This document shows, piece by piece, positions 1 to 64,000 of a DNA stretch of 64,000 nt (position 1 is its first letter; each line of letters begins with the position of its first letter). The notes below the pieces were generated by a model. The model was given only the letters and a program-made list of their open reading frames with translations. It had not been told where the DNA came from and searched no databases. Position numbers and translations under genes: made by a program. The stretch spans positions 6,572,001 through 6,636,000 of the forward strand of contig NC_087250.1 in assembly GCF_037042905.1 (NCBI RefSeq), in the 5' to 3' direction. This DNA comes from Lytechinus pictus. Its lineage: Eukaryota.

Positions 1-1150
1 GCGCATATCCAAATTGTGATTCGTATTTTGAGTTCCGCGAGTTGATGTTATTTATACCACTGGATGTACTGAACTACATAGGCCCTTCAAACTAGAATTT
101 AATGAAAATGAAAATAACATGCTGAACTGCATACTTATCAATGTTTAGCTTGGGATCATTGTACTAACCTTGGTGTGATTGTGAGATGAGAGGGTGGCCA
201 CTCATGTGTATACTTTCAAAAATGACCCCAAGCTAGGATTCACCAAAAGTGGTCAAATTTACCCCAAACAAGGATTTTAATTGACAAAAAACACCCCAAA
301 CAAGGGGTAAAATACCATGTGATCACAAGGTGTGATTGCGCCAGTGAAATGACTAGAATCTATGAATAAGTGATGTAATGTGTGGTAATTGAGTTGTATT
401 GCCTTTTTACAATTGAAGTGTTACAAATAGCAAGTTTTACTTTTACTGATGGAATTATAATACACGGCAAGTTTAAATTTAACTGATATTACTGCAAATA
501 GCAAGTTTGAATTTAACTGATACATTATTAGGATTTGATTAATTTCAACTTTGAATTTAACTGATAGAATGACAACTATTAACTGATTAAAAAAAATGAT
601 GTAACTGATAGAATTGTAAATTATAGCAAGTTTCAGTTTAAGAATTGGTGTGACCCTTGGTACATTGCTGTTTGCTGACAAAGCATTTTTCAGATGTTGG
701 ACTTGCAGCTACTGCTCCCGAGTTGCAATAGAGTTACATAGAATGTGTAGAAGTGTTTCTTTGAAATAGTTACAAATAGAATTTTATAGAGGGAATTTTC
801 CAAAAGGTCCTTCCTGTTCAAAAACCCAATGTAAATACATTAATATGACTTTAAAATGGTACATGTGTAAAACCCATTGAAATGAGCCCGTTACATAGTG
901 TTTATGGATCGATCAGCAATACAGCTTGATTGGTGGCGAACACTATGAGGCGCCGAATGTACCAATATTATATAGAACAATTATTTGTTATATAATCATT
1001 ATTTATTAAATAATAACTATTATTTATATATAATTTACATTTTATTTGTAAATAACTACTATTATATAAAATATCATTTCTAATTATTTATATATAATTC
1101 CAAGTAATACTTCATTATTTGTAAATAATAATAGTTCGACATTCCATTAT

Positions 1151-1475
1151 TTATAAATAATGATTATTTGTTTTTCATTATTTATAAATAATGATTATTT
1201 GTTTTTCATTATTTATAAATAATGATTATTTGTTTTTCATTATTTATAAATAATGATTATTTGTTTTTCATTATTTATATATATAATGATTATTTGTTTT
1301 TCATTATTTACAAATAATGATTATTTGTTTTTCATTATTTATAAATAATGATTATTTGTTTTTCATTATTTATAAATAATGATTATTTGTTTTTCATTAT
1401 TTACAAATAATGATTATTTGTTTTTCATTATTTATAAATAATGATTATTTGTTTTTCATTATTTATAAATAATTT
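1151..1475 (+). repeat. 31-bp tandem array in the left foldback arm, mirrored at ~3135-3460
   Basis: Unit TTATAAATAATGATTATTTGTTTTTCATTAT, ~10 copies. The array contains the 20-bp palindrome TCATTATTTATAAATAATGA once per period. Confidence 0.95.
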
Positions 1476-2531
1476 GTTGAGTTTTCCATTATTTATAAAT
1501 AATGATTATTTGTTAAATAATGAAAACGTCTACTTCATTATTTATAAATAATTTTTTCGAGTGCACCATTATTCTCATTATTTATAAATAATCATTATTT
1601 AATGTTCGAGTTTTCCATTATTTATAAATAAAGATTATTTGTTAAATAATGAAATATCTACTTCATTATTTATAAATAATAATTTTGTTTCAATATCCCA
1701 TTATTTATAAATAATCATTATTTATAAACAATTTTTACAGTTTGCCATTATATACAAATAATCATTATTTATATACAAATAACCATTATTTATTAAATAA
1801 TGCCATTATTTATTAAATAATGGAAAACTCGCTATAACATGCAAATGTGGGACCGCCCATGATATGAATATTCATGATGCGATTTCCTTTTTCGTGATTT
1901 TTCTTCACAAATTTTTGTCCATTTCCTCTTCATAATGACATTTCTTGAAGCAATTTTCTAGGGATATGGTCTGATTGTAATATTCTTCATTTTCTATATA
2001 ACTTCGTCTTCGTAGAAATATCAAAAAGTGTAATTTTATACGATTTTTCCTACAGTTCACAATCCCCATAGGCGCGCGTGTACGGTAGGGACAACCGGTG
2101 AATCGACGGAGTGCTCTTCATCGAAATACTACGTTGGTTGGTCCCCGGAAGTGGCGGGCGGAATTTAGCCCGAATCCTCGATGGAAGTCGATCAAGTGCA
2201 TATGAGCTGAGAGAGTGAAATATCAGTGTACTTGTACAGGCCCTTCTACTTTTTATAAATATTTCTTGTTGCTTTTTTTGTTAAGTTAATTTTTCCTGGT
2301 GTAGAAATAAGTTTCAGTTCTAATAATGCACTTCAAATACATTTTGGAGTGTCTGTTTGAGGCGTTTGGGGCGATTTCACCCTGGCCCCAAAATGCTCGC
2401 AACGACAATACGGGGGCATGATGACCCCTAAATTTTTAAAAACTTATTTTTCTATTGAAAATTATCACAAAATTCACCAAAAGTGTGCACGAAAGCCTTC
2501 GTATTTCACTTTTAAAACTCCGAAAAGTGCC

Positions 2532-2812
2532 CAAATGACAAGCTTGGTCGCTTCGCTGTGTCGCTTTCAACTTGAGAACGTTTACGCGTCTGCTCCCCCC
2601 CCCCCCCTCCTCCGAAAGAAATTCTGTATACGGCCATGCTCTAAAGAGCCTGGCACATTGATTTATGTATACTTTCATTTTCATTATTTTTATCTCATTA
2701 TCAACATGGCCTTACGCAGAATTTTTTCCAGGGGGGCCGGGGTCGGAGCATGACGCGCGTAAACTTTCTCATAAAAATCTTGAGAAAGCGAAGCGACCAA
2801 GCTTGTCATTTG
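2532..2812. repeat. Nested inverted repeat (two MITE ends facing each other) in the foldback core
   Basis: CAAATGACAAGCTTGGTCGCTTCGCT (~2532-2557) pairs with AGCGAAGCGACCAAGCTTGTCATTTG (~2787-2812). ...CTGTATACGGCCATG (~2638) pairs imperfectly with CATGGCCTTACGCAG (~2705). Confidence 0.75.
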
Positions 2813-3959
2813 AGCTAATAATGGTTATTTGTATATAAATAATGATTATTTGTATATAATGGCAAACTGTAAAAATTGTTTATAAATAATGATTATTTAT
2901 AAATAATGGGATATTGAAACAAAATTATTATTTATAAATAATGAAGTAGATATTTCATTATTTAACAAATAATCTTTATTTATAAATAATGGAAAACTCG
3001 AACATTAAATAATGATTATTTATAAATAATGAGAATAATGGTGCACTCGAAAAAATTATTTATAAATAATGAAGTAGACGTTTTCATTATTTAACAAATA
3101 ATCATTATTTATAAATAATGGAAAACTCAACAAATTATTTATAAATAATGAAAAACAAATAATCATTATTTATAAATAATGAAAAACAAATAATCATTAT
3201 TTGTAAATAATGAAAAACAAATAATCATTATTTATAAATAATGAAAAACAAATAATCATTATTTATAAATAATGAAAAACAAATAATCATTATTTGTAAA
3301 TAATGAAAAACAAATAATCATTATATATATAAATAATGAAAAACAAATAATCATTATTTATAAATAATGAAAAACAAATAATCATTATTTATAAATAATG
3401 AAAAACAAATAATCATTATTTATAAATAATGAAAAACAAATAATCATTATTTATAAATAATGGAATGTCGAACTATTATTATTTACAAATAATGAAGTAT
3501 TACTTGGAATTATATATAAATAATTAGAAATGATATTTTATATAATAGTAGTTATTTACAAATAAAATGTAAATTATTTATAAATAACAGTTATTATTTA
3601 ATAAATAATGATTATATAACAAATAATTGTTCTATATAATAATGGTACATTCGGCGCCTCATAGAACACAAGTGAAGAAATTCATGTTTTAATTCGTACT
3701 TTTTCGATATGAACTGAAATTGAATTTGTTTTAAATTAATTAAGCAAATTGACTTCCATGTTATCCTGTAACTTATTCAGTATTAATGTACATCAGTGTA
3801 AAAAAATTGGGTAAACAGGAATGCAGATGATATGCAGCTTTTCTTGGGACAATTCATGTAATAACATCTAGGTGTCAGATGTGGTGTATCATATGCGTGT
3901 GTAAATGCCATCATTCCATGTGAATCTGATGCAGACACTTTGTAGATGGCATACAGATC

Positions 3960-4175
3960 TTCAATAGAGAAGATTCATCTTGACAAAACCAATATCAATT
4001 ACTGACCTGACAGTTTCGGCCATCCTGGTCGAAAGCCATCTTCTCTAGAGGGCGTTCCGACGAGAATTGGATCATAACTGTCAGGTCAGTAATTGATAAT
4101 TGGTTTTGTCAAGATGAATCTTCTCTATTTATGATGTCAATGCAGTCAAACCAGATGAATTTATTCAAGAAAAAA
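3960..4175. mobile_element. 216-bp Penelope-like retro-insertion with an internal inversion
   Basis: 11-bp direct repeat GCATACAGATC at 3949-3959 and 4176-4186. ~53-bp inverted repeat at 3963-4015 / 4076-4129. A-rich end. Hammerhead-like GGC...GCCGAAACTGTCAGG on the minus strand. Confidence 0.6.
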
Positions 4176-4799
4176 GCATACAGATCAGATATTTGGCCTA
4201 CTACCACATCATTGATCAATCAAGGTCAATTATTTGAAAAGCAAATTATAAAATCTGTAATGTCTTAATAATGTTAGAAAATGCTTCAGTGCTTTTCAAT
4301 TTGACAGTGTACTTTTTAGGATCAAATTTTAAATGTTACCACTCTTGTATTGCTATTTAGTGTTTTGGAAGCATCTAATATGTTCTTTATAAATAAATTA
4401 TTTGTTTATGCACAATAATCTTTTAGTTTTTGTGTCTAATTAATGTGTTAAGCTTACAAGTAGTCGGATACAACTAACCACTGAAGTCAAAATCTGACTA
4501 CATTGAAGTTGAAATTGACTACATTGAAGTGAAAGGATGGAGGAATGAAATGACCCTACTGTCTATTGCATTTGACCCCTTTTCATTTAAATGTAGTCAA
4601 ATTTTGACCTTTTTGTAGTAATTTTTTACTTCATTTGGGTCATTTGTTGACTACCATTGTAGTCAAAATCATTTGACTACATCTAGTGGGTCATAAATGA
4701 CCCCAATGGGTTCGGTGTATAGTTGACCCTGAGAATGGGGTCAAAAATGACTGTTATAGGGTCATTTTTGACTACCTATTTTTAAGTGTGTATATGCAG

Positions 4800-4966
4800 T
4801 TGTAGTAATACTAGTAGATATAGTAGTAGTAGTGGTAGTCGAAACAGAAGTACAGAAGTAGCAAAAGTAGCAGTAGTAGTAGTAGGAGCAGTAGTTGTTG
4901 TTGTAGAAGCAGAAACACAGAAACAACAAAATTAGCAGTAGTATTTAAGTAGTAGTAGTAGTAGTA

Positions 4967-4998
<32 letters not shown>

Positions 4999-5017
4999 AG
5001 TGTTAGAAGCAGTAGTG
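4800..5017. repeat. Compound (TAG)n/(TTG)n microsatellite
   Basis: Runs of agtagtagt and gttgttgtt. Confidence 0.9.
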
Positions 5018-8000
5018 ATTTATGTACTGATCATTGCAAGCTGTATGCCGTATTGCAATCAGTTCAAAAGGTATTGTAAAATTGCAATAGATAATGCAGG
5101 CCCTTATGACCATAATCGTCAAAAAACATTGTGTACACTACTGTGCACGTATAGGCACTCAGGATAGTGATCGCAGAGCAGGCATCTGTACATCCTGCTC
5201 CGATCACTTCATCCACTCACTGTTTATTTTATCCCAATTATTATATTTCGATCATTATTGTTCATTGAGCTCGTTGCTTATTCTTGCCAGATAAGGAAAG
5301 TAGCAAAACTTCCAGAAATGATCATGGTGCAATTTGTAAATACACCAACATTTGTTTTGTGTGTGCCGAATACAATTGTACAGAAAGTTGGAGAAGTAAA
5401 ATCACATGCATTTGTAGTGGTTAGAAATTAGAATAGACAAGCAGTCAGAAAGCCATGTTTGTCAATAGGTATGATATTTACGTACTATTTATTCATATAT
5501 CTTATGCAAATTAAGCAATTTCACAAATTTTGTTACACTCTCATGCATTGAGGCGGTTCGATACATTTAATGAATCTTGTATATTGTTTTAATATTCTGT
5601 GTAATGGCGTCAGATCATATTGTAACGAATGGTGTCTATACCGTTTGAATGAAAAAAAAAAAGAGTTGATACCTTACAAATCCCTAATTTAAAGAATAAA
5701 TATATATGTCATGAACGCATAATCATTATGTATGACTGAAAAGAGTATCTTCTCCCAAACAATTTAACACCATATTTATGTGGTTTGGCTTCATTCTTGT
5801 ATAATTAGTAAGTATGCTTTGCAGGGATATACACATTGATTTACGTCAAAGAAAGATATGAATGTGGTGAATGAATCCAGATTTCAATGATGTTATAATC
5901 CTACATGAACTAGTAAGCATACATGCTAACCCCTTTTCAATGAACTTGATACTAAAAAGTGTTTATTAAACAATCATGATATAAATTATTGAAAAACTGT
6001 TTTGAAACGGATTTTAATGCAACCCTTACATGATTATGACATCATTGAGATCTTGATTTGTTCATTGCAGTGTCGCTTTACTATGGCGGAAATCAAAATT
6101 TGCATCACTGCAAAGAATATCTCCTAATCATCCAACCGTTAAGACATAACTTATAGGTATGGTATCGAATTATTTATCAGAAAATACTCTTTCAGGCCTT
6201 ATGTAATAAGTATGTGTTTATGACATATTTTTCTTAAGATAGGGGAATTGTGAAGTGGGTTTGTTTGTTTTGTTTTGACTCACACGGTATAGCTCATCAT
6301 GATCATAAACACTGTTTCGCATTATAAATTGTACAAACGTGTTTAAACTGTTAAATACATATCTATCAAGGCTTACATTCACGTTTCTGCATGGTGTGTC
6401 AAGTTGTATGGATAATTGTTGAATGACGAAAATGTAAAAAAAAAAATTGAAATATAATATAATATTATAGCATAGATAAATATCATATTTTAGAATATAT
6501 CATAATAAAATTTAATAAAATGTTATTGATACGTCAAACAGGGTAAAGGTGTCATGGAAATTATAAGTCTTCTATTTATTCAGTACACTAAATGTTTCTT
6601 TTTGCATAGGGAATTTCGTTGAATTGTGATGGCGACAATTTTCTCACTTAATGAATGTGTGTACTTTATTCCAATTGAACTAATAGTTTCGGTTGCATTT
6701 AAACAATTCTGATATGATCGCACTTTAATGAAAGTAAGCCATTTTTCTTTATGTGCTTTTGGTGATTTAAAATCACTGCAATATAGTGGAATTAATAAAA
6801 ACAATACTTTATTTGTTTCTTCAGAATTTATATGTATGGATCCAAACCCTTCTGAAACTAACGTCTATACTCTAAGGAATTTTAGATAATTTTTCATGAG
6901 TTTTTTTCTATGTGTATATAACTACATGCTAGGTGGCTGGCCAAGTCCTTAGTGATCTTAACGCCAGGCAGCATTTACACGAGCCCTTTTGATTCGACTT
7001 TCAAAGAAATTATAATAGCATTTGACATAAACATTTTAACTTATAAATTCTGAACGATCAAAGTTCCCTATAGTAAAACGAATATCAAAATCGAAATGCC
7101 TGTCTATTTCGAGCCTCCCTGTAGCAATTTCAATTCCAGATTGTACTGACGTCATCATAGGTTGCGACTAATTGAAGCTGTTTTGGACTTTACTCCGACC
7201 ATAAGGCCCGTGCCGAACTTCAAATGACTGTACTTCTTGGAACTTTCAATTCTAATTGAAAATCAAAGCAAAAATTATTTTCAAAAGAAAAAGTTTTCCT
7301 TTTATCATTTATGTTTTACGTATGTTTTTATGTAAAATAGTATTAAGTTTATCATTATGTTGTGAAATGTTTGCTTATTGTTATGTAATGTTCAGTATTG
7401 ACCTACGTGTCCATGTGTATACTTTTGTTATTGAAATGAGTAATAAACCAATATGAAATCGAATAAATTAAATGAAATCAAAATTACTTGTTTTGTTACT
7501 TGGTACCACCATTATTGCGTTATGATTTTTTTTTTTTAGAATTAGTGCAATAATTTGTACAATTTCATAATAAAAATGTACATAATTGGTAAGGACAGTG
7601 TTTATTGCGTATTTTACCCCTCCCCTATATAATGTAATAAATTGAATTGAACAATATAGATTTCCGCCCAGAGCATGATCGGGTAAGGGTTAACATCATG
7701 GTGATGGGAAGGGATCCGCGCGAAATTGCAGGAAAATGTCATGTAATGCCAAGGACATTGACTTGTCTTAATCTATCTAGCGCAATTGCTTTGGAACCGC
7801 GCCAAACGTATTGAAAATAACTACTGCAAGTGCAACGTGTAGGATTTCCCGCCATCAATGTTATTTGTCGGCATTCCTCAAAAGAGACGAGGCATATAAT
7901 CTATTACCGTATGGCTAAACATAACGGCGCCAAACTGAATTTATATTGTGGTTTAAAGAATGATATTTAGTTTGACTAAGACGCAATTGAGCTGAAATTG

Positions 8001-8090
8001 CATTGGGTTGTGATTAGTCCGATCAACCACAACTATGGAAGGCCAGCAGTATAAACTTCTAAAGGTCAGTTTCGTTCAGAGTGTTTTGTA

Positions 8091-8510
8091 CAGCGAAATC
8101 TGTCAATAGTGACCATCCAATGCAAACACAAAATATGGCCCTTTTAGGGAGGTTCTGCTACACAGAATCTGCCTCCATTGGAATCGGTTTTAGTGGTCAC
8201 TACAGACAGATGGCTGCTATAGACAGGTCCTTATAATGCGCCTCCATTGGAATCGGTTTTAGTGGTCAATACCGACAGATGGCTGCTATAGACAGGTCCT
8301 TATAATGCGCCTCCATTGGAATCGGTTTTAGCGGTCAATACCGACAGATGGCTGCTATAGACAGGTCCTTATAATGCACCTTCCATTGGAATCGGTTTTA
8401 GCGGTCAATACCGACAGATGGCTGCTATAGACAGGTCCTTATAATGCGCCTCCATTGGAATATGTTTTAGTGGTGTAGACAGGTGGCCACTGACACAGGT
8501 TCACTCAGTA
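8091..8510. mobile_element. Tc1/pogo-like MITE carrying a 69-bp tandem array
   Basis: Degenerate TIRs (ta|CAGCGAAATCTGTCAATAGTGACCA ... TGGCCACTGACACAGGTTCACTCAG|ta). About 4.5 copies of a 69-bp unit GCCTCCATTGGAATCGGTTTTAG...ATAATGC from 8171. Confidence 0.7.
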
Positions 8511-9684
8511 CATGTCTCTTCGTCTTGACAAGTGATTCCTCTTTACACATAAACAACATTGAGCAAATTTTGTGTGTGAAAAAATAAAAACAATAATGAA
8601 TATTCATGTATTTTTAATTGATCGTATTAAACTCAGCTCTTTGTAATCCGGCAATGCGGGCCCCTGGTCTACATAGATAATCAACCATTAGTTCCATGGC
8701 CCACACCAGCTTTGTTTACTTAGGTATCATCCGGTTTGTCTACAACCATTCGGTCTACCAACAACTTGGTCCACTGCCATTTACCCCAAACTTTATTTTC
8801 TAATTTAAATGTGAGGTAGTAGCTATACCGTCTAATAACCACGTGGTCTAGAACAGCTGTTTTTAAATATTTTTCATATAACAACTTGCATAACAATTGG
8901 TAGACTAAGCGGGTATTATACCATTTGTACATTATACTGCATGGAAATTTGGTATTGTTAGATGGACTGTAGTTGGACCAAGCTAGAATCATTTTATACC
9001 CAATGGGTACATCTTTTATATCAAGGCTACAGTAGACCAACTGCTTGGAAACCAATAATGTATTAATATATATACGTTGTAAATGCTTTCCTTTTTTTTT
9101 CGTCTGGAAATCTAGCATGATCAGACCAAATTTATTGCAATATCGCGCGTATACCTGTCTAAATTGTTATCTGTCATTTATTCCAAATTTTTTTATTATG
9201 GGTTGCAATCCCATTAAACCTGAACAATTATCTTTTTGGTCTGATAACCACATCTATGGTCTCACATATGTTGAATCCATTTTCAATCAAGCACCCCCCC
9301 CCCCCCCCTTTCACTCACCTGGGACAAAAATAACTCACCAGTAATAATATACAAAATGTTAGTTTTTTCACCATGATTGGTTATTTGTATTTTTAGACCT
9401 ACCAGGATTTTTATTTATATTGACCATTTTCATCGGTCGGACAAATAATTTAAGAGTTTATGTAAGAGTCTAATGCAAACCATGATGGATAATAAATGAT
9501 TTGAGAAAGAGGCTTAATAACGTTTGGTATGCTCCAAGGCACAAAGCCTTAAGTCATCCTTTCAATCGAGGTCTGATCAATGATTTTATTTATTTACTCA
9601 TTTATTTATTTATTTACTCATTTATTCAAACCCATCAAAAACAGTTTAGAAACGTGAATTAATTTGGCCATTAATTTCTCCCAA

Positions 9685-10056
9685 CTGCCAATTTTACACA
9701 ATGCATGTTTTACATCATTCAAAATATCATTAACTTGCTTTAAAATGATTCCATGCTTGTTAAGATCATGCCATCATCAAAAGAGCAGGATTCAAAAGTG
9801 TTGAATGAGGTTTGAATTGAAAAGTTGCAAAAACGAGAAAAAAAAAGTTTGAAAATCTGAGTTTCGCCATTAATTTATATGAACTCCCAATTTTACACAA
9901 TGCATATTTGATATCATTCAAAAGATCATTTAATTTTCTTTAAAATGATGCCATGCTTGTTATGAACATGCCATCAGGAAAAGAGCATGATTCAAAAGTG
10001 TTGGATGAGGTCTGAATTGAAAAGCTGCAAAACGAACATTGTCATGAAGGGTTAAT
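9685..10056. repeat. ~150-bp direct duplication inside a TTAA-ended (piggyBac/Kolobok-like) element end
   Basis: AATTTTACACAATGCAT...GAATTGAAAAG(T/C)TGCAAAA occurs at ~9690 and ~9890. Ends in ...CATGAAGGG|TTAA at ~10052. Confidence 0.6.
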
Positions 10057-10799
10057 ACAGAACATGATTCTTTTGTCTGTGTCAATAGAGATGAAAATCC
10101 ATTTAAATCAAGTCCCTGCTTCTTCATTTTTTTAATGTTTTGTTGTATTTTATGTATGGTTTGAATCGTGGTTTGAAATACCCATGCATGACTGCGTGCT
10201 TGTTATGTGTTTGCTTGTGCAGAGGTGTGTTTGATTTAATGCTCGTGTTGATGTTAAGGTGCATGAAAACAAAAGAAACCGCTGAGAAACTCACTCATCA
10301 CCACGGAAAAAAGAACAGTGACTTCAATATGGTGTCATTTTGCAACTTTTGAATTTTGACTTTGCCCCACATTTAAAGGCACTGCACCTCGATGTGAACC
10401 ATAATCATATCATGTAGGTTATCATTTTAAAGAGAATTAAATGATCTATTTATTGATATTAATAAGAGAGGGATTATGCATCAAAGTCAGATTTCCAAAC
10501 TTTTTTGAGGAGTTTATTTAATCTCTATAGCGAAAAAGAGATATCATTGTGGCGAACTAGAGACTGACAAGTCAAGAAAATGATCCTACTGTTCCTATAT
10601 CTACCTACTTTCCCGCACAAGTACAATATCCCGAAACAAGTAAAAAAATGTCAAAACAAACGCATCATTGTAGAAATAAGCAGAATATGAAACCCATCCA
10701 GGGTCTTTTTTCTAGTGCGTCTGTATTGAATAATCATCCAAGCGTAAGGCCTAGCAAACCGACCCTGGATCAAGCCGCCGCTCTGTATATCAGTCAATT

Positions 10800-11115
10800 A
10801 TGATTGTTATTGAACACCATAGCGCGCGGTGCTCGCACCAGCGGACGCCAACCACCAGCGCGGACCCTGATTGGCCGGCGGCATCGGCCAATCACAGCAC
10901 GGCTCACACCCTAGTCGAGCCAGACAATAACGGGCAGCCGGGCACGCCGGCCCCTTGGCGATATAACCCGTGCGCTGTGCTCAGCGTCTTTGCTCAGTGC
11001 CTGACGAAGTCTAGCAGCTTGCAGACAAAACGTCGCTTTCCTACTACGTTTGATACATCGTGAGACAACTGGTTATTTATTATCCTTCACCACGATGAAC
11101 CTCTTCCACATCATA
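10800..11115 (+). mobile_element. Penelope-like element pseudo-LTR with a degenerate minimal hammerhead ribozyme
   Basis: GC-rich island containing GATTGGCCG...CGGCCAATC (CCAAT hairpin), GATATAA, then CTGACGA-A-GTCT...AGAC-AAAA-CGTC (11001-11034). This order is typical of PLE pLTRs. Confidence 0.65.
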
Positions 11116-11459
11116 CCAAAATCATCTTAGATCTAGTGGTAAAGGACAAGGGTCAAAGCATGGAACGATCATGTACATGTCGCTTTGAATGATATGGGTG
11201 CTGGATTGTAAAAAGTCAAAGATTCTCGATCAATAGAACATGGAAAGGGATTTTGTTAAAGATATACAGGGGGGAAATCATTTAAAAAAGGAGGGGACTT
11301 GGTTAGGAATAAGAGAAAAAAATACAAGCAAACAAAGAAGGGGTTTGTTCCAACAAAATAAAATTGATTTTGTTCAGAAAAAAATCAAAAGCATACACAC
11401 ACACACACAAACCCATCGGTCCCTAATTTATGGAGATTTTTTTCATTTCTTTACATTTT

Positions 11460-11985
11460 ACCATACAAACCCCCGTTTCCCAGGGCATGGATAATCCAGG
11501 CGTGAAAAAAAAAAGATCGAGGCAAAATAAAATGATTGCTCTACCGAAGTAACTTAAAAATGCAATGCCGAACCTGGGAATATATGCTTATTGTCATTTA
11601 AGTATTCAAGTGTAAACGTTGATGCCAATATCACAATCGTTTCGTGACAGCATCGACTGCTAAGCTTACCCTTCCGTTCTCTCAAATGTATTTAACCCCC
11701 TCCAACCCCCCCCCCCTTCACTCCCCATATTTCTTCTCTCTCTCTCTCTCTCTTTATATCTCTTACTGTCTACTCCATTTTTAAAAGTAAATTAGGCAAA
11801 GCTTTTATCAAAAGACAGGAATGTTTTAAAAGAAAAATGAGAAAGGTGCGGTTGAATGACGAAAATATTTGCACCTCGATTTCATTTCAAAAGTCCCCAC
11901 GATACGCCTGAAAATTCGTAAATAGCATTGTTAGGCAGATAAAGTAATAATAATATAACAAAACGCCTGACCGTGACGTGCAAAC
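11460..11985 (+). repeat. Local duplication, copy A (copy B at ~14005-14555)
   Basis: Collinear shared blocks: TTCCCAGGGCA..ATAA, ATG(C/T)A(A/G)TGCCGAACCTGG, CACAATCGTT, a (CT)n tract, CAAAGCTTTT, AAAACGCCT(G/A)ACCGTGAC. Confidence 0.8.
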
Positions 11986-12349
11986 AGACATACAAACTCA
12001 ATAACCATATACAAGGATGCAAGAATAGGACCTCAATGTGGGGCGCGGCTTGCGCGTCAAATTTCGGCACAAACATTTTTTTTGGCCAATGAAGAGGTTC
12101 CAAAAAAAAAAGTTGACAATATATTTTGACAATCCTCCCTCCCAATGATAATGTAGGGATAAGATCCCAGGGGCAAGTTATTTTGCAGAATCGTTTCATG
12201 TTGAGTATTACATATGTCCCCTCCAATTTTTTTTTGTTTTCAGGGGTGGGGGTCACATCATTTATATTTGAAGATCAAACCAAGGGTATCAGTTTTTGTA
12301 TTGGTGTGCTTATATTGTTATTAAGCATTGCAATGATTAAACAGCTCAG

Positions 12350-12475
12350 GGGCCCGTTGAAGGAAGATTTGCAATCAATCGCAACTTGATTTTCAACCAA
12401 TCAACAGCGCGCATTCGGGACTTGCGATTGATTTTTTGACTTGCATTTATACGCAACTCTTTCTGCAACGGACCC
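12350..12475. mobile_element. PIF/Harbinger-like MITE
   Basis: TIRs GGGCCCGTTG.../...CAACGGACCC with a 3-bp TSD CAG on both sides. Confidence 0.7.
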
Positions 12476-12841
12476 CAGATCCCTAATTGTCAGTTATGTT
12501 TCTGATATTTCATTAATATTTGCTTCAATAACCAACGAGTCTGAAGGCTTACTCTATAGTCATTTATCAAAATATAACCCTGTTAACTCATGATGCATTA
12601 ACAATGCCATAGCCAAGTAAAAGATGTAATAAAGATACATAAATCAAGTAGACTTCCAATATTAATAGTCTTTACTTTGGGAACAATGACTGACTGAAAC
12701 TAATCATACGATGAATATGATTCATGGATTTAATGAATAATATTATTTATTCATCTGTATGTTGTGTTATAATAGAATATAAGTTATAATTGCCAGAATA
12801 TGACACAATGTATGACAAAATAGTATTATGAAGATTTATAC

Positions 12842-13214
12842 CCCTTTCATAAACCCAATTATGTGGCTAATATCAGCATAATTTGGTCGTGAAATCGGAG
12901 GAGGACCAGAGTTATCCGCATTATTTTGATGCTGCAATTATCCGCATAATAGCGGCATCGGGACCGGATTTTGACTTTATGAACGCATTTCAAAAATAAT
13001 GCGGATAATTGCCATGGTGCGGTCACAAGGTCACCCTTTTCCAACACAACCGCATCGGAGGGGGTGTGTGCGGTTGCCATAACGATTATCCGCCTTTTTC
13101 AGGACGGGCGCTCGTAAAAATAATGCGGATAATTTTTGGAGTTTGTGAACGCATTTTTTATTGAATTATCCGCATTACTTTTAGGCGGCTAATTGGAGGA
13201 TGGGTTTGTGAAAG
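12842..13214. mobile_element. MITE (Harbinger-like) with internal ATCCGCAT/ATGCGGAT repeats
   Basis: CTTTCATAAACCCA ... TGGGTTTGTGAAAG inverted ends. Confidence 0.6.
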
Positions 13215-13835
13215 ACAACCTACCGCATACAAGTTTATTTAGAAAAAAAGAGAATATTACATAATTACATAAGGTGATAAGTCGGTGTAGCGTTACATCT
13301 TACAAAGAAGTTGTCAGCACTACGTGCTGCCTCCTCACATTATCTACATTTGCACAGGTTGAGATATTAAGCATTTTATGTGTTTTTTTTCAAATCCTTT
13401 CAAAACTCAAAGCTATTCAGTATTACCTTATCATCGAATTGTAGAGTATGTTTTTACCAATTTCAATCTCTCTCCCCAACCAATATTGTTGCTGCTTTTT
13501 TTTAGATATTGGGAACAAAATATATACTTAGGGGAAAGTCGAAGCGAATGTTCGGTTTACCCATGACAAAAAAAACGAAGTATCTACAGATGAAAGATAA
13601 TTCCATTCAGTTGTCATGGTTCTATCGTTCGTTATCAATTGCGCAATATTGGCTTCATAAGAACATATCTCACTCGCTCAGCAACAGAGAAACTGGTACA
13701 TTCACTCATTTTTTTTCTGCACGATTCGAATTAAGCATTGAATAAAAATAAATCAATAACACTTGCTCATTGGCAAAATATTGTCAAATGTTGTCATTTT
13801 AGCATGCCAACCTTATTTCCAGAAGTCGTTGCTTA

Positions 13836-13980
13836 CACTGTAAAAATGAAGTGCTAATGTAGCACTTACAGTGCTTGTATAGTGACTGCACTACGAATGC
13901 TGATTTTCTAGTTCAAATTTAAACTAGAAAATAAGCACTCGTAGTGTAGTCACTATACAAGCACTTCATTTTATACAGAG
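13836..13980. mobile_element. Hairpin MITE with CACT..AAAAA termini (EnSpm/CACTA-like)
   Basis: CACTGTAAAAATGAAGTGCT ... AGCACTTCATTTTATACAGAG, almost fully self-complementary around TTCAAATTTAAA. A related copy lies at ~49755-49912. Confidence 0.8.
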
Positions 13981-14004
13981 TATGGTGTACAACATACCCA
14001 CCAT

Positions 14005-14275
14005 TACACCCACTTCCCAGGGCAATGATAACCCTGGCGTAATGTCCACAAACCAGACACTAGATTAAGGCAAAAAAAAAATTATGATATATAGATTTAC
14101 GTTAGTTATCAATGTAGTGCCGAACCTGGAGATAGGTGCTTATTGTTATTTAAATATTCAAGTACAACAAAAGTACAAAATACGGGAAAAATATCTAACC
14201 ACAATCGTTCGTGACATCATTACTCGCTATGCTTTTCCCTCTCTTCTATCTGTATTTCCCGCCGCCCGGGCGCCC

Positions 14276-14316
<41 letters not shown>

Positions 14317-14555
14317 CTTCTCTCATTTTCTACTCCCTCTTCTATATCGGAAAATTAACAAAGCTTTTTATCAAGAGATAGGAGTAAGAAGGTTGCAGCT
14401 AGTTTTTTTCTTGCCTTGATTTTGAATAAAGAACACATTTTTTCTTTTCAATTCATTTTAAAAGTCGCCACGGTGCAACGTTGCCAAATTCGTAAACATC
14501 ATTGTCAATCAGGTGAAAAAATAGTGATATGATAAAACGCCTAACCGTGACATGC
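14005..14555 (+). repeat. Local duplication, copy B of 11460-11985
   Basis: Same collinear blocks as copy A. Confidence 0.8.
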
Positions 14556-15514
14556 GCCGTCGGCAATTTGAATACTCAAAGGAAGCAGGAATTTGACTTT
14601 ATTTTGGTGATTTGTTTATACATATATTTTTTTCTTTTGGGGTGGGGGACTGAAACTGTGTTGAAAAAAATCACATAAGTCAGCAAGATGGACAATAGAA
14701 TATTAGTGGAATGGTAGTTACAATTACTGTTGATATAGATGTATGCTATACATTATTTGGTTTATTGTCTTATCGCCGACCTCAAATTAGAAGCTCGTGT
14801 GAACGCACTTTAGGGACTAGTCGATCAAACATTTCGAGCGTGGCGATGTTGTCATTATTCCAAAACTGATGCCTCACCACATTATTTGAAGATATGTGAT
14901 CATCATTACTTCGTGAAGGCAATCACATTAGAATATTCAGACTCGTTTGAAGATGGATTGTAAAGAAAGAACGTTCCAAATATAATTATATTCAAATGTA
15001 TTTTGTTTAAGTCTACATCTACATCTACATCATCCTTTACCCTTCTAAACATATTTCACTTTACAAATATCTTTTAGCTTGATGAAACTGTAATGAGCTC
15101 ATGCACGCGAACCCATTTCACGAATATTACTATGAAACATTATAACGCATATTTAAGTTCACGAAGACCTGTTACAACCGATAACGTCGCAGCGACGCAT
15201 ACAAGAGAGTTTTCCAAATCAGGACGCGACCGCTCTCTTACAATGCACCAATTCCTTTTAAAACGCAAGTCAAATCACAACGGAGAGCTGAGAGGCTTCA
15301 GTCGAAAGTTAGTGGTTCGGGACTGCAGATTATCCGAAGATTTGGACTGGCCGAATAATCGCAAATATGTCTTGGTCAAATCACGAGACGGTGCTGCTGT
15401 CCACCTAAAAAAAGCCTCTCAGATATGTCTTTGATTTTACTCACATTCTCAAGGACTTTGTGCGTTGTAGAGAGCGGTCACGTCATGATTGCGACAACTC
15501 TCTATTGTCGCACC

Positions 15515-15810
15515 AACGCATTATGTCGCAAAGTGTGTCATTATTCAATGATCGTCTACTCATGCCACAGCCAGCCCATAATGTCGCAAAGTGTGACATT
15601 ATGCGATGATCGTCCCATGCATGTCCCAGCCAACGCATAATGTTGCAAAGTGTGACAGGATACGATGATCGTCCTACGCATGTCACAGCCAACGCATAAT
15701 GTCGCAAAGTGTGACATGATGCAAAGATCGCCCACGCATGTAACAGCCAACGCATAGTGTTGTTAATTTACTAACGCATAATGCCTTATGTCCTCACGAA
15801 TAATGTCGCA
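15515..15810. repeat. 59-bp minisatellite, ~4.5 copies
   Basis: Unit AACGCATAATGTCGCAAAGTGTGACA...ATGATCGTCC.ACGCATGTCACAGCC. It accounts for the repetitive ORFs at 15425-15755. Confidence 0.9.
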
Positions 15811-16214
15811 GGACGTCAAATGTCTTAACTGCGGTAGGACATTGGTTAATATAGCAGTGTTATTTTTTGATAAGGAATCTTAATTTTTACAATAATCATC
15901 TGCCGGGGGAACATGGAACATGGGGAAATAGGGAGAAGGATGGCATGAAAGCATAGGTAGGACGGTTAAAGCAGTTACATGGGCCTAAATATTATGTCAA
16001 TGGAAGTCGTATTTAGCTGAGCGAGTGAACGTGTTGCGAAGCTAAAATATTCTTCTTTCAAAATGATCTGCCTAGATTGTGTAAACTGTTAAGGTTTAGG
16101 TCGGATATTTTGCTACCACGACGGACCCATTTTTTATTGATAATGATTTGGGGGTCGATTTCTAGATCTATGACCTCATTTTCCAGCTGAACATGTGTAA
16201 TGCTGATGACTTAT

Positions 16215-17170
16215 TGTTTGTTTCTCTTTTGTATAAGCGCCTCTTTTTGGACGGCGGCAGCGGCATTAAAATCTGAACTAAGGTTTAGTTTTGGAAATAT
16301 CATCATAACTTTAAAGTACATTGAACCTGGTTCATGAAACCTGAGCGTATTGGTAATTAAGTATTAGTAAACATCCTGTCTGGGTTTCAGGTCACATGTC
16401 CAAGGTCGAAAGTTAATTAGGGTCAACAAACTTAGATCATGTTGGGGAATCAACAGCAACATCTTACCCAAGGTTAAGCTTTTGAAAATGTTGTCACAAC
16501 AATAAAAAAAATGTGGATCTAGTTTATGAAACTTGGATTAAAGAGCAATCAATTACCACATTACATCCAGCGTCAGTTTCAAATCACAAGCCCAAGGTTA
16601 AAAGTCATAATAAGGGTCAACAAATTTTTGCCATGTTAGGGTAATTGTTAAATTATCTTCGCAAGTATATGAAGCTAGTTCATGAAACTTTGATACTGAC
16701 TTTCACACGGTAAAATAAATCGTAATTGGAATGATGATTCCAGTGAAAAAATAGCTTAATGACAGATTTAACAGGTGTAAAACCAAACTAAACATGATTA
16801 GAGTCACGAACGCCAATCACTGTCACAATTACACTAGTAATCTCATTACAATTCACTTGTGTAAAGGCCCTTAGACATGGCCAACGAATTGTGACTATTA
16901 GTGAATTGTCATCATAACATTAAACATTTGTGGATCTAGTTCATGAAACGTAGATATAAGGGTAATCCAGTACCACTGATTGATTTGCACTATGATTAGG
17001 TCACATAAACGAGGTCAAAGGTTATTTACGGCCAATGAACATAGTGCATGTATTTTGTTATCATATGAATGGTGTTTTTTTTTTCTTTTAAATAATTATT
17101 CAATAGTTGTTTTCAAAGTCAGCACTGCTGCTATATTGAATCGCGTAATGCAAGCGAGACTTCCAAGGCC
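16215..17170 (+). mobile_element. Degenerate Helentron-associated (HINE/DINE-1-like) element
   Basis: (GGC)n near the 5' end, ~140-150-bp tandem units with TAGTTCATGAAACT and CAAGGTC.AAGGTCA, and 3' GCTGCTATATTGAATCGCG...TGCAAGCGAGAC. Homologous to 26740-27679. Confidence 0.7.
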
Positions 17171-17948
17171 TTATTATTATTATTATTATTTTTTGGTTTG
17201 GCAGAAATTCAATACCGAGTTTGAACTGTGTATCTATGTTGATAACAATAATTCCAATTGGCAAGCCAGCTTATGAGCGACATCAGAAATACATAAAAAG
17301 ACACGTTTCTCTTAGTATCAGTAGGTAATGAATCATTTCGCCGTTGGGGGTACAAGCGTGTTCGTGGAAAATGTTAACAACCTGATAAAATATGTTATGA
17401 GGAAAAGGAAAGAGGTGAATTTGCGTGCGTTTTTTTTATATATTTTTTGGGGAAATGGGGCAGGTGTCGAGGATTACTGCTGAACGTGCAAAAAAAAATC
17501 GTTTGGTTACTTTACCCACACTCAGATGTAGTCTGAATTCCGATAACGTTCTGACTTTGAATAATCTAAGAGCACTTGACGAGATAATTGGGTACTGCAT
17601 TACTCAATAATTATGTAAATTGTGTATTATTTTTGTTATTTGTTGTTATACCTGTTTTTTTTCTTAAGGTTTAGGTAGGGCATCAAAGCATCCTACTACA
17701 TGTACATATACCGCGCCTGTATTGAGGCATACCCGGCCTGACACACTGCAACAATCACCAAATTTAAGTCGTTTCATCAAAATGTGAATATTTCATAGCT
17801 CGCTCGACACGTACACTCGCTCAGCTGAATAAAATTAACATCGCCATACCGTTGTAAAGTTAGCTGTCCGACATCTGTCGCTTAGACCCGTCCCTAAATC
17901 CTCCCCTGGCGTAATGCCATGTTTACATTATGCCTACGCGAACAGCGT

Positions 17949-18252
17949 GGAGCGTTGTGGCCTAGTGGATTAGTCTTCGGACTTTGAAACAGAGGGTCGT
18001 GGGTTCGAATCCCAGCCATGGCGTAATTTCCTTCGGCAAGAAATTTATCCACATTGTGCTGCACTCGACCCAGGTTTGGTGAATGGGTACCCGGTAGGAT
18101 TTATTCCTTGAATGCTTTAGCGCCTATATGGCCGCTCAGCAACAGCCGGGGTAATAATAATATACCAAGTATATTTCAGCGCCTTGAGCACATAATCAAT
18201 TTGGATTTGGCGCTTTATAAATACTCTATATTATTATTATTATTGTTATTAT
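17949..18252 (+). mobile_element. tRNA-derived SINE (Gln-like head, central Deu/Nin-like domain, (TAT)n tail)
   Basis: Box A TGGCCTAGTGG (17958), anticodon-like loop GACTTTGAA, box B GGTTCGAATCC (18002), CCCAGGT...AATGGGTAC core, GCGCTTTATAAAT plus (TAT)n tail. Confidence 0.85.
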
Positions 18253-18469
18253 TTCAATATTGGACGCCCCCACTTTTTTCTTCTCCTGTCTTATCTTCTT
18301 TGTCCATGTTCATTATTTAAAATATAATAAAAGAATTAAGACGTTCTTGTTCCTAGTTGAGGTAAAATCACTACAGGGGGTGTGCGAGTCCTTTGGGTAA
18401 ATGTATGTACATGTAACTGCGTCCCAGCTCAACCACTAGCATTGACAATTTGACGTCGAAATTGTAAAT

Positions 18470-20150
18470 TGTCATTATCATTGCTGTTACTATTATCATC
18501 GTCATCATTAGCATCTGTAGTATCACTGTTACTAATAGTATTATTGCTACTGTTGTGAGGATATTGATTGTTATCAAGATTATTATTATTACGATCATGA
18601 TGATGATTGGTATTTTTCACTGTCTGGCTATGGGGGCGTTTTTTTAGGGGGGGGTGGGTCATTCTCGGTCTCTACTTAATTCACCAGAATAGTATGCTTT
18701 GGGAAAATGAATACAGAGCGAAATGTGAAGGTTGCGGTTTTATGTTTGGTTGCCTTTAGAAATATGAAAACATCTACCCTTGGACTTTTCACAATAGAAT
18801 TGTTTTTCCGAAATTTCAGTTCCGCCAAAAACACAAATATAATGGATATTTTAAAACCCGACAAAAAACCGCCAACACAATCAACCGAGTCATTCAACCA
18901 TGTATTTTCATTACTGGAGTTCCTTATTATCCCTCAATTTAAAGACTTTATTTTAAGAGAAAAAAAATAAACTGACACGTTTTACACTAAATGAAACCTG
19001 ATAAGTTAAATACAAAATACAACAAAGCCAGTCTCACACATTCTTACATATTAAAGCAAAGTTTTTCTTGTTTATATATATATATATAGCATTTATGAGA
19101 CGCCGATACATTAGACACATTCATAGTCTTCAACCTCAACTACTTATATGGAGGATGCAGTGTTTGCTTGTAGAAAATTTCCATTACTTTCTTGTTTTTC
19201 AGTTCACAAATTAAAATATTGTTGGAAGATTTGCAAAGAAAATTGTATCTAAAATTAGTTTAGTGCCTAAATCAAGATTTTACCCACAGCTTGTGATTTA
19301 TTTTCTTCTCTCGTTCTACCACCCATTTGGCCATAACTGCTATGTCAGGTAAACGTGTCTCAATGCAGATCAAAGTGAAATGCTATGCGAAAAAAGCAGC
19401 AATAAAACTGTGATAAAATTAAGTTATAGAGCTTGGGTTTCATCGTTAAAGGCAGGAAACAGTAGCATTGTTGGTTTTCAGTACGTATTGTCCTTAAATT
19501 GTATAATTCATAATTAGGAAAGTAGCATGATCAATCTTGACTACAAAACTTGGCTACAATCTTGGCTGCCTGAAATCTCAACTCAAACCTAATGGAATGA
19601 AATCATAATATTTCAGGTCATCGGTAGGCGCAACGGGGGCCATAATCAAGATTCACGAATTCTGGTCTTTATTAAGTACAGAACCTTGCTGGTAAGCAGT
19701 GAAAATGCATGAAATCTTCAAAGCTCTTTACAGCTTTTAAATAAACATTCTGGCTTCCAATATGGTCTTTAAAATGACATAATTACATGTTCTAACCCGG
19801 TTTTCCATTTTCATGCTTGATCTGGGACCAAAGAAATGCACTCTGATAATACTCTAAGAAAGGAAAATACCTAGACTTTGCAAAACGATGAACAAACACG
19901 AATGACGTGCAACCCATAAATTGAATCATCCATGCGGAATTAACCGTGGAGTGATTAGTATCATTGACATGAAAGTGTGCATTCAATCTGATTTTGTATC
20001 TTCATTTCGAATAATAGAATGATAAAGATTTATCACCAAACTATACTGAAATCAAAAGAAAACCCTGCACGTGATAAAGCGAGCAACGACTGGATTATGG
20101 GAAGCAGATTGATATTTCCGTTTAGGTTATCGTGGTTGTATGGCATTACC
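18470..20150 (+). repeat. Segment duplicated (with deletions) at ~25075-25965
   Basis: Shared blocks TGTCTGGCTATG...GAAAATGAATACAG, CCATTACTTTCTTG...GATTTTACCCACAGCTT, ATGCATGAAATCTTCA...GATTGATATTTCCGTTTAG. Confidence 0.85.
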
Positions 20151-20476
20151 AAACACCACTTTAAAATATTTCCACCGTACATTTTCGGTTGGTGTATTAC
20201 CCATTGAACTAATCCTCATTTCGTCCAACGTCACATAGTCTAAACCCATTTTGTCTACATCCAATATTTTTTTTTTATCCATTGCGTCTAATAAGACAAT
20301 TTGTAGTTCCATTTTATGCATGATCAGAAGAAGTGTCATTTGAACTCAATGGCATTATGGTTCAATATTCAATGAGATGAGCACCAACTTGGTTTTTTTT
20401 TTTTATACAGGTTTACCTTTAACTTGTGTTTTTCTTAAAATCCACTGGAAAACAACAATGCGTCCATTAGCGACTA

Positions 20477-20702
20477 CACTCTAATTAAGGGTTTACCCAA
20501 TATTAGGTGAAATTGAACATGCATGTTTGTTACATGTAGGTAAAAGATACCGAATATTTTGTAGAGTTTACGTAATGTTGCGTTGAAATCTACCCTCAAA
20601 CAAGCATTTTTCCCAATTTTGACGGAAAAAAATACCCAGCAAACATGAATGTTCCCTTTCTTCCCAATATTAGGTATATTTTCACTCTCTGTTTTTAGAG
20701 TG
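20477..20702. mobile_element. CACT-terminated MITE (TA flanks), same family as 23155-23354
   Basis: ta|CACTCTAA... ...TTTTTAGAGTG|ta, with internal TACCCAATATT repeats. Confidence 0.8.
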
Positions 20703-21584
20703 TAGTATTTTGGAGTTAGCCAAGTACACCGTAAAAACAGATATCATATTGCCTTCAAATTGGAAATGGAACATTAATGTACAGTTCTGGACTTCGAAAT
20801 TTCTACATCCTATTATATCAAGATGCTGACGCTAAAACTTCTTTTGAAATTTGCCTACCGTAATAAATGAAAGGAAAGATCGTTTGTACTAATATGTCAA
20901 TGAGGTATAATGTAACTGTAAAATTGCTTATTTTCACTGGAACTAATATCCGAATCGTCAAACTATGATTTCACCTTGATAAATATAATCCATTAACAAG
21001 TCACAAGATGTTCTTGCTGAATTGTAAAACATTTTCTACTAATGTATATAATTTATTGGTGCTATCATTTATGTATATTGTGATTTCATTTTGAAGCCAT
21101 ACAATATTTAATAAAAAAATAAAGTATTCAATGTGTCCGATGACAAGCTGGACTACCACCCTTTAGTCTAATTCCCAGTTGGTCTAATTTTCACTAGTTC
21201 TAATTTCCGGTATGTGTATCATTTAGTTCGTTTGCAAGCAACTTGATCTATTATTCATTTTGGCTACACTCTGTATGTCTACACTCTGTCTACACTCATC
21301 ATATTAAATATATAGTGATGAAAGTAGATGATCTAGAAGTACTAGTTGTAGTAGTAGTGTGGCAGTAGAAGTAGTAGAGGTAGTAGTTCTGAAAATGGGG
21401 ATTTTATTATTACAGTAATCACAATCGTAATTATCATCATCACCACCACTTGCATAGTTTACATGGATAATGAATTGGGGGCATAAGAATAGCAAGTTTA
21501 TGAAGGAACGCAGGGTATTTTTCTCTCTTTTTCCTTTCTTATTTTACACGAGTGTTATTGAAAGCTCTTTGACTGTGTAATTCA

Positions 21585-22208
21585 AAAGACAAGTCCACCC
21601 CAACATGAAGTGGAGTAAAAAGAGAAAAACTTAACAAGAATAACAGACAACATTTCATCAAAATCGGGAAAAAAAAAACAGTTTTATGACATTTTAAAGG
21701 TTCGCTTAAGTAAAAAAAAAAAAAAAAAAAAACAATTATAATCACATCTTGGTCTGTATGCAAATGAGGAGACTGATGACGTCATCCACTCACTATTTAT
21801 TTTGTATTTCATTATATGAAATACGAAATATTGTATTTTCCTCCTCATTGCCAAGTAAAACAACGGGTATTTCCTCAATGAACATGTGGGATTAGCATTG
21901 TTTGATACCGTATGGTTCAGTCAAGTTCAAGTTTTTTCCTTATTTTCAAATCTGTTAAAAAAAAAATGAAATATTTTTTAATTCAAGCAATAGAAAACTA
22001 AATAAATAGTGGTGAGGGACACCATTGACTATCTCATTTGAATGTCACCGAGTTGTGCATATCACTGTTTTGTGAAAATAAGCGAAACTATACAATGTCA
22101 TAACTTTCTTATTCTGCATCCGATTTTGATGAAAATTTCAGCGTTATGTTAGTTTGATTTTTCTCTATTTATTCAAATCAATATTTTACTGGGGTGGACT
22201 TGACCTTT
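21585..22208. mobile_element. Kolobok-like MITE
   Basis: TIRs AAAGACAAGTCCACCCC / GGGGTGGACTTGACCTTT. Subterminal TTTCATCAAAATCGG / CCGATTTTGATGAAA also occur in 61279-61884. Confidence 0.7.
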
Positions 22209-22369
22209 TATAAAAATAGGCATATATCTTTATATTCCTTCCCCATCCCTCTCGTTCTCATTTACATGTAAGAAAATAGATAACATAATGCCTACATGTA
22301 GATCAGACAATATCATGATAAAAAATAACAAGAAAAAATATATAGATTTTAGGTATAAAGGCATAATGG

Positions 22370-22835
22370 GAGGAGCCCGATAGGCCATTAGCCCAAATGG
22401 AAATTAAAATATATGCTGAGCACAAGAAGTACTCAAAGCAATTACACAAAATGAATATTGGCTTCGGTGAAAAATAGACGAAGCGGTAATAGAAGATATG
22501 GAAATGAGACCAACTGCCCATTGGACCAAATACAACAGACGAAATAAATAACCTAGGGGGGATTTAATAGACGAACAAGTATTAGACCAGCTAATAGTGG
22601 ACAAACCGACAATTACACATGCAACTAGATCAAGTGAAATGTTACACGAAATGAAAATAGACCAAAATGACTAGTTGTAGACGAAATAAATATTGGACCA
22701 AGTTACAATTAGCCAAAGTGGTCAATAGACCAAGTGACATGTAGAGTAGCGTAGATGAAAAGTGGACTAATTAATGGGTTTAGCCCGGATGCTGCTAGCC
22801 AATATGAAGATTAGACAAAGTTATTAGACCAAGCA
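22370..22835. repeat. Dispersed short-period 'AGACCAA' repeat family (also ~8730-9130, 20150-20340, 21140-21300, 32620-32720)
   Basis: Recurring (T)AGACCAA / TTGGTCTA motifs at ~15-20-bp spacing. Confidence 0.55.
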
Positions 22836-23154
22836 GTAGCAAACAATTTCAACGACGCCAAAGCGTTTTGGAGCACCGTCTGTTTGGGCTTCAAACAGGG
22901 CATATCTAGGAGTGCAAGGGGGCACGGGCGCCACTTTCAGTGGGCGCAAATACGGCCAAAAATACCCCTAACCAAAGAGAATAGCAGCAAAGAGGGTTTT
23001 TAACTGTTTCTGGTACTATTTGACCTAGGGAATAATATACTAAAAATCTCCCCAATTCCGCATCCAGGAAAGTGGTAGTGTTTTAGGATGGCCACCATTC
23101 ATCGAAAATGGTCATAACTTACCATTATCCACCCCAGACGTATTGAATAATCTA

Positions 23155-23354
23155 CACTCTAAAAACGGTTTACCCAATATTGGGTAAAATGGGAACATGC
23201 ATGTTGGTTGGGTAAAAATATACCCAATATTTTGTAAATTTTACTCAATGTTGCGTTGAAATAGCCCAATATGGGGTAAAAAGATACCCAGCAAACATGC
23301 ATGTTCCCTTTCTACCCAATATTGGGTAAAATTTTACTCATTGTTTTTAGAGTG
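23155..23354. mobile_element. CACT-terminated MITE nested in the foldback element
   Basis: ta|CACTCTAAAAAC ... GTTTTTAGAGTG|ta. Confidence 0.85.
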
Positions 23355-26300
23355 TAGGGGGTAAAAATATTTATTGATACAGGTATTGGAGTGAGTGTAA
23401 CTACTCAAGGGTACCTTATAAATCCAAGATGGCGTCCAAATGACTGCCATAATATTAAAATCCATAATTCATCTAGTACTCACTGTGTTGCTCAAATTTG
23501 ATATCCATTCAATGGCTTTTGAGGATAAGTTGAAGATTAGGACAAATTACAGGGACATTATATTGTATGTCCAAAACTCCAGATGGCTTCATAAGTGGAG
23601 TCTAAAATGATTGTTGGTACTTCAAGCGGACATAGCTCATGTCATATTCGCCTGGGATATGTAATTTTGGTGGCTAAACCGTGGTTTAAGTGTCAAATAA
23701 TAATTTTAGACAAGTTACTTGTTCGATATCCACCTGGGGAATATGGTTTTGGCGTCTAAACTATGGTTTAAAGGGTCAAGTAATAAATTGGAACAAGTTA
23801 GTCCTGCTAGGACATTCAGTGGTCCAGTATGTCCAAATATCCAAGATGAATTTAAAATGACTTAAGTTACTTACAAATTGAAATAGTTCATTAGGTATCA
23901 ACCTGGGAGATGCAATTTTTAACATGGTTTCAATGGTCAGGAAATACACTGGGAGTTACAAGGACTGTCAGGGGTACAATATGTCAATAAAAATCCTAGA
24001 TGGCTTCCTAAAATTGGGTCTAAAAATATTGACGTTACTTAAAAAATTACACGATTCATTAGAATTAGGCCTCAGAGATTTGAATTTCCTGTCTAAACTA
24101 TGGTTTAATAGGTCAAGAAACAAACTGGGCCTAGTTGAAAGGACAGTTCGGTATCCAGTTTGTCCTTAAATCCAAAATGGCTTCCAAAAGTGTAATTTTA
24201 GATGACTGATGTTACTTGCAAATAAACAAAGTTGATTTAACATACGCCTTGGAGATATGTTTTTAGTATTTGTAACATGGTTTTAAGGGTCAGGAAATAC
24301 AGTCGGACAGATTGAAAGGACGGAAAGGGGACCAATATGTCAAAATTCAAGATGGCTTTCGAAAATTGGGTCTAAATTGACTGCTATTTCCTAGAAAATT
24401 GACTCAGTTAAATAAATTACACGTGGGATATTTGATTTTATTGTGTACACTAGTTTTCAAGGATGAAATAATACTTTAGGACTGCTTAAAATGTATTGCC
24501 AATTCTGCCTAAAGACCAAGATGGCTTTTTAAGGGCCTCAAAAATCATTCCCATCACTTAAATATAGTCATAGATTATACAATATCCGCCAGTGAGAAAT
24601 AATTTTGGTGCCTACACCAAAATTAGGGATGGTTAATCATATTGTTTCATGAGTAGATAAGAACACACATTTTTAGGCAGTTTTTTGATTTTTGGACAAA
24701 ATGGAAAATGAACCACCTTTTTTTACAAGTTCTAGTGTATTGTATGACCCTTCAAGCCACAGTGTAGACATCTACATTATACGTCACGATTGATATTTTA
24801 TCAACTTTTTCCATTTTTATTCCATTTTGTTTTGGACGCAATTTTAGAGCCCTTTCGGATTTTTGGCCAAATTGACTACCGCATATCATGGTAAACAGTC
24901 CAAAAATATATGTTCACCCAAGAAACCGTAGTTTAGATTAAAATGTCATATTCCCCAGGTGGATATTGAACAAAATATGTCAATTTGTAGGTAATTGTCG
25001 TCATACTCTAGTTTTAGAAGCCATGTTTGATTTTTGGATACTCTTTGACCATGGACTTTTGACTTCGAGACTTTAAAGTTTCATTATAATTACTATCATT
25101 ATTACCAAATAATGGTACTTTTATGAGGATATTTATTGCTGTCAATATTACTATTATTATTCTGATGCTGATGCTGCTGATGATGATGATAATTGGTATC
25201 TTTATTGTCTGGCTATGTGGGTGGGGGCGTTTTTTCGGCGGGAGGGGCATTGCCAGTCTCTACTCAATATACCAGAATCGTACGCCTTGAGAAAATGAAT
25301 ACAGGGACGGATGCTTTGGGTGCAGTGTTATTTTTGGTTGATCCTTATAAAGATGAAAATATCTACTTAGAAAAGTCCCATTACTTTCTTGCTGTCCAGT
25401 TCACAAATCGAAATATTGTTGGAAGATTTGCAAAGAAAATAGTATTTAAAATTAGTTTAGTGCCTAAATCAAGATTTTACCCACAGCTTCAAACCATATT
25501 TTTGTGATTTATTTTATTTTCTGATGCATGAAATCTTCACAGCTCTTCACAACTTTCCAACATTATTTTGGCTTCCAATATGGTCTTTAAAATGATATCA
25601 TTACATGTTCTAACCCGGTTGTCCGTCTTCATGCTTGAACTTGGACTAAAGAAATACACTATGATAATACTAAAAAAAAAATACCCCGACAAAAACGAAG
25701 AACAAACACGAATGACGTGCAAACCATAAATTGAATCATCCATGCGGAATTAACCGTGGAGTTATTATAATTAGTATCATTGGCATGAAAGTATGCCACA
25801 AAACTTATTGTTCATTTCGGATGATAGAATGATAAAGATTTATCATCAAACTAAACTGATATCAAAAGAAAACCCTGTATGTAATTTAAGCAATCAATGA
25901 CTGGATTATGGGAAGCAGATTGATATTTCCGTTTAGTAAATCGTGTTTGTATGACATTACGAAAGAAATATATATTTTTGTGTCTAAACCGTGGCTTAAA
26001 GTGTCAAATAATACATTGGGACAAGTTACATGTACAATAACGGTCAGTGGTTAAGCATGTCAACAAAATTCCAAGATTGAGACCGTAGTTTAGATTACAA
26101 AATCATATTCCCCAGATGGATATTGAACAAAATATGCAATTTTTTTAAGAAACAGCAGTCATAATCTAGTTTAGGAAGTCATCTGAGATTTTTCGGACAC
26201 TCTTTGACCATTGGCTGTCCTTGTAACTTGTCCCAATGTATTGTTTACCCTTAAAACCACGAGCTGGACATCAAAATCATGTCTCCAAGGCGAATATGAA

Positions 26301-26739
26301 ATGAGCTATGTTACTTTTAAGTATCAGCAACCATTTCAGATTACATTTTTGGAAGCCATTTTGGATTTTTGGACATACACCAAACCATAGACTGTCCTTG
26401 AAACTTGCACTTATGTAAAACTTGACCTTTAAAACCATCAAATGGATACTAAATTGATCAAATATATTGTTTTGGACGCCATCTTGAATTTTGAAGTACA
26501 TTTTAGTGATTATATTTACTATAACCTGTATCAACAAATCTACTTACCCCTTGGATCATGGAATATGCACCGAAATAGGACGTCTTGGGTGGAAAATGAG
26601 AAAGATTTATCAATTTACATTGACTGACTGTTGGCCTTCTTGGACGTCATGTTAAAAATAATCACTTTCCCGGTTTGTATAAATTTTAGTATGTTATTCC
26701 TGATGTCAAATAGTACCAGAAACAGATGAAAAAAAAAAA

Positions 26740-27679
26740 GAAGTGGAATGCCTCTGGCCGTCTCACCTGCATCACGCGATTCAATATAGCAGCAGTGCTG
26801 AGTCTGAAAACTACTATAACTCGCACAAGATGTTCAGTGATACTTGGTTACTCTTATTTCGACGTTTTATGAACTAGATCCATAAACTTTTAGAGTTATG
26901 ATGGTAATTCTACAGATACCCCCAATTCGGCCAAAGTTCATTGACCCTAAATGACGTTTGACCTTGGTCATGTGACGTGAAACTCATGCAGGATGTTCAA
27001 TGATACCTGATTAACCTTATGTATAAGTTTCATGAACTAGGTCCATATATTTTCTAAGTTATGATGGTAATTTAACAGATACTCCCATTATGGCCAAAGT
27101 TCATTGACCTTTGACCTTGGTCATGTGACCTAAAATGCGCAAAGGATGTTCAGTGATACTTGATTACTCTTATGTCCAAGTTTTATGAACTAGACCAACA
27201 CACTTTCAAAGTTAGGCGGTAATTCAACAAATACCCCCAATTCGGCCAAAGTTCATTGACCCTAAATGACCTTTGACCTTGGTCATGTAACGTGAAACTC
27301 ATGCAGGATATTCAGTGATACTTGATTAACCTTTTGTATAAGTTTCATGAACTAGGTCTATATATTTTCTAAGTTATGATGACACTTCAAAAACTTAACC
27401 TTAGGTTAAGATTTTGATGTTGATTCCCCCAACATGGTCTAAGTTCATTGACCCTAAATGACATTTGACCTTAGTCATGTGACATGAACCTCCGGCAGGA
27501 TGTTCAGTAATACTTGATTAACTAATTGGCCAAGTTTCATGAACTAGGTTCATATACTTTCTAAGTTATGCTGTCATTTCCAAAACTTAACCTCTGGTTA
27601 AGATTTGGTGTTGACGCCACCGCCGCCGTCGGAAAAGCGGCGCCTATAGTCTCACTCTGCTATGCAGGTGAGACAAAAA
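26740..27679 (-). mobile_element. Helentron-associated (HINE/DINE-1-like) element, best-preserved copy
   Basis: Subterminal IRs GTCTCACCTGCAT (26760-26772) / ATGCAGGTGAGAC (27662-27674). Partner IR GTCTCAC at 27649. (GCC)n microsatellite, ~140-150-bp tandem units, short terminal palindrome near 26750. Inserted in an A/T run with no TSD. Confidence 0.8.
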
Positions 27680-29339
27680 CATATTGTTGCAATTCGTTTG
27701 GGGTAAAACCATGAATTAATCCGACTAATAATTGACCCGAAGGCCGAAAAATACATACGTAACGCATTGTGTAAATTTTAGTCAAAATGTAATCGAATTT
27801 CTGAAGAGCGTTTCCACAGTATGAAAACAATTCGGGGACGGTGCGATGTGTGTATCGCACTGAAATTGCACGCAGTTGCCGGGACACGACATTTGCTTCC
27901 GCGAGATTTCCACCGGTCTTGATATATCAAAGGCACGGGGTTAGAGTTATGGTGGTAAAAGAGGGGGGTTTTTTTCAGAATAACGTAAAGATAAGGATTG
28001 GGGTTTAAAAGTGTTGGAGGATATATTTTATGTTTTGCTTTAAGTGCGAACTTTCCATTGGTGCATTTGTCATAGGGGCAATCAACTGCCATTGAACCCA
28101 TAATTGCAACACATTGGAATGGTTGGCACTGTGTGATAACACACACAGAGAACTGTGTTCACATAGAAGACAAGTAGTAAGAAAATTCAACGCAAGATGT
28201 AAAATCCATTTGTCGCAGTGTGAGTGCCTTATTTTCCGTGCTCTCCTCCCAGGTGAGGTATGTGGGTACCTGGTAGGAATGTTTTCCCTTGAATGCCTTG
28301 AGTGCGTCATAGTAGCTCGGGTAAGCCATAGTAACCATTTATTGTAGAGCGGTTATATACATGTACTCTTGATTTAGAGGTATTAGGCGCTAATTGTATA
28401 TAAAACAAAGAAATGTTATAAAATGAAGATAAAACAAAAACTACCCTGAAAATAAGAACCCGCCCTTTCACACGGTAAAAAAAAATCAATGTTGATTTCA
28501 GGAAAAAATAAGGGTAATGACATATTTTTGACACGTGTAAACCAAACTAGAATCATGAACGCTTATCACAATTTCAAATTCAAATTCTACTTCGGAGGTG
28601 AATTCCAGTTAAGTTTCATACAAATTATGGTAGGAGTCTTACGTGTGAAATGCTTGACCTCCAAAACATTTTTTTTTTTTTTTTTTTTTTTTTTGGGGGG
28701 GGCGGAACTTACATGTCCGTAAATAATGCGATTGTCATGCACTCGTCGTATCGACGCAGTGCTTTCATCGATGGATATACCCCCAAGCATTTAAAAAGCT
28801 TGAAGAAAAATAAGGTATAATAAAACAAGATATTTCCGATATTTTTTTAAGACCACAAAAATCCCATCTGAACAATAGACTCAGAGAATGTCAATATAAA
28901 ACATTACACAATATATTATACACAAAAAAGTCTTTGTATTTATTTAAAATGACAACAGATGATTTATATTCATTTTGCAGTAATGAAGAAAAACATATGA
29001 TCATATAGTTTTTTCATGTGATAGGATAAAAACTGATACACTTTAAAGAAAGAAAACTAGCTGAATAGAGAGGTCTATTAACAAACAATTTCAGAAAATG
29101 GGACAAGTTTACTTTCTACGGATGCTGGGGCAAAGTAGGTTCAAGCATACAGTTATTTAACACCCCAAATGCGAGGGAGGTCCCTATTATCGCACTGCTC
29201 TTGGAGTAGGTTGGGGCGGTAATTTTGAATGGGATTTGTGTCTCCGGGGTGCAATGTGGTTTCTTCTGGAATGAAAATGTAAAAAAAAAAAAAAAAAAAA
29301 AATTGTAAATTTTTTTGTATTATAAATGATTATTTGACT

Positions 29340-30030
29340 TTGTGAACAGTGTTTTGTTGATACACTATTACTTGGATAATTTTGAACTGAATGATTTTAT
29401 TAAATATTATATTTTGGATCAAAAATTTATCCTCCGGTCATTGGCTAAAAGAGCTTCACGTGATTATGTGTATTTTCAACTATTTTGGAATGTTGGCAGC
29501 TAGGCATACTATTTGGGAAAATTACGTCATGTTTGTGACGTCATTTCCCCAAATAGTAAAACTATTTGGGGGAAATGACGTCACGGCGCCATACGCCTGA
29601 TGCGCGTGATATCAAAATCACCAACATTCAGCGGGGTATACGAGAGCTCGAGTGCTTACCATGGGCGACTCTCGCGACGTCGCGGCTACGTTTTTTAATG
29701 ACCGATCATCCGCGATTATCTAGCGCCAGCTTTCGATATAAAGACATTTGTAAACATTATTTAAGAAAAGAGCACAAGATCATCAGAGTGACAAGAGAGG
29801 ATAAAAGGTAAGCCATTATTCTGTTTTTTTCCTTTTGTTTAAAATTTTTGATCCAAAATATAAAACAAATATACTCTGCCATAATTTAGAGTTAGTCTAG
29901 TTAAAACTATGGGCCTCGGTGCCTCCAATAGTACCATTCACTTCGGGGCTCAGTGAATAGTACTATTCTGGAGTCACCTCTTGCCCATAGTTTTAACCAG
30001 ACCCTCTCTAGGCAAAGTATATTTGTATAC
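29340..30030. mobile_element. Non-autonomous element with nested inverted repeats (class uncertain)
   Basis: TTTTGGATCAAAAATTT (~29411) pairs with AAATTTTTGATCCAAAA (~29842). ACAAATATACTCTGCC (~29865) pairs with GGCAAAGTATATTTGT (~30011). CpG-rich core. Confidence 0.5.
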
Positions 30031-30059
30031 TATTACAAAAACAAATGAGAGTGAGCATG

Positions 30060-30948
30060 TGAAAGGTCTGATATGTTTACTCCCACCTCTGAAATGTTCC
30101 ATACTCTAAAATGGATTAACATGGAAAATAGATGGGAGTTCTAGAAGAGTAAATTAATGTTTGATATCATGAATAACAGTGCACCATTATATTTGTACAA
30201 TGTGTTTTCATTATCCAGCCATACTCACAGATATAGTACAAGAAGTTCAGAGAATTATGGTGTGATCATTCCAAGAGTGAAGACAGAATGTGGTAAACGT
30301 GCACTATCAATCGATGGTGCTTTACTTTGGAATAGCCTAACCCCATCAGTGAGAAGTGCTAGTAGTAAGAATGCTTTTTGTTCCCAGTACTTGAAGTGGT
30401 GCTCTTCAAGGAAATAGCCCCTTCACTCTTTGCAACATGCAGACATCAGAATGTGAAGCACATATATAGGCTTTTTAATATTGTATGAATTACATGTATC
30501 TTAACTACTTGCAACACATCTTAAAGATTGTCACACATGGAATAATTATGAGTTTCTCTGTTAATTTCATGGAAAATAGTTGATGATTTGCATATTTTTG
30601 TTTCCACTACTAGATTTCCGTATGTACTATTCACACTGAGTAGCAATCACATTGATTTACCTGAATTTAGATAATTGAAATGTAGGGTGAGGGTGTTTTT
30701 CCTGTATTGTAATGCTGATTGAAATCCAGATGAAATAACGTTACTTCCCTACATTGTACTTATGTACCATCATCTTTTTTCTATGTATTCACTTTTGATT
30801 ATTTTGCATGTTCTATTTGTTTTTTCCTTATGTAATTTGCTTGTCTGTTATATTGTAAATATTTGTTTACAGGGCCCCCTGGAAAACAGTACAAGACTAC
30901 TGATGGGGCTACCCTGTATAAATAAAACGAAATAAATAAAAATAAAAT
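30060..30948 (+). mobile_element. 5'-truncated CR1/L2-group LINE (ORF2 C-terminus plus 3' UTR)
   Basis: ORF 30157-30417 has the conserved C-terminal pattern H.YSTR...P..KT..GK.A.S..GA.LWNSL. 3' stem ACAGGG...CCCTGT followed by an AATAAA-rich tail at ~30870-30948. Confidence 0.8.
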
Positions 30949-31452
30949 TCTAAAGACGAATTACGTACAATCTTCAATGCAATGATGATTCAGGATTTAC
31001 ATGTGAAAATGCTCAAAGACGTTCTCCAGCACCGCGCTGCAGAAATAGATACACTGTTATGGCTTTGTTCAGGAAAGTGTCATTGCAGTAGTTTCAATAA
31101 TTTTAGTAAATGTGATAGTTAATTATATAATTTGAGGAAATACGTTGAAGGGGAAGATGATGGTAGTGATCTAAGTGACGACAAAGACGACTACGACAAA
31201 GTGTGAAGATGACGATATTGATGATAAAGATGGTAATGTCAATAATGATGATAATGTTCATGTTTTTGGTAATGATGAAAATGATAGCAATCATTTTGAT
31301 GATGGTAGTGGTAGTTCCTACTGAGTTACTTTTTAAAACAATATTTGATAAGAGATGAAATATTAACACAAACATTTTACGTACACTTTTGAATTATTGT
31401 ATGTATGGTGTTTGAGAAGTAGAGGGCGGAGAATATAATTGGTCTTAACCGT

Positions 31453-31640
31453 GGAGGTGCCAAGGCCGAGTGGTCTAAGGCGCATGGCTATACACATTGA
31501 AAGTCCGGGGCTCGATCCCAGGCCGCAGTACCTATGCCCTTGAGCAAGGCATTTACTCTGCAATGCTCTTTTATCCTGCTTTCAAATAAATAGAAATGAT
31601 ATATACATTATTGGTTACGATGTGTACACTTGTTAAAAAA
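31453..31640 (+). mobile_element. tRNA-derived SINE (degenerate)
   Basis: Box A AGGCCGAGTGGTCTAAGG, box B-like GGGCTCGATCCC, then the GCCCTTGAGCAAGGCA core typical of SINE2 families. Confidence 0.7.
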
Positions 31641-32109
31641 TTGTATCGTTTAGTTTTATATGGTTAAATTACCTTGGGATTAGTACCGTAACATTTGAAG
31701 CAAAACGGGTAGGGTGAGAGTGAGCTAATATATTTTCATTGGGATGTTATCTATGGCGAACATTTAATAATTGAATGGTAATTTCTGCATCTCTTTGTAA
31801 TACAAACTTGTGTCTAGCTGTCTGTAAGGTATATTCCCTTGGGAACATTCCGGAGGGGAGGTGATGGTAGGTAGGTTTGTGTGCGTGTGTGTTTGAGGTG
31901 GTCGTGTTTGGTGTTGGGATAAGACCGCGTCATATCTTTGTGGAGAAAACCGAGCCCCAGTTCTACTGTTGAAACCTAAACATGTATTAATGCGCATCAA
32001 TCCGTAGCATTATAATAGCTATCAATTCATATTTAAAAAAGGGGGGCGTTAATCTACTACCGAGGCAGAAACATTTCTATATTTGGTTCCATAAAATGGT
32101 TCTTTCATT

Positions 32110-32509
32110 TTGATTGGTTGATAAATTGTTTTGCCCACCAGAGTTACGTGTAAGAAATGCCTTGTGTAGATTTAAGTGTTTCGAAGTCGATTCAATCAGT
32201 TTAAGCCCCGCAGGAGCCTTCGAACACACTGTTTGACCTGATGATGTTGTGTTATCAAGAAATGATAGAAACAGTTTGAAATTGAATTGAGCTGCGAGGA
32301 GGATAGCGTGATTCTACATGGATATCAATTGTATTTCTCCCAAATGCTTCGGGTAAATGTTTTCGAGGATATGTTCTAACAAACAACTATTTGCACTATC
32401 CGCCAAGCTCAAATGCGTCATCTAAATATTAGGTTTTTACGGAAATAATAGAGGAAGCTAATTTCCACCCTAAATTCTGGAGCTTCACTGCAAGTTTAAT
32501 CCAAAACAG
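32110..32509 (+). promoter_or_regulatory. Putative promoter and non-coding first exon of the DEATH-domain gene
   Basis: Reverse CCAAT (ATTGG, 32113), Inr-like TCAGT (32196), non-repetitive stretch ending in a strong donor CAG|GTAAGA (32509/32510). An in-frame TAA at 32497 makes it non-coding relative to the DEATH exon. Confidence 0.4.
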
Positions 32510-34721
32510 GTAAGAAAGGGGTTGTAAATTAATTGTACTAATGCTGATAAAGGGTTGATATTCAATCGGTTTACAATGAAAACGTCAGCTTAATTGTCTA
32601 ATAGAATTTTGACGAAACCCATTTGGTTATAAATTTGGTGTAGTTGATATCTTGCTAATTTGTCTATTGAGTTTATCCCAGTTTGTCTACCGAACTATTG
32701 GTCTGTTTCCAGTTAGTCATGTACCCCTTTATGGACATACTATCGAGGGGCGGACCGAGCTTTCGCCAATGAGGGAATATTTCCATACACATTTCCCCGA
32801 TCAGCCTCGAAAAGCTGTTTTTTGTGAGTAGTCCTTACTAAAGACTATTTGCTTTAAGTATCTGGATTTTTACCTTTATTCTTACGAATAACACGAGACA
32901 TCTCATGAGGCCTGAATACATGTCATAATGCGAGTTGGAGTTCATTGTTTGTGTATTTCATGTATTTAGTCCTGGAAAGTTGACATTTTGATTTTTTTTT
33001 TGTAGTGATAACACACATCTAGGCAATTAATGATCGTGCAAAGCACGATATGCCATTGTATATGCTGACCTTTGAATTATTTTAAAGACTCTTAATAAAA
33101 ACTCATCATGGTTACACGTTTCAAAAATAAATCCACCTTTTGCGAGCAAGAAGCCCGAGTTTGATTTAATTTTCAATTTAATAGTTGCACCTAAAGGCGG
33201 AATTTGTAAAAAAAAAAAAAAATATGTAACAATATTTTGTCATCCAAACATGCAAAGGTAACTAAACAATACGAGCGCGAAGCGCGAGCTAAACTTCTAT
33301 AAGTTACACTTACCTGAAAAAGTGGGAATTTAAAGGATTGTTTTGGGGAACTAATGAGCAGGTTACATATCCCACATACCTATTTTTATATCCTACCTGA
33401 AAAGGGAAATTTTAAGGATTGTTTGCTAACAAAGCAATCGTGAACTGGATTTGTATATCACTTATAAAATTCAACAGTAAACGTCTGCTAAGGAGCTTTG
33501 ACGATTGAAGCAGAATAAAAGTTAACGTAATTTAGAACTGTTGTGAGATTGATGTATCTTACAAATCACTAGGTAAATCCGCAGCGTGTGCTGAAAAGCC
33601 ATGGTATTTGCAGCTGAAATACATTTAATTGCTGTTTGTTAGAATTCATGAAGAGAATACATCATAAATCAAAATGCAAGCGCACATATGTTTGTAGATT
33701 TTATTTTTCTTACGTGAAAATGATAAAATCGTAAGCCCTATCTGATCGACTTGAACAGAATGTGGATCTCACCAAGCAGTCAATTCCACTTTCCTTAATC
33801 TTAGTCACTTTTCTTTCTCTTTTTTTTTCTCTTGTAATATATTTCCTTCTCAATTTCCACCTATCTTTCCCCTTTCCCTCATTAGGTGGTCTGTCAGTGA
33901 CAGATTACCTTAATTTCGTCAAAATTTTCTTGTTTATATTTAAAGCAAATTTTTGTCGCCAAATTTTCTCCAAATAGGCTCAATCAATTTGACTGAATTT
34001 CATGTTATTTACGAAATCATCTTAGAGATGCCATAATAAGATTTCCAATGTCATCTGGTCGTAATGAGGTCATCTAGGCGCCAATTTGTATTTTGTTTTC
34101 ATCATATCTACATAACTGATTATCACTTATCAATCATATTTACAACATATAAACTTTAGGTCACAGGCCAACTGTCGAGGTTATTTATATTTCGACAGAG
34201 AATGAATTTTAGATATGATTTCTTTTTTCATATGACCCTATATAATATTGTGACGTCATCAAAATGACGTCAGAATTAAAAATTTATATTTGCGTGCTAT
34301 GACGTCATCTTAATTATGCAAATATGACTCTAACTCTGTAAGTGGTAGTCAATTTACGTCATTTTTTTTTTTATATGGTATAGCTGAGGGCTTTCCTATT
34401 CTGAATAGATTTTTTTTTTTTGATGGAAGGATCATCCTAAAAATTGTCATTTTGGCTCATTTTGCGTGTAATCTGTATCATGTCTCTGAGAGATGACTTT
34501 TTGTTAAAACCAGACTCTACATTCCTTTATTTCATGAGCCATATCTCTATTATTTATTGCTGACATTTTCTGAGCTTCTTGTACGTTGTAGCTGAGATTA
34601 TAGGCTTTTGCTAAAGTTCCTTCCTTTTCCAATCAGATGCCGGGATCATGCCGGTTTTATACTTGCAAAATTGGATTTGAGATTCTTGTTTAATGCATAC
34701 GTGTAAAGTCTAAGGGAAATA

Positions 34722-34802
34722 CTGTAGTCCAATCGGTAAGGCGACAGACTTGACTTGCCCATCAAGCGACCACGGGGGCACGGGTTCGAGCTCAGGGTGA
34801 AC
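34722..34802 (+). pseudogene. tRNA-like remnant / SINE head
   Basis: TAGTCCAATCGGTAAGGCG (box A-like) and GGGTTCGAGCTC (box B-like). No clean cloverleaf. Confidence 0.45.
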
Positions 34803-35079
34803 ATGAGTATTCTTTTTTTCTTTTCACCATTTCGCACATGGTCCTTTATGATCATTAAAAGCAATAAAGAAAGAAAACGACTAAAAGTTAAAATATTGAA
34901 CAATAAAAGAGATTAAAACAATTTTTATGCGATGATTATTATAAAGATATTAATGGAAAATAAATTAACATATTTTTAATGGGGTGTAAGTTTATGGCGA
35001 ACAGTTATGAAAGTAAGGCATTGCTTGGTAATTACTACGTCTCTTTGTTTAGGTTTTCGAGGTCAAATGTCCGCAGATC

Positions 35080-35385
35080 GGAACCGATCGTCCATATAGG
35101 TATTTCAAATGTCCGTGTACACGAATAAATGTCTGCATAAGAATATGGATGTCCGATAAGGGATTTATAATGTCCATGTAGGTTCAAAGTGTCTATATAG
35201 CTAAATCAAATATCCCATTAGGGAGCTCAAATGTCCACGTAGGTTCAAAGTTTCCATATAGCTATATCAAATACCCGATTAGAAAAAAACTAAATGTCAC
35301 ATAGGGAACTAAATGTCCAATTAGAGAGTGGAATATCCCACTTTGAAAAAGAAATGTCGTATAGGGCTCTCAATTGTCCACGGCT
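35080..35385. repeat. Degenerate ~20-22-bp minisatellite (AAATGTCC...TAGG)
   Basis: Repeated AAATGTCC/ATAGG motifs. Confidence 0.7.
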
Positions 35386-35665
35386 CAAATTAATGATTAC
35401 TCGAACATAATTTCATTTTTTCATCTTTCGCTTTTTCATTTTCTGTCACTCAGCTTTTCATTTCCCTTCCTGCTCGATCTATTCATTTGTCAAGCAAGGG
35501 ATCCCCCCTCATTTCACAAATTTGCTGACCTCCTTAATTTGTATCCTTATTCTATTCATTGATTTATTCATGTTTTTGTCTATTCTTTATTTTATTTTAT
35601 TTTTTTTATTATATTTTATATTTTTTTATCTTATCTATTCTTTTATTTATATATATATATATATA

Positions 35666-36430
35666 TGAAGAGCTCACTTGCAAAAGGGGTTAGGTCCATT
35701 TTTCATCAAATTTGATTTTTTGTCTCAATGTATCGATTTTAAGTAGCTCTATGAGATGATACCAAAGAAAAGTTGAAATTCCCATTAAAAAGAGATCTGA
35801 AAAAATTATTTTTTTTCAAAAGGAGTTAGGTCAATTTAAGTTTAGTTGCAAAAGGGGTTAGGTCCACACAGATTTTTTTTGAAAAAGAATATTTACCAAA
35901 AATGAACACGGGTGGATTTTTTTTTATACCCAATTTTTTGTTCTCATGGTAGGGTATCACGAAAATTTAGTTTCGCTTAAGAACATTGCAATATGGGAGA
36001 ATAAAAAAGGTGATTTTCTTGGAGTGGACCTAACCCCTTTGGCAAACAAATTATTCTGAAGAGCTCATTTGTCAAAAGGGGTTAGGTCCATTGTTCATAT
36101 TTTTTACAGTTTTTTGTCTCAAAACCTCTAAATTTTTAGTCGTTCTGATGAAAACAACAACAATTTGAAATTCACATGAAAACGTGAATAAAAGTGGCAA
36201 AGAAAAATATTTTTTTTTATTCAAAATAGATTGGATTCATTTCAGTTTAGTTGCAAAAGGGGTTAGGTCCACAATGATGATTTTTAAAAGAATGCAAAGA
36301 AAAAAAATGAAGACAGGTAGATTTTTTTTATACCCAATTTTATGTTCACATGATAGGTTAGTACATCATGACAAATTAGTTTCTCATAAGACTATTGCAG
36401 TAAGTGAGAATAAAAAAAACGTTTTTTCTC
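35666..36430. mobile_element. Tandem dimer (~390-bp unit) of a DNA-transposon-like element
   Basis: GAAGAGCTCA.TTG.CAAAAGGGGTTAGGTCCA at 35666 and ~36058. Inverted TGGACCTAACCCCTTT at ~36025. Confidence 0.65.
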
Positions 36431-36889
36431 GGAATAGTAATTCCGAGTATTATGGAAAACAAAACACATAAATTTCAAGAAAAAAAAAATGGGTAAATTT
36501 TAAAAGAATACTTGTCATTTTTGTTATAAGATTTCCGGACCTTTATGTGTATTTCTGCTTGATGTAAACATATTTTCATGATGAATATGCCGCGTGTGTC
36601 GGGTGATAGGTGATCAATTATTGTTGCATGGGCCGTGTTCGGCGCTCATTTGTTTTTTTAAGCGGCGGCGGAACGGATGGGCGTAGGACATGGCCACCAC
36701 AGGGATCGGTTGCCTTTTGTTTTCATACGCCCTGTAGGCCTATACTTTGTTCAAGATTATACTATGTTTGTATGCTATGCTTTGTATTATGTTATTTATA
36801 TCATTACTAAAATGTTTATGCATATATATGCTCTATCGGAGGGAAGTAAAACAAAAAAAAACATAAAAAACCCCATCTGATTCTTAATA

Positions 36890-37295
36890 TTCACACTCTC
36901 AAACTTAACCTTTGCAAAGAAATGCATATAATACCTAAGTTGTTTGTATTTAAAGCATGGCTTGTTCCGCATTATATTTCTTGCTTATAAAAGGCAGTTT
37001 AACCTTTTATGACCTTAAACGACCTTTAACTGACCTATGCGTAATTTAAATGCCTATTTCATTTGATCTTTCATAAGCTTTATTTGATACCAAACATGAC
37101 ATGTTAATTCCGTACAATATGAAAATCATATGTAAGAGGTTTATGAAAAGTGGGCGTGGTCCATGGCCAAGCTTTCCCAGGTAGCACCCGTCGGATTATT
37201 GGAGTAGACACCCTACATGTATACTACAACTTCCAGCATACAAAAAATCGCAGTCATGCCCAACTTGACGTTTATGTTGGGGTTCTACTTGACTT
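36890..37295. repeat. Dispersed repeat homologous to ~45680-46094 (Academ-like end)
   Basis: CACACTCTCAAACTTAACCTTTG...GCAGTCAT.CCCAA.TTGACG...GTTCTACTT shared between the two. Confidence 0.8.
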
Positions 37296-38450
37296 CAAGC
37301 CTAAGACCAATATAAGGATACCGACATTTTTAAGGTGCTGATCCACTCACGACAACACTTTTGTAAAGGTGAAGTCCATGCGCATGCGTATCTTATTCCG
37401 AAGACGCAATTCATGAATATTTATATTGGCATCCGGAACTGCGGTTGGAAAAATAATTTCGCGGGCCAGGCCCCTCCCCCTGGGTCCGCCTGTGTGTAGT
37501 ACCAAAGCCTTAATTCAGTATTTTTATTTTTTACTTAATATGTACTCGATTTGTTTGAACAACAACTATCTTATTCATGTCGTAATACATCACGTAGGCT
37601 CGGGGCTTCTTATGACACTTCCAGCCCAGCGCCCAGAGTCCTGGGGCCCAAAGGGCATGCTGCGATGAGCACTCGTTCGTGCGAACGTGAAAACACGGGA
37701 TCTTGTCATCTCACAACTTTCATGTTGTGCCTTTGAATGTTTTTAACAGATAAATGGCGCAATATAAATGCTGTGGATCATCATCATCATGTTGTCGCAA
37801 GCGTCGATCTCGACATGTCGCTGTACAACATAACATGTAGTATTATAATAATTTTGCAAACGAACACCAGATCTAATGTTGCCGTACTCGAGGTTGCGAA
37901 TGGTGTGAATCGTCAGCCAGACTGCGGGGCCTTATGCTAATGAGCAAAATCTCATTAATTCTGAAAAGTTCTTTGTCTAAGAGTTTCACCACTACAGCTT
38001 CAAGTAAGGTTGAATAGTATAGCACAATAGAAAAGAGTAATTTTATCGCTTTCATAATGGCCATTAATTTTAAATGAAACAATTTGAAAAATTAATGAAT
38101 TTTATGCCTGAAAATGTGTTCCAAAACGGATTTCCCCCCTTTGTTTTCTCTTGCAAATCCCCTTTTTTGAGCCCAAATGATAAATAAACCTTCGTTAAGC
38201 TCATTCTCTGTACTTCCTCACAATGTCAATCTAGATATTTGATACCACGTAAATGGGTTAGGATCTTTTTTTTTTCCATCGAGATACAACTCGAGATTTC
38301 TGAAATTTCTTAGTAGCATTAAATCGTGAGTTCTAATTTGCTGGATAATGTTTTAGAAACAGCATGCTCGGGCATTTGGAAAATATTACCATACTTTAGT
38401 GTGACTTTGGAGAGGCCCAATCATGAAAATCGTTGAAATTTGGGTTAGTG

Positions 38451-38659
38451 CACTGCAAAAACATCGGTGTCGATTTAACACCAGCCCAGAATATTATTCA
38501 GAGAAGTGTTAAACTACACCAGTTTTGTTTTGGTCTAACACCATGAGAACTAAAACAGCTTGGATTTGATTCCAATCTGGTGTTGTTTCAATACTTCTCT
38601 GGTTTGAACATATATAGATTCCGGGCTGGTGTTAAATCAACACCGGAGTTTTTGCAGTG
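38451..38659. mobile_element. CACTG-terminated MITE with a 2-bp TSD (EnSpm-like)
   Basis: tg|CACTGCAAAAAC..CGGTGT.GATTTAACACCAGCCC ... GGGCTGGTGTTAAATCAACACCGG..GTTTTTGCAGTG|tg. Confidence 0.85.
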
Positions 38660-39279
38660 TGTGTGGTTTCTTGGACCAATCAGAGCCAAGTATTATTGTT
38701 TTCCAGCTACTGAATCATGTACCTGGCCAATGAAAAGGTGGATATTCATCAATTTAAAACAAGTGTTCCTATACAACCTTTATCATATTAAAACTTAGAT
38801 CTTCAGCGTTTTCGTGATCTAAATATCATTTGGGCTAAACAAAGTGTAAAAATGATAAATCTTGACAGGCAAAAATAATTATTTTGTTGCATTTCTTCGA
38901 TCAAAGGTTTCACAAACATCACATTTAAACAAAATTAATCAAAACACATGTCCTGAAAGAGTTATTCTTAATGTTTTCAATGATACCAAACTCATGAAAT
39001 TTTATACGCATTTAGGGCAGCAATGACCGAATTAAAATATATAATTTGGTGCGGATCCAGCTCATTCAATATGCAAAATATTTCTAGTCACGAATATCAC
39101 TGGAATATTGAATGTACCTTTTGAGGACCTGCCAACTGACTGTTCTCATCATCGATATACTTGATTTTTAAGACATATCATGGGATGTAAATTCTTCATC
39201 ATTAACAATAAAATATTTTTGATTTTTAGATTTTTTTTAATCATTTATTCATGTTTATTATAATTTGTTGCCTTTTCAG

Positions 39280-39573
39280 GTCTATCCTCAATGATAATGG
39301 AGGCATTACCAGATTTACAGCAGGCGGAGATTGTACGTCTTGCCAAAGACATACTTCCTGGTCGTTACATAGAGCTCTGTGTAGCTTTAGGGTACTCCAT
39401 AAACCAGGGTGATGCAGTTCTTGCCAGCCACCAATCCAAATACAAGGAAGCTACAACGCAGGTTTTGAACGATTGGAATACGAAGCAAATCGAGCGAAAC
39501 CAATTACGATCAAACCTGGCACGGAAGCTTGAAGAGGCGGAGCTTGGTGAATTAGGAGTGAAATTATCCAAAG
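39280..39573 (+). CDS. Exon encoding an N-terminal DEATH domain (probable NLR-type or DEATH adaptor gene)
   Basis: Acceptor TTGCCTTTTCAG|, donor AAAG|GTAATA, 294 nt, phase-1 end. ATG at 39291 or 39297 (ataATGG). The peptide EIVRLAKDI...YIELCVALG...EATTQVLNDW...LRSNLARKLEEAELGEL fits the six-helix DEATH-fold pattern, including the conserved LG and W. Confidence 0.8.
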
Positions 39574-40169
39574 GTAATAACTATTCATTATTTCATATTT
39601 TTTATGACCGGTGTTCGATATTTAACAAATACCGAACAAATAACAGAGGAATTTTAAATTACAATTTTTCGGCCTTTTTTATTTTACACGTAAACAGATC
39701 ATACACTGAACAAAATAATAAGTTTTCTTATATATCTTGAAGAGTCAGTTCTGATCAATCTTCAAATTATGATAATCCAAACAATGCGAATTAGCTGGCA
39801 ATGAGTTTGTCCACAATGCAGGTGATGCTGAAATTGATGTTGATATGCGATGGATGTGTAGAAACAATGTAACAAGTTAAAACGTCCATGAAGACGAAGT
39901 TAATGATGATAACCAGTCAAGTCAGCAATTCGTGTGTTGACTAATTTGCTTTAGAACAGGGTGATGATCTCGATAAGCACTGATATTTCCTCTTTCAAGA
40001 TAAGTGCAAACAGTTCATTGATGGTGTTCAAATAATTCCACAGAACTCAATGATGTATTCTAGGTGGACATAAACCATGCTCCGACATTACGTCTAGCCT
40101 CAAACTCTGAGTACTGATCTGACATAATCCTTGAAGAAACTGCCAGCTTTTTTAAATATAAATTTCCAC

Positions 40170-43100
40170 TATAAACGGGTCAATATATGGTTTGACCCGG
40201 AACTAATTGCAACAAATGACTTTTTACTGTTTCTGGCAGTATTTGCCCTCAGGAATAACAAACTAAAAATCTACCAAAATCCGCACACGGGAAAGTAGTT
40301 ATTTTTAAGATGGCATCCAAGATGGCTGCCATTCACTGAAAATTGATATAACTCACTCATCCGCCCGAAAAATCCTAATTCGATTCATATTCCATGGTCG
40401 AGTGGGTAAACGAATTTATTAATACAAGTCAGAGTGAATATTACCGCTCCGGGGTACCAGGAAAATCCAAATGGCGCCGAAAATGGCTGCCGTAGGCTAA
40501 AAAATCCACAATGCATCTAATACTTACTTAGATGGCTTTAATTTGGTTTGTATTCAATGGTTTGAATGGTGAAGTAGTACATCGGGACAAGTTACAAGGA
40601 CAGCCAGTTGTCTGAAGTGACCAAAATCCAAGATGGCTTTCAAAAATTGAGTTTAAAAGGGCTTTCAATACTTAAAATGGAAATAGCTCATATTATATCC
40701 ATCCGGGAAAATTTTGGTGTCAAGACCATGGTTTCAATGGTAAAATAATACATTGGGACAAGTTACAATGACTTTCAGTGGTCCGGTAGATAAAGAAATC
40801 CAAGATGGCTCCCAAAAGTGGAGTAAAAAAATGTTGTTGCTACTTAGAAAAAAAACATAGTTTGTTCAATATCCGTGAAAATGATTTTTGTGCCTATACC
40901 ATGGTTATAAATGGTCACATAATACATTGGGATAAGTTACAACGACGATGGGTGATCAAGTATGTCCAAAAGTCCGCGGTGGCTTAAAGAAATAGTATAG
41001 CCCCTGGTATTTACAAATGGACAGTTGATGTAATATCCCTCAAGGGCATGTGATTTTGATGTCTATACCTTGGTTTTGAAAGTCAGAAAATTAGTAACAA
41101 GGACAGTCAGTGGTCCAGTACGTCGAAAATCCAATATGGCTTCACGAAAATGAAGTCTGAAATGATTGCTGTTTCATTTAAAAATTGACATAGTTCATTT
41201 CAAATCCAACAAGGAGATGTGATTTCGGTGACTATGGTTTCATTGTTAAAATAATACGTTTGGACCGGTTACATTAATATGCAGTTGTCCAGTTTTCCTA
41301 AAAATCCTAGAGGGTAAAAAAAAGGGATCTAAGACGACTCATATCATTATATAATGGTCAGAGTTTTACAATATTTATCTGTAAGAAATAATGTTGGTGT
41401 CTAAATTGTGTATGAAGGGTCGAATAACACATTCGGACAAGGAAAAAAGATAGTATGTATTACATTAAACAAGAAATCCATCATGGTGGATTCTAAAATT
41501 TCATCGAAATGGGTGCTGTTACGAACTCATGAAACAATATCAAAACTAAGTGTAGGCACCAAGATTATTTCTCACAGGTGGATATTGTTTGAACTATGTC
41601 CATTTTAAGTAACTGCACTCACTTTGGAACCCATTTTTTTAAGTCAACTTGGAATTTAAGGCAAAATTGATAACTGCATATCATTGTATCTAGTCCCAAA
41701 GTATTTTTTTGACCCTTATGTAGACACCAAAATACTATCCTCAAGAACCCAAGAAACAACAGTCATTTAAAACCCAAATTTTTAAAGCCATCTTTGATTT
41801 TTGGACATACCTGACACCTGACTGACCTTTCAACTTAACCCAATATATAACTTGACCCTTTAAAGTATAGTATATACACCAAAATCCAACCTCCAAGGTG
41901 TATTTCTAATAAGCTATGTCTACTTTTAAGTAACTAATGTCAATTTACAACCCATTTTTTTTAGTCACCTTGGATTTTTTACATACAGACTGCTGATCTT
42001 GTAACTTACCATAGTGTATTACCTGTCCCTTTAGTCTAAACCATGGCTGACACACCAAACTCATACTCCCCAGACAAATACTGAACAAACTATGTCCTTT
42101 TATAAAGAACATAAGATATTTTTTACTCCTTTTTGGAAGCCATTTTGGAATTTCTGACATTCTAAACCAATGACTATCATTGTAATGTATCCTAATATAT
42201 CATTTAACCCTTAAAACCATATTTTAGACACCGAAATCATATCTCACATGCGTATATAAAATGAGCTATGCCATTTGTTAAGTATCAGCAGGCATTTTAG
42301 AATCAATTTTCGGAAGCCATATTAGATTTTTGGCCACACAGACCACTGACTATCCTTGGAACTTATCCTAATGTATCATTTTGGCCATTGAAACCAGTGG
42401 TTTAGACACCGAAATCGCATCTCTCAGGCCGATATAAAATAAACTATATCCGCTTAAAAAAGCAGCAATCAATTGAGAATCAAAGTTTGGAAGCCAACAC
42501 AGTTTTTTTTTTTAATACCAGGCGACTGATCGTCCTTGTAACTTATTCTTATATATTATTCGACCCTTAAAACCAGTGGTTTAGACATCGAATTCACATC
42601 TCCCAGGCCAAAAAGAAATGAGCTATGTCTGCTTTAAATATTAGCAGCCATTTCAGAACCAATTTTTGGAATCCTTCGCGGATTTTTGCACATACTAGAC
42701 CACCGACTTTCTTTATATCTTGCCCCAGTATATTATTTGACCCATTTAACCATGGTATAGGCATAACAATCATATTTCTGGATATTGAGCAAACTATGTC
42801 CGGTTTTTTAAGTAGCAACAACAATTTTAGACTTCATATTTGGAAGCCATCTTGGATTTTTTTAAACATAATTGACCACTGACTGTCCTTGTCACTTGTC
42901 CCAATGTCCTATTTGACCATTAAAACATGGTCTAGACACCAAAACCATGAAGTCCAAGGCGGATATGAAATAAACTATGTCAATTTTGATTATCAACAGT
43001 CATTTTTGGACACCATATAGGATTTTTTGACACACCAGACCACTGGCTGTCCTGGATTTTTTGTTCCAATATGCTACTTCACCCATTTTGTTCCAATATA

Positions 43101-43453
43101 CTACTTCACCCTTAAAACCATTGAATAAAAACCAGCGGGTTTTCAGGCTACGGCGGCTATTTTTGGTGCAATCTTGAATTTGCCAGGTACACTGAAGGGC
43201 TTATAATTCACACTAGCAATCAGCAATTTTTTAACCCCTAGACCATGAAATATGAATTGAAATAGGATTCTAGGGTGGATAATGAGTCAGTTGTATCCAT
43301 TTTCAGCATCTTTGATGCCAGCTTCAAAATAACCACTTTCCCGGATGTTGATTTTGGTAGTTTTTTAGTATGTTATTCCTGAGGTCAAATAGTACAATTG
43401 TTGCAATTAGTTCCGGGTAGGGGTATTTTGGTCGTATTTTGACCCGTATACTA
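40170..43453. mobile_element. Large foldback / Academ-like non-autonomous element (~3.3 kb)
   Basis: Termini TATAAACGGGTCAA / TTGACCCGTATACTA. Inverted arms ACCCGGAACTAATTGCAACAA / TTGTTGCAATTAGTTCCGGGT. Internal ~140-bp CCAAGATGGC units switch orientation near 41530. Confidence 0.8.
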
Positions 43454-44586
43454 TACTGGAAGCTTCTAATATTGTCTTTAAAAAAGATATCCTACTCCTT
43501 TCTAGAACAGTCCAATTCTACACGTTCCAGAAGACACTTGAATGACCTCAGTAAAATTAACAGTGTAAACAGCTTTGCTAATCATATTGTCCCTTTCCTC
43601 TGCTAGCAGTTCCCATTATCTGCAAAGAATCATTGTACATTACAATAATACCAGTCATTGCTCAGCATCATTACGTATGCATTCACAACAATACTAGACG
43701 TTCTGTAATATCCTTTAATCAAATTATCCTTATAATGGAAATAATCAAAGAAATGAATAAAACAAGTTATTTATCTTTTGATTATATGACAACTGGCTAC
43801 ACCAAAAAGCAACAATAAGTCGCCCAAAATTTTTTACATATTTTTTTTATTGAGTTTTAAAAAGAACATGATTTTTACAATGATCTATAACATTTTGAAT
43901 TTTATAATGCATTAAATGCTCTTACTGTTTTATGAAAATTTGTCTTGGGTATAGGTATTTTTGTTCCTGATTGTGTTTGTTTTGTTACTTGGTATAATGG
44001 AAATATAAACATTAAACATATTTTGTATGTCGAAGTTGGACCCTTCTGAAATGCAAACAAATTCCGTTGTGTAATTTGATAATGAAGGTAATTGTGCCAA
44101 ACTTTAAAAGTGGTGTTCTGTGGCCCCGCAACACAATGCTTAGCAATGATCTTATAATGTTTTGCTACCGTAACAATTGATAGCATTGACCACAATGTAC
44201 AATCAATCATGAAAATCAAGCGTACGATTAATTGCTAAGCGTTGTTTTTATGGGACCCTGGTGTTAGAAACCAAAAAAAAACTGTAAAATAGTCAAAACA
44301 ATGCCTAATTTAATTTTTTTTCCGGAAGTTCTGTGCGCTGTGCACAGGTAAGGTGCACGGGCAAGCAGCATTAGTAAGTTCTATCTACTATTGCCATTCG
44401 ATTGCTTTCTTAAAGACTGGAAGCAGCTGATTTTTTGTTATGTACATTAAAAGAAAAAGCATCTTTACAATTTTACTAACACCTCAGTCACATTTTCCAT
44501 GCGGCGCGCCGTACGGCGATTCGAAAACAGTCGTTTTCATTTTTCTTTTGTACCAGCTACATAATATTATAGGTGGTTTGAATAAC

Positions 44587-44820
44587 AACTAGAGCGCCTC
44601 TGACATTCTCGCCTGCATTACACAATTCAATGTAGAAGCAGTGCTGACTTTTAAAACGAATATGTACTAATCCTTCACATGAAACACCATTTAAATTATA
44701 ATAAAATGCTAAGTTCGTTGATCGTAAATGACATTTGACCTTGAGCGTGTGGCCGAAAACTTGTGCAGTGATACCTGATTACTATAATGTCCACATTTCA
44801 TGAACTAGACACAAAATGTA
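44587..44820 (-). mobile_element. Partial HINE-like element
   Basis: AGAGCGCCTCTGACATTCTCGCCTGCATTAC..ATTCAAT.TAG.AGCAGTGCTGA matches the 26740 end of the intact copy. Confidence 0.6.
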
Positions 44821-46094
44821 AAGTTCCACATTATGTATTTCTTACATTTGCAAAACAATTTGACCTTTTATGACCTTAACTGACCTTAAGCTGACACAAG
44901 CGTGACTTAAAAGTCCAGTGATTCATTATTTACATTTACATTTATTTACGTGGCCTATGACGTAAAATGCAATTGTAAAAGTTACAAGAGGTTAAATATG
45001 AGACAATATCATCTGCAGTAATGTTAATGGTAGGTCAAATGACGTTAGGCATGTAATAAGACTAATCAATACATCTGGCGCAAATATTCACTACTGAATG
45101 ACACGCGCCGTATAAGCTAAAACAACAACAACAACAACTTAAGTTTGGTATCATACCATCCATTTTCCTACATGAAATAAAACTGCACAGGGTTTTATTT
45201 TTAAGTTAAGTTTTGTGTAAAAACATATTAACTATAATCAAGGATAGAGTCATACATAGTAAATAATGTATTACAAACAATTTCTGGTTTAAGATCAGCC
45301 ATGTTGGAGCCACCTAACAAAATGACTTCTACAACACAAATTCACACTTTTAGTATACAAAGAGACAAATTTGACATTTTACATTATCCTAACTCCACTA
45401 CACTTTGTTCTCTCATTCATCTTCCAGAGTTATTTTCTCCTCTTTAGTCTCAACTGCATGTTCAGTTTTCCTTGTATTTAGAAAGACACAATGCTAATGT
45501 ATTTACATACGATACACGATAAGTGGCAAATGCTTACCCTAGATATATGATATGTTTATTCTGTTAAATAGAGAAGTCATATTTAAGAGGAATTTAACTG
45601 AAAGTTGGTGTGGTATATGACGTCAGAAAAATAGAATTCCTCAAGATGCCAAGCTAGCATCCATCAGATTATTAATATACACACTCTCAAACTTAACCTT
45701 TGAAACAAATGCATACAATTCCTTAATTGTTTGTACCTAAAGCATGGTATGTTCCGCATCGCATGTCTTACCTTTGTTGCCAGGCAATTTGATATGTTAT
45801 GACCTGTAACGACTTTTAACCTATGCGTGTTTTACATGTCCAGTAATCAAGATATTTGCATTTTTTTCATTAGCGTTAATTTAATGCCAAACATAACATG
45901 TTAATTCCGTAAAATGCTATTAAAGATGTATGTGAAAAAGTTGGCGTGGCCTATGACGTCAATAAAAAAAATGCCCAATGGTGCCCAGGTGCCACCCGTC
46001 GGATTCTTTGAGAAGACATCCTATACTACAACATCCATTAAAAACTTTGCAGTCATACCCAATTTGACGGTTATCTTGGAGTTCTACTTCACTA
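44820..46094. mobile_element. Academ-like non-autonomous element fragment
   Basis: Ends ...GTTCTACTTCACTA. Internal duplication (~44821-44990 vs ~45750-45960). Homologous to 36890-37295. Confidence 0.5.
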
Positions 46095-47294
46095 CATTAT
46101 GTAACAACATTGTGCGTTCTAGGGTATCGACTATCGAATACCCTACTAAGCCATTAGAAAATTGCTAAAAATCAGCTGCATGAAAAACTAAATGGAAACA
46201 AATGAGAAGAGCAGTCGAAGTGGAGTGTTCCATTCGAAAACCATGTTGATATTTACACAAATTTTTGCACCAAGTTAAGTGAGAATGTAAATGCTTTTCA
46301 AAAGTTTGGGGGAAAATAGGAAAAACAGAAAAGGCCAACAATTCTGAACATTGGTCGGCTCACCATTAAAAAAAACAAGAATCACCTTAAATATTTTCAT
46401 TTGGTCAGGAAAATACCTGCTAACAAATACGAATTAAAAACAGAGCAAAGATGTTCTCAAATCAAATGTTTATTTCTTACAACAGTAATGCGAACATCGT
46501 CAAAGCCATTACAGATACCATTCTTTAAACATCGGACAATATCAATGATTTATTTACATTAAAAACATGTAGGAGTGAATTATACTGCTTCACCATTAAC
46601 AAATGAAGTATTATCATTATGATTATTATCATTATATTGCACACCGTTTGTTAAATTCATACCAATATCAACAAAGTATTCATTAAATGATTGGAAATAT
46701 CTTCAAAATTTGGTATTATGGTGCCATAGTTTGACATTTATGAACATATTGTTTAACAAATTTCATATCGAGTTCAGCATTGATAGTCTTCAAAATTAAC
46801 TTACTATTACCCTATTTTTTTACTCTATTTATTGTTGATAATATAAAATTCATATCAAGCTTTCTTAATTTCATCTGTATTCCTGCTTCTTTATTCTCTG
46901 TAGAAACTTATTCTATTCTTACTTTCAGTTTCCAATGCCCTTTTATACTTCCATTTATTTTATACTTTATTTGAAATTGTATCAATCCATGGCTTATGTT
47001 TGCGTTTATTACTATTTACTTCTTGAAAAGGCAAGCAATCGTCATAAATACTAATACATTTAGAAAAAAAGCAACCGGAACTTACGTTAGGGTCATCTGA
47101 CATTCTGCAATCTTTTGCTGAATTTCATTGTATTCCTAATAATTTGATCTAAGAAAGAAATATAATGATAAGTCTCCCGAATATGGCAATAAATCAATGG
47201 GTACATAGAAACACAAACCAGCATTTCAAAAAAGTAATTAGTTCTATGGAAAGATGTGGCATGTAATAAAATAACATTAAAATCTGCTCTTTTG

Positions 47295-48002
47295 ATTTTT
47301 TTATTCTTGCCATTCCCGAGGGAGGGGGGGGGGGCATTATGGCCCCCCTTAAGATCTCAGCCACGGATTGCACAATCACAACGAAAATTTGCATGATGGT
47401 AGAGAATGACGTAATCTACGCAGTTGCATTGGTAAAATTCACTGAATTCATATATTTATATGTACTAATTATGCAAATTTATTCATGAAATCATACTTTT
47501 TGCTCTGATTCACTAAATAAAGCTCCTAGAATGCTATTTCTCTGGTGAAAATATTCTTTATAACATTCTTAACAATTGTAAATGAAAAAAAATTATGGTA
47601 CCAAAACTAATTTTTTATGTATTTTATAATTTTTTTTTTCTTATGTATTTCTTCGTTTTTTTACTTTTTTGTTTTTTATTGTTTTTTCGATGGAAATCGT
47701 TCCAGACTTAATTCTGATCATTAACAAGGCGAAATTAATTAATTTTAATCGGTAAAAGTAGAAATAATAACACATTTATGAATTTTGGTTAAATACGCAA
47801 TTTGCATTGGATTTGTACATGAAATCACGTTTATAAGCAATTTTGGATCTGACATGCACTTACATAATGTTGCGTAATGTCGTAACCGCGTTCCCGGGCG
47901 TCACAAATTTGCGCGAGACGTGAAAGTAAAAACTCATTGAGCGGTGAGGTCTAAACATTTTGCGCAGCAGATATATCGCGAAAATTTCCGGGAGAATTAG
48001 GG
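47295..48002 (-). mobile_element. piggyBac-like MITE, inverted and partly deleted copy
   Basis: Reverse complement of 48037-48810. Ends GGGAGAATTAGGG|TTAA (48003-48006). Confidence 0.85.
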
Positions 48003-48036
48003 TTAACATATAAGTTTATTTTACGAGTATATTTAA

Positions 48037-48810
48037 CCCTAATTCTCCCGGGGGGGGGGGGGCATAATGCCCCCCCCCCCCCCTCGACATTTTTCGCGAT
48101 ATATCTGCTGCGCAAAATTTTTTGACTTCGCCGCTCACTGACTTTTTACTTTCAAGTCTCGCGCAAATTTTGAGACCAAATTTGTGACGCCCGGGTAAGT
48201 GGTTACGACATTACGCAACATTATGTAAGTGCATGTCAGACCCAAAATTGCTCATAAATGTGATTTCATGCACAAATCCAATGCAAATTGTGTAGTTAGC
48301 CAAAATTCATAAATGTATCATTATTTCTACTTTTATTGATTAAACTTAATTAATTTTGCCTTGTATATGTTCAGAATTAAGTCTGAAACGATTTCCATTG
48401 AAAAAACAATAAAAAACAAAAAGTAAAAAACAAAGAAATACATAACAAATTCATAAAACAATAACATACATAAGAAATTGATTTCCAAACCGAAGTTTTT
48501 TTAATTGCGATTGTTAAGAATACTACAAAGAATATTTTTACCAAAAATTAGCATTCTAGGAGCTTTATTTAGTGAATTAGAACAAAAACTATGATTTATG
48601 CATAAATTAGCATAATTAATTCATATAAAATAAAATCTCATTATTTTGGAAAATTGTACCATACAGCCTTGTAGATTACATCGCACACTACCAGTGTGCA
48701 AATTTTTGCGTCGCTCGTGCGATCGGCGGCCGAGATCTTAAGGGGGGGGCCATAATCCCCCCCCCCCCCCCGGGAATGACAAGAATAAAAATACCCCGGG
48801 AGATTTAGGG
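48037..48810 (+). mobile_element. piggyBac-like MITE, complete, TTAA TSD
   Basis: TTAA|CCCTAATTCTCCCGGGG ... CCCCGGGAGATTTAGGG|TTAA, with subterminal G-run/C-run hairpins. Confidence 0.9.
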
Positions 48811-49909
48811 TTAATGAAGAACTGAATGAGTTTAATATAAATATGCTTGTACAGACTGGTCAGGTGCCCTAGAAATTACCGCTATAATTTTATTCTTGTA
48901 ACTTATATTCTCTATATCAACAAATACACTTCCAATTACACTGTTATTAATATCTTAATTTTATGCTTGTAAAACAGGTTGTCTCCTACAAAAGCACCAG
49001 CTCCCACCCATTCCCTGTTTAGATTTGTTATTATATGCAACCAATGAAAACCTGGAATATTGTACAAAGAAAAAAGTTTCTTTCAAGTTTAAGCTATACA
49101 AAAAGTACAATTACCATCAAATTTACTAAGAATGATGCGACAGTTATTAGGCATCCTGGAGAAGTAATATAAAATCAAACAATATTTTATAAAGGTTTCA
49201 TTAAGGTTATCAAGCAAGCAAAATGCTGGTCTATTCCAAAACTCTCATCTCCAATCATACGTGATTAAATCTGAGAAAATATACTCAAATCAACATGACT
49301 GATTGCATAGACAATATTATATACTCAACAGTCTGCTAAAGTAAAGTAAAGAAATTATTTACTGGAGGCCACAGCTTAAAAAATGAATAGTGATTATCCA
49401 GTGATTCAAGTCTGACAATCATGTGATTACTCTCTTTCAAACAGTGGATTTAAGTAATGATATGATACGTCCGTCAATGGACCATGAAGCACCAACCTTG
49501 TCTTTCACCCTCAAAGCTACATTTAGTAGGTCCATATTGTCATTTGGAAGATCCTCTACTATCACCTTTCCTGAACCTTTAAGTTGCGTTTATTTGTCAT
49601 CATTACATACTAATATTTATACGAGGTGAATTTCACAATGAAAGCATGATGACGAGAATCTCTCTTGGCGTAGCATCCGAGTATGATTGACGATCAGCCT
49701 GCTGATCCCTAGCATCACCTCACGCAGTATGTTCACTGAAGCTTGATTACTCTCACACTCTAAAAAATGAAGTGCTGATTTAGCAGTTCATTGGCTTAGA
49801 GAGTGACTGCACTTTGGGTGCTGATTAAATCATTCATATTTCAACTAGAAAATCGGCACTCAATATGCAATCACTATACAAGCCAATGAGGTGCTAAATT
49901 AACACTTCA

Positions 49910-51162
49910 TTTTTGTCTCACCTGCAAATCAGAGTGAGACTGAAATGACAGCATGACTTAAATAAATAAATAGACCTAGTTCATGAAACTTAGCCAAAAG
50001 GTTAATCAAGTATTACTAAACACCTTGCTTGAGTTACAGGTCATATGATCTAGGTCAACGGTCATTTGGGGTAAACGAACTTACACCATGTTAAGGAATC
50101 AACATAAAAATCTTAACCTAAGTTTAAGCTTTGAAAATGTCAGCATAACTTTGAAAATATATAGACCTAGTTCATGAAACTTGGACACTAGTATTACTAA
50201 ACATCTTGCCTGGGTTTCAAGTCACAAGACTAAGGTCAAAGGTCATTTAGGGTCAATGAACTTTGGCCAAGTTGAGGGTATCTGTTGAATTACAATCATA
50301 ACTTTAAAATGTTATGGATTTCAATCATGAAACTTAGACATACAAGTAATCTTACAAGTTTATTTCGAAACATCCTGTGCAAGTTTCAGATGAAATGATT
50401 AAGGTCGAAGGTCATGTAAGGTCAATGCACTTTGGCCAAATTGGGGGTACCTGTTGAAATACCATCATAACCTTGAAGGTACTTTGGTCTAGTTCATCAA
50501 TTTTGTATAGGAGTAGAATCCTGAACATCATGTGCGAATGCCAGGTCACATGACCAGGGCCAAAGGTCAATGGACTTTGGCCATGTTTGTGGGCATCTGT
50601 TGAATTACCATCATAACTTTGAAAGTTTATGAATCTGATTCAAGAAACTTGGGCATAGGAGTAATCAAGTATTACTTGAAATACTGTGCGAATTTCAGGT
50701 CAAATGAGCAAGGTCAAAGGTCAACGGACTTTGGCCATGTTGGGGGTATTTGTTGAATAACCATTATAACTTTGAAAGTGTATGGATCTAGTCCCTAAAA
50801 CTTGGACATAAGAGTAATCACGTATCACTGATTATCTCATGCGAGTCTCAGGTCACATGATCAAAGTCAAAAGTCATTTAATGTCGATGAACTTTGGCAA
50901 TTTTTGAGGTAATTATTCGATTGCAGTCATTTCGTTCAAAGTTTATAGATATAGTTTATAAAACGTGGATATAGTGGTAATCAAGTATCACTGACCAGTC
51001 TTAGGTCCCATGATCAAGAACTAATGTCATTTATTAGTAGTGAACGTAGTATTGTATCATATGAATGGTGTTTTGTGAATAAGCATTTAGTTTTCAAAGT
51101 CAGCTCTGCTACTATATTAAATCGCTCGATGCCAGTAGGAGTGCCAGAGGCGCTCAACTTGT
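49910..51162 (+). mobile_element. HINE-like element inserted into the T-run of a CACT-MITE (49755-49912); partial inverted copy follows at ~51170-51390
   Basis: TTTTGTCTCACCTGCA..CAGAGTGAGAC start, ~140-bp tandem units, end GCCAGAGGCGCTCAACTTGT. Confidence 0.8.
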
Positions 51163-52297
51163 CGAGATTGTGTGTGTCCAAGTTTCATGATCTAGATCCA
51201 TATACTTTCAGAGTTATGACATTTTAGCTCTTAACCTTGGTAAATATTTTGTTTTGATTCCCCTAGCATCATCTAAGTTTAATGACCCTAAATGACCTTT
51301 GAACCTCGGTCATGTGACCTGAAACTAATAAATTATGTTCAGTGACACTTGATTATTCTTAGGTTCAAGTTTCATGAACCCGATCCATAAACCGTACAAA
51401 AAAATGCAATATAAATATTTATATAGCGTTCTTTATAATGACCCTATCACAACGCTTTACAAATGAGAAAAAAACTAAAGAAGAAAAAAATACATACATA
51501 AATAACAAATAACTTAACTAATAAAAAGAAATGTTTTAACGACCGCTGAAATGCATCCAGGTTCCAGAGGCGTGGCGCTGCAGCAGCGAACAATCGGTCA
51601 ACTAAGGAGGTAGCAGTCTTGGACTTGTCAACAGAGTGGTATCGTTGCCTGATCGTAGTCCACGCCTTTCACTCGGGTACGAAGAAATTAGGTCATTGAA
51701 ATAGGACGGATGACGATTATGGAGGCATTTGGAGGTAATGATGAGGATCTCTATGTGACACGCTTATGGACAGGAAAATCAGGGTACTAATGGATAATTT
51801 GTTTTTCCGTTCCGATCATCGAAGAGCAAAAACGGAAATCAGCCCCGTGGTTCGGTCTTTGAAAACACAAGAGCGAAATCACAACGAAAAAAAAAGTGTT
51901 GTGCTGTCGTTTTTGTAAATCAAAATAGAAAATTGAAATCAGAAATTCTTTTGGGATTTTTCTGATTTCTCAATCTAGATTTGTGTTTTTATATATCAAA
52001 AACAAAATCAGAACACGCTTTCCGCTCCGTGATTCTGTTTGGAAAATCGCAGACAGAGAAATCGAAATCGGAAACTCGCTTTCCACTTCCTGCTCTGTGA
52101 TTTTGTCTTTCGCACAGCCAACAGCCATATCGAAATACGGTTTCCGCTCGTCTCTTAGCCGATCTGTCCTTTCTCTCAAGTATATTAAAGAGCGCCCTCT
52201 ACATTTTCGATCGTTATACACGTGCATGCGTGAATATTAAATCTTCTCTCAGGAATCGTACTAGTAGTATTTTAATAACTTACATGTTTCTTTGCAG

Positions 52298-52327
52298 ATT
52301 TTTTTGTGAAACAATCATCAAGAAATG
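52298..52327 (+). CDS. Candidate 30-nt phase 1-1 micro-exon of the DEATH-domain gene ((D)FFVKQSSRN)
   Basis: Acceptor ATGTTTCTTTGCAG|, donor AAATG|GTGAAT. Stays in frame and stop-free after the phase-1 DEATH exon. Confidence 0.35.
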
Positions 52328-53533
52328 GTGAATAATTTGTTTGATTTTACGTTGTACTCTTTTTCAATTAGACATATATATTATGTATGTATATAAATGT
52401 AATAAAACAAGAATATATATTCCTAGCTTAACTCTTACTGTGCCAGTACGAATAGCCCTTGACTGCCAGGGGGTATTCAAGGGAATCCTAGATTGACCGA
52501 AACGTAAGCTGAGACTGATTCTAAAACGGTCATAACTCTTTACCCGTACATTGTATAATAAAACCTTCTACACATGAAATCATGCATGGTTCATGGACTT
52601 TATGATCGTGTTATTATCTTTCTTATTAGCGTTTTTAAAAAATGAGAAAAAATGTAATATTTTACATTGTTTTTCTTTCATTAAGTAATAACTAAAAATT
52701 ATAATTTCATAAACATTTCAACGAGCAAATAACCTGATGAATTGTAGAGATACCAAAAAATTAAGAAGATGAAATAAAAGTTCAATGTTTACCCTTCTAA
52801 ATGACGTAGATATTGATGAAGTTAAACGAACAGAAATAACGAAAAATAATGCTCTTTTGAATGAAATACTATTTTGGCTATTTAAGTTGCTTCCTCTGAA
52901 GAATACACACACAATTAAAAGCGTTCTTTTCCCAAAAAGGGCATCGTCTTCGATCAAGTGACCAATCACAGAACAGATGTGATCCCCACGCGAACACACA
53001 CGATAATATATCAGAACTCTGTATCTTCAAAGTGTGGCCAACCGTAAACTTTCATTCGTGTAGTCTTCAAAATGAGACCCTGTGTTTTTTTTTTATTCGT
53101 AGTGTAACAAACAAAGTTATTGCCAGTCAGAAGGAGACAAAATATAAATTTAAAGATGATATATCAAAATATAGATAAAGAGGGATCGGACAGATTCACT
53201 ACTAACAAGTTTTGGGTATAAAATCCCACAAAATGATATGGGCGTTCTTGGCAAAGTACAAAAAAGCAAGAAAAAAAAAACGTTTATTGCTCGTGAATCA
53301 AAGAAGAGGAAATGCAGATAAGTTACAAACAAAAAATCAATAAAAATTTTCAAAAAAGAAAATAGGAAAATTTGTTCTGTATTACTGGTCTAACCAATGT
53401 AGCCACCTGTTAACATTCTCCGCGACTACATTATTTTGTTCATGCCACCTCTCTTGTGTTCTTCCTCCGCTAAGGTCGGAGATCAACGGCGCCGTTGGAA
53501 GGGCCGCAATTCATTTAAGGCGCTAAGTTGCAA

Positions 53534-56155
53534 TCATGAAGTACTGAGTAAGTTTTGACGAGTTGTGTGGAGGTTGCGTAAGAAGTATAGAATAAGCGTA
53601 TGTAATTGGGCTTTTGTGTTGCAGCTAATACGCCCAGGAGGTAAAAAAAGGACCGACTCTACAAAAAGAGCAGGGGTGGATTCAAAGCATGGTCCGAACT
53701 GCTTGGTGTTGGGATTAGCTTTAACCCGCTGGATAAGGTCCTGTCGGACAGGTGCTAGGGCTGGACAGGTAGCAACCAGATGTTCCACATCCTCGCAGGC
53801 TGACATGCACAGACGACAGCAATCATCAGGTGCTTTGCCAATCTTGGCGAGCCGGACTTGGGTCAGATAGACTTGACAGGAGATCTGGGCACGGATGGTG
53901 ATGGCTGACCGCAGACTTGGATTGGAAATGTGCCCAGGGTACAGATCCTTCGCCTTTGGTTTAGGTGTTCTAGTCCATAAGGACAAGGATGTCTTCTTGG
54001 TGAGGGCGTTGTGCTGCCTGGCCACAGACACCTGAATCACTGCCGACTGAACCATTCGCTTCCACTGATGGTAGTTAGGGGGATTCCTCACAAGTTCATC
54101 AAGTGGGGGAAGGCTAAGTTGTTGAAGTGCATTACGCCATTCTTGTATGGATTTGGTGTTGGCACAGATACCATGAAGAAGCATCCTTCGTTCTATCCTG
54201 TCCATGTCGGTGCACAAGATCTGTCCCAGAAGTAGGAGCTTTTCCTTGGTGACCAACAGGCTAATTTGGATTACGTCAGTGAGAAGATATACTGCTTCGT
54301 CGGCTGATGTTGTTGGTAGACCCAGAATCCGCTTAAATAGGTGAATCTGTGCCATATCTAGGCGATTCAACATTGCCCTTGAGAAGGGAATGCTGGAGCA
54401 GCCGAAGATCATCCTGGGAACACAAAAAGTTTTCCATAGTTTTGCAGCGACATGGGGAACTACCCTTGCTCCCAGTGGTGAGGTTCCCACAAGGGCATAA
54501 AATGATATGTATCCCTTTGTGATAGCATCAGCAGCGTAGTCATACTGAAGATTGTCAGTCCTGACGATGCCAAGGTGCTTGTGTGAGGAGACCTGTGCAA
54601 TCGGTTCACCATTGATCTGCCAAGAGTTGTCACTGTTCAGAAGGTCTTGATTGAGCACGATGATTGCACTCTTTGAGGGGTTGATCTTGTACTTCCACTC
54701 CTTAGTGTAATGGAAAGTGACATTCAACATCTGCTGCAGTTCCATGGGCTCATTGCTAAGAAGTGCAATGTCATCCGCGAAGGCTATGACCCCAACATAT
54801 AGGTTGCCGACTGAGCAGCCAAGATGATACTCCCTCAGACGCTTGATGAGGTCGTTGATGTAGAGAGTGTACAGCATGGGGGAAAGCACTCCCCCCTGCC
54901 TTACTCCTTGGAGGACAGGAAAGGAGGGACCAACTTCATGTTTCCAGAAAACCTTGCTTGAACAGCTGTTGTAAAATTCAGAAATGGTATCAAGCAGCAC
55001 TGTAGGTGGACGAGTCACTGCTATCTTCGAAAGGAGACCATCTTGCCAGACCGTGTCGAATGCTTTCTGGGCATCCAACATAGCTTTGTACAAAGGTTGG
55101 TTGAGGGACTTGTACACTTCGATGACAAGGTCGAGTGCTTTACCTGTAAGAGTACAGGACCTCTCTCGTTGGAAGCCAAATTGCAACGGGTCTGGAATTT
55201 GGTGTTCTTGTAAGTGTTGGGAAAGTTTGGGCTTTACCAACAACTTCCCTAAGACCGGAGTCAGAGTGATGCCCCTATAGTTTCCTGGGTCTGTTGGATT
55301 CTTGTTCCCACCTTTGAAGAGAGGGATGACAAGGCCATCTTTAAGACTGAGAGGAATGTGCTTCAGATGTATCATCCAGTTCATCATGATGAGGATAAGG
55401 ATCCTAGTGGTGCAACCAGTGTACATTAGGTGCTCAGGAGAGATGTTGTCCGGACCACTAGCTTTGCCAGGCCTCAAGGAAGAGATGGCCAGGGACAGCT
55501 CCTTCGAAGTGAAGAGATGGTCAAGCCCTTGTGGATGGTGTATAACAAGGGAGTCTATATTCTCAGGATGTGTTGGATTCAGAACCTGTGTAGGACTGGA
55601 GACAGATGGGGTGGCAAGGTCCTGGAAATGCCGAGTCCATCCCTGGATGATATCAGGCCCAGAGTAGGTGAGACCTCCAAGGTTGAGTTGGTGCACATCA
55701 GAGCCAGGGCCTTGTTCTTTCACTAGTGTATAGAACAGCCTGTCGTTGTGTTCGTCGGCTTCCTCAATTCTTGACAGAAGACCATTCCTGCAGGCAGCTC
55801 TTGCCTGCCTAAGCTTAGCACGAAATGTTTTTTTCAAATCGGCAGATAACACACCAACTGGACTGTTCTTGTCCTCTCCAGATCTTTTCCAGTCTTTCCA
55901 CATGTTCATGTGCCTTTGATAACACTCCTCCACTTCGGGACTCCACTCAGTCTTCCCTTTACCTCTACCATTCCCTTTTGTGTGAGGAAGATTCATAGAG
56001 GTCTGAACAAGGGCTGACTGCAGTCTGGCAGTAACAAAGTCAAGGAGATTCTCATCAGGCATAACGTCCGCAAGGGAAACAAGAATGTCCTCCGAAGCTA
56101 CATCAAGAGGTTCTGTATACAGCTCCTTGATCATCTGTTTTGACAACTCCTTCAC
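53534..56155 (-). CDS. LINE ORF2, reverse transcriptase plus C-terminal CCHC zinc knuckle
   Basis: KASGPDNISPEHL, NYRGITL, QFGF, LDAQKAFDTV, GVRQGGVLSP, FADD, HLG, CRLC....EDVEHLVATC. Confidence 0.95.
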   Translation of the reverse strand: MKELSKQMIKELYTEPLDVASEDILVSLADVMPDENLLDFVTARLQSALVQTSMNLPHTKGNGRGKGKTEWSPEVEECYQRHMNMWKDWKRSGEDKNSPVGVLSADLKKTFRAKLRQARAACRNGLLSRIEEADEHNDRLFYTLVKEQGPGSDVHQLNLGGLTYSGPDIIQGWTRHFQDLATPSVSSPTQVLNPTHPENIDSLVIHHPQGLDHLFTSKELSLAISSLRPGKASGPDNISPEHLMYTGCTTRILILIMMNWMIHLKHIPLSLKDGLVIPLFKGGNKNPTDPGNYRGITLTPVLGKLLVKPKLSQHLQEHQIPDPLQFGFQRERSCTLTGKALDLVIEVYKSLNQPLYKAMLDAQKAFDTVWQDGLLSKIAVTRPPTVLLDTISEFYNSCSSKVFWKHEVGPSFPVLQGVRQGGVLSPMLYTLYINDLIKRLREYHLGCSVGNLYVGVIAFADDIALLSNEPMELQQMLNVTFHYTKEWKYKINPSKSAIIVLNQDLLNSDNSWQINGEPIAQVSSHKHLGIVRTDNLQYDYAADAITKGYISFYALVGTSPLGARVVPHVAAKLWKTFCVPRMIFGCSSIPFSRAMLNRLDMAQIHLFKRILGLPTTSADEAVYLLTDVIQISLLVTKEKLLLLGQILCTDMDRIERRMLLHGICANTKSIQEWRNALQQLSLPPLDELVRNPPNYHQWKRMVQSAVIQVSVARQHNALTKKTSLSLWTRTPKPKAKDLYPGHISNPSLRSAITIRAQISCQVYLTQVRLAKIGKAPDDCCRLCMSACEDVEHLVATCPALAPVRQDLIQRVKANPNTKQFGPCFESTPALFVESVLFLPPGRISCNTKAQLHTLILYFLRNLHTTRQNLLSTS

Positions 56156-57249
56156 TTGACTGTTGGACGGCGGAGAGGGTTGCTGGGAACTGTGTGGTGA
56201 GTCCTTGCTTCGGATACACTAGATGATGCAGGTGACCAGGTTACCTTGATAGGAGAATGGTCAGACAGGTTGAGGGGTTCATCATTGTAGATCAGGAGGT
56301 TGGAGAAGTCACCAGCAGACTTGCTGTGGGTTAAAAAAGTGTCAATGTTGGACCGTTTGGTGCCATCATCACTTTCATAAGTGTAGGCCTCGCTGTCCCC
56401 AAGTGTCCTTGATAGGCACACCAAGTCGTTCTCGGCCATGAAAGAGTCAAGAATGTTGAATGCTCTTTTTTTCCGTTCCTTGTTATGGAGATCCACATTC
56501 AAGTCACCACCAATGATGACACTGCTAGACCTGTTCTGCTGCATGATGCATTGGATTTCTTCTAAGATGGCCTGGTATTCGGCGAGGGCTTCAGATGAGG
56601 CATCACAAGGCATGTAGCAGTTGTAAACCAGCACATTGTGTTTTCCAAAGAGCAAATGGAGACAAAGTACCCTTGGAGAGATTGTTGGAATAACCTTTAG
56701 TGAGCATGGGAGCACCTTCTTGACAAGGGTGGCAACACCTCCTCTGCCTCTTCTAGTTGGGAGAGAGCATAGCTGATCATGGGCTTTGGAGAAGGCATGA
56801 AAATCTGACTGAAGATTATTCAAGAAACCTAGTTCACCCTCATGAATCCAGTGCTCTTGAAGTAGTAGAAAATCAGTCTGTTTGAGTAGTAGAAGAATGA
56901 AGTCTCTGTTGGACTTTACCCCACGAGTATTGAGAGAAGATATGTGTAGGCTTGGTGTGGCGTTTACCTCCTCAGAGGAGGAAGCAGTTGCAGACTGCTT
57001 TTTGTGAGGTCCATGATTTGGAGGTGAAGTTCCCTGATTGAGACATCGATCGTGCTGGTAGGACCTAAGGATTGGACTGTCAACATATTCAGTAGAGATG
57101 CTGTGAGGTAGTATACCCTCTCCATTTGCCCGCAGTACGTTGCAGCTGATGCGCGGCCATGCCGAAAAGGAGAACTTTGCAACGTAGTGTCTCTTGTCCT
57201 TAACTGATCTTGAGTCCCTAAACCTGCAAAATTTTGCCCTTCCTCCTTG
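56152..57249 (-). CDS. LINE ORF2, APE-type endonuclease part (frame open from 57249, no upstream ATG)
   Basis: Manual translation upstream of the listed 56823 start gives LHISSLNTRGV...DFLLLQEHW. Further motifs GRGGVA, YMP, GGDLN, YTY, SNID and SDH.P are present. The first upstream in-frame stop is TAG at 57252-57250. Confidence 0.9.
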   Translation of the reverse strand, partial: QGGRAKFCRFRDSRSVKDKRHYVAKFSFSAWPRISCNVLRANGEGILPHSISTEYVDSPILRSYQHDRCLNQGTSPPNHGPHKKQSATASSSEEVNATPSLHISSLNTRGVKSNRDFILLLLKQTDFLLLQEHWIHEGELGFLNNLQSDFHAFSKAHDQLCSLPTRRGRGGVATLVKKVLPCSLKVIPTISPRVLCLHLLFGKHNVLVYNCYMPCDASSEALAEYQAILEEIQCIMQQNRSSSVIIGGDLNVDLHNKERKKRAFNILDSFMAENDLVCLSRTLGDSEAYTYESDDGTKRSNIDTFLTHSKSAGDFSNLLIYNDEPLNLSDHSPIKVTWSPASSSVSEARTHHTVPSNPLRRPTVK

Positions 57250-59774
57250 CTACACCTCTGGGCTTCAGCAGACAGGGAAGACAGAGTCTGTGATGGCTCG
57301 TTGTTATTTCTCGATGATGGAACAGTCGAGTGTTGGTCATTGTAAGGATAGAGGTTGAGAACAAATCCATCAGTTCTCCCTGACTTTGACTTCTCAGCAG
57401 AATCTGTGTTCCGGTTATCCAGGGCAGGTCGGCTGTTCCTACCTAACTGTTGGTGTGGACGCACTTCCTCCCCAGTGCGAGGTGTTGGCTCACCAGGGTG
57501 CTGTTGAGATGACATCTCTAGATTACCTTCAGGAAGATGATCAGCTTGATTCCTGCCTTCTTCACCATCCACACCAGGTGTGACAACAGGAAAGGTACAC
57601 TGGCGAGACAGAGGTTTCATTGACCCTGCTTTGACCACCGGGCTTCTACCAGAGTGATGTTGCTTCTGAGTGAATTCCAAGCTTTGCTTTGTGGAAATTG
57701 AGCCATTTGATGTTGCATTGTGGCTGAACAATGATTCATTAGGCAGACGGGTGCTGTTTTCATTCCGAGAAAACCCAGGAACCACATCAGTATCATCAGC
57801 AAAACTCTCAAATTTGTTGCTAGTTGGAATGTTATATAGGCCAGTCTTATCGTAGTGTGTAGAGTATGCAGCTTGAAAAGGAGGCGACAAGTCTTTGCTG
57901 TTGCTCCCACGATGTGGTGCATGATCTTTTCCACAAGCTGATTGTTGATGTCCACCCTGGTGTTGACCCATAGGTCTGGAAGAAAGGTTGGTGCGGGCCT
58001 GTTGACCATGATGGTTATATATTGATGATCCAGGTTGTGAGCGATGGTGGTATTTCTCATGACTATTGTTATCCCTACTCTTTTGACGCTGGGCACTATT
58101 TATAAAGAATCTGCTCCTTTGTAATCTTGGAGGATGTGATATATTAACACCAGATGGACTAGGTGGAGGTGACCTATCCAATGAGGCAGAATCACACCGA
58201 GATATATCTTGGAGACCATGGGATTTGCAAACTGCTGACAAAAAGTCAACTTGCAGTTGGAGGGATCGTAGCTCCACTTCCTTTTTGACCAGCGCACTTT
58301 TCAAGGAGACTACTTCTTTGTCCTTATTTCCGAGTATGATCTTATCATGAACACGCTGGTCTTGGAGACTCTTGTAATCCCTACGCAACTGTCGGAGCTG
58401 ATTCAGGAGTTGCTCATTCTCCATTAGAATGACCGTATTGATACTTGATTTTTCCTTTAGGTCTTCCCTGAGAACTTTCAACTGTTTGGAAGAAGAAGCA
58501 CACTCCACGCAAGTAGATGGTCGGCTATCATTGGTATTATGTAGAGCATCATTTGCTCCCACTTCACGACTACTGTCTCCCGGGCACAGAGAATCCTTCT
58601 TCCCATCTGCACATTCACAACCAGCAACTGGTGGGTAATCATTGTGGTCGCTGACAAGAGTAGCCATTATGGATTCAGTTTGGGTGGCATGTTCTTGAAC
58701 ATTAGGTGCTTCTCCACTGCTGTCCTTAGATTTGTTAGTAACATCAGGCTGTTCCAGCGAGATAGAAAGACGTAGCAGACCATTGATGGAGGAGCGAGGG
58801 CTAGGAGTTGTGGAATGAGCATCTCCCGGGCACGTCAAGAAGTCTAACTCTGTTTCAAATTGATCTTCTGTAAAGGCTTCTCTGGATGGATGACTTGGCG
58901 AGAACTCACTGCGCTTGTCATGGGAAGACTTGTCTTGAGGGTGTAAACTGGCAGGCAAGGGTTGAGCTACACTCGAGCATGTCAGGAAGTCCAGGTCTGA
59001 GCCTGATTGCTCTTCAGTATTGGACTGGCTTGGCAGGGAACACTCGCTGTTAACAGATGTGGTTGAATTTGTGGCAGACTTACATGTAATAGCAGAACAC
59101 GACACACAAGTGAAAGGGGCATTCTTGTCATTGATAAGCTGTGCTAAATCTTGGTCCAGCAGCCCTGTACACTCAAAGTGAATCCATATGTTGCATACAT
59201 GACATTGGATCGTATAGTAGCATGCGTGTGTCTTGCAGATGGGGCACAACAGATTCAGCTCGTCAGGGGAACACTCGCATACCTTGGCTGTAGCATTAAC
59301 TCCAATTTTCTGTGGTGAGCTTGCTATCCTGTAGATTTCATCCATGAGGCAATTTAAGCTTACTCTTATAGAGGAGTCAGATGTGACATCGCTAACTTGT
59401 AGGTCGACTTCTTGGAGAAGGGAAGACTTGAGCTCGTTGAGCAAGTGAAATTGTTTGCCACTGACAAACATGTGGTGGGTCTCCTCAAAGAATAAGATGG
59501 ATAACTTCTTTACCTTTCCTGCATCTCCACTTTTTTTCTTATTGTAGATTTCGAAGCCACAGCTCACTTGGCCACGATATGGAACGGCCATGTGTGCTGG
59601 GTTGAAAGAAGGATTTCTAACCAGAGAGTCACAAACAATATTTTTCATTCTTGCGTACAGATCATTTTCGAGTGCTACGTTTACAAATTTATGACCACCT
59701 TTTGTACGACCCTCTGAAGAAATTAGAAAGTCCATGGGCTCAGCAGAATTTGAGGGTGTACATGGAGTTGACAT
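56964..59774 (-). CDS. LINE ORF1p, 936 aa: N-terminal domain, PHD finger, coiled coil, long disordered tail
   Basis: C4HC3 PHD CPIC...IQCHVCNIWIHFEC...FTCVSC. Heptad-rich segment LREDLKEK...LQLQVDFL. S/Q/H/P-rich C-terminus. Confidence 0.9.
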   Translation of the reverse strand: MSTPCTPSNSAEPMDFLISSEGRTKGGHKFVNVALENDLYARMKNIVCDSLVRNPSFNPAHMAVPYRGQVSCGFEIYNKKKSGDAGKVKKLSILFFEETHHMFVSGKQFHLLNELKSSLLQEVDLQVSDVTSDSSIRVSLNCLMDEIYRIASSPQKIGVNATAKVCECSPDELNLLCPICKTHACYYTIQCHVCNIWIHFECTGLLDQDLAQLINDKNAPFTCVSCSAITCKSATNSTTSVNSECSLPSQSNTEEQSGSDLDFLTCSSVAQPLPASLHPQDKSSHDKRSEFSPSHPSREAFTEDQFETELDFLTCPGDAHSTTPSPRSSINGLLRLSISLEQPDVTNKSKDSSGEAPNVQEHATQTESIMATLVSDHNDYPPVAGCECADGKKDSLCPGDSSREVGANDALHNTNDSRPSTCVECASSSKQLKVLREDLKEKSSINTVILMENEQLLNQLRQLRRDYKSLQDQRVHDKIILGNKDKEVVSLKSALVKKEVELRSLQLQVDFLSAVCKSHGLQDISRCDSASLDRSPPPSPSGVNISHPPRLQRSRFFINSAQRQKSRDNNSHEKYHHRSQPGSSIYNHHGQQARTNLSSRPMGQHQGGHQQSACGKDHAPHRGSNSKDLSPPFQAAYSTHYDKTGLYNIPTSNKFESFADDTDVVPGFSRNENSTRLPNESLFSHNATSNGSISTKQSLEFTQKQHHSGRSPVVKAGSMKPLSRQCTFPVVTPGVDGEEGRNQADHLPEGNLEMSSQQHPGEPTPRTGEEVRPHQQLGRNSRPALDNRNTDSAEKSKSGRTDGFVLNLYPYNDQHSTVPSSRNNNEPSQTLSSLSAEAQRCSKEEGQNFAGLGTQDQLRTRDTTLQSSPFRHGRASAATYCGQMERVYYLTASLLNMLTVQSLGPTSTIDVSIRELHLQIMDLTKSSLQLLPPLRR

Positions 59775-60486
59775 GATGAATGTTGTGCGTTTGACAGATA
59801 AATTGCCACAGAGATATTGTAAAAATCTCTGACAAAATTAACGTAGATAATGAGTAAGTGGAGTACTAAACAAGGACGATAGACAGTACAGTATAGCACC
59901 TTCAAATCAAGATGATGGAATCTGGGCTATTTTCAGCAGACACAACAGGCTTGGATGAACAGTACACTCCACAGGTACAGCTACATACAAAGCAGGATGA
60001 AGGGAGACTACATACATTACATGTACATACAGCAACAGTTACGTTGGATTGACAGATGCAGTACAATACACTCACAATATCTGACGTGACAGTTACATGT
60101 ATACCTTACACCATGCAGAACAGGAAACAGGGCCACATGAACCAAGTCATGAACAATAGATGCCCAGACTCTCTTTCAGGAGGAATCTCTAATCCGCGCT
60201 CCCTCCTGACCTATTATCTAGGAGAGCAATTTAGCACAGGATGTTCTTAGAAATCGGGGCTCACGCACGTCTTTTGATTTGACTATTCAATACTTTCAAA
60301 GGTTCCGATATTTATTTCTTTTTACATTTTACTTTTTTGTGGGTGACCCAGGTAAAAAGAAAACAGTTAGCCCCCCCCCCCCCTACATAAAAATCCGGCA
60401 TCCACCCAGGGTCTCCCCAGCTCGTAGCACTATCCGTAGTAAAAAAAAGAATAATTTGTTCAGATAACATGATGTACAATATATAA

Positions 60487-60689
60487 AGGCCTGGTCACAC
60501 CGCCCGAGCGGTGTTGGAGCGAAGATAAAAAAAATCATCACCGCTCGCTACTGTTCACCATTTCGATTTCGATTTTTTTTTTTTTTCGATTATTGTTTTC
60601 GATTCCCCAATTTTGTGAGCGAAATTCGATCCTCTCTCCCTACCGCTTCAAGACCGCTCCAGCAACGCTCGGGTGGTGTGACCAAGCCT
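60487..60689. mobile_element. PIF/Harbinger MITE, TAA TSD
   Basis: taa|AGGCCTGGTCACACCGCCCGAGCG ... CGCTCGGGTGGTGTGACCAAGCCT|taa. Confidence 0.9.
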
Positions 60690-61278
60690 TAAAAAAATTA
60701 ATATTCAACCCGTTATCGTCATCATTTTCATTTCTACTCTCTAAAGTCGTTTTAAAATCTCCTTGATAGTGAAGTCAATGCAGCAACTAACAAGTCGGTC
60801 TGATCGAATTTGTTAATGTAACTGGCAGATGTCCCGCCCTATCCCTTTCTTTCTTTTCCTCAAAACATCTGATATTGCTGTACATACTCCGTTTACATTT
60901 TCTATTACCAATGGTTGGATTTAGTAAAGGAAAAACATCCACTTTGAAAAAAGAGATAAATCTTTAAAGGAATAAAGCGTTATTATCAGCACTTTTAATT
61001 ATCACATTTTTTGCTTCTTCCTATTTTATTCGAGGAGAATATTGAACGATTCATATCTTTGTAATAAGTTTGAATATGATACTGATAAGCATAACAATGT
61101 CAATCATTTCTTTAAAAATGGTTTGGGTTATAAAAAGACAAACGGATATGACCCGTTATTTACCAGATCTTAAGTTTATGAAGAGAGAGTTTGGCTGCAG
61201 AAGAAATGCAATTGATATGATCACAACAATTATTTTTGAATAATAATCATAATGATGATGATTCTGATCGCAATAACA

Positions 61279-61884
61279 TTAAAGGGATTAAAGGAAAATA
61301 TTCATGTCTTTATACATAGAGTAGAATTCACTGAGCAAAATGCCGAAAATTTCATCAAAATCGGATAACAAATTGTAAAGTTATTAAAATTTAAAATTTA
61401 GTAATATTTTGTGAAAAAGAGTCGTCATGAATATTCATTAGGTGGGCTGGTGATGTTACATCCCCACTTTCCGTTTTATTATGTTATTACATAAAATCAT
61501 AATTATTTCATTATTTCATACTTGTGTGAATAATATGTCTCCCTTATAATGAAATAAATATCTAATGCAGTATTCAGTTGTCTAATATCTAATGCATTAA
61601 ATCAGTTGTCAATTCAATTTTTCTAGTGCTTGGAGGAAAAAAGATTGAATGAACCTAATTTCATATAATAAAATACAAAAGAACAAGTGGAGATGTTACA
61701 TCATCAGCCCACCTAATGAATATTCATGACGACTGTTTTCACAAAATATTGCTAAACTTTAAAATTCAATAACTTTGTTATTTTGTTATCCGATTTTGAT
61801 GAAAATTTTCAGTATTTTGCTCAGTGAATTATGCTCTATTTATAAAAAAAAATATAAATACTTTCAGCCCAGACAATCCCGTTA
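61279..61884. mobile_element. Kolobok-like MITE with ~150-bp inverted arms
   Basis: TTAA-flanked. GTCGTCATGAATATTCATTAGGTGGGCTG pairs with CAGCCCACCTAATGAATATTCATGACGAC; CTGAGCAAAAT pairs with ATTTTGCTCAG. Confidence 0.8.
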
Positions 61885-62035
61885 ATAATAATAAGAAGAA
61901 GGTGAAGGAGAAGGATAATGATAATAATAATTACAATAACAAAAATGATAATAATGATTATGATAATAGTCATACTAATAATGATAATAATAATAATAAT
62001 AATAACAATAATAAATGAATAAATAAATAATTAGT
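61885..62035. repeat. (AAT)n-rich microsatellite
   Basis: Runs of aataataat / gataat. Confidence 0.9.
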
Positions 62036-63049
62036 GTGATGATTGTAGTTAGCAGACGAGAGTTGGAAATGCCAGCCTTCTTTACTCATATATTCATAGC
62101 GAGAACAATTTTTTGAGAATGCTAAAAACAAAGTATAAAACCTGTGTATTGCTACACACAACCGTTATATCACACATGTCTATAGGGGAAATCTTGATTC
62201 AGATCGCGGCAATATCCGAAATCAACTCTTCAAAATAATGATGCAAAAATACAATTTTACTAAAAAAATGTCTATGTAAACCACGATATTTTTTATATGA
62301 CAAAATAAATTGTGAATTCCTTACCAGTATAACAACATAAAAAACACAGAACATGGTGTTGATTTTCTGGCTGTAAAATTGGTTAAACAAAAAAGTTACT
62401 TGGGCACGTGTACGTGCCAATGGCATTAGAGGCCTAAGGGCACAAATAGCTGCCAATGGCTCTTAAAGAGTTAAAATAAATATAGAATCAATCTTGTTAG
62501 AAAAAGATGTATATCATATATTTTGAGAACAAATTGAATCGATTTAGAATTTAGTCATGAAAATGTTTTCCGTCTTTTTTGTTAAGAGTTGTGAAATGTA
62601 TGAATGCGTTGATCACAGTATATGTACATTCAAACCAAGCTTTGTAATTATGGGGTAATTTGATTTGATATCGCTCTTTAATTTATGATTATGAATGTAA
62701 TATTTTACTATATTCAATTTTGTTGATGAGAGAAGAGAATAAAATATTATTTTAAAAAAATGCAGCGCAGTGCATGCATGTTGACCGGCTGGTTAGATAT
62801 TCAATATTCAAACGGTGAAGATGGACAGTATGATATTCAGGTTCGATATAAAAATGCGTGTGAATTTGGACCAATATTTGATATTCTATATTTAAAAAAG
62901 AATAAGGGTTTTGAAGGCTAGCTAGGGGGTTTAACATGTAAAGCGCGTGTCGGGCAATCATAAAAACACTGGCATGCCCAAGTGCGAGAAGACTTTTGGA
63001 GGACCAACTTTAATAAATAAAATATAACATAACATTTTTTTTTTTTTTG

Positions 63050-63915
63050 AGGGGCCCAACTAGGATATCCCGAGGGCCTAGACGAGGCAATCAGATATCA
63101 TAACTTGTAGAACTCGACTCGATAAACACTCGCTTGATCCGGCGCATGGGCTCAAATTAACAAAATTAAAGAAATAAAGGACTATCTAAAGCATTCTTAA
63201 CTTGAAATAATATTTTTTTTCAAGGGGCCCAAGGGATAACTTTACGGCCAAGCTGGGGCAACCAGGTATTCTAACTTGTAGAAATTGGCGCGGGCAATCA
63301 GATTAGTACTAGCTTGACCCGATGCATGAGCATTTAGGGGGCTCAAAATAACAAAATTAAAGGAATAAAGGGTTATTTTAAGCATTAAAAAAAGTAATTT
63401 TCAAGGGGCCCCAGGGATATCTTGACGGCCAAGCCGGGGCAACCAGGTATTCTAACTTGTAGAAATTGGCGCGGGCAATCAGATTAGTACTAGCTTGACC
63501 CGATGCATGAACATTTAGTGGGCTAAAAATAACAAAATTAAAGGAATAAAGGGTTATTTTAAGCATTAAAATAAGTAATTTTCAAGGGGTCCCCAGGAAT
63601 ATCCCGACGGCCTAGCCGGGGTAACCAGGTATCCTAACTTGTAGAACTTGATTCGGGCAACCAGATAAACACTAACTTGACCCATTGCATGCACATTTAG
63701 GGGCTAAAAATTAACAAAATATTTGAACATTTTTTTTAATTAAAAAAAGGATTTTTTTTTTTCATTGGAACCCGGGGATATCCCGACGGCTTACTTAGGG
63801 TAACCAGGTATTCTAACTTGTAAAACTAGACTCGGACAACCAAATAAAAATTACCATGACCCTGCACATGCACATTTAGGGGGCTCAAATTAACAAAATT
63901 AAAGAAATAAAGGCA
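63050..63915 (+). repeat. ~182-bp tandem satellite, ~5 copies
   Basis: Unit GGGGCCC..GGATA...ACGGCC.AG...GG(C/T)AACCAGGTATTCTAACTTGTAGAA...TGCATG..CATTTAGG...AACAAAATTAAAGGAATAAAGG starting near 63051, 63224, 63405, 63586 and 63770. Confidence 0.9.
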
Positions 63916-64000
63916 TGCACTGTATAACGATCTAAACGTAGAGGGCGCTCTTTAATATACTTGAAAGAAAGGACAAGTCGGCTCAGAGACGAGCGGAAAC

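What the first reader, a model, noticed from the sequence alone, without database searches (positions are those of the whole stretch)
56964..57252. ATG-less LINE ORF2 with an in-phase A_AAU_UUU slippery site at the start of a ~285-nt -1 overlap: candidate retrovirus-style ORF1-ORF2 frameshift fusion
Seen: the endonuclease frame begins before the listed 56823 start. Its conserved N-terminal motifs (SSLNTRG, LQEHW) lie just past the ORF1 stop, and the frame stays open with no ATG back to a TAG at 57252-57250. It is the -1 frame relative to ORF1. About 15 nt after that TAG, ORF1 reads CAA AAT TTT (Q-N-F, 57236-57228), giving A_AAU_UUU (57234-57228), a canonical X_XXY_YYZ heptamer in the correct phase. 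Established: such heptamers drive -1 programmed frameshifting in retroviruses and LTR elements, whereas well-studied LINEs (L1, SART1) make ORF2 by reinitiation or coupling. Inference: ORF2 may be made only as a ~2000-aa PHD-ORF1::EN-RT fusion, which would attach a chromatin-reader domain to the integration machinery. I could not identify a convincing downstream pseudoknot by eye.
Basis: partly seen in the sequence, partly recalled or inferred. Interest (0 to 1): 0.78.

Follow-up and report, generated by a model that had tools for sequence, protein, structure and literature searches.

The report
Clade-wide frameshift junction in animal LINEs
This sea-urchin jumping gene (a LINE retrotransposon) and a whole group of its relatives appear to make their copying enzyme retrovirus-style, by a ribosome slipping back one base at a conserved slippery site so that the first and second proteins are fused; the slip has not been measured, and the conserved site is 63 bases downstream of the one first proposed.

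Summary
In detail: ORF2 overlaps ORF1 in the -1 frame for 286 nt, has no ATG before residue 113 of the endonuclease, and A_AAU_UUU is in phase. The frameshift idea is well supported, but probably at another site. In the sister clade, all 14 loci placed in the tree (plus one left out for a short EN) have a -1 overlap. Of these 15, 14 carry in-phase U_UUU_UU[A/G] and one C_CCU_UUU, against 0 of 5,780 upstream ORF1 codons. Stop-codon phase switches to the ORF2 frame at the heptamer. A profile of these sites ranks window U_CCU_UUU (57171-57165) 1st of 959 and A_AAU_UUU 247th. A sister family keeps 'S[PL]FRHGRAS' but not 'QNF'. Against: no shared stimulatory structure; AG often follows the U-run (splice-acceptor rival); ORF1 always ends near the EN start; A_AAU_UUU has its own candidate pseudoknot. 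This copy is broken by a 1-nt deletion between EN and RT. Nothing was measured in cells. The scan noted a different slippery LINE junction on other DNA before (e1-7350016).

The parts
56964..59774 (-). ORF1, 936 aa: N-terminal alpha/beta domain, PHD finger, probable coiled coil, long disordered region, conserved 71-aa tail
   Evidence: full-length homologue P0163 (933 aa); N-terminal part hits ORF1 of L084 and L085
59097..59246 (-). PHD finger (C4HC3), ORF1 residues 177-226
   Evidence: Pfam PF00628 weak, E 0.046, below cut-off; Atlas PHD cluster 0.94; model matches Pygo, MLL and BPTF PHD folds, VIA Z 6.9, rmsd 2.4, 58 aligned. Histone binding not tested
57250..57252 (-). TAG that opens the -1 (ORF2) frame; reads CAG in one contig of run X1
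57228..57234 (-).
   Evidence: (rank 247 of 959)
57136..57218 (-). Candidate H-type pseudoknot 3' of site 1: S1 57218-57213 with 57176-57171 (6 bp, 2 G-U); S2 57186-57178 with 57144-57136 (9 bp); two 26-nt loops
   Evidence: 5 of 200 shuffles as good, post hoc, loop costs ignored; a variant at 57180 in X1 and X9 falls in S2
57165..57171 (-). Site 2, U_CCU_UUU (S-P-F): in register with U_UUU_UUA of relatives; most likely -1 slip site
   Evidence: (rank 1 of 959); Y_CCU_UUU described in PMC2657137
57128..57158 (-). GGCC-rich 'GRAS' box after a 6-nt spacer, and a weak 7-bp stem (57157-57150 with 57134-57128): candidate stimulator
   Evidence: top 1% of ORF1 35-nt windows; z +0.9 vs shuffles, not significant
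56964..57179 (-). Dual-coding stretch: conserved ORF1 tail in frame 0, hydrophilic ORF2 linker in frame -1
   Evidence: 48 of 71 identical to P0163 vs 14 of 60 just upstream; stop pattern
56152..56949 (-). APE-type endonuclease, no ATG until 56613; frame ends at TGA 56154-56152 because of a 1-nt deletion in this copy
   Evidence: Pfam PF03372 E 9e-12, PF14529 E 5e-10
53534..56218 (-). Rest of ORF2: RT (55297-54620) and C-terminal CCHC finger (53869-53759); three residues shorter than sibling copies in the RT
   Evidence: Pfam PF00078 E 4e-30, PF13966 weak
53450..53533 (-). Short probable 3' UTR with a 14-nt palindrome (53497-53484); end approximate, no target-site duplication found
   Evidence: sequence; inference

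Best explanation
This is a young but damaged copy of a two-ORF, APE-type LINE. It belongs to a clade (PHD-bearing ORF1, CCHC-ended ORF2; probably RTEX, name recalled) that expresses ORF2 by programmed -1 ribosomal frameshifting near the end of ORF1. Most ribosomes finish ORF1. A minority slip back one base on a heptamer (U_UUU_UUA in most relatives, U_CCU_UUU at 57171-57165 here) and read a hydrophilic linker into EN-RT-CCHC, giving an ORF1-ORF2 fusion of about 2,080 aa in intact copies. Shown: frames, absence of ATG, conserved phase and site, stop-codon phase switch, clade membership. Inferred: the slip itself, a low efficiency, a stimulatory role of the GGCC box or weak stem, and that the fusion stays uncut (no protease domain seen). 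Given frameshifting, about 0.75 for site 2 as the main site and about 0.25 that site 1 (A_AAU_UUU) also or instead works.
For: (1) All 14 DNA loci inside the 99% EN clade have ORF2 overlapping ORF1 in -1 with an in-phase heptamer, and so does L081, which was left out of the tree. Counts: 12 U_UUU_UUA, 2 U_UUU_UUG, 1 C_CCU_UUU. They form about 11 lineages, median EN identity 32%. (2) In-phase U6: 0 of 5,780 upstream ORF1 codons; 14 of 14 U6 runs in the same phase; 1 of 58 type-A control loci. (3) ATG before the EN: 56 of 58 type-A loci, 5 of 15 type-B loci, none in the window. (4) Stops in frames -1/0/+1: 75/0/22 in 940 codons before the heptamer, 0/2/22 in 330 codons after it. The zero in -1 is partly by construction; the rise in +1 is not, and it is the pattern of coding in the ORF2 frame. 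(5) The window groups with these loci: EN 94, RT 100; ORF1 N-domain homology E 1e-12 and 5e-8. (6) The profile ranks 57171 first of 959, also with the heptamer left out. (7) Sister-family ORF1 conservation starts three codons before site 2; P0021 has GFHQGRAS. (8) Y_CCU_UUU is a described -1 site (PMC2657137, passages); U_UUU_UUA is the HIV site (PMC5009743, passage).
Against: There is no experiment. No shared stable 3' structure: mean z about 0 over 15 loci at three window lengths, only 6 of 14 in the most stable quarter of their ORF1 windows, and no pseudoknot in 8 of 15. AG follows the U-run directly in 9 of 15 and within 5 nt in 14 of 15. ORF1 ends within -53 to +28 nt of the EN start in all 16 cases, even when the overlap is long, as reinitiation would need. 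The sister family reads S-L-F at site 2, which cannot be a strict X_XXY_YYZ; its codons are unknown. Its ORF2 is called with an M at the EN start (P0001, P0006), which may be ATG or TTG/GTG. No junction DNA was obtained for any other member of the window's own subclade. L079 and L084 fit the profile poorly (leave-one-out -10.3 and 0.9). Relatedness inflates all counts.
Confidence: 0.7

Rival explanations
1. Termination-reinitiation: ribosomes finish ORF1 and restart without AUG near the EN start, as in L1 and SART1. The U-rich motif then has another role, such as an RNA signal or encoding 'FLxxGRAS'.
For: The ORF1 stop lies -53 to +28 nt from the EN start in 16 of 16 cases. Frame 0 has 2 stops in 330 codons after the heptamer, against about 8 expected if only ORF2 were coding (my estimate). 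The ORF1 tail is conserved as protein in the window subclade. ORF2 translation depends on ORF1 translation in L1 and SART1 (PMC2881922, passage).
Against: It does not explain why the -1 frame is free of stops back to the heptamer (14-118 codons in relatives, about 75 in the window), nor the fixed phase. Eight of 16 junctions, including the window, have no ATG, CTG, TTG, GTG or ACG in frame within 36 nt of the ORF1 stop.
Confidence: 0.12
2. The U-run plus AG is a 3' splice acceptor that joins an upstream AUG-bearing exon to ORF2. Site 1 (UUUUGCAG/G) also looks like an acceptor.
For: UUUUUUAG in 9 of 15 loci; AG within 5 nt of the run in 14 of 15. The window has TTTTGCAG-G at 57231-57223.
Against: The 20 nt before the run average 42% pyrimidine, so there is no polypyrimidine tract. 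The AG falls in different ORF2 phases among loci (read). The homologous window site has no AG for about 20 nt, and L084 none for 17 nt. All 15 loci keep ORF1 contiguous, whereas a spliced ORF2 RNA should leave retrotransposed spliced copies (inference). No joint at these places among the 11 listed, but the one raw RNA run had no reads over the junction.
Confidence: 0.08
3. Frameshifting occurs mainly at the first reader's A_AAU_UUU, stimulated by a family-specific pseudoknot; site 2 is an ancestral relic.
For: Strict canonical heptamer, 9-nt spacer, and a candidate pseudoknot with a perfect 9-bp S2 matched by 5 of 200 shuffles. The -1 frame is open between the two sites. 'G-Q-N-F' resembles 'G-Q-D-F-L' of L047 and 'E-N-F-L' of L064.
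Against: Rank 247 of 959. The residues are not conserved in P0160-P0163, which are 11 aa shorter there. The nested fold 3' of the site is weaker than 199 of 200 shuffles. S1 is weak and both loops are 26 nt. A variant at 57180 in X1 and X9 breaks an S2 pair unless compensated, which the shown rows cannot tell. An open frame between the sites has P about 0.5 by chance.
Confidence: 0.17
4. RNA polymerase or reverse transcriptase slippage on the T-run adds a base and fuses the ORFs at transcript level.
For: 14 of 15 relatives have a run of six or more T.
Against: The window's homologous site has only four T and L079 five. The run ends in the same codon phase in 14 of 14 loci, which polymerase slippage does not require. 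Such short runs rarely slip (own knowledge).
Confidence: 0.04
5. Chance: a decayed copy that lost its ATG, with an incidental heptamer.
For: This copy is damaged. Any strict heptamer in the overlap has P about 0.23.
Against: Sibling copies with intact EN-RT are also annotated from the same internal Met (P0002, P0009). The clade-wide pattern is far beyond chance.
Confidence: 0.04

Closest known systems
Retroviral Gag-Pol -1 frameshifting (HIV U_UUU_UUA) and the JEV-group flavivirus Y_CCU_UUU site
   Same: Structural ORF overlapped in -1 by the polymerase ORF; the same heptamers in the same phase; 6-7 nt to a GC-rich stretch (PMC5009743 and PMC2657137, passages).
   Different: The element is a non-LTR retrotransposon with APE endonuclease and no protease or integrase domain, so the fusion should stay uncut. 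No conserved strong hairpin or pseudoknot was found.
Dictyostelium TRE5-A / TRE3-A
   Same: [quoted passage not shown]
   Different: Amoebozoan, tRNA-gene-targeting elements. The passages read give no slippery site or assay; the primary papers were not read. No PHD ORF1 is described there.
Human L1 and Bombyx SART1
   Same: Bicistronic LINE RNA with little ORF2p; L1 ORF2 does not depend on its AUG (PMC5009743, PMC2881922, PMC3894237).
   Different: They reinitiate after the ORF1 stop (spacer or UAAUG) and make separate proteins. The type-A relatives found here look like this (56 of 58 with ATG); the window's clade does not.
Drosophila HeT-A
   Same: Non-LTR element whose gag needs a frameshift (PMC5009743, passage).
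   Different: The shift is inside gag; HeT-A encodes no RT.
RTEX clade of non-LTR retrotransposons (assignment recalled, not tested against named references)
   Same: Long ORF1, ORF2 with EN-RT-CCHC, found in marine invertebrates. RTEX has substantial ORF1s (PMC3905857) and is common in gastropods (PMC11203168), passages only.
   Different: No named RTEX sequence was available. The passages mention esterase ORF1s, not seen here, and no frameshift.

Membership tests
-1 programmed ribosomal frameshift cassette | Downstream ORF overlaps in the -1 frame and lacks its own start | tested here: met
-1 programmed ribosomal frameshift cassette | In-phase slippery heptamer conserved among relatives | tested here: met
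   15 of 15 type-B loci; window site 2 in register. Not met for site 1
-1 programmed ribosomal frameshift cassette | Stable 3' stimulatory structure 5-9 nt downstream | tested here: inconclusive
   weak stems in some loci, mean z about 0; long-range or protein stimulators not tested
-1 programmed ribosomal frameshift cassette | Transframe product measured | not testable with these tools
   needs reporter, Ribo-seq or mass spectrometry
APE-type two-ORF non-LTR retrotransposon (LINE) | ORF2 with APE endonuclease and LINE-type RT; ORF1 upstream; no LTRs | tested here: met
   no long direct repeat in 52000-62000
APE-type two-ORF non-LTR retrotransposon (LINE) | Multiple dispersed copies; defined ends with target-site duplication | tested here: inconclusive
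   near-identical proteins on three large contigs; no TSD found; genome not held
RTEX clade | RT groups with named RTEX references | not testable with these tools
   no named RTEX sequences; the supplement search of PMC11203168 found neither RTEX nor QEHW
RTEX clade | C-terminal CCHC finger in ORF2 (feature recalled) | tested here: met
   7 of 8 long type-B ORF2s (the eighth, L004, is cut short) and 0 of 32 type-A; window Pfam zf-RVT weak
L1/SART1-type reinitiation junction | Start codon at or just after the ORF1 stop, no long open overlap | tested here: not met
   no ATG, CTG, TTG, GTG or ACG in frame within 36 nt of the window's ORF1 stop; AUG-independent restart cannot be excluded
PHD finger | C4HC3 pattern and PHD fold | tested here: met
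PHD finger | Binds histone tails | not testable with these tools
   no assay

The most novel reading that the evidence does not exclude
A whole, old clade of animal LINEs has a Gag-Pol-like strategy: an HIV-type U_UUU_UUA (or Y_CCU_UUU) -1 frameshift, without a conserved strong RNA structure and perhaps tuned by a protein binding the GGCC box, makes an unprocessed ORF1-EN-RT fusion. The fusion would co-assemble with ORF1p through the coiled coil and bring a PHD finger to the integration site. Its sister clade uses ordinary AUG-coupled junctions.
Probability: 0.55. Interest if true: 0.85.

Novelty: new variant of a known kind. Interest (0 to 1): 0.72.

Why it matters
How LINEs make ORF2 is called an open question in PMC3894237 (parts 1-2 of 3 read), which lists reinitiation, IRES and 2A peptides but not -1 frameshifting. 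A conserved slip site across about 11 divergent lineages gives a direct, cheap test (a 60-100-nt reporter cassette). If true, it would show that LINEs reached the retroviral Gag-Pol solution. It would also change how these ORF2s are annotated: current models start at an internal Met that drops the catalytic N-terminus of the endonuclease. A covalent PHD-EN-RT link would be a candidate route to chromatin-guided insertion, and the sites would add natural U_UUU_UUA contexts that seem to work without a strong hairpin.

Tried and rejected
The own genome is not held, so sibling copies could not be aligned. Viral-contig scans found no relative in 4 answered scans (searches used five scans, all blank); one search gave no pattern. 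The ORF1 N-terminal search found nothing, although P0163 later proved a close homologue, so blanks in that tool are weak. Sequencing runs: no RNA holder listed. The one raw RNA run laid (X18, about 6% read) gave 17 reads and none over the junction, so it says nothing on expression or splicing. Only 40 of 523 substitution rows were shown, none in either heptamer; this is inconclusive. Rfam had no match in 56900-57400. A +1 reading of UUU_CGG was rejected because the +1 frame stops at 57091. The ORF1 N-terminal domain gave only weak fold matches (Z under 7; RNase H3, RnlA and KA1-like rows), so no assignment is made. A shared downstream hairpin or pseudoknot was not supported. The careful EN tree did not finish; the quick tree is quoted. 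Seven of 88 loci were left out of it for EN pieces under 170 aa, among them L081 and L035 (L035 has no junction on its contig). Literature: ten searches found no paper describing this junction. Repbase Reports and most subscription papers are not in the library, and two classification papers were not held, so a prior note on RTEX frameshifting may exist.
Full report
What is there. The minus strand 59.8-53.5 kb holds a two-ORF LINE. ORF1 is 936 aa (59774-56964), the APE endonuclease frame runs 57249-56152, and the RT-CCHC frame 56218-53534. Proteins 98% identical to ORF2 are labelled Lytechinus pictus and lie on three large contigs, so this is a young, low-copy sea-urchin family. The assembled copy is damaged. 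Contigs of runs X1 and X9 have one more base at 56152, and sibling proteins P0002 and P0009 run through EN into RT and have three more residues in the RT. This copy could therefore give only ORF1 plus EN; the argument below concerns the family.

The observation. It holds at the stated coordinates. The first in-frame ATG is at 56613, residue 113 of the EN, beyond the N and QEHW motifs, so it cannot give a working endonuclease (inference from the conserved columns). Siblings P0002 and P0009 and sister-family P0004 are annotated from that same Met. A_AAU_UUU alone is weak evidence (P about 0.23), and its 3' 80 nt fold worse than 199 of 200 shuffles.

Relatives. They show two junction types. Type A has an ATG shortly before the EN in 56 of 58 loci with an upstream ORF. 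Type B (15 loci) has ORF2 overlapping a long ORF1 in -1. I first picked type B by eye. The trees then showed that it is a clade: all 14 DNA loci in the 99% EN group are type B, and no type-A locus falls inside (quick IQ-TREE; 7 of 88 loci dropped for short EN). The window's subclade is its sister (94 in EN; 100 in the RT FastTree). ORF1s are homologous too, and only type B and the window subclade have the C-terminal CCHC. Five type-B loci are fairly close (47-71%); the rest are 25-44% alike, about 11 lineages. Their hosts are not given; they are presumably animal DNA in metagenomes and bins.

The conserved signal. Twelve of 15 have in-phase U_UUU_UUA, two U_UUU_UUG and one C_CCU_UUU, 2-28 codons after the -1 frame opens and 14-118 codons before the EN. 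In-phase U6 occurs in 0 of 5,780 upstream ORF1 codons and 1 of 58 type-A tails, and all 14 runs end in the same phase. Ten of 15 have no in-frame ATG. Stops in frames -1/0/+1 number 75/0/22 in 940 codons before the heptamer and 0/2/22 in 330 after it. The -1 zero is partly built into the definition. The +1 rate rising from 2.3% to 6.7% is what coding in the ORF2 frame gives, so the linker looks translated from the heptamer on.

Which site in the window. Relatives read F-L-x-x-G-R-A-S (L003, L082, L085); the window reads P-F-R-H-G-R-A-S. This puts U_CCU_UUU (57171-57165) in register with U_UUU_UUA. A profile from the 15 sites ranks it 1st of 959 in-phase positions, also when only the bases 3' of the heptamer are scored; A_AAU_UUU ranks 247th and 501st. 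Four sister-family ORF1s (P0160-P0163; two from contigs of the same lengths as those of P0005 and P0006) are conserved from QSS[PL]FRHGRAS to the stop, 48 of 71 against 14 of 60 just upstream, and have V-I or V-F for N-F. P0021, a predicted protein of the window subclade, has GFHQGRAS. Y_CCU_UUU, with G:U re-pairing at position 1, is the site proposed for JEV-group NS1' (PMC2657137, passages). Site 1 keeps some merit: a candidate pseudoknot with a 9-bp second stem, matched by 5 of 200 shuffles in a crude post hoc scan. A variant at 57180 in two runs falls in that stem.

Results against. No common stimulatory fold was found; the stem after site 2 is in the top 1% of ORF1 windows but no better than its shuffles. 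AG follows the U-run directly in 9 of 15 loci, which raises a splice-acceptor rival. Against that rival, there is no pyrimidine tract (42%), the AG phase varies, and site 2 has no near AG. ORF1 always ends near the EN start, which reinitiation would favour; hydrophilic linker codons and a functional ORF1 tail explain this only in part. The sister family's S-L-F cannot be a strict heptamer, and its ORF2 is called with an M at the EN start whose codon is unknown; that position is mostly L or I in relatives. One X9 contig has a 2-nt insertion in the overlap, presumably a dead copy. There are no usable RNA data at the junction.

Mechanism. Most likely (0.70), ribosomes slip -1 at the heptamer at low frequency and make an ORF1-linker-EN-RT-CCHC fusion of about 2,080 aa (870 + about 1,210; my arithmetic), with ORF1p in excess. 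The PHD is supported by pattern, Atlas and fold; its ligand is unknown. Rivals are AUG-free reinitiation (0.12), splicing (0.08), polymerase slippage (0.04) and chance (0.04).

Comparison with what is known. It works like retroviral Gag-Pol frameshifting but is a LINE. Papers seen: PMC5009743 (passages; first 300,000 of 449,034 characters held), PMC5911963, PMC5006619, PMC2657137, PMC2881922, PMC4700185, PMC3905857, PMC5753468 (passages), PMC11203168 (passages and one supplement search), PMC3894237 (parts 1-2 of 3). A review legend states that Dictyostelium TRE5-A and TRE3-A need a -1 frameshift, and HeT-A gag shifts internally, so frameshifting in non-LTR elements is not unheard of. Ten searches showed no report of a clade-wide slip site in animal LINEs. 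Repbase notes and closed papers could not be seen. The names RTEX (type B) and Proto2 (type A) are recalled, not tested. An earlier scan note (e1-7350016) describes another slippery LINE junction on other DNA and led me to TRE5-A; it is not counted as support.

Verdict. Interest 0.72.

Noticed in passing
window 39264-39740 (+): 158-aa frame whose middle looks by eye like a death domain; Pfam gave nothing at E 0.1.
   Followed up: partly
window 61309-61846 and 60486-60690: Long inverted repeats (arms 85-93% complementary), probably two MITE-like elements upstream of the LINE.
   Followed up: no
window 59730-59300 (-), ORF1 residues about 15-155: Alpha/beta domain before the PHD, shared with ORF1s of L084 and L085 and by motif with L024 and L047 (which lack the PHD pattern); only weak fold matches, Z under 7.
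   Followed up: partly
window 57179-56964 (-): The ORF1 tail after the slip site is as conserved (68%) as the endonuclease (64%) between sister families, which suggests a function of the unshifted C-terminus or a hidden RNA element.
   Followed up: partly
L081, L082, L084, L085 (one MAG); also L083, L086, L087, L088: LINE-bearing contigs filed in bacterial genome bins, most likely host-animal contamination.
   Followed up: no
type-A loci, e.g. L006, L012, L023, L026: The sister group has an ATG shortly before the EN and an ORF1 stop 7-100 nt before the EN motif, mostly with ORF2 in +1; candidates for SART1-like coupling. L008, L025 and L063 show no such ATG.
   Followed up: no
L079 2343-2703: Long 102-codon overlap with C_CCU_UUU, like the window, but with two ATGs near the ORF1 stop; possibly a mixed strategy.
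   Followed up: no
window 57248-57380 and 55977-56998: Contigs of runs X1 and X9 skip these stretches (133 and 1,022 nt); ends are not GT-AG on the element strand, probably deleted copies.
   Followed up: partly
P0053, P0122, P0127, P0146: Predicted ORF2 proteins with N-terminal extensions containing FFR, FFV or FLP, as a U_UUU_UUN run read in the -1 frame would give; a hint of many more members.
   Followed up: no
window 53497-53484 (-): Perfect 14-nt palindrome in the short 3' UTR, a possible RT recognition stem.
   Followed up: no
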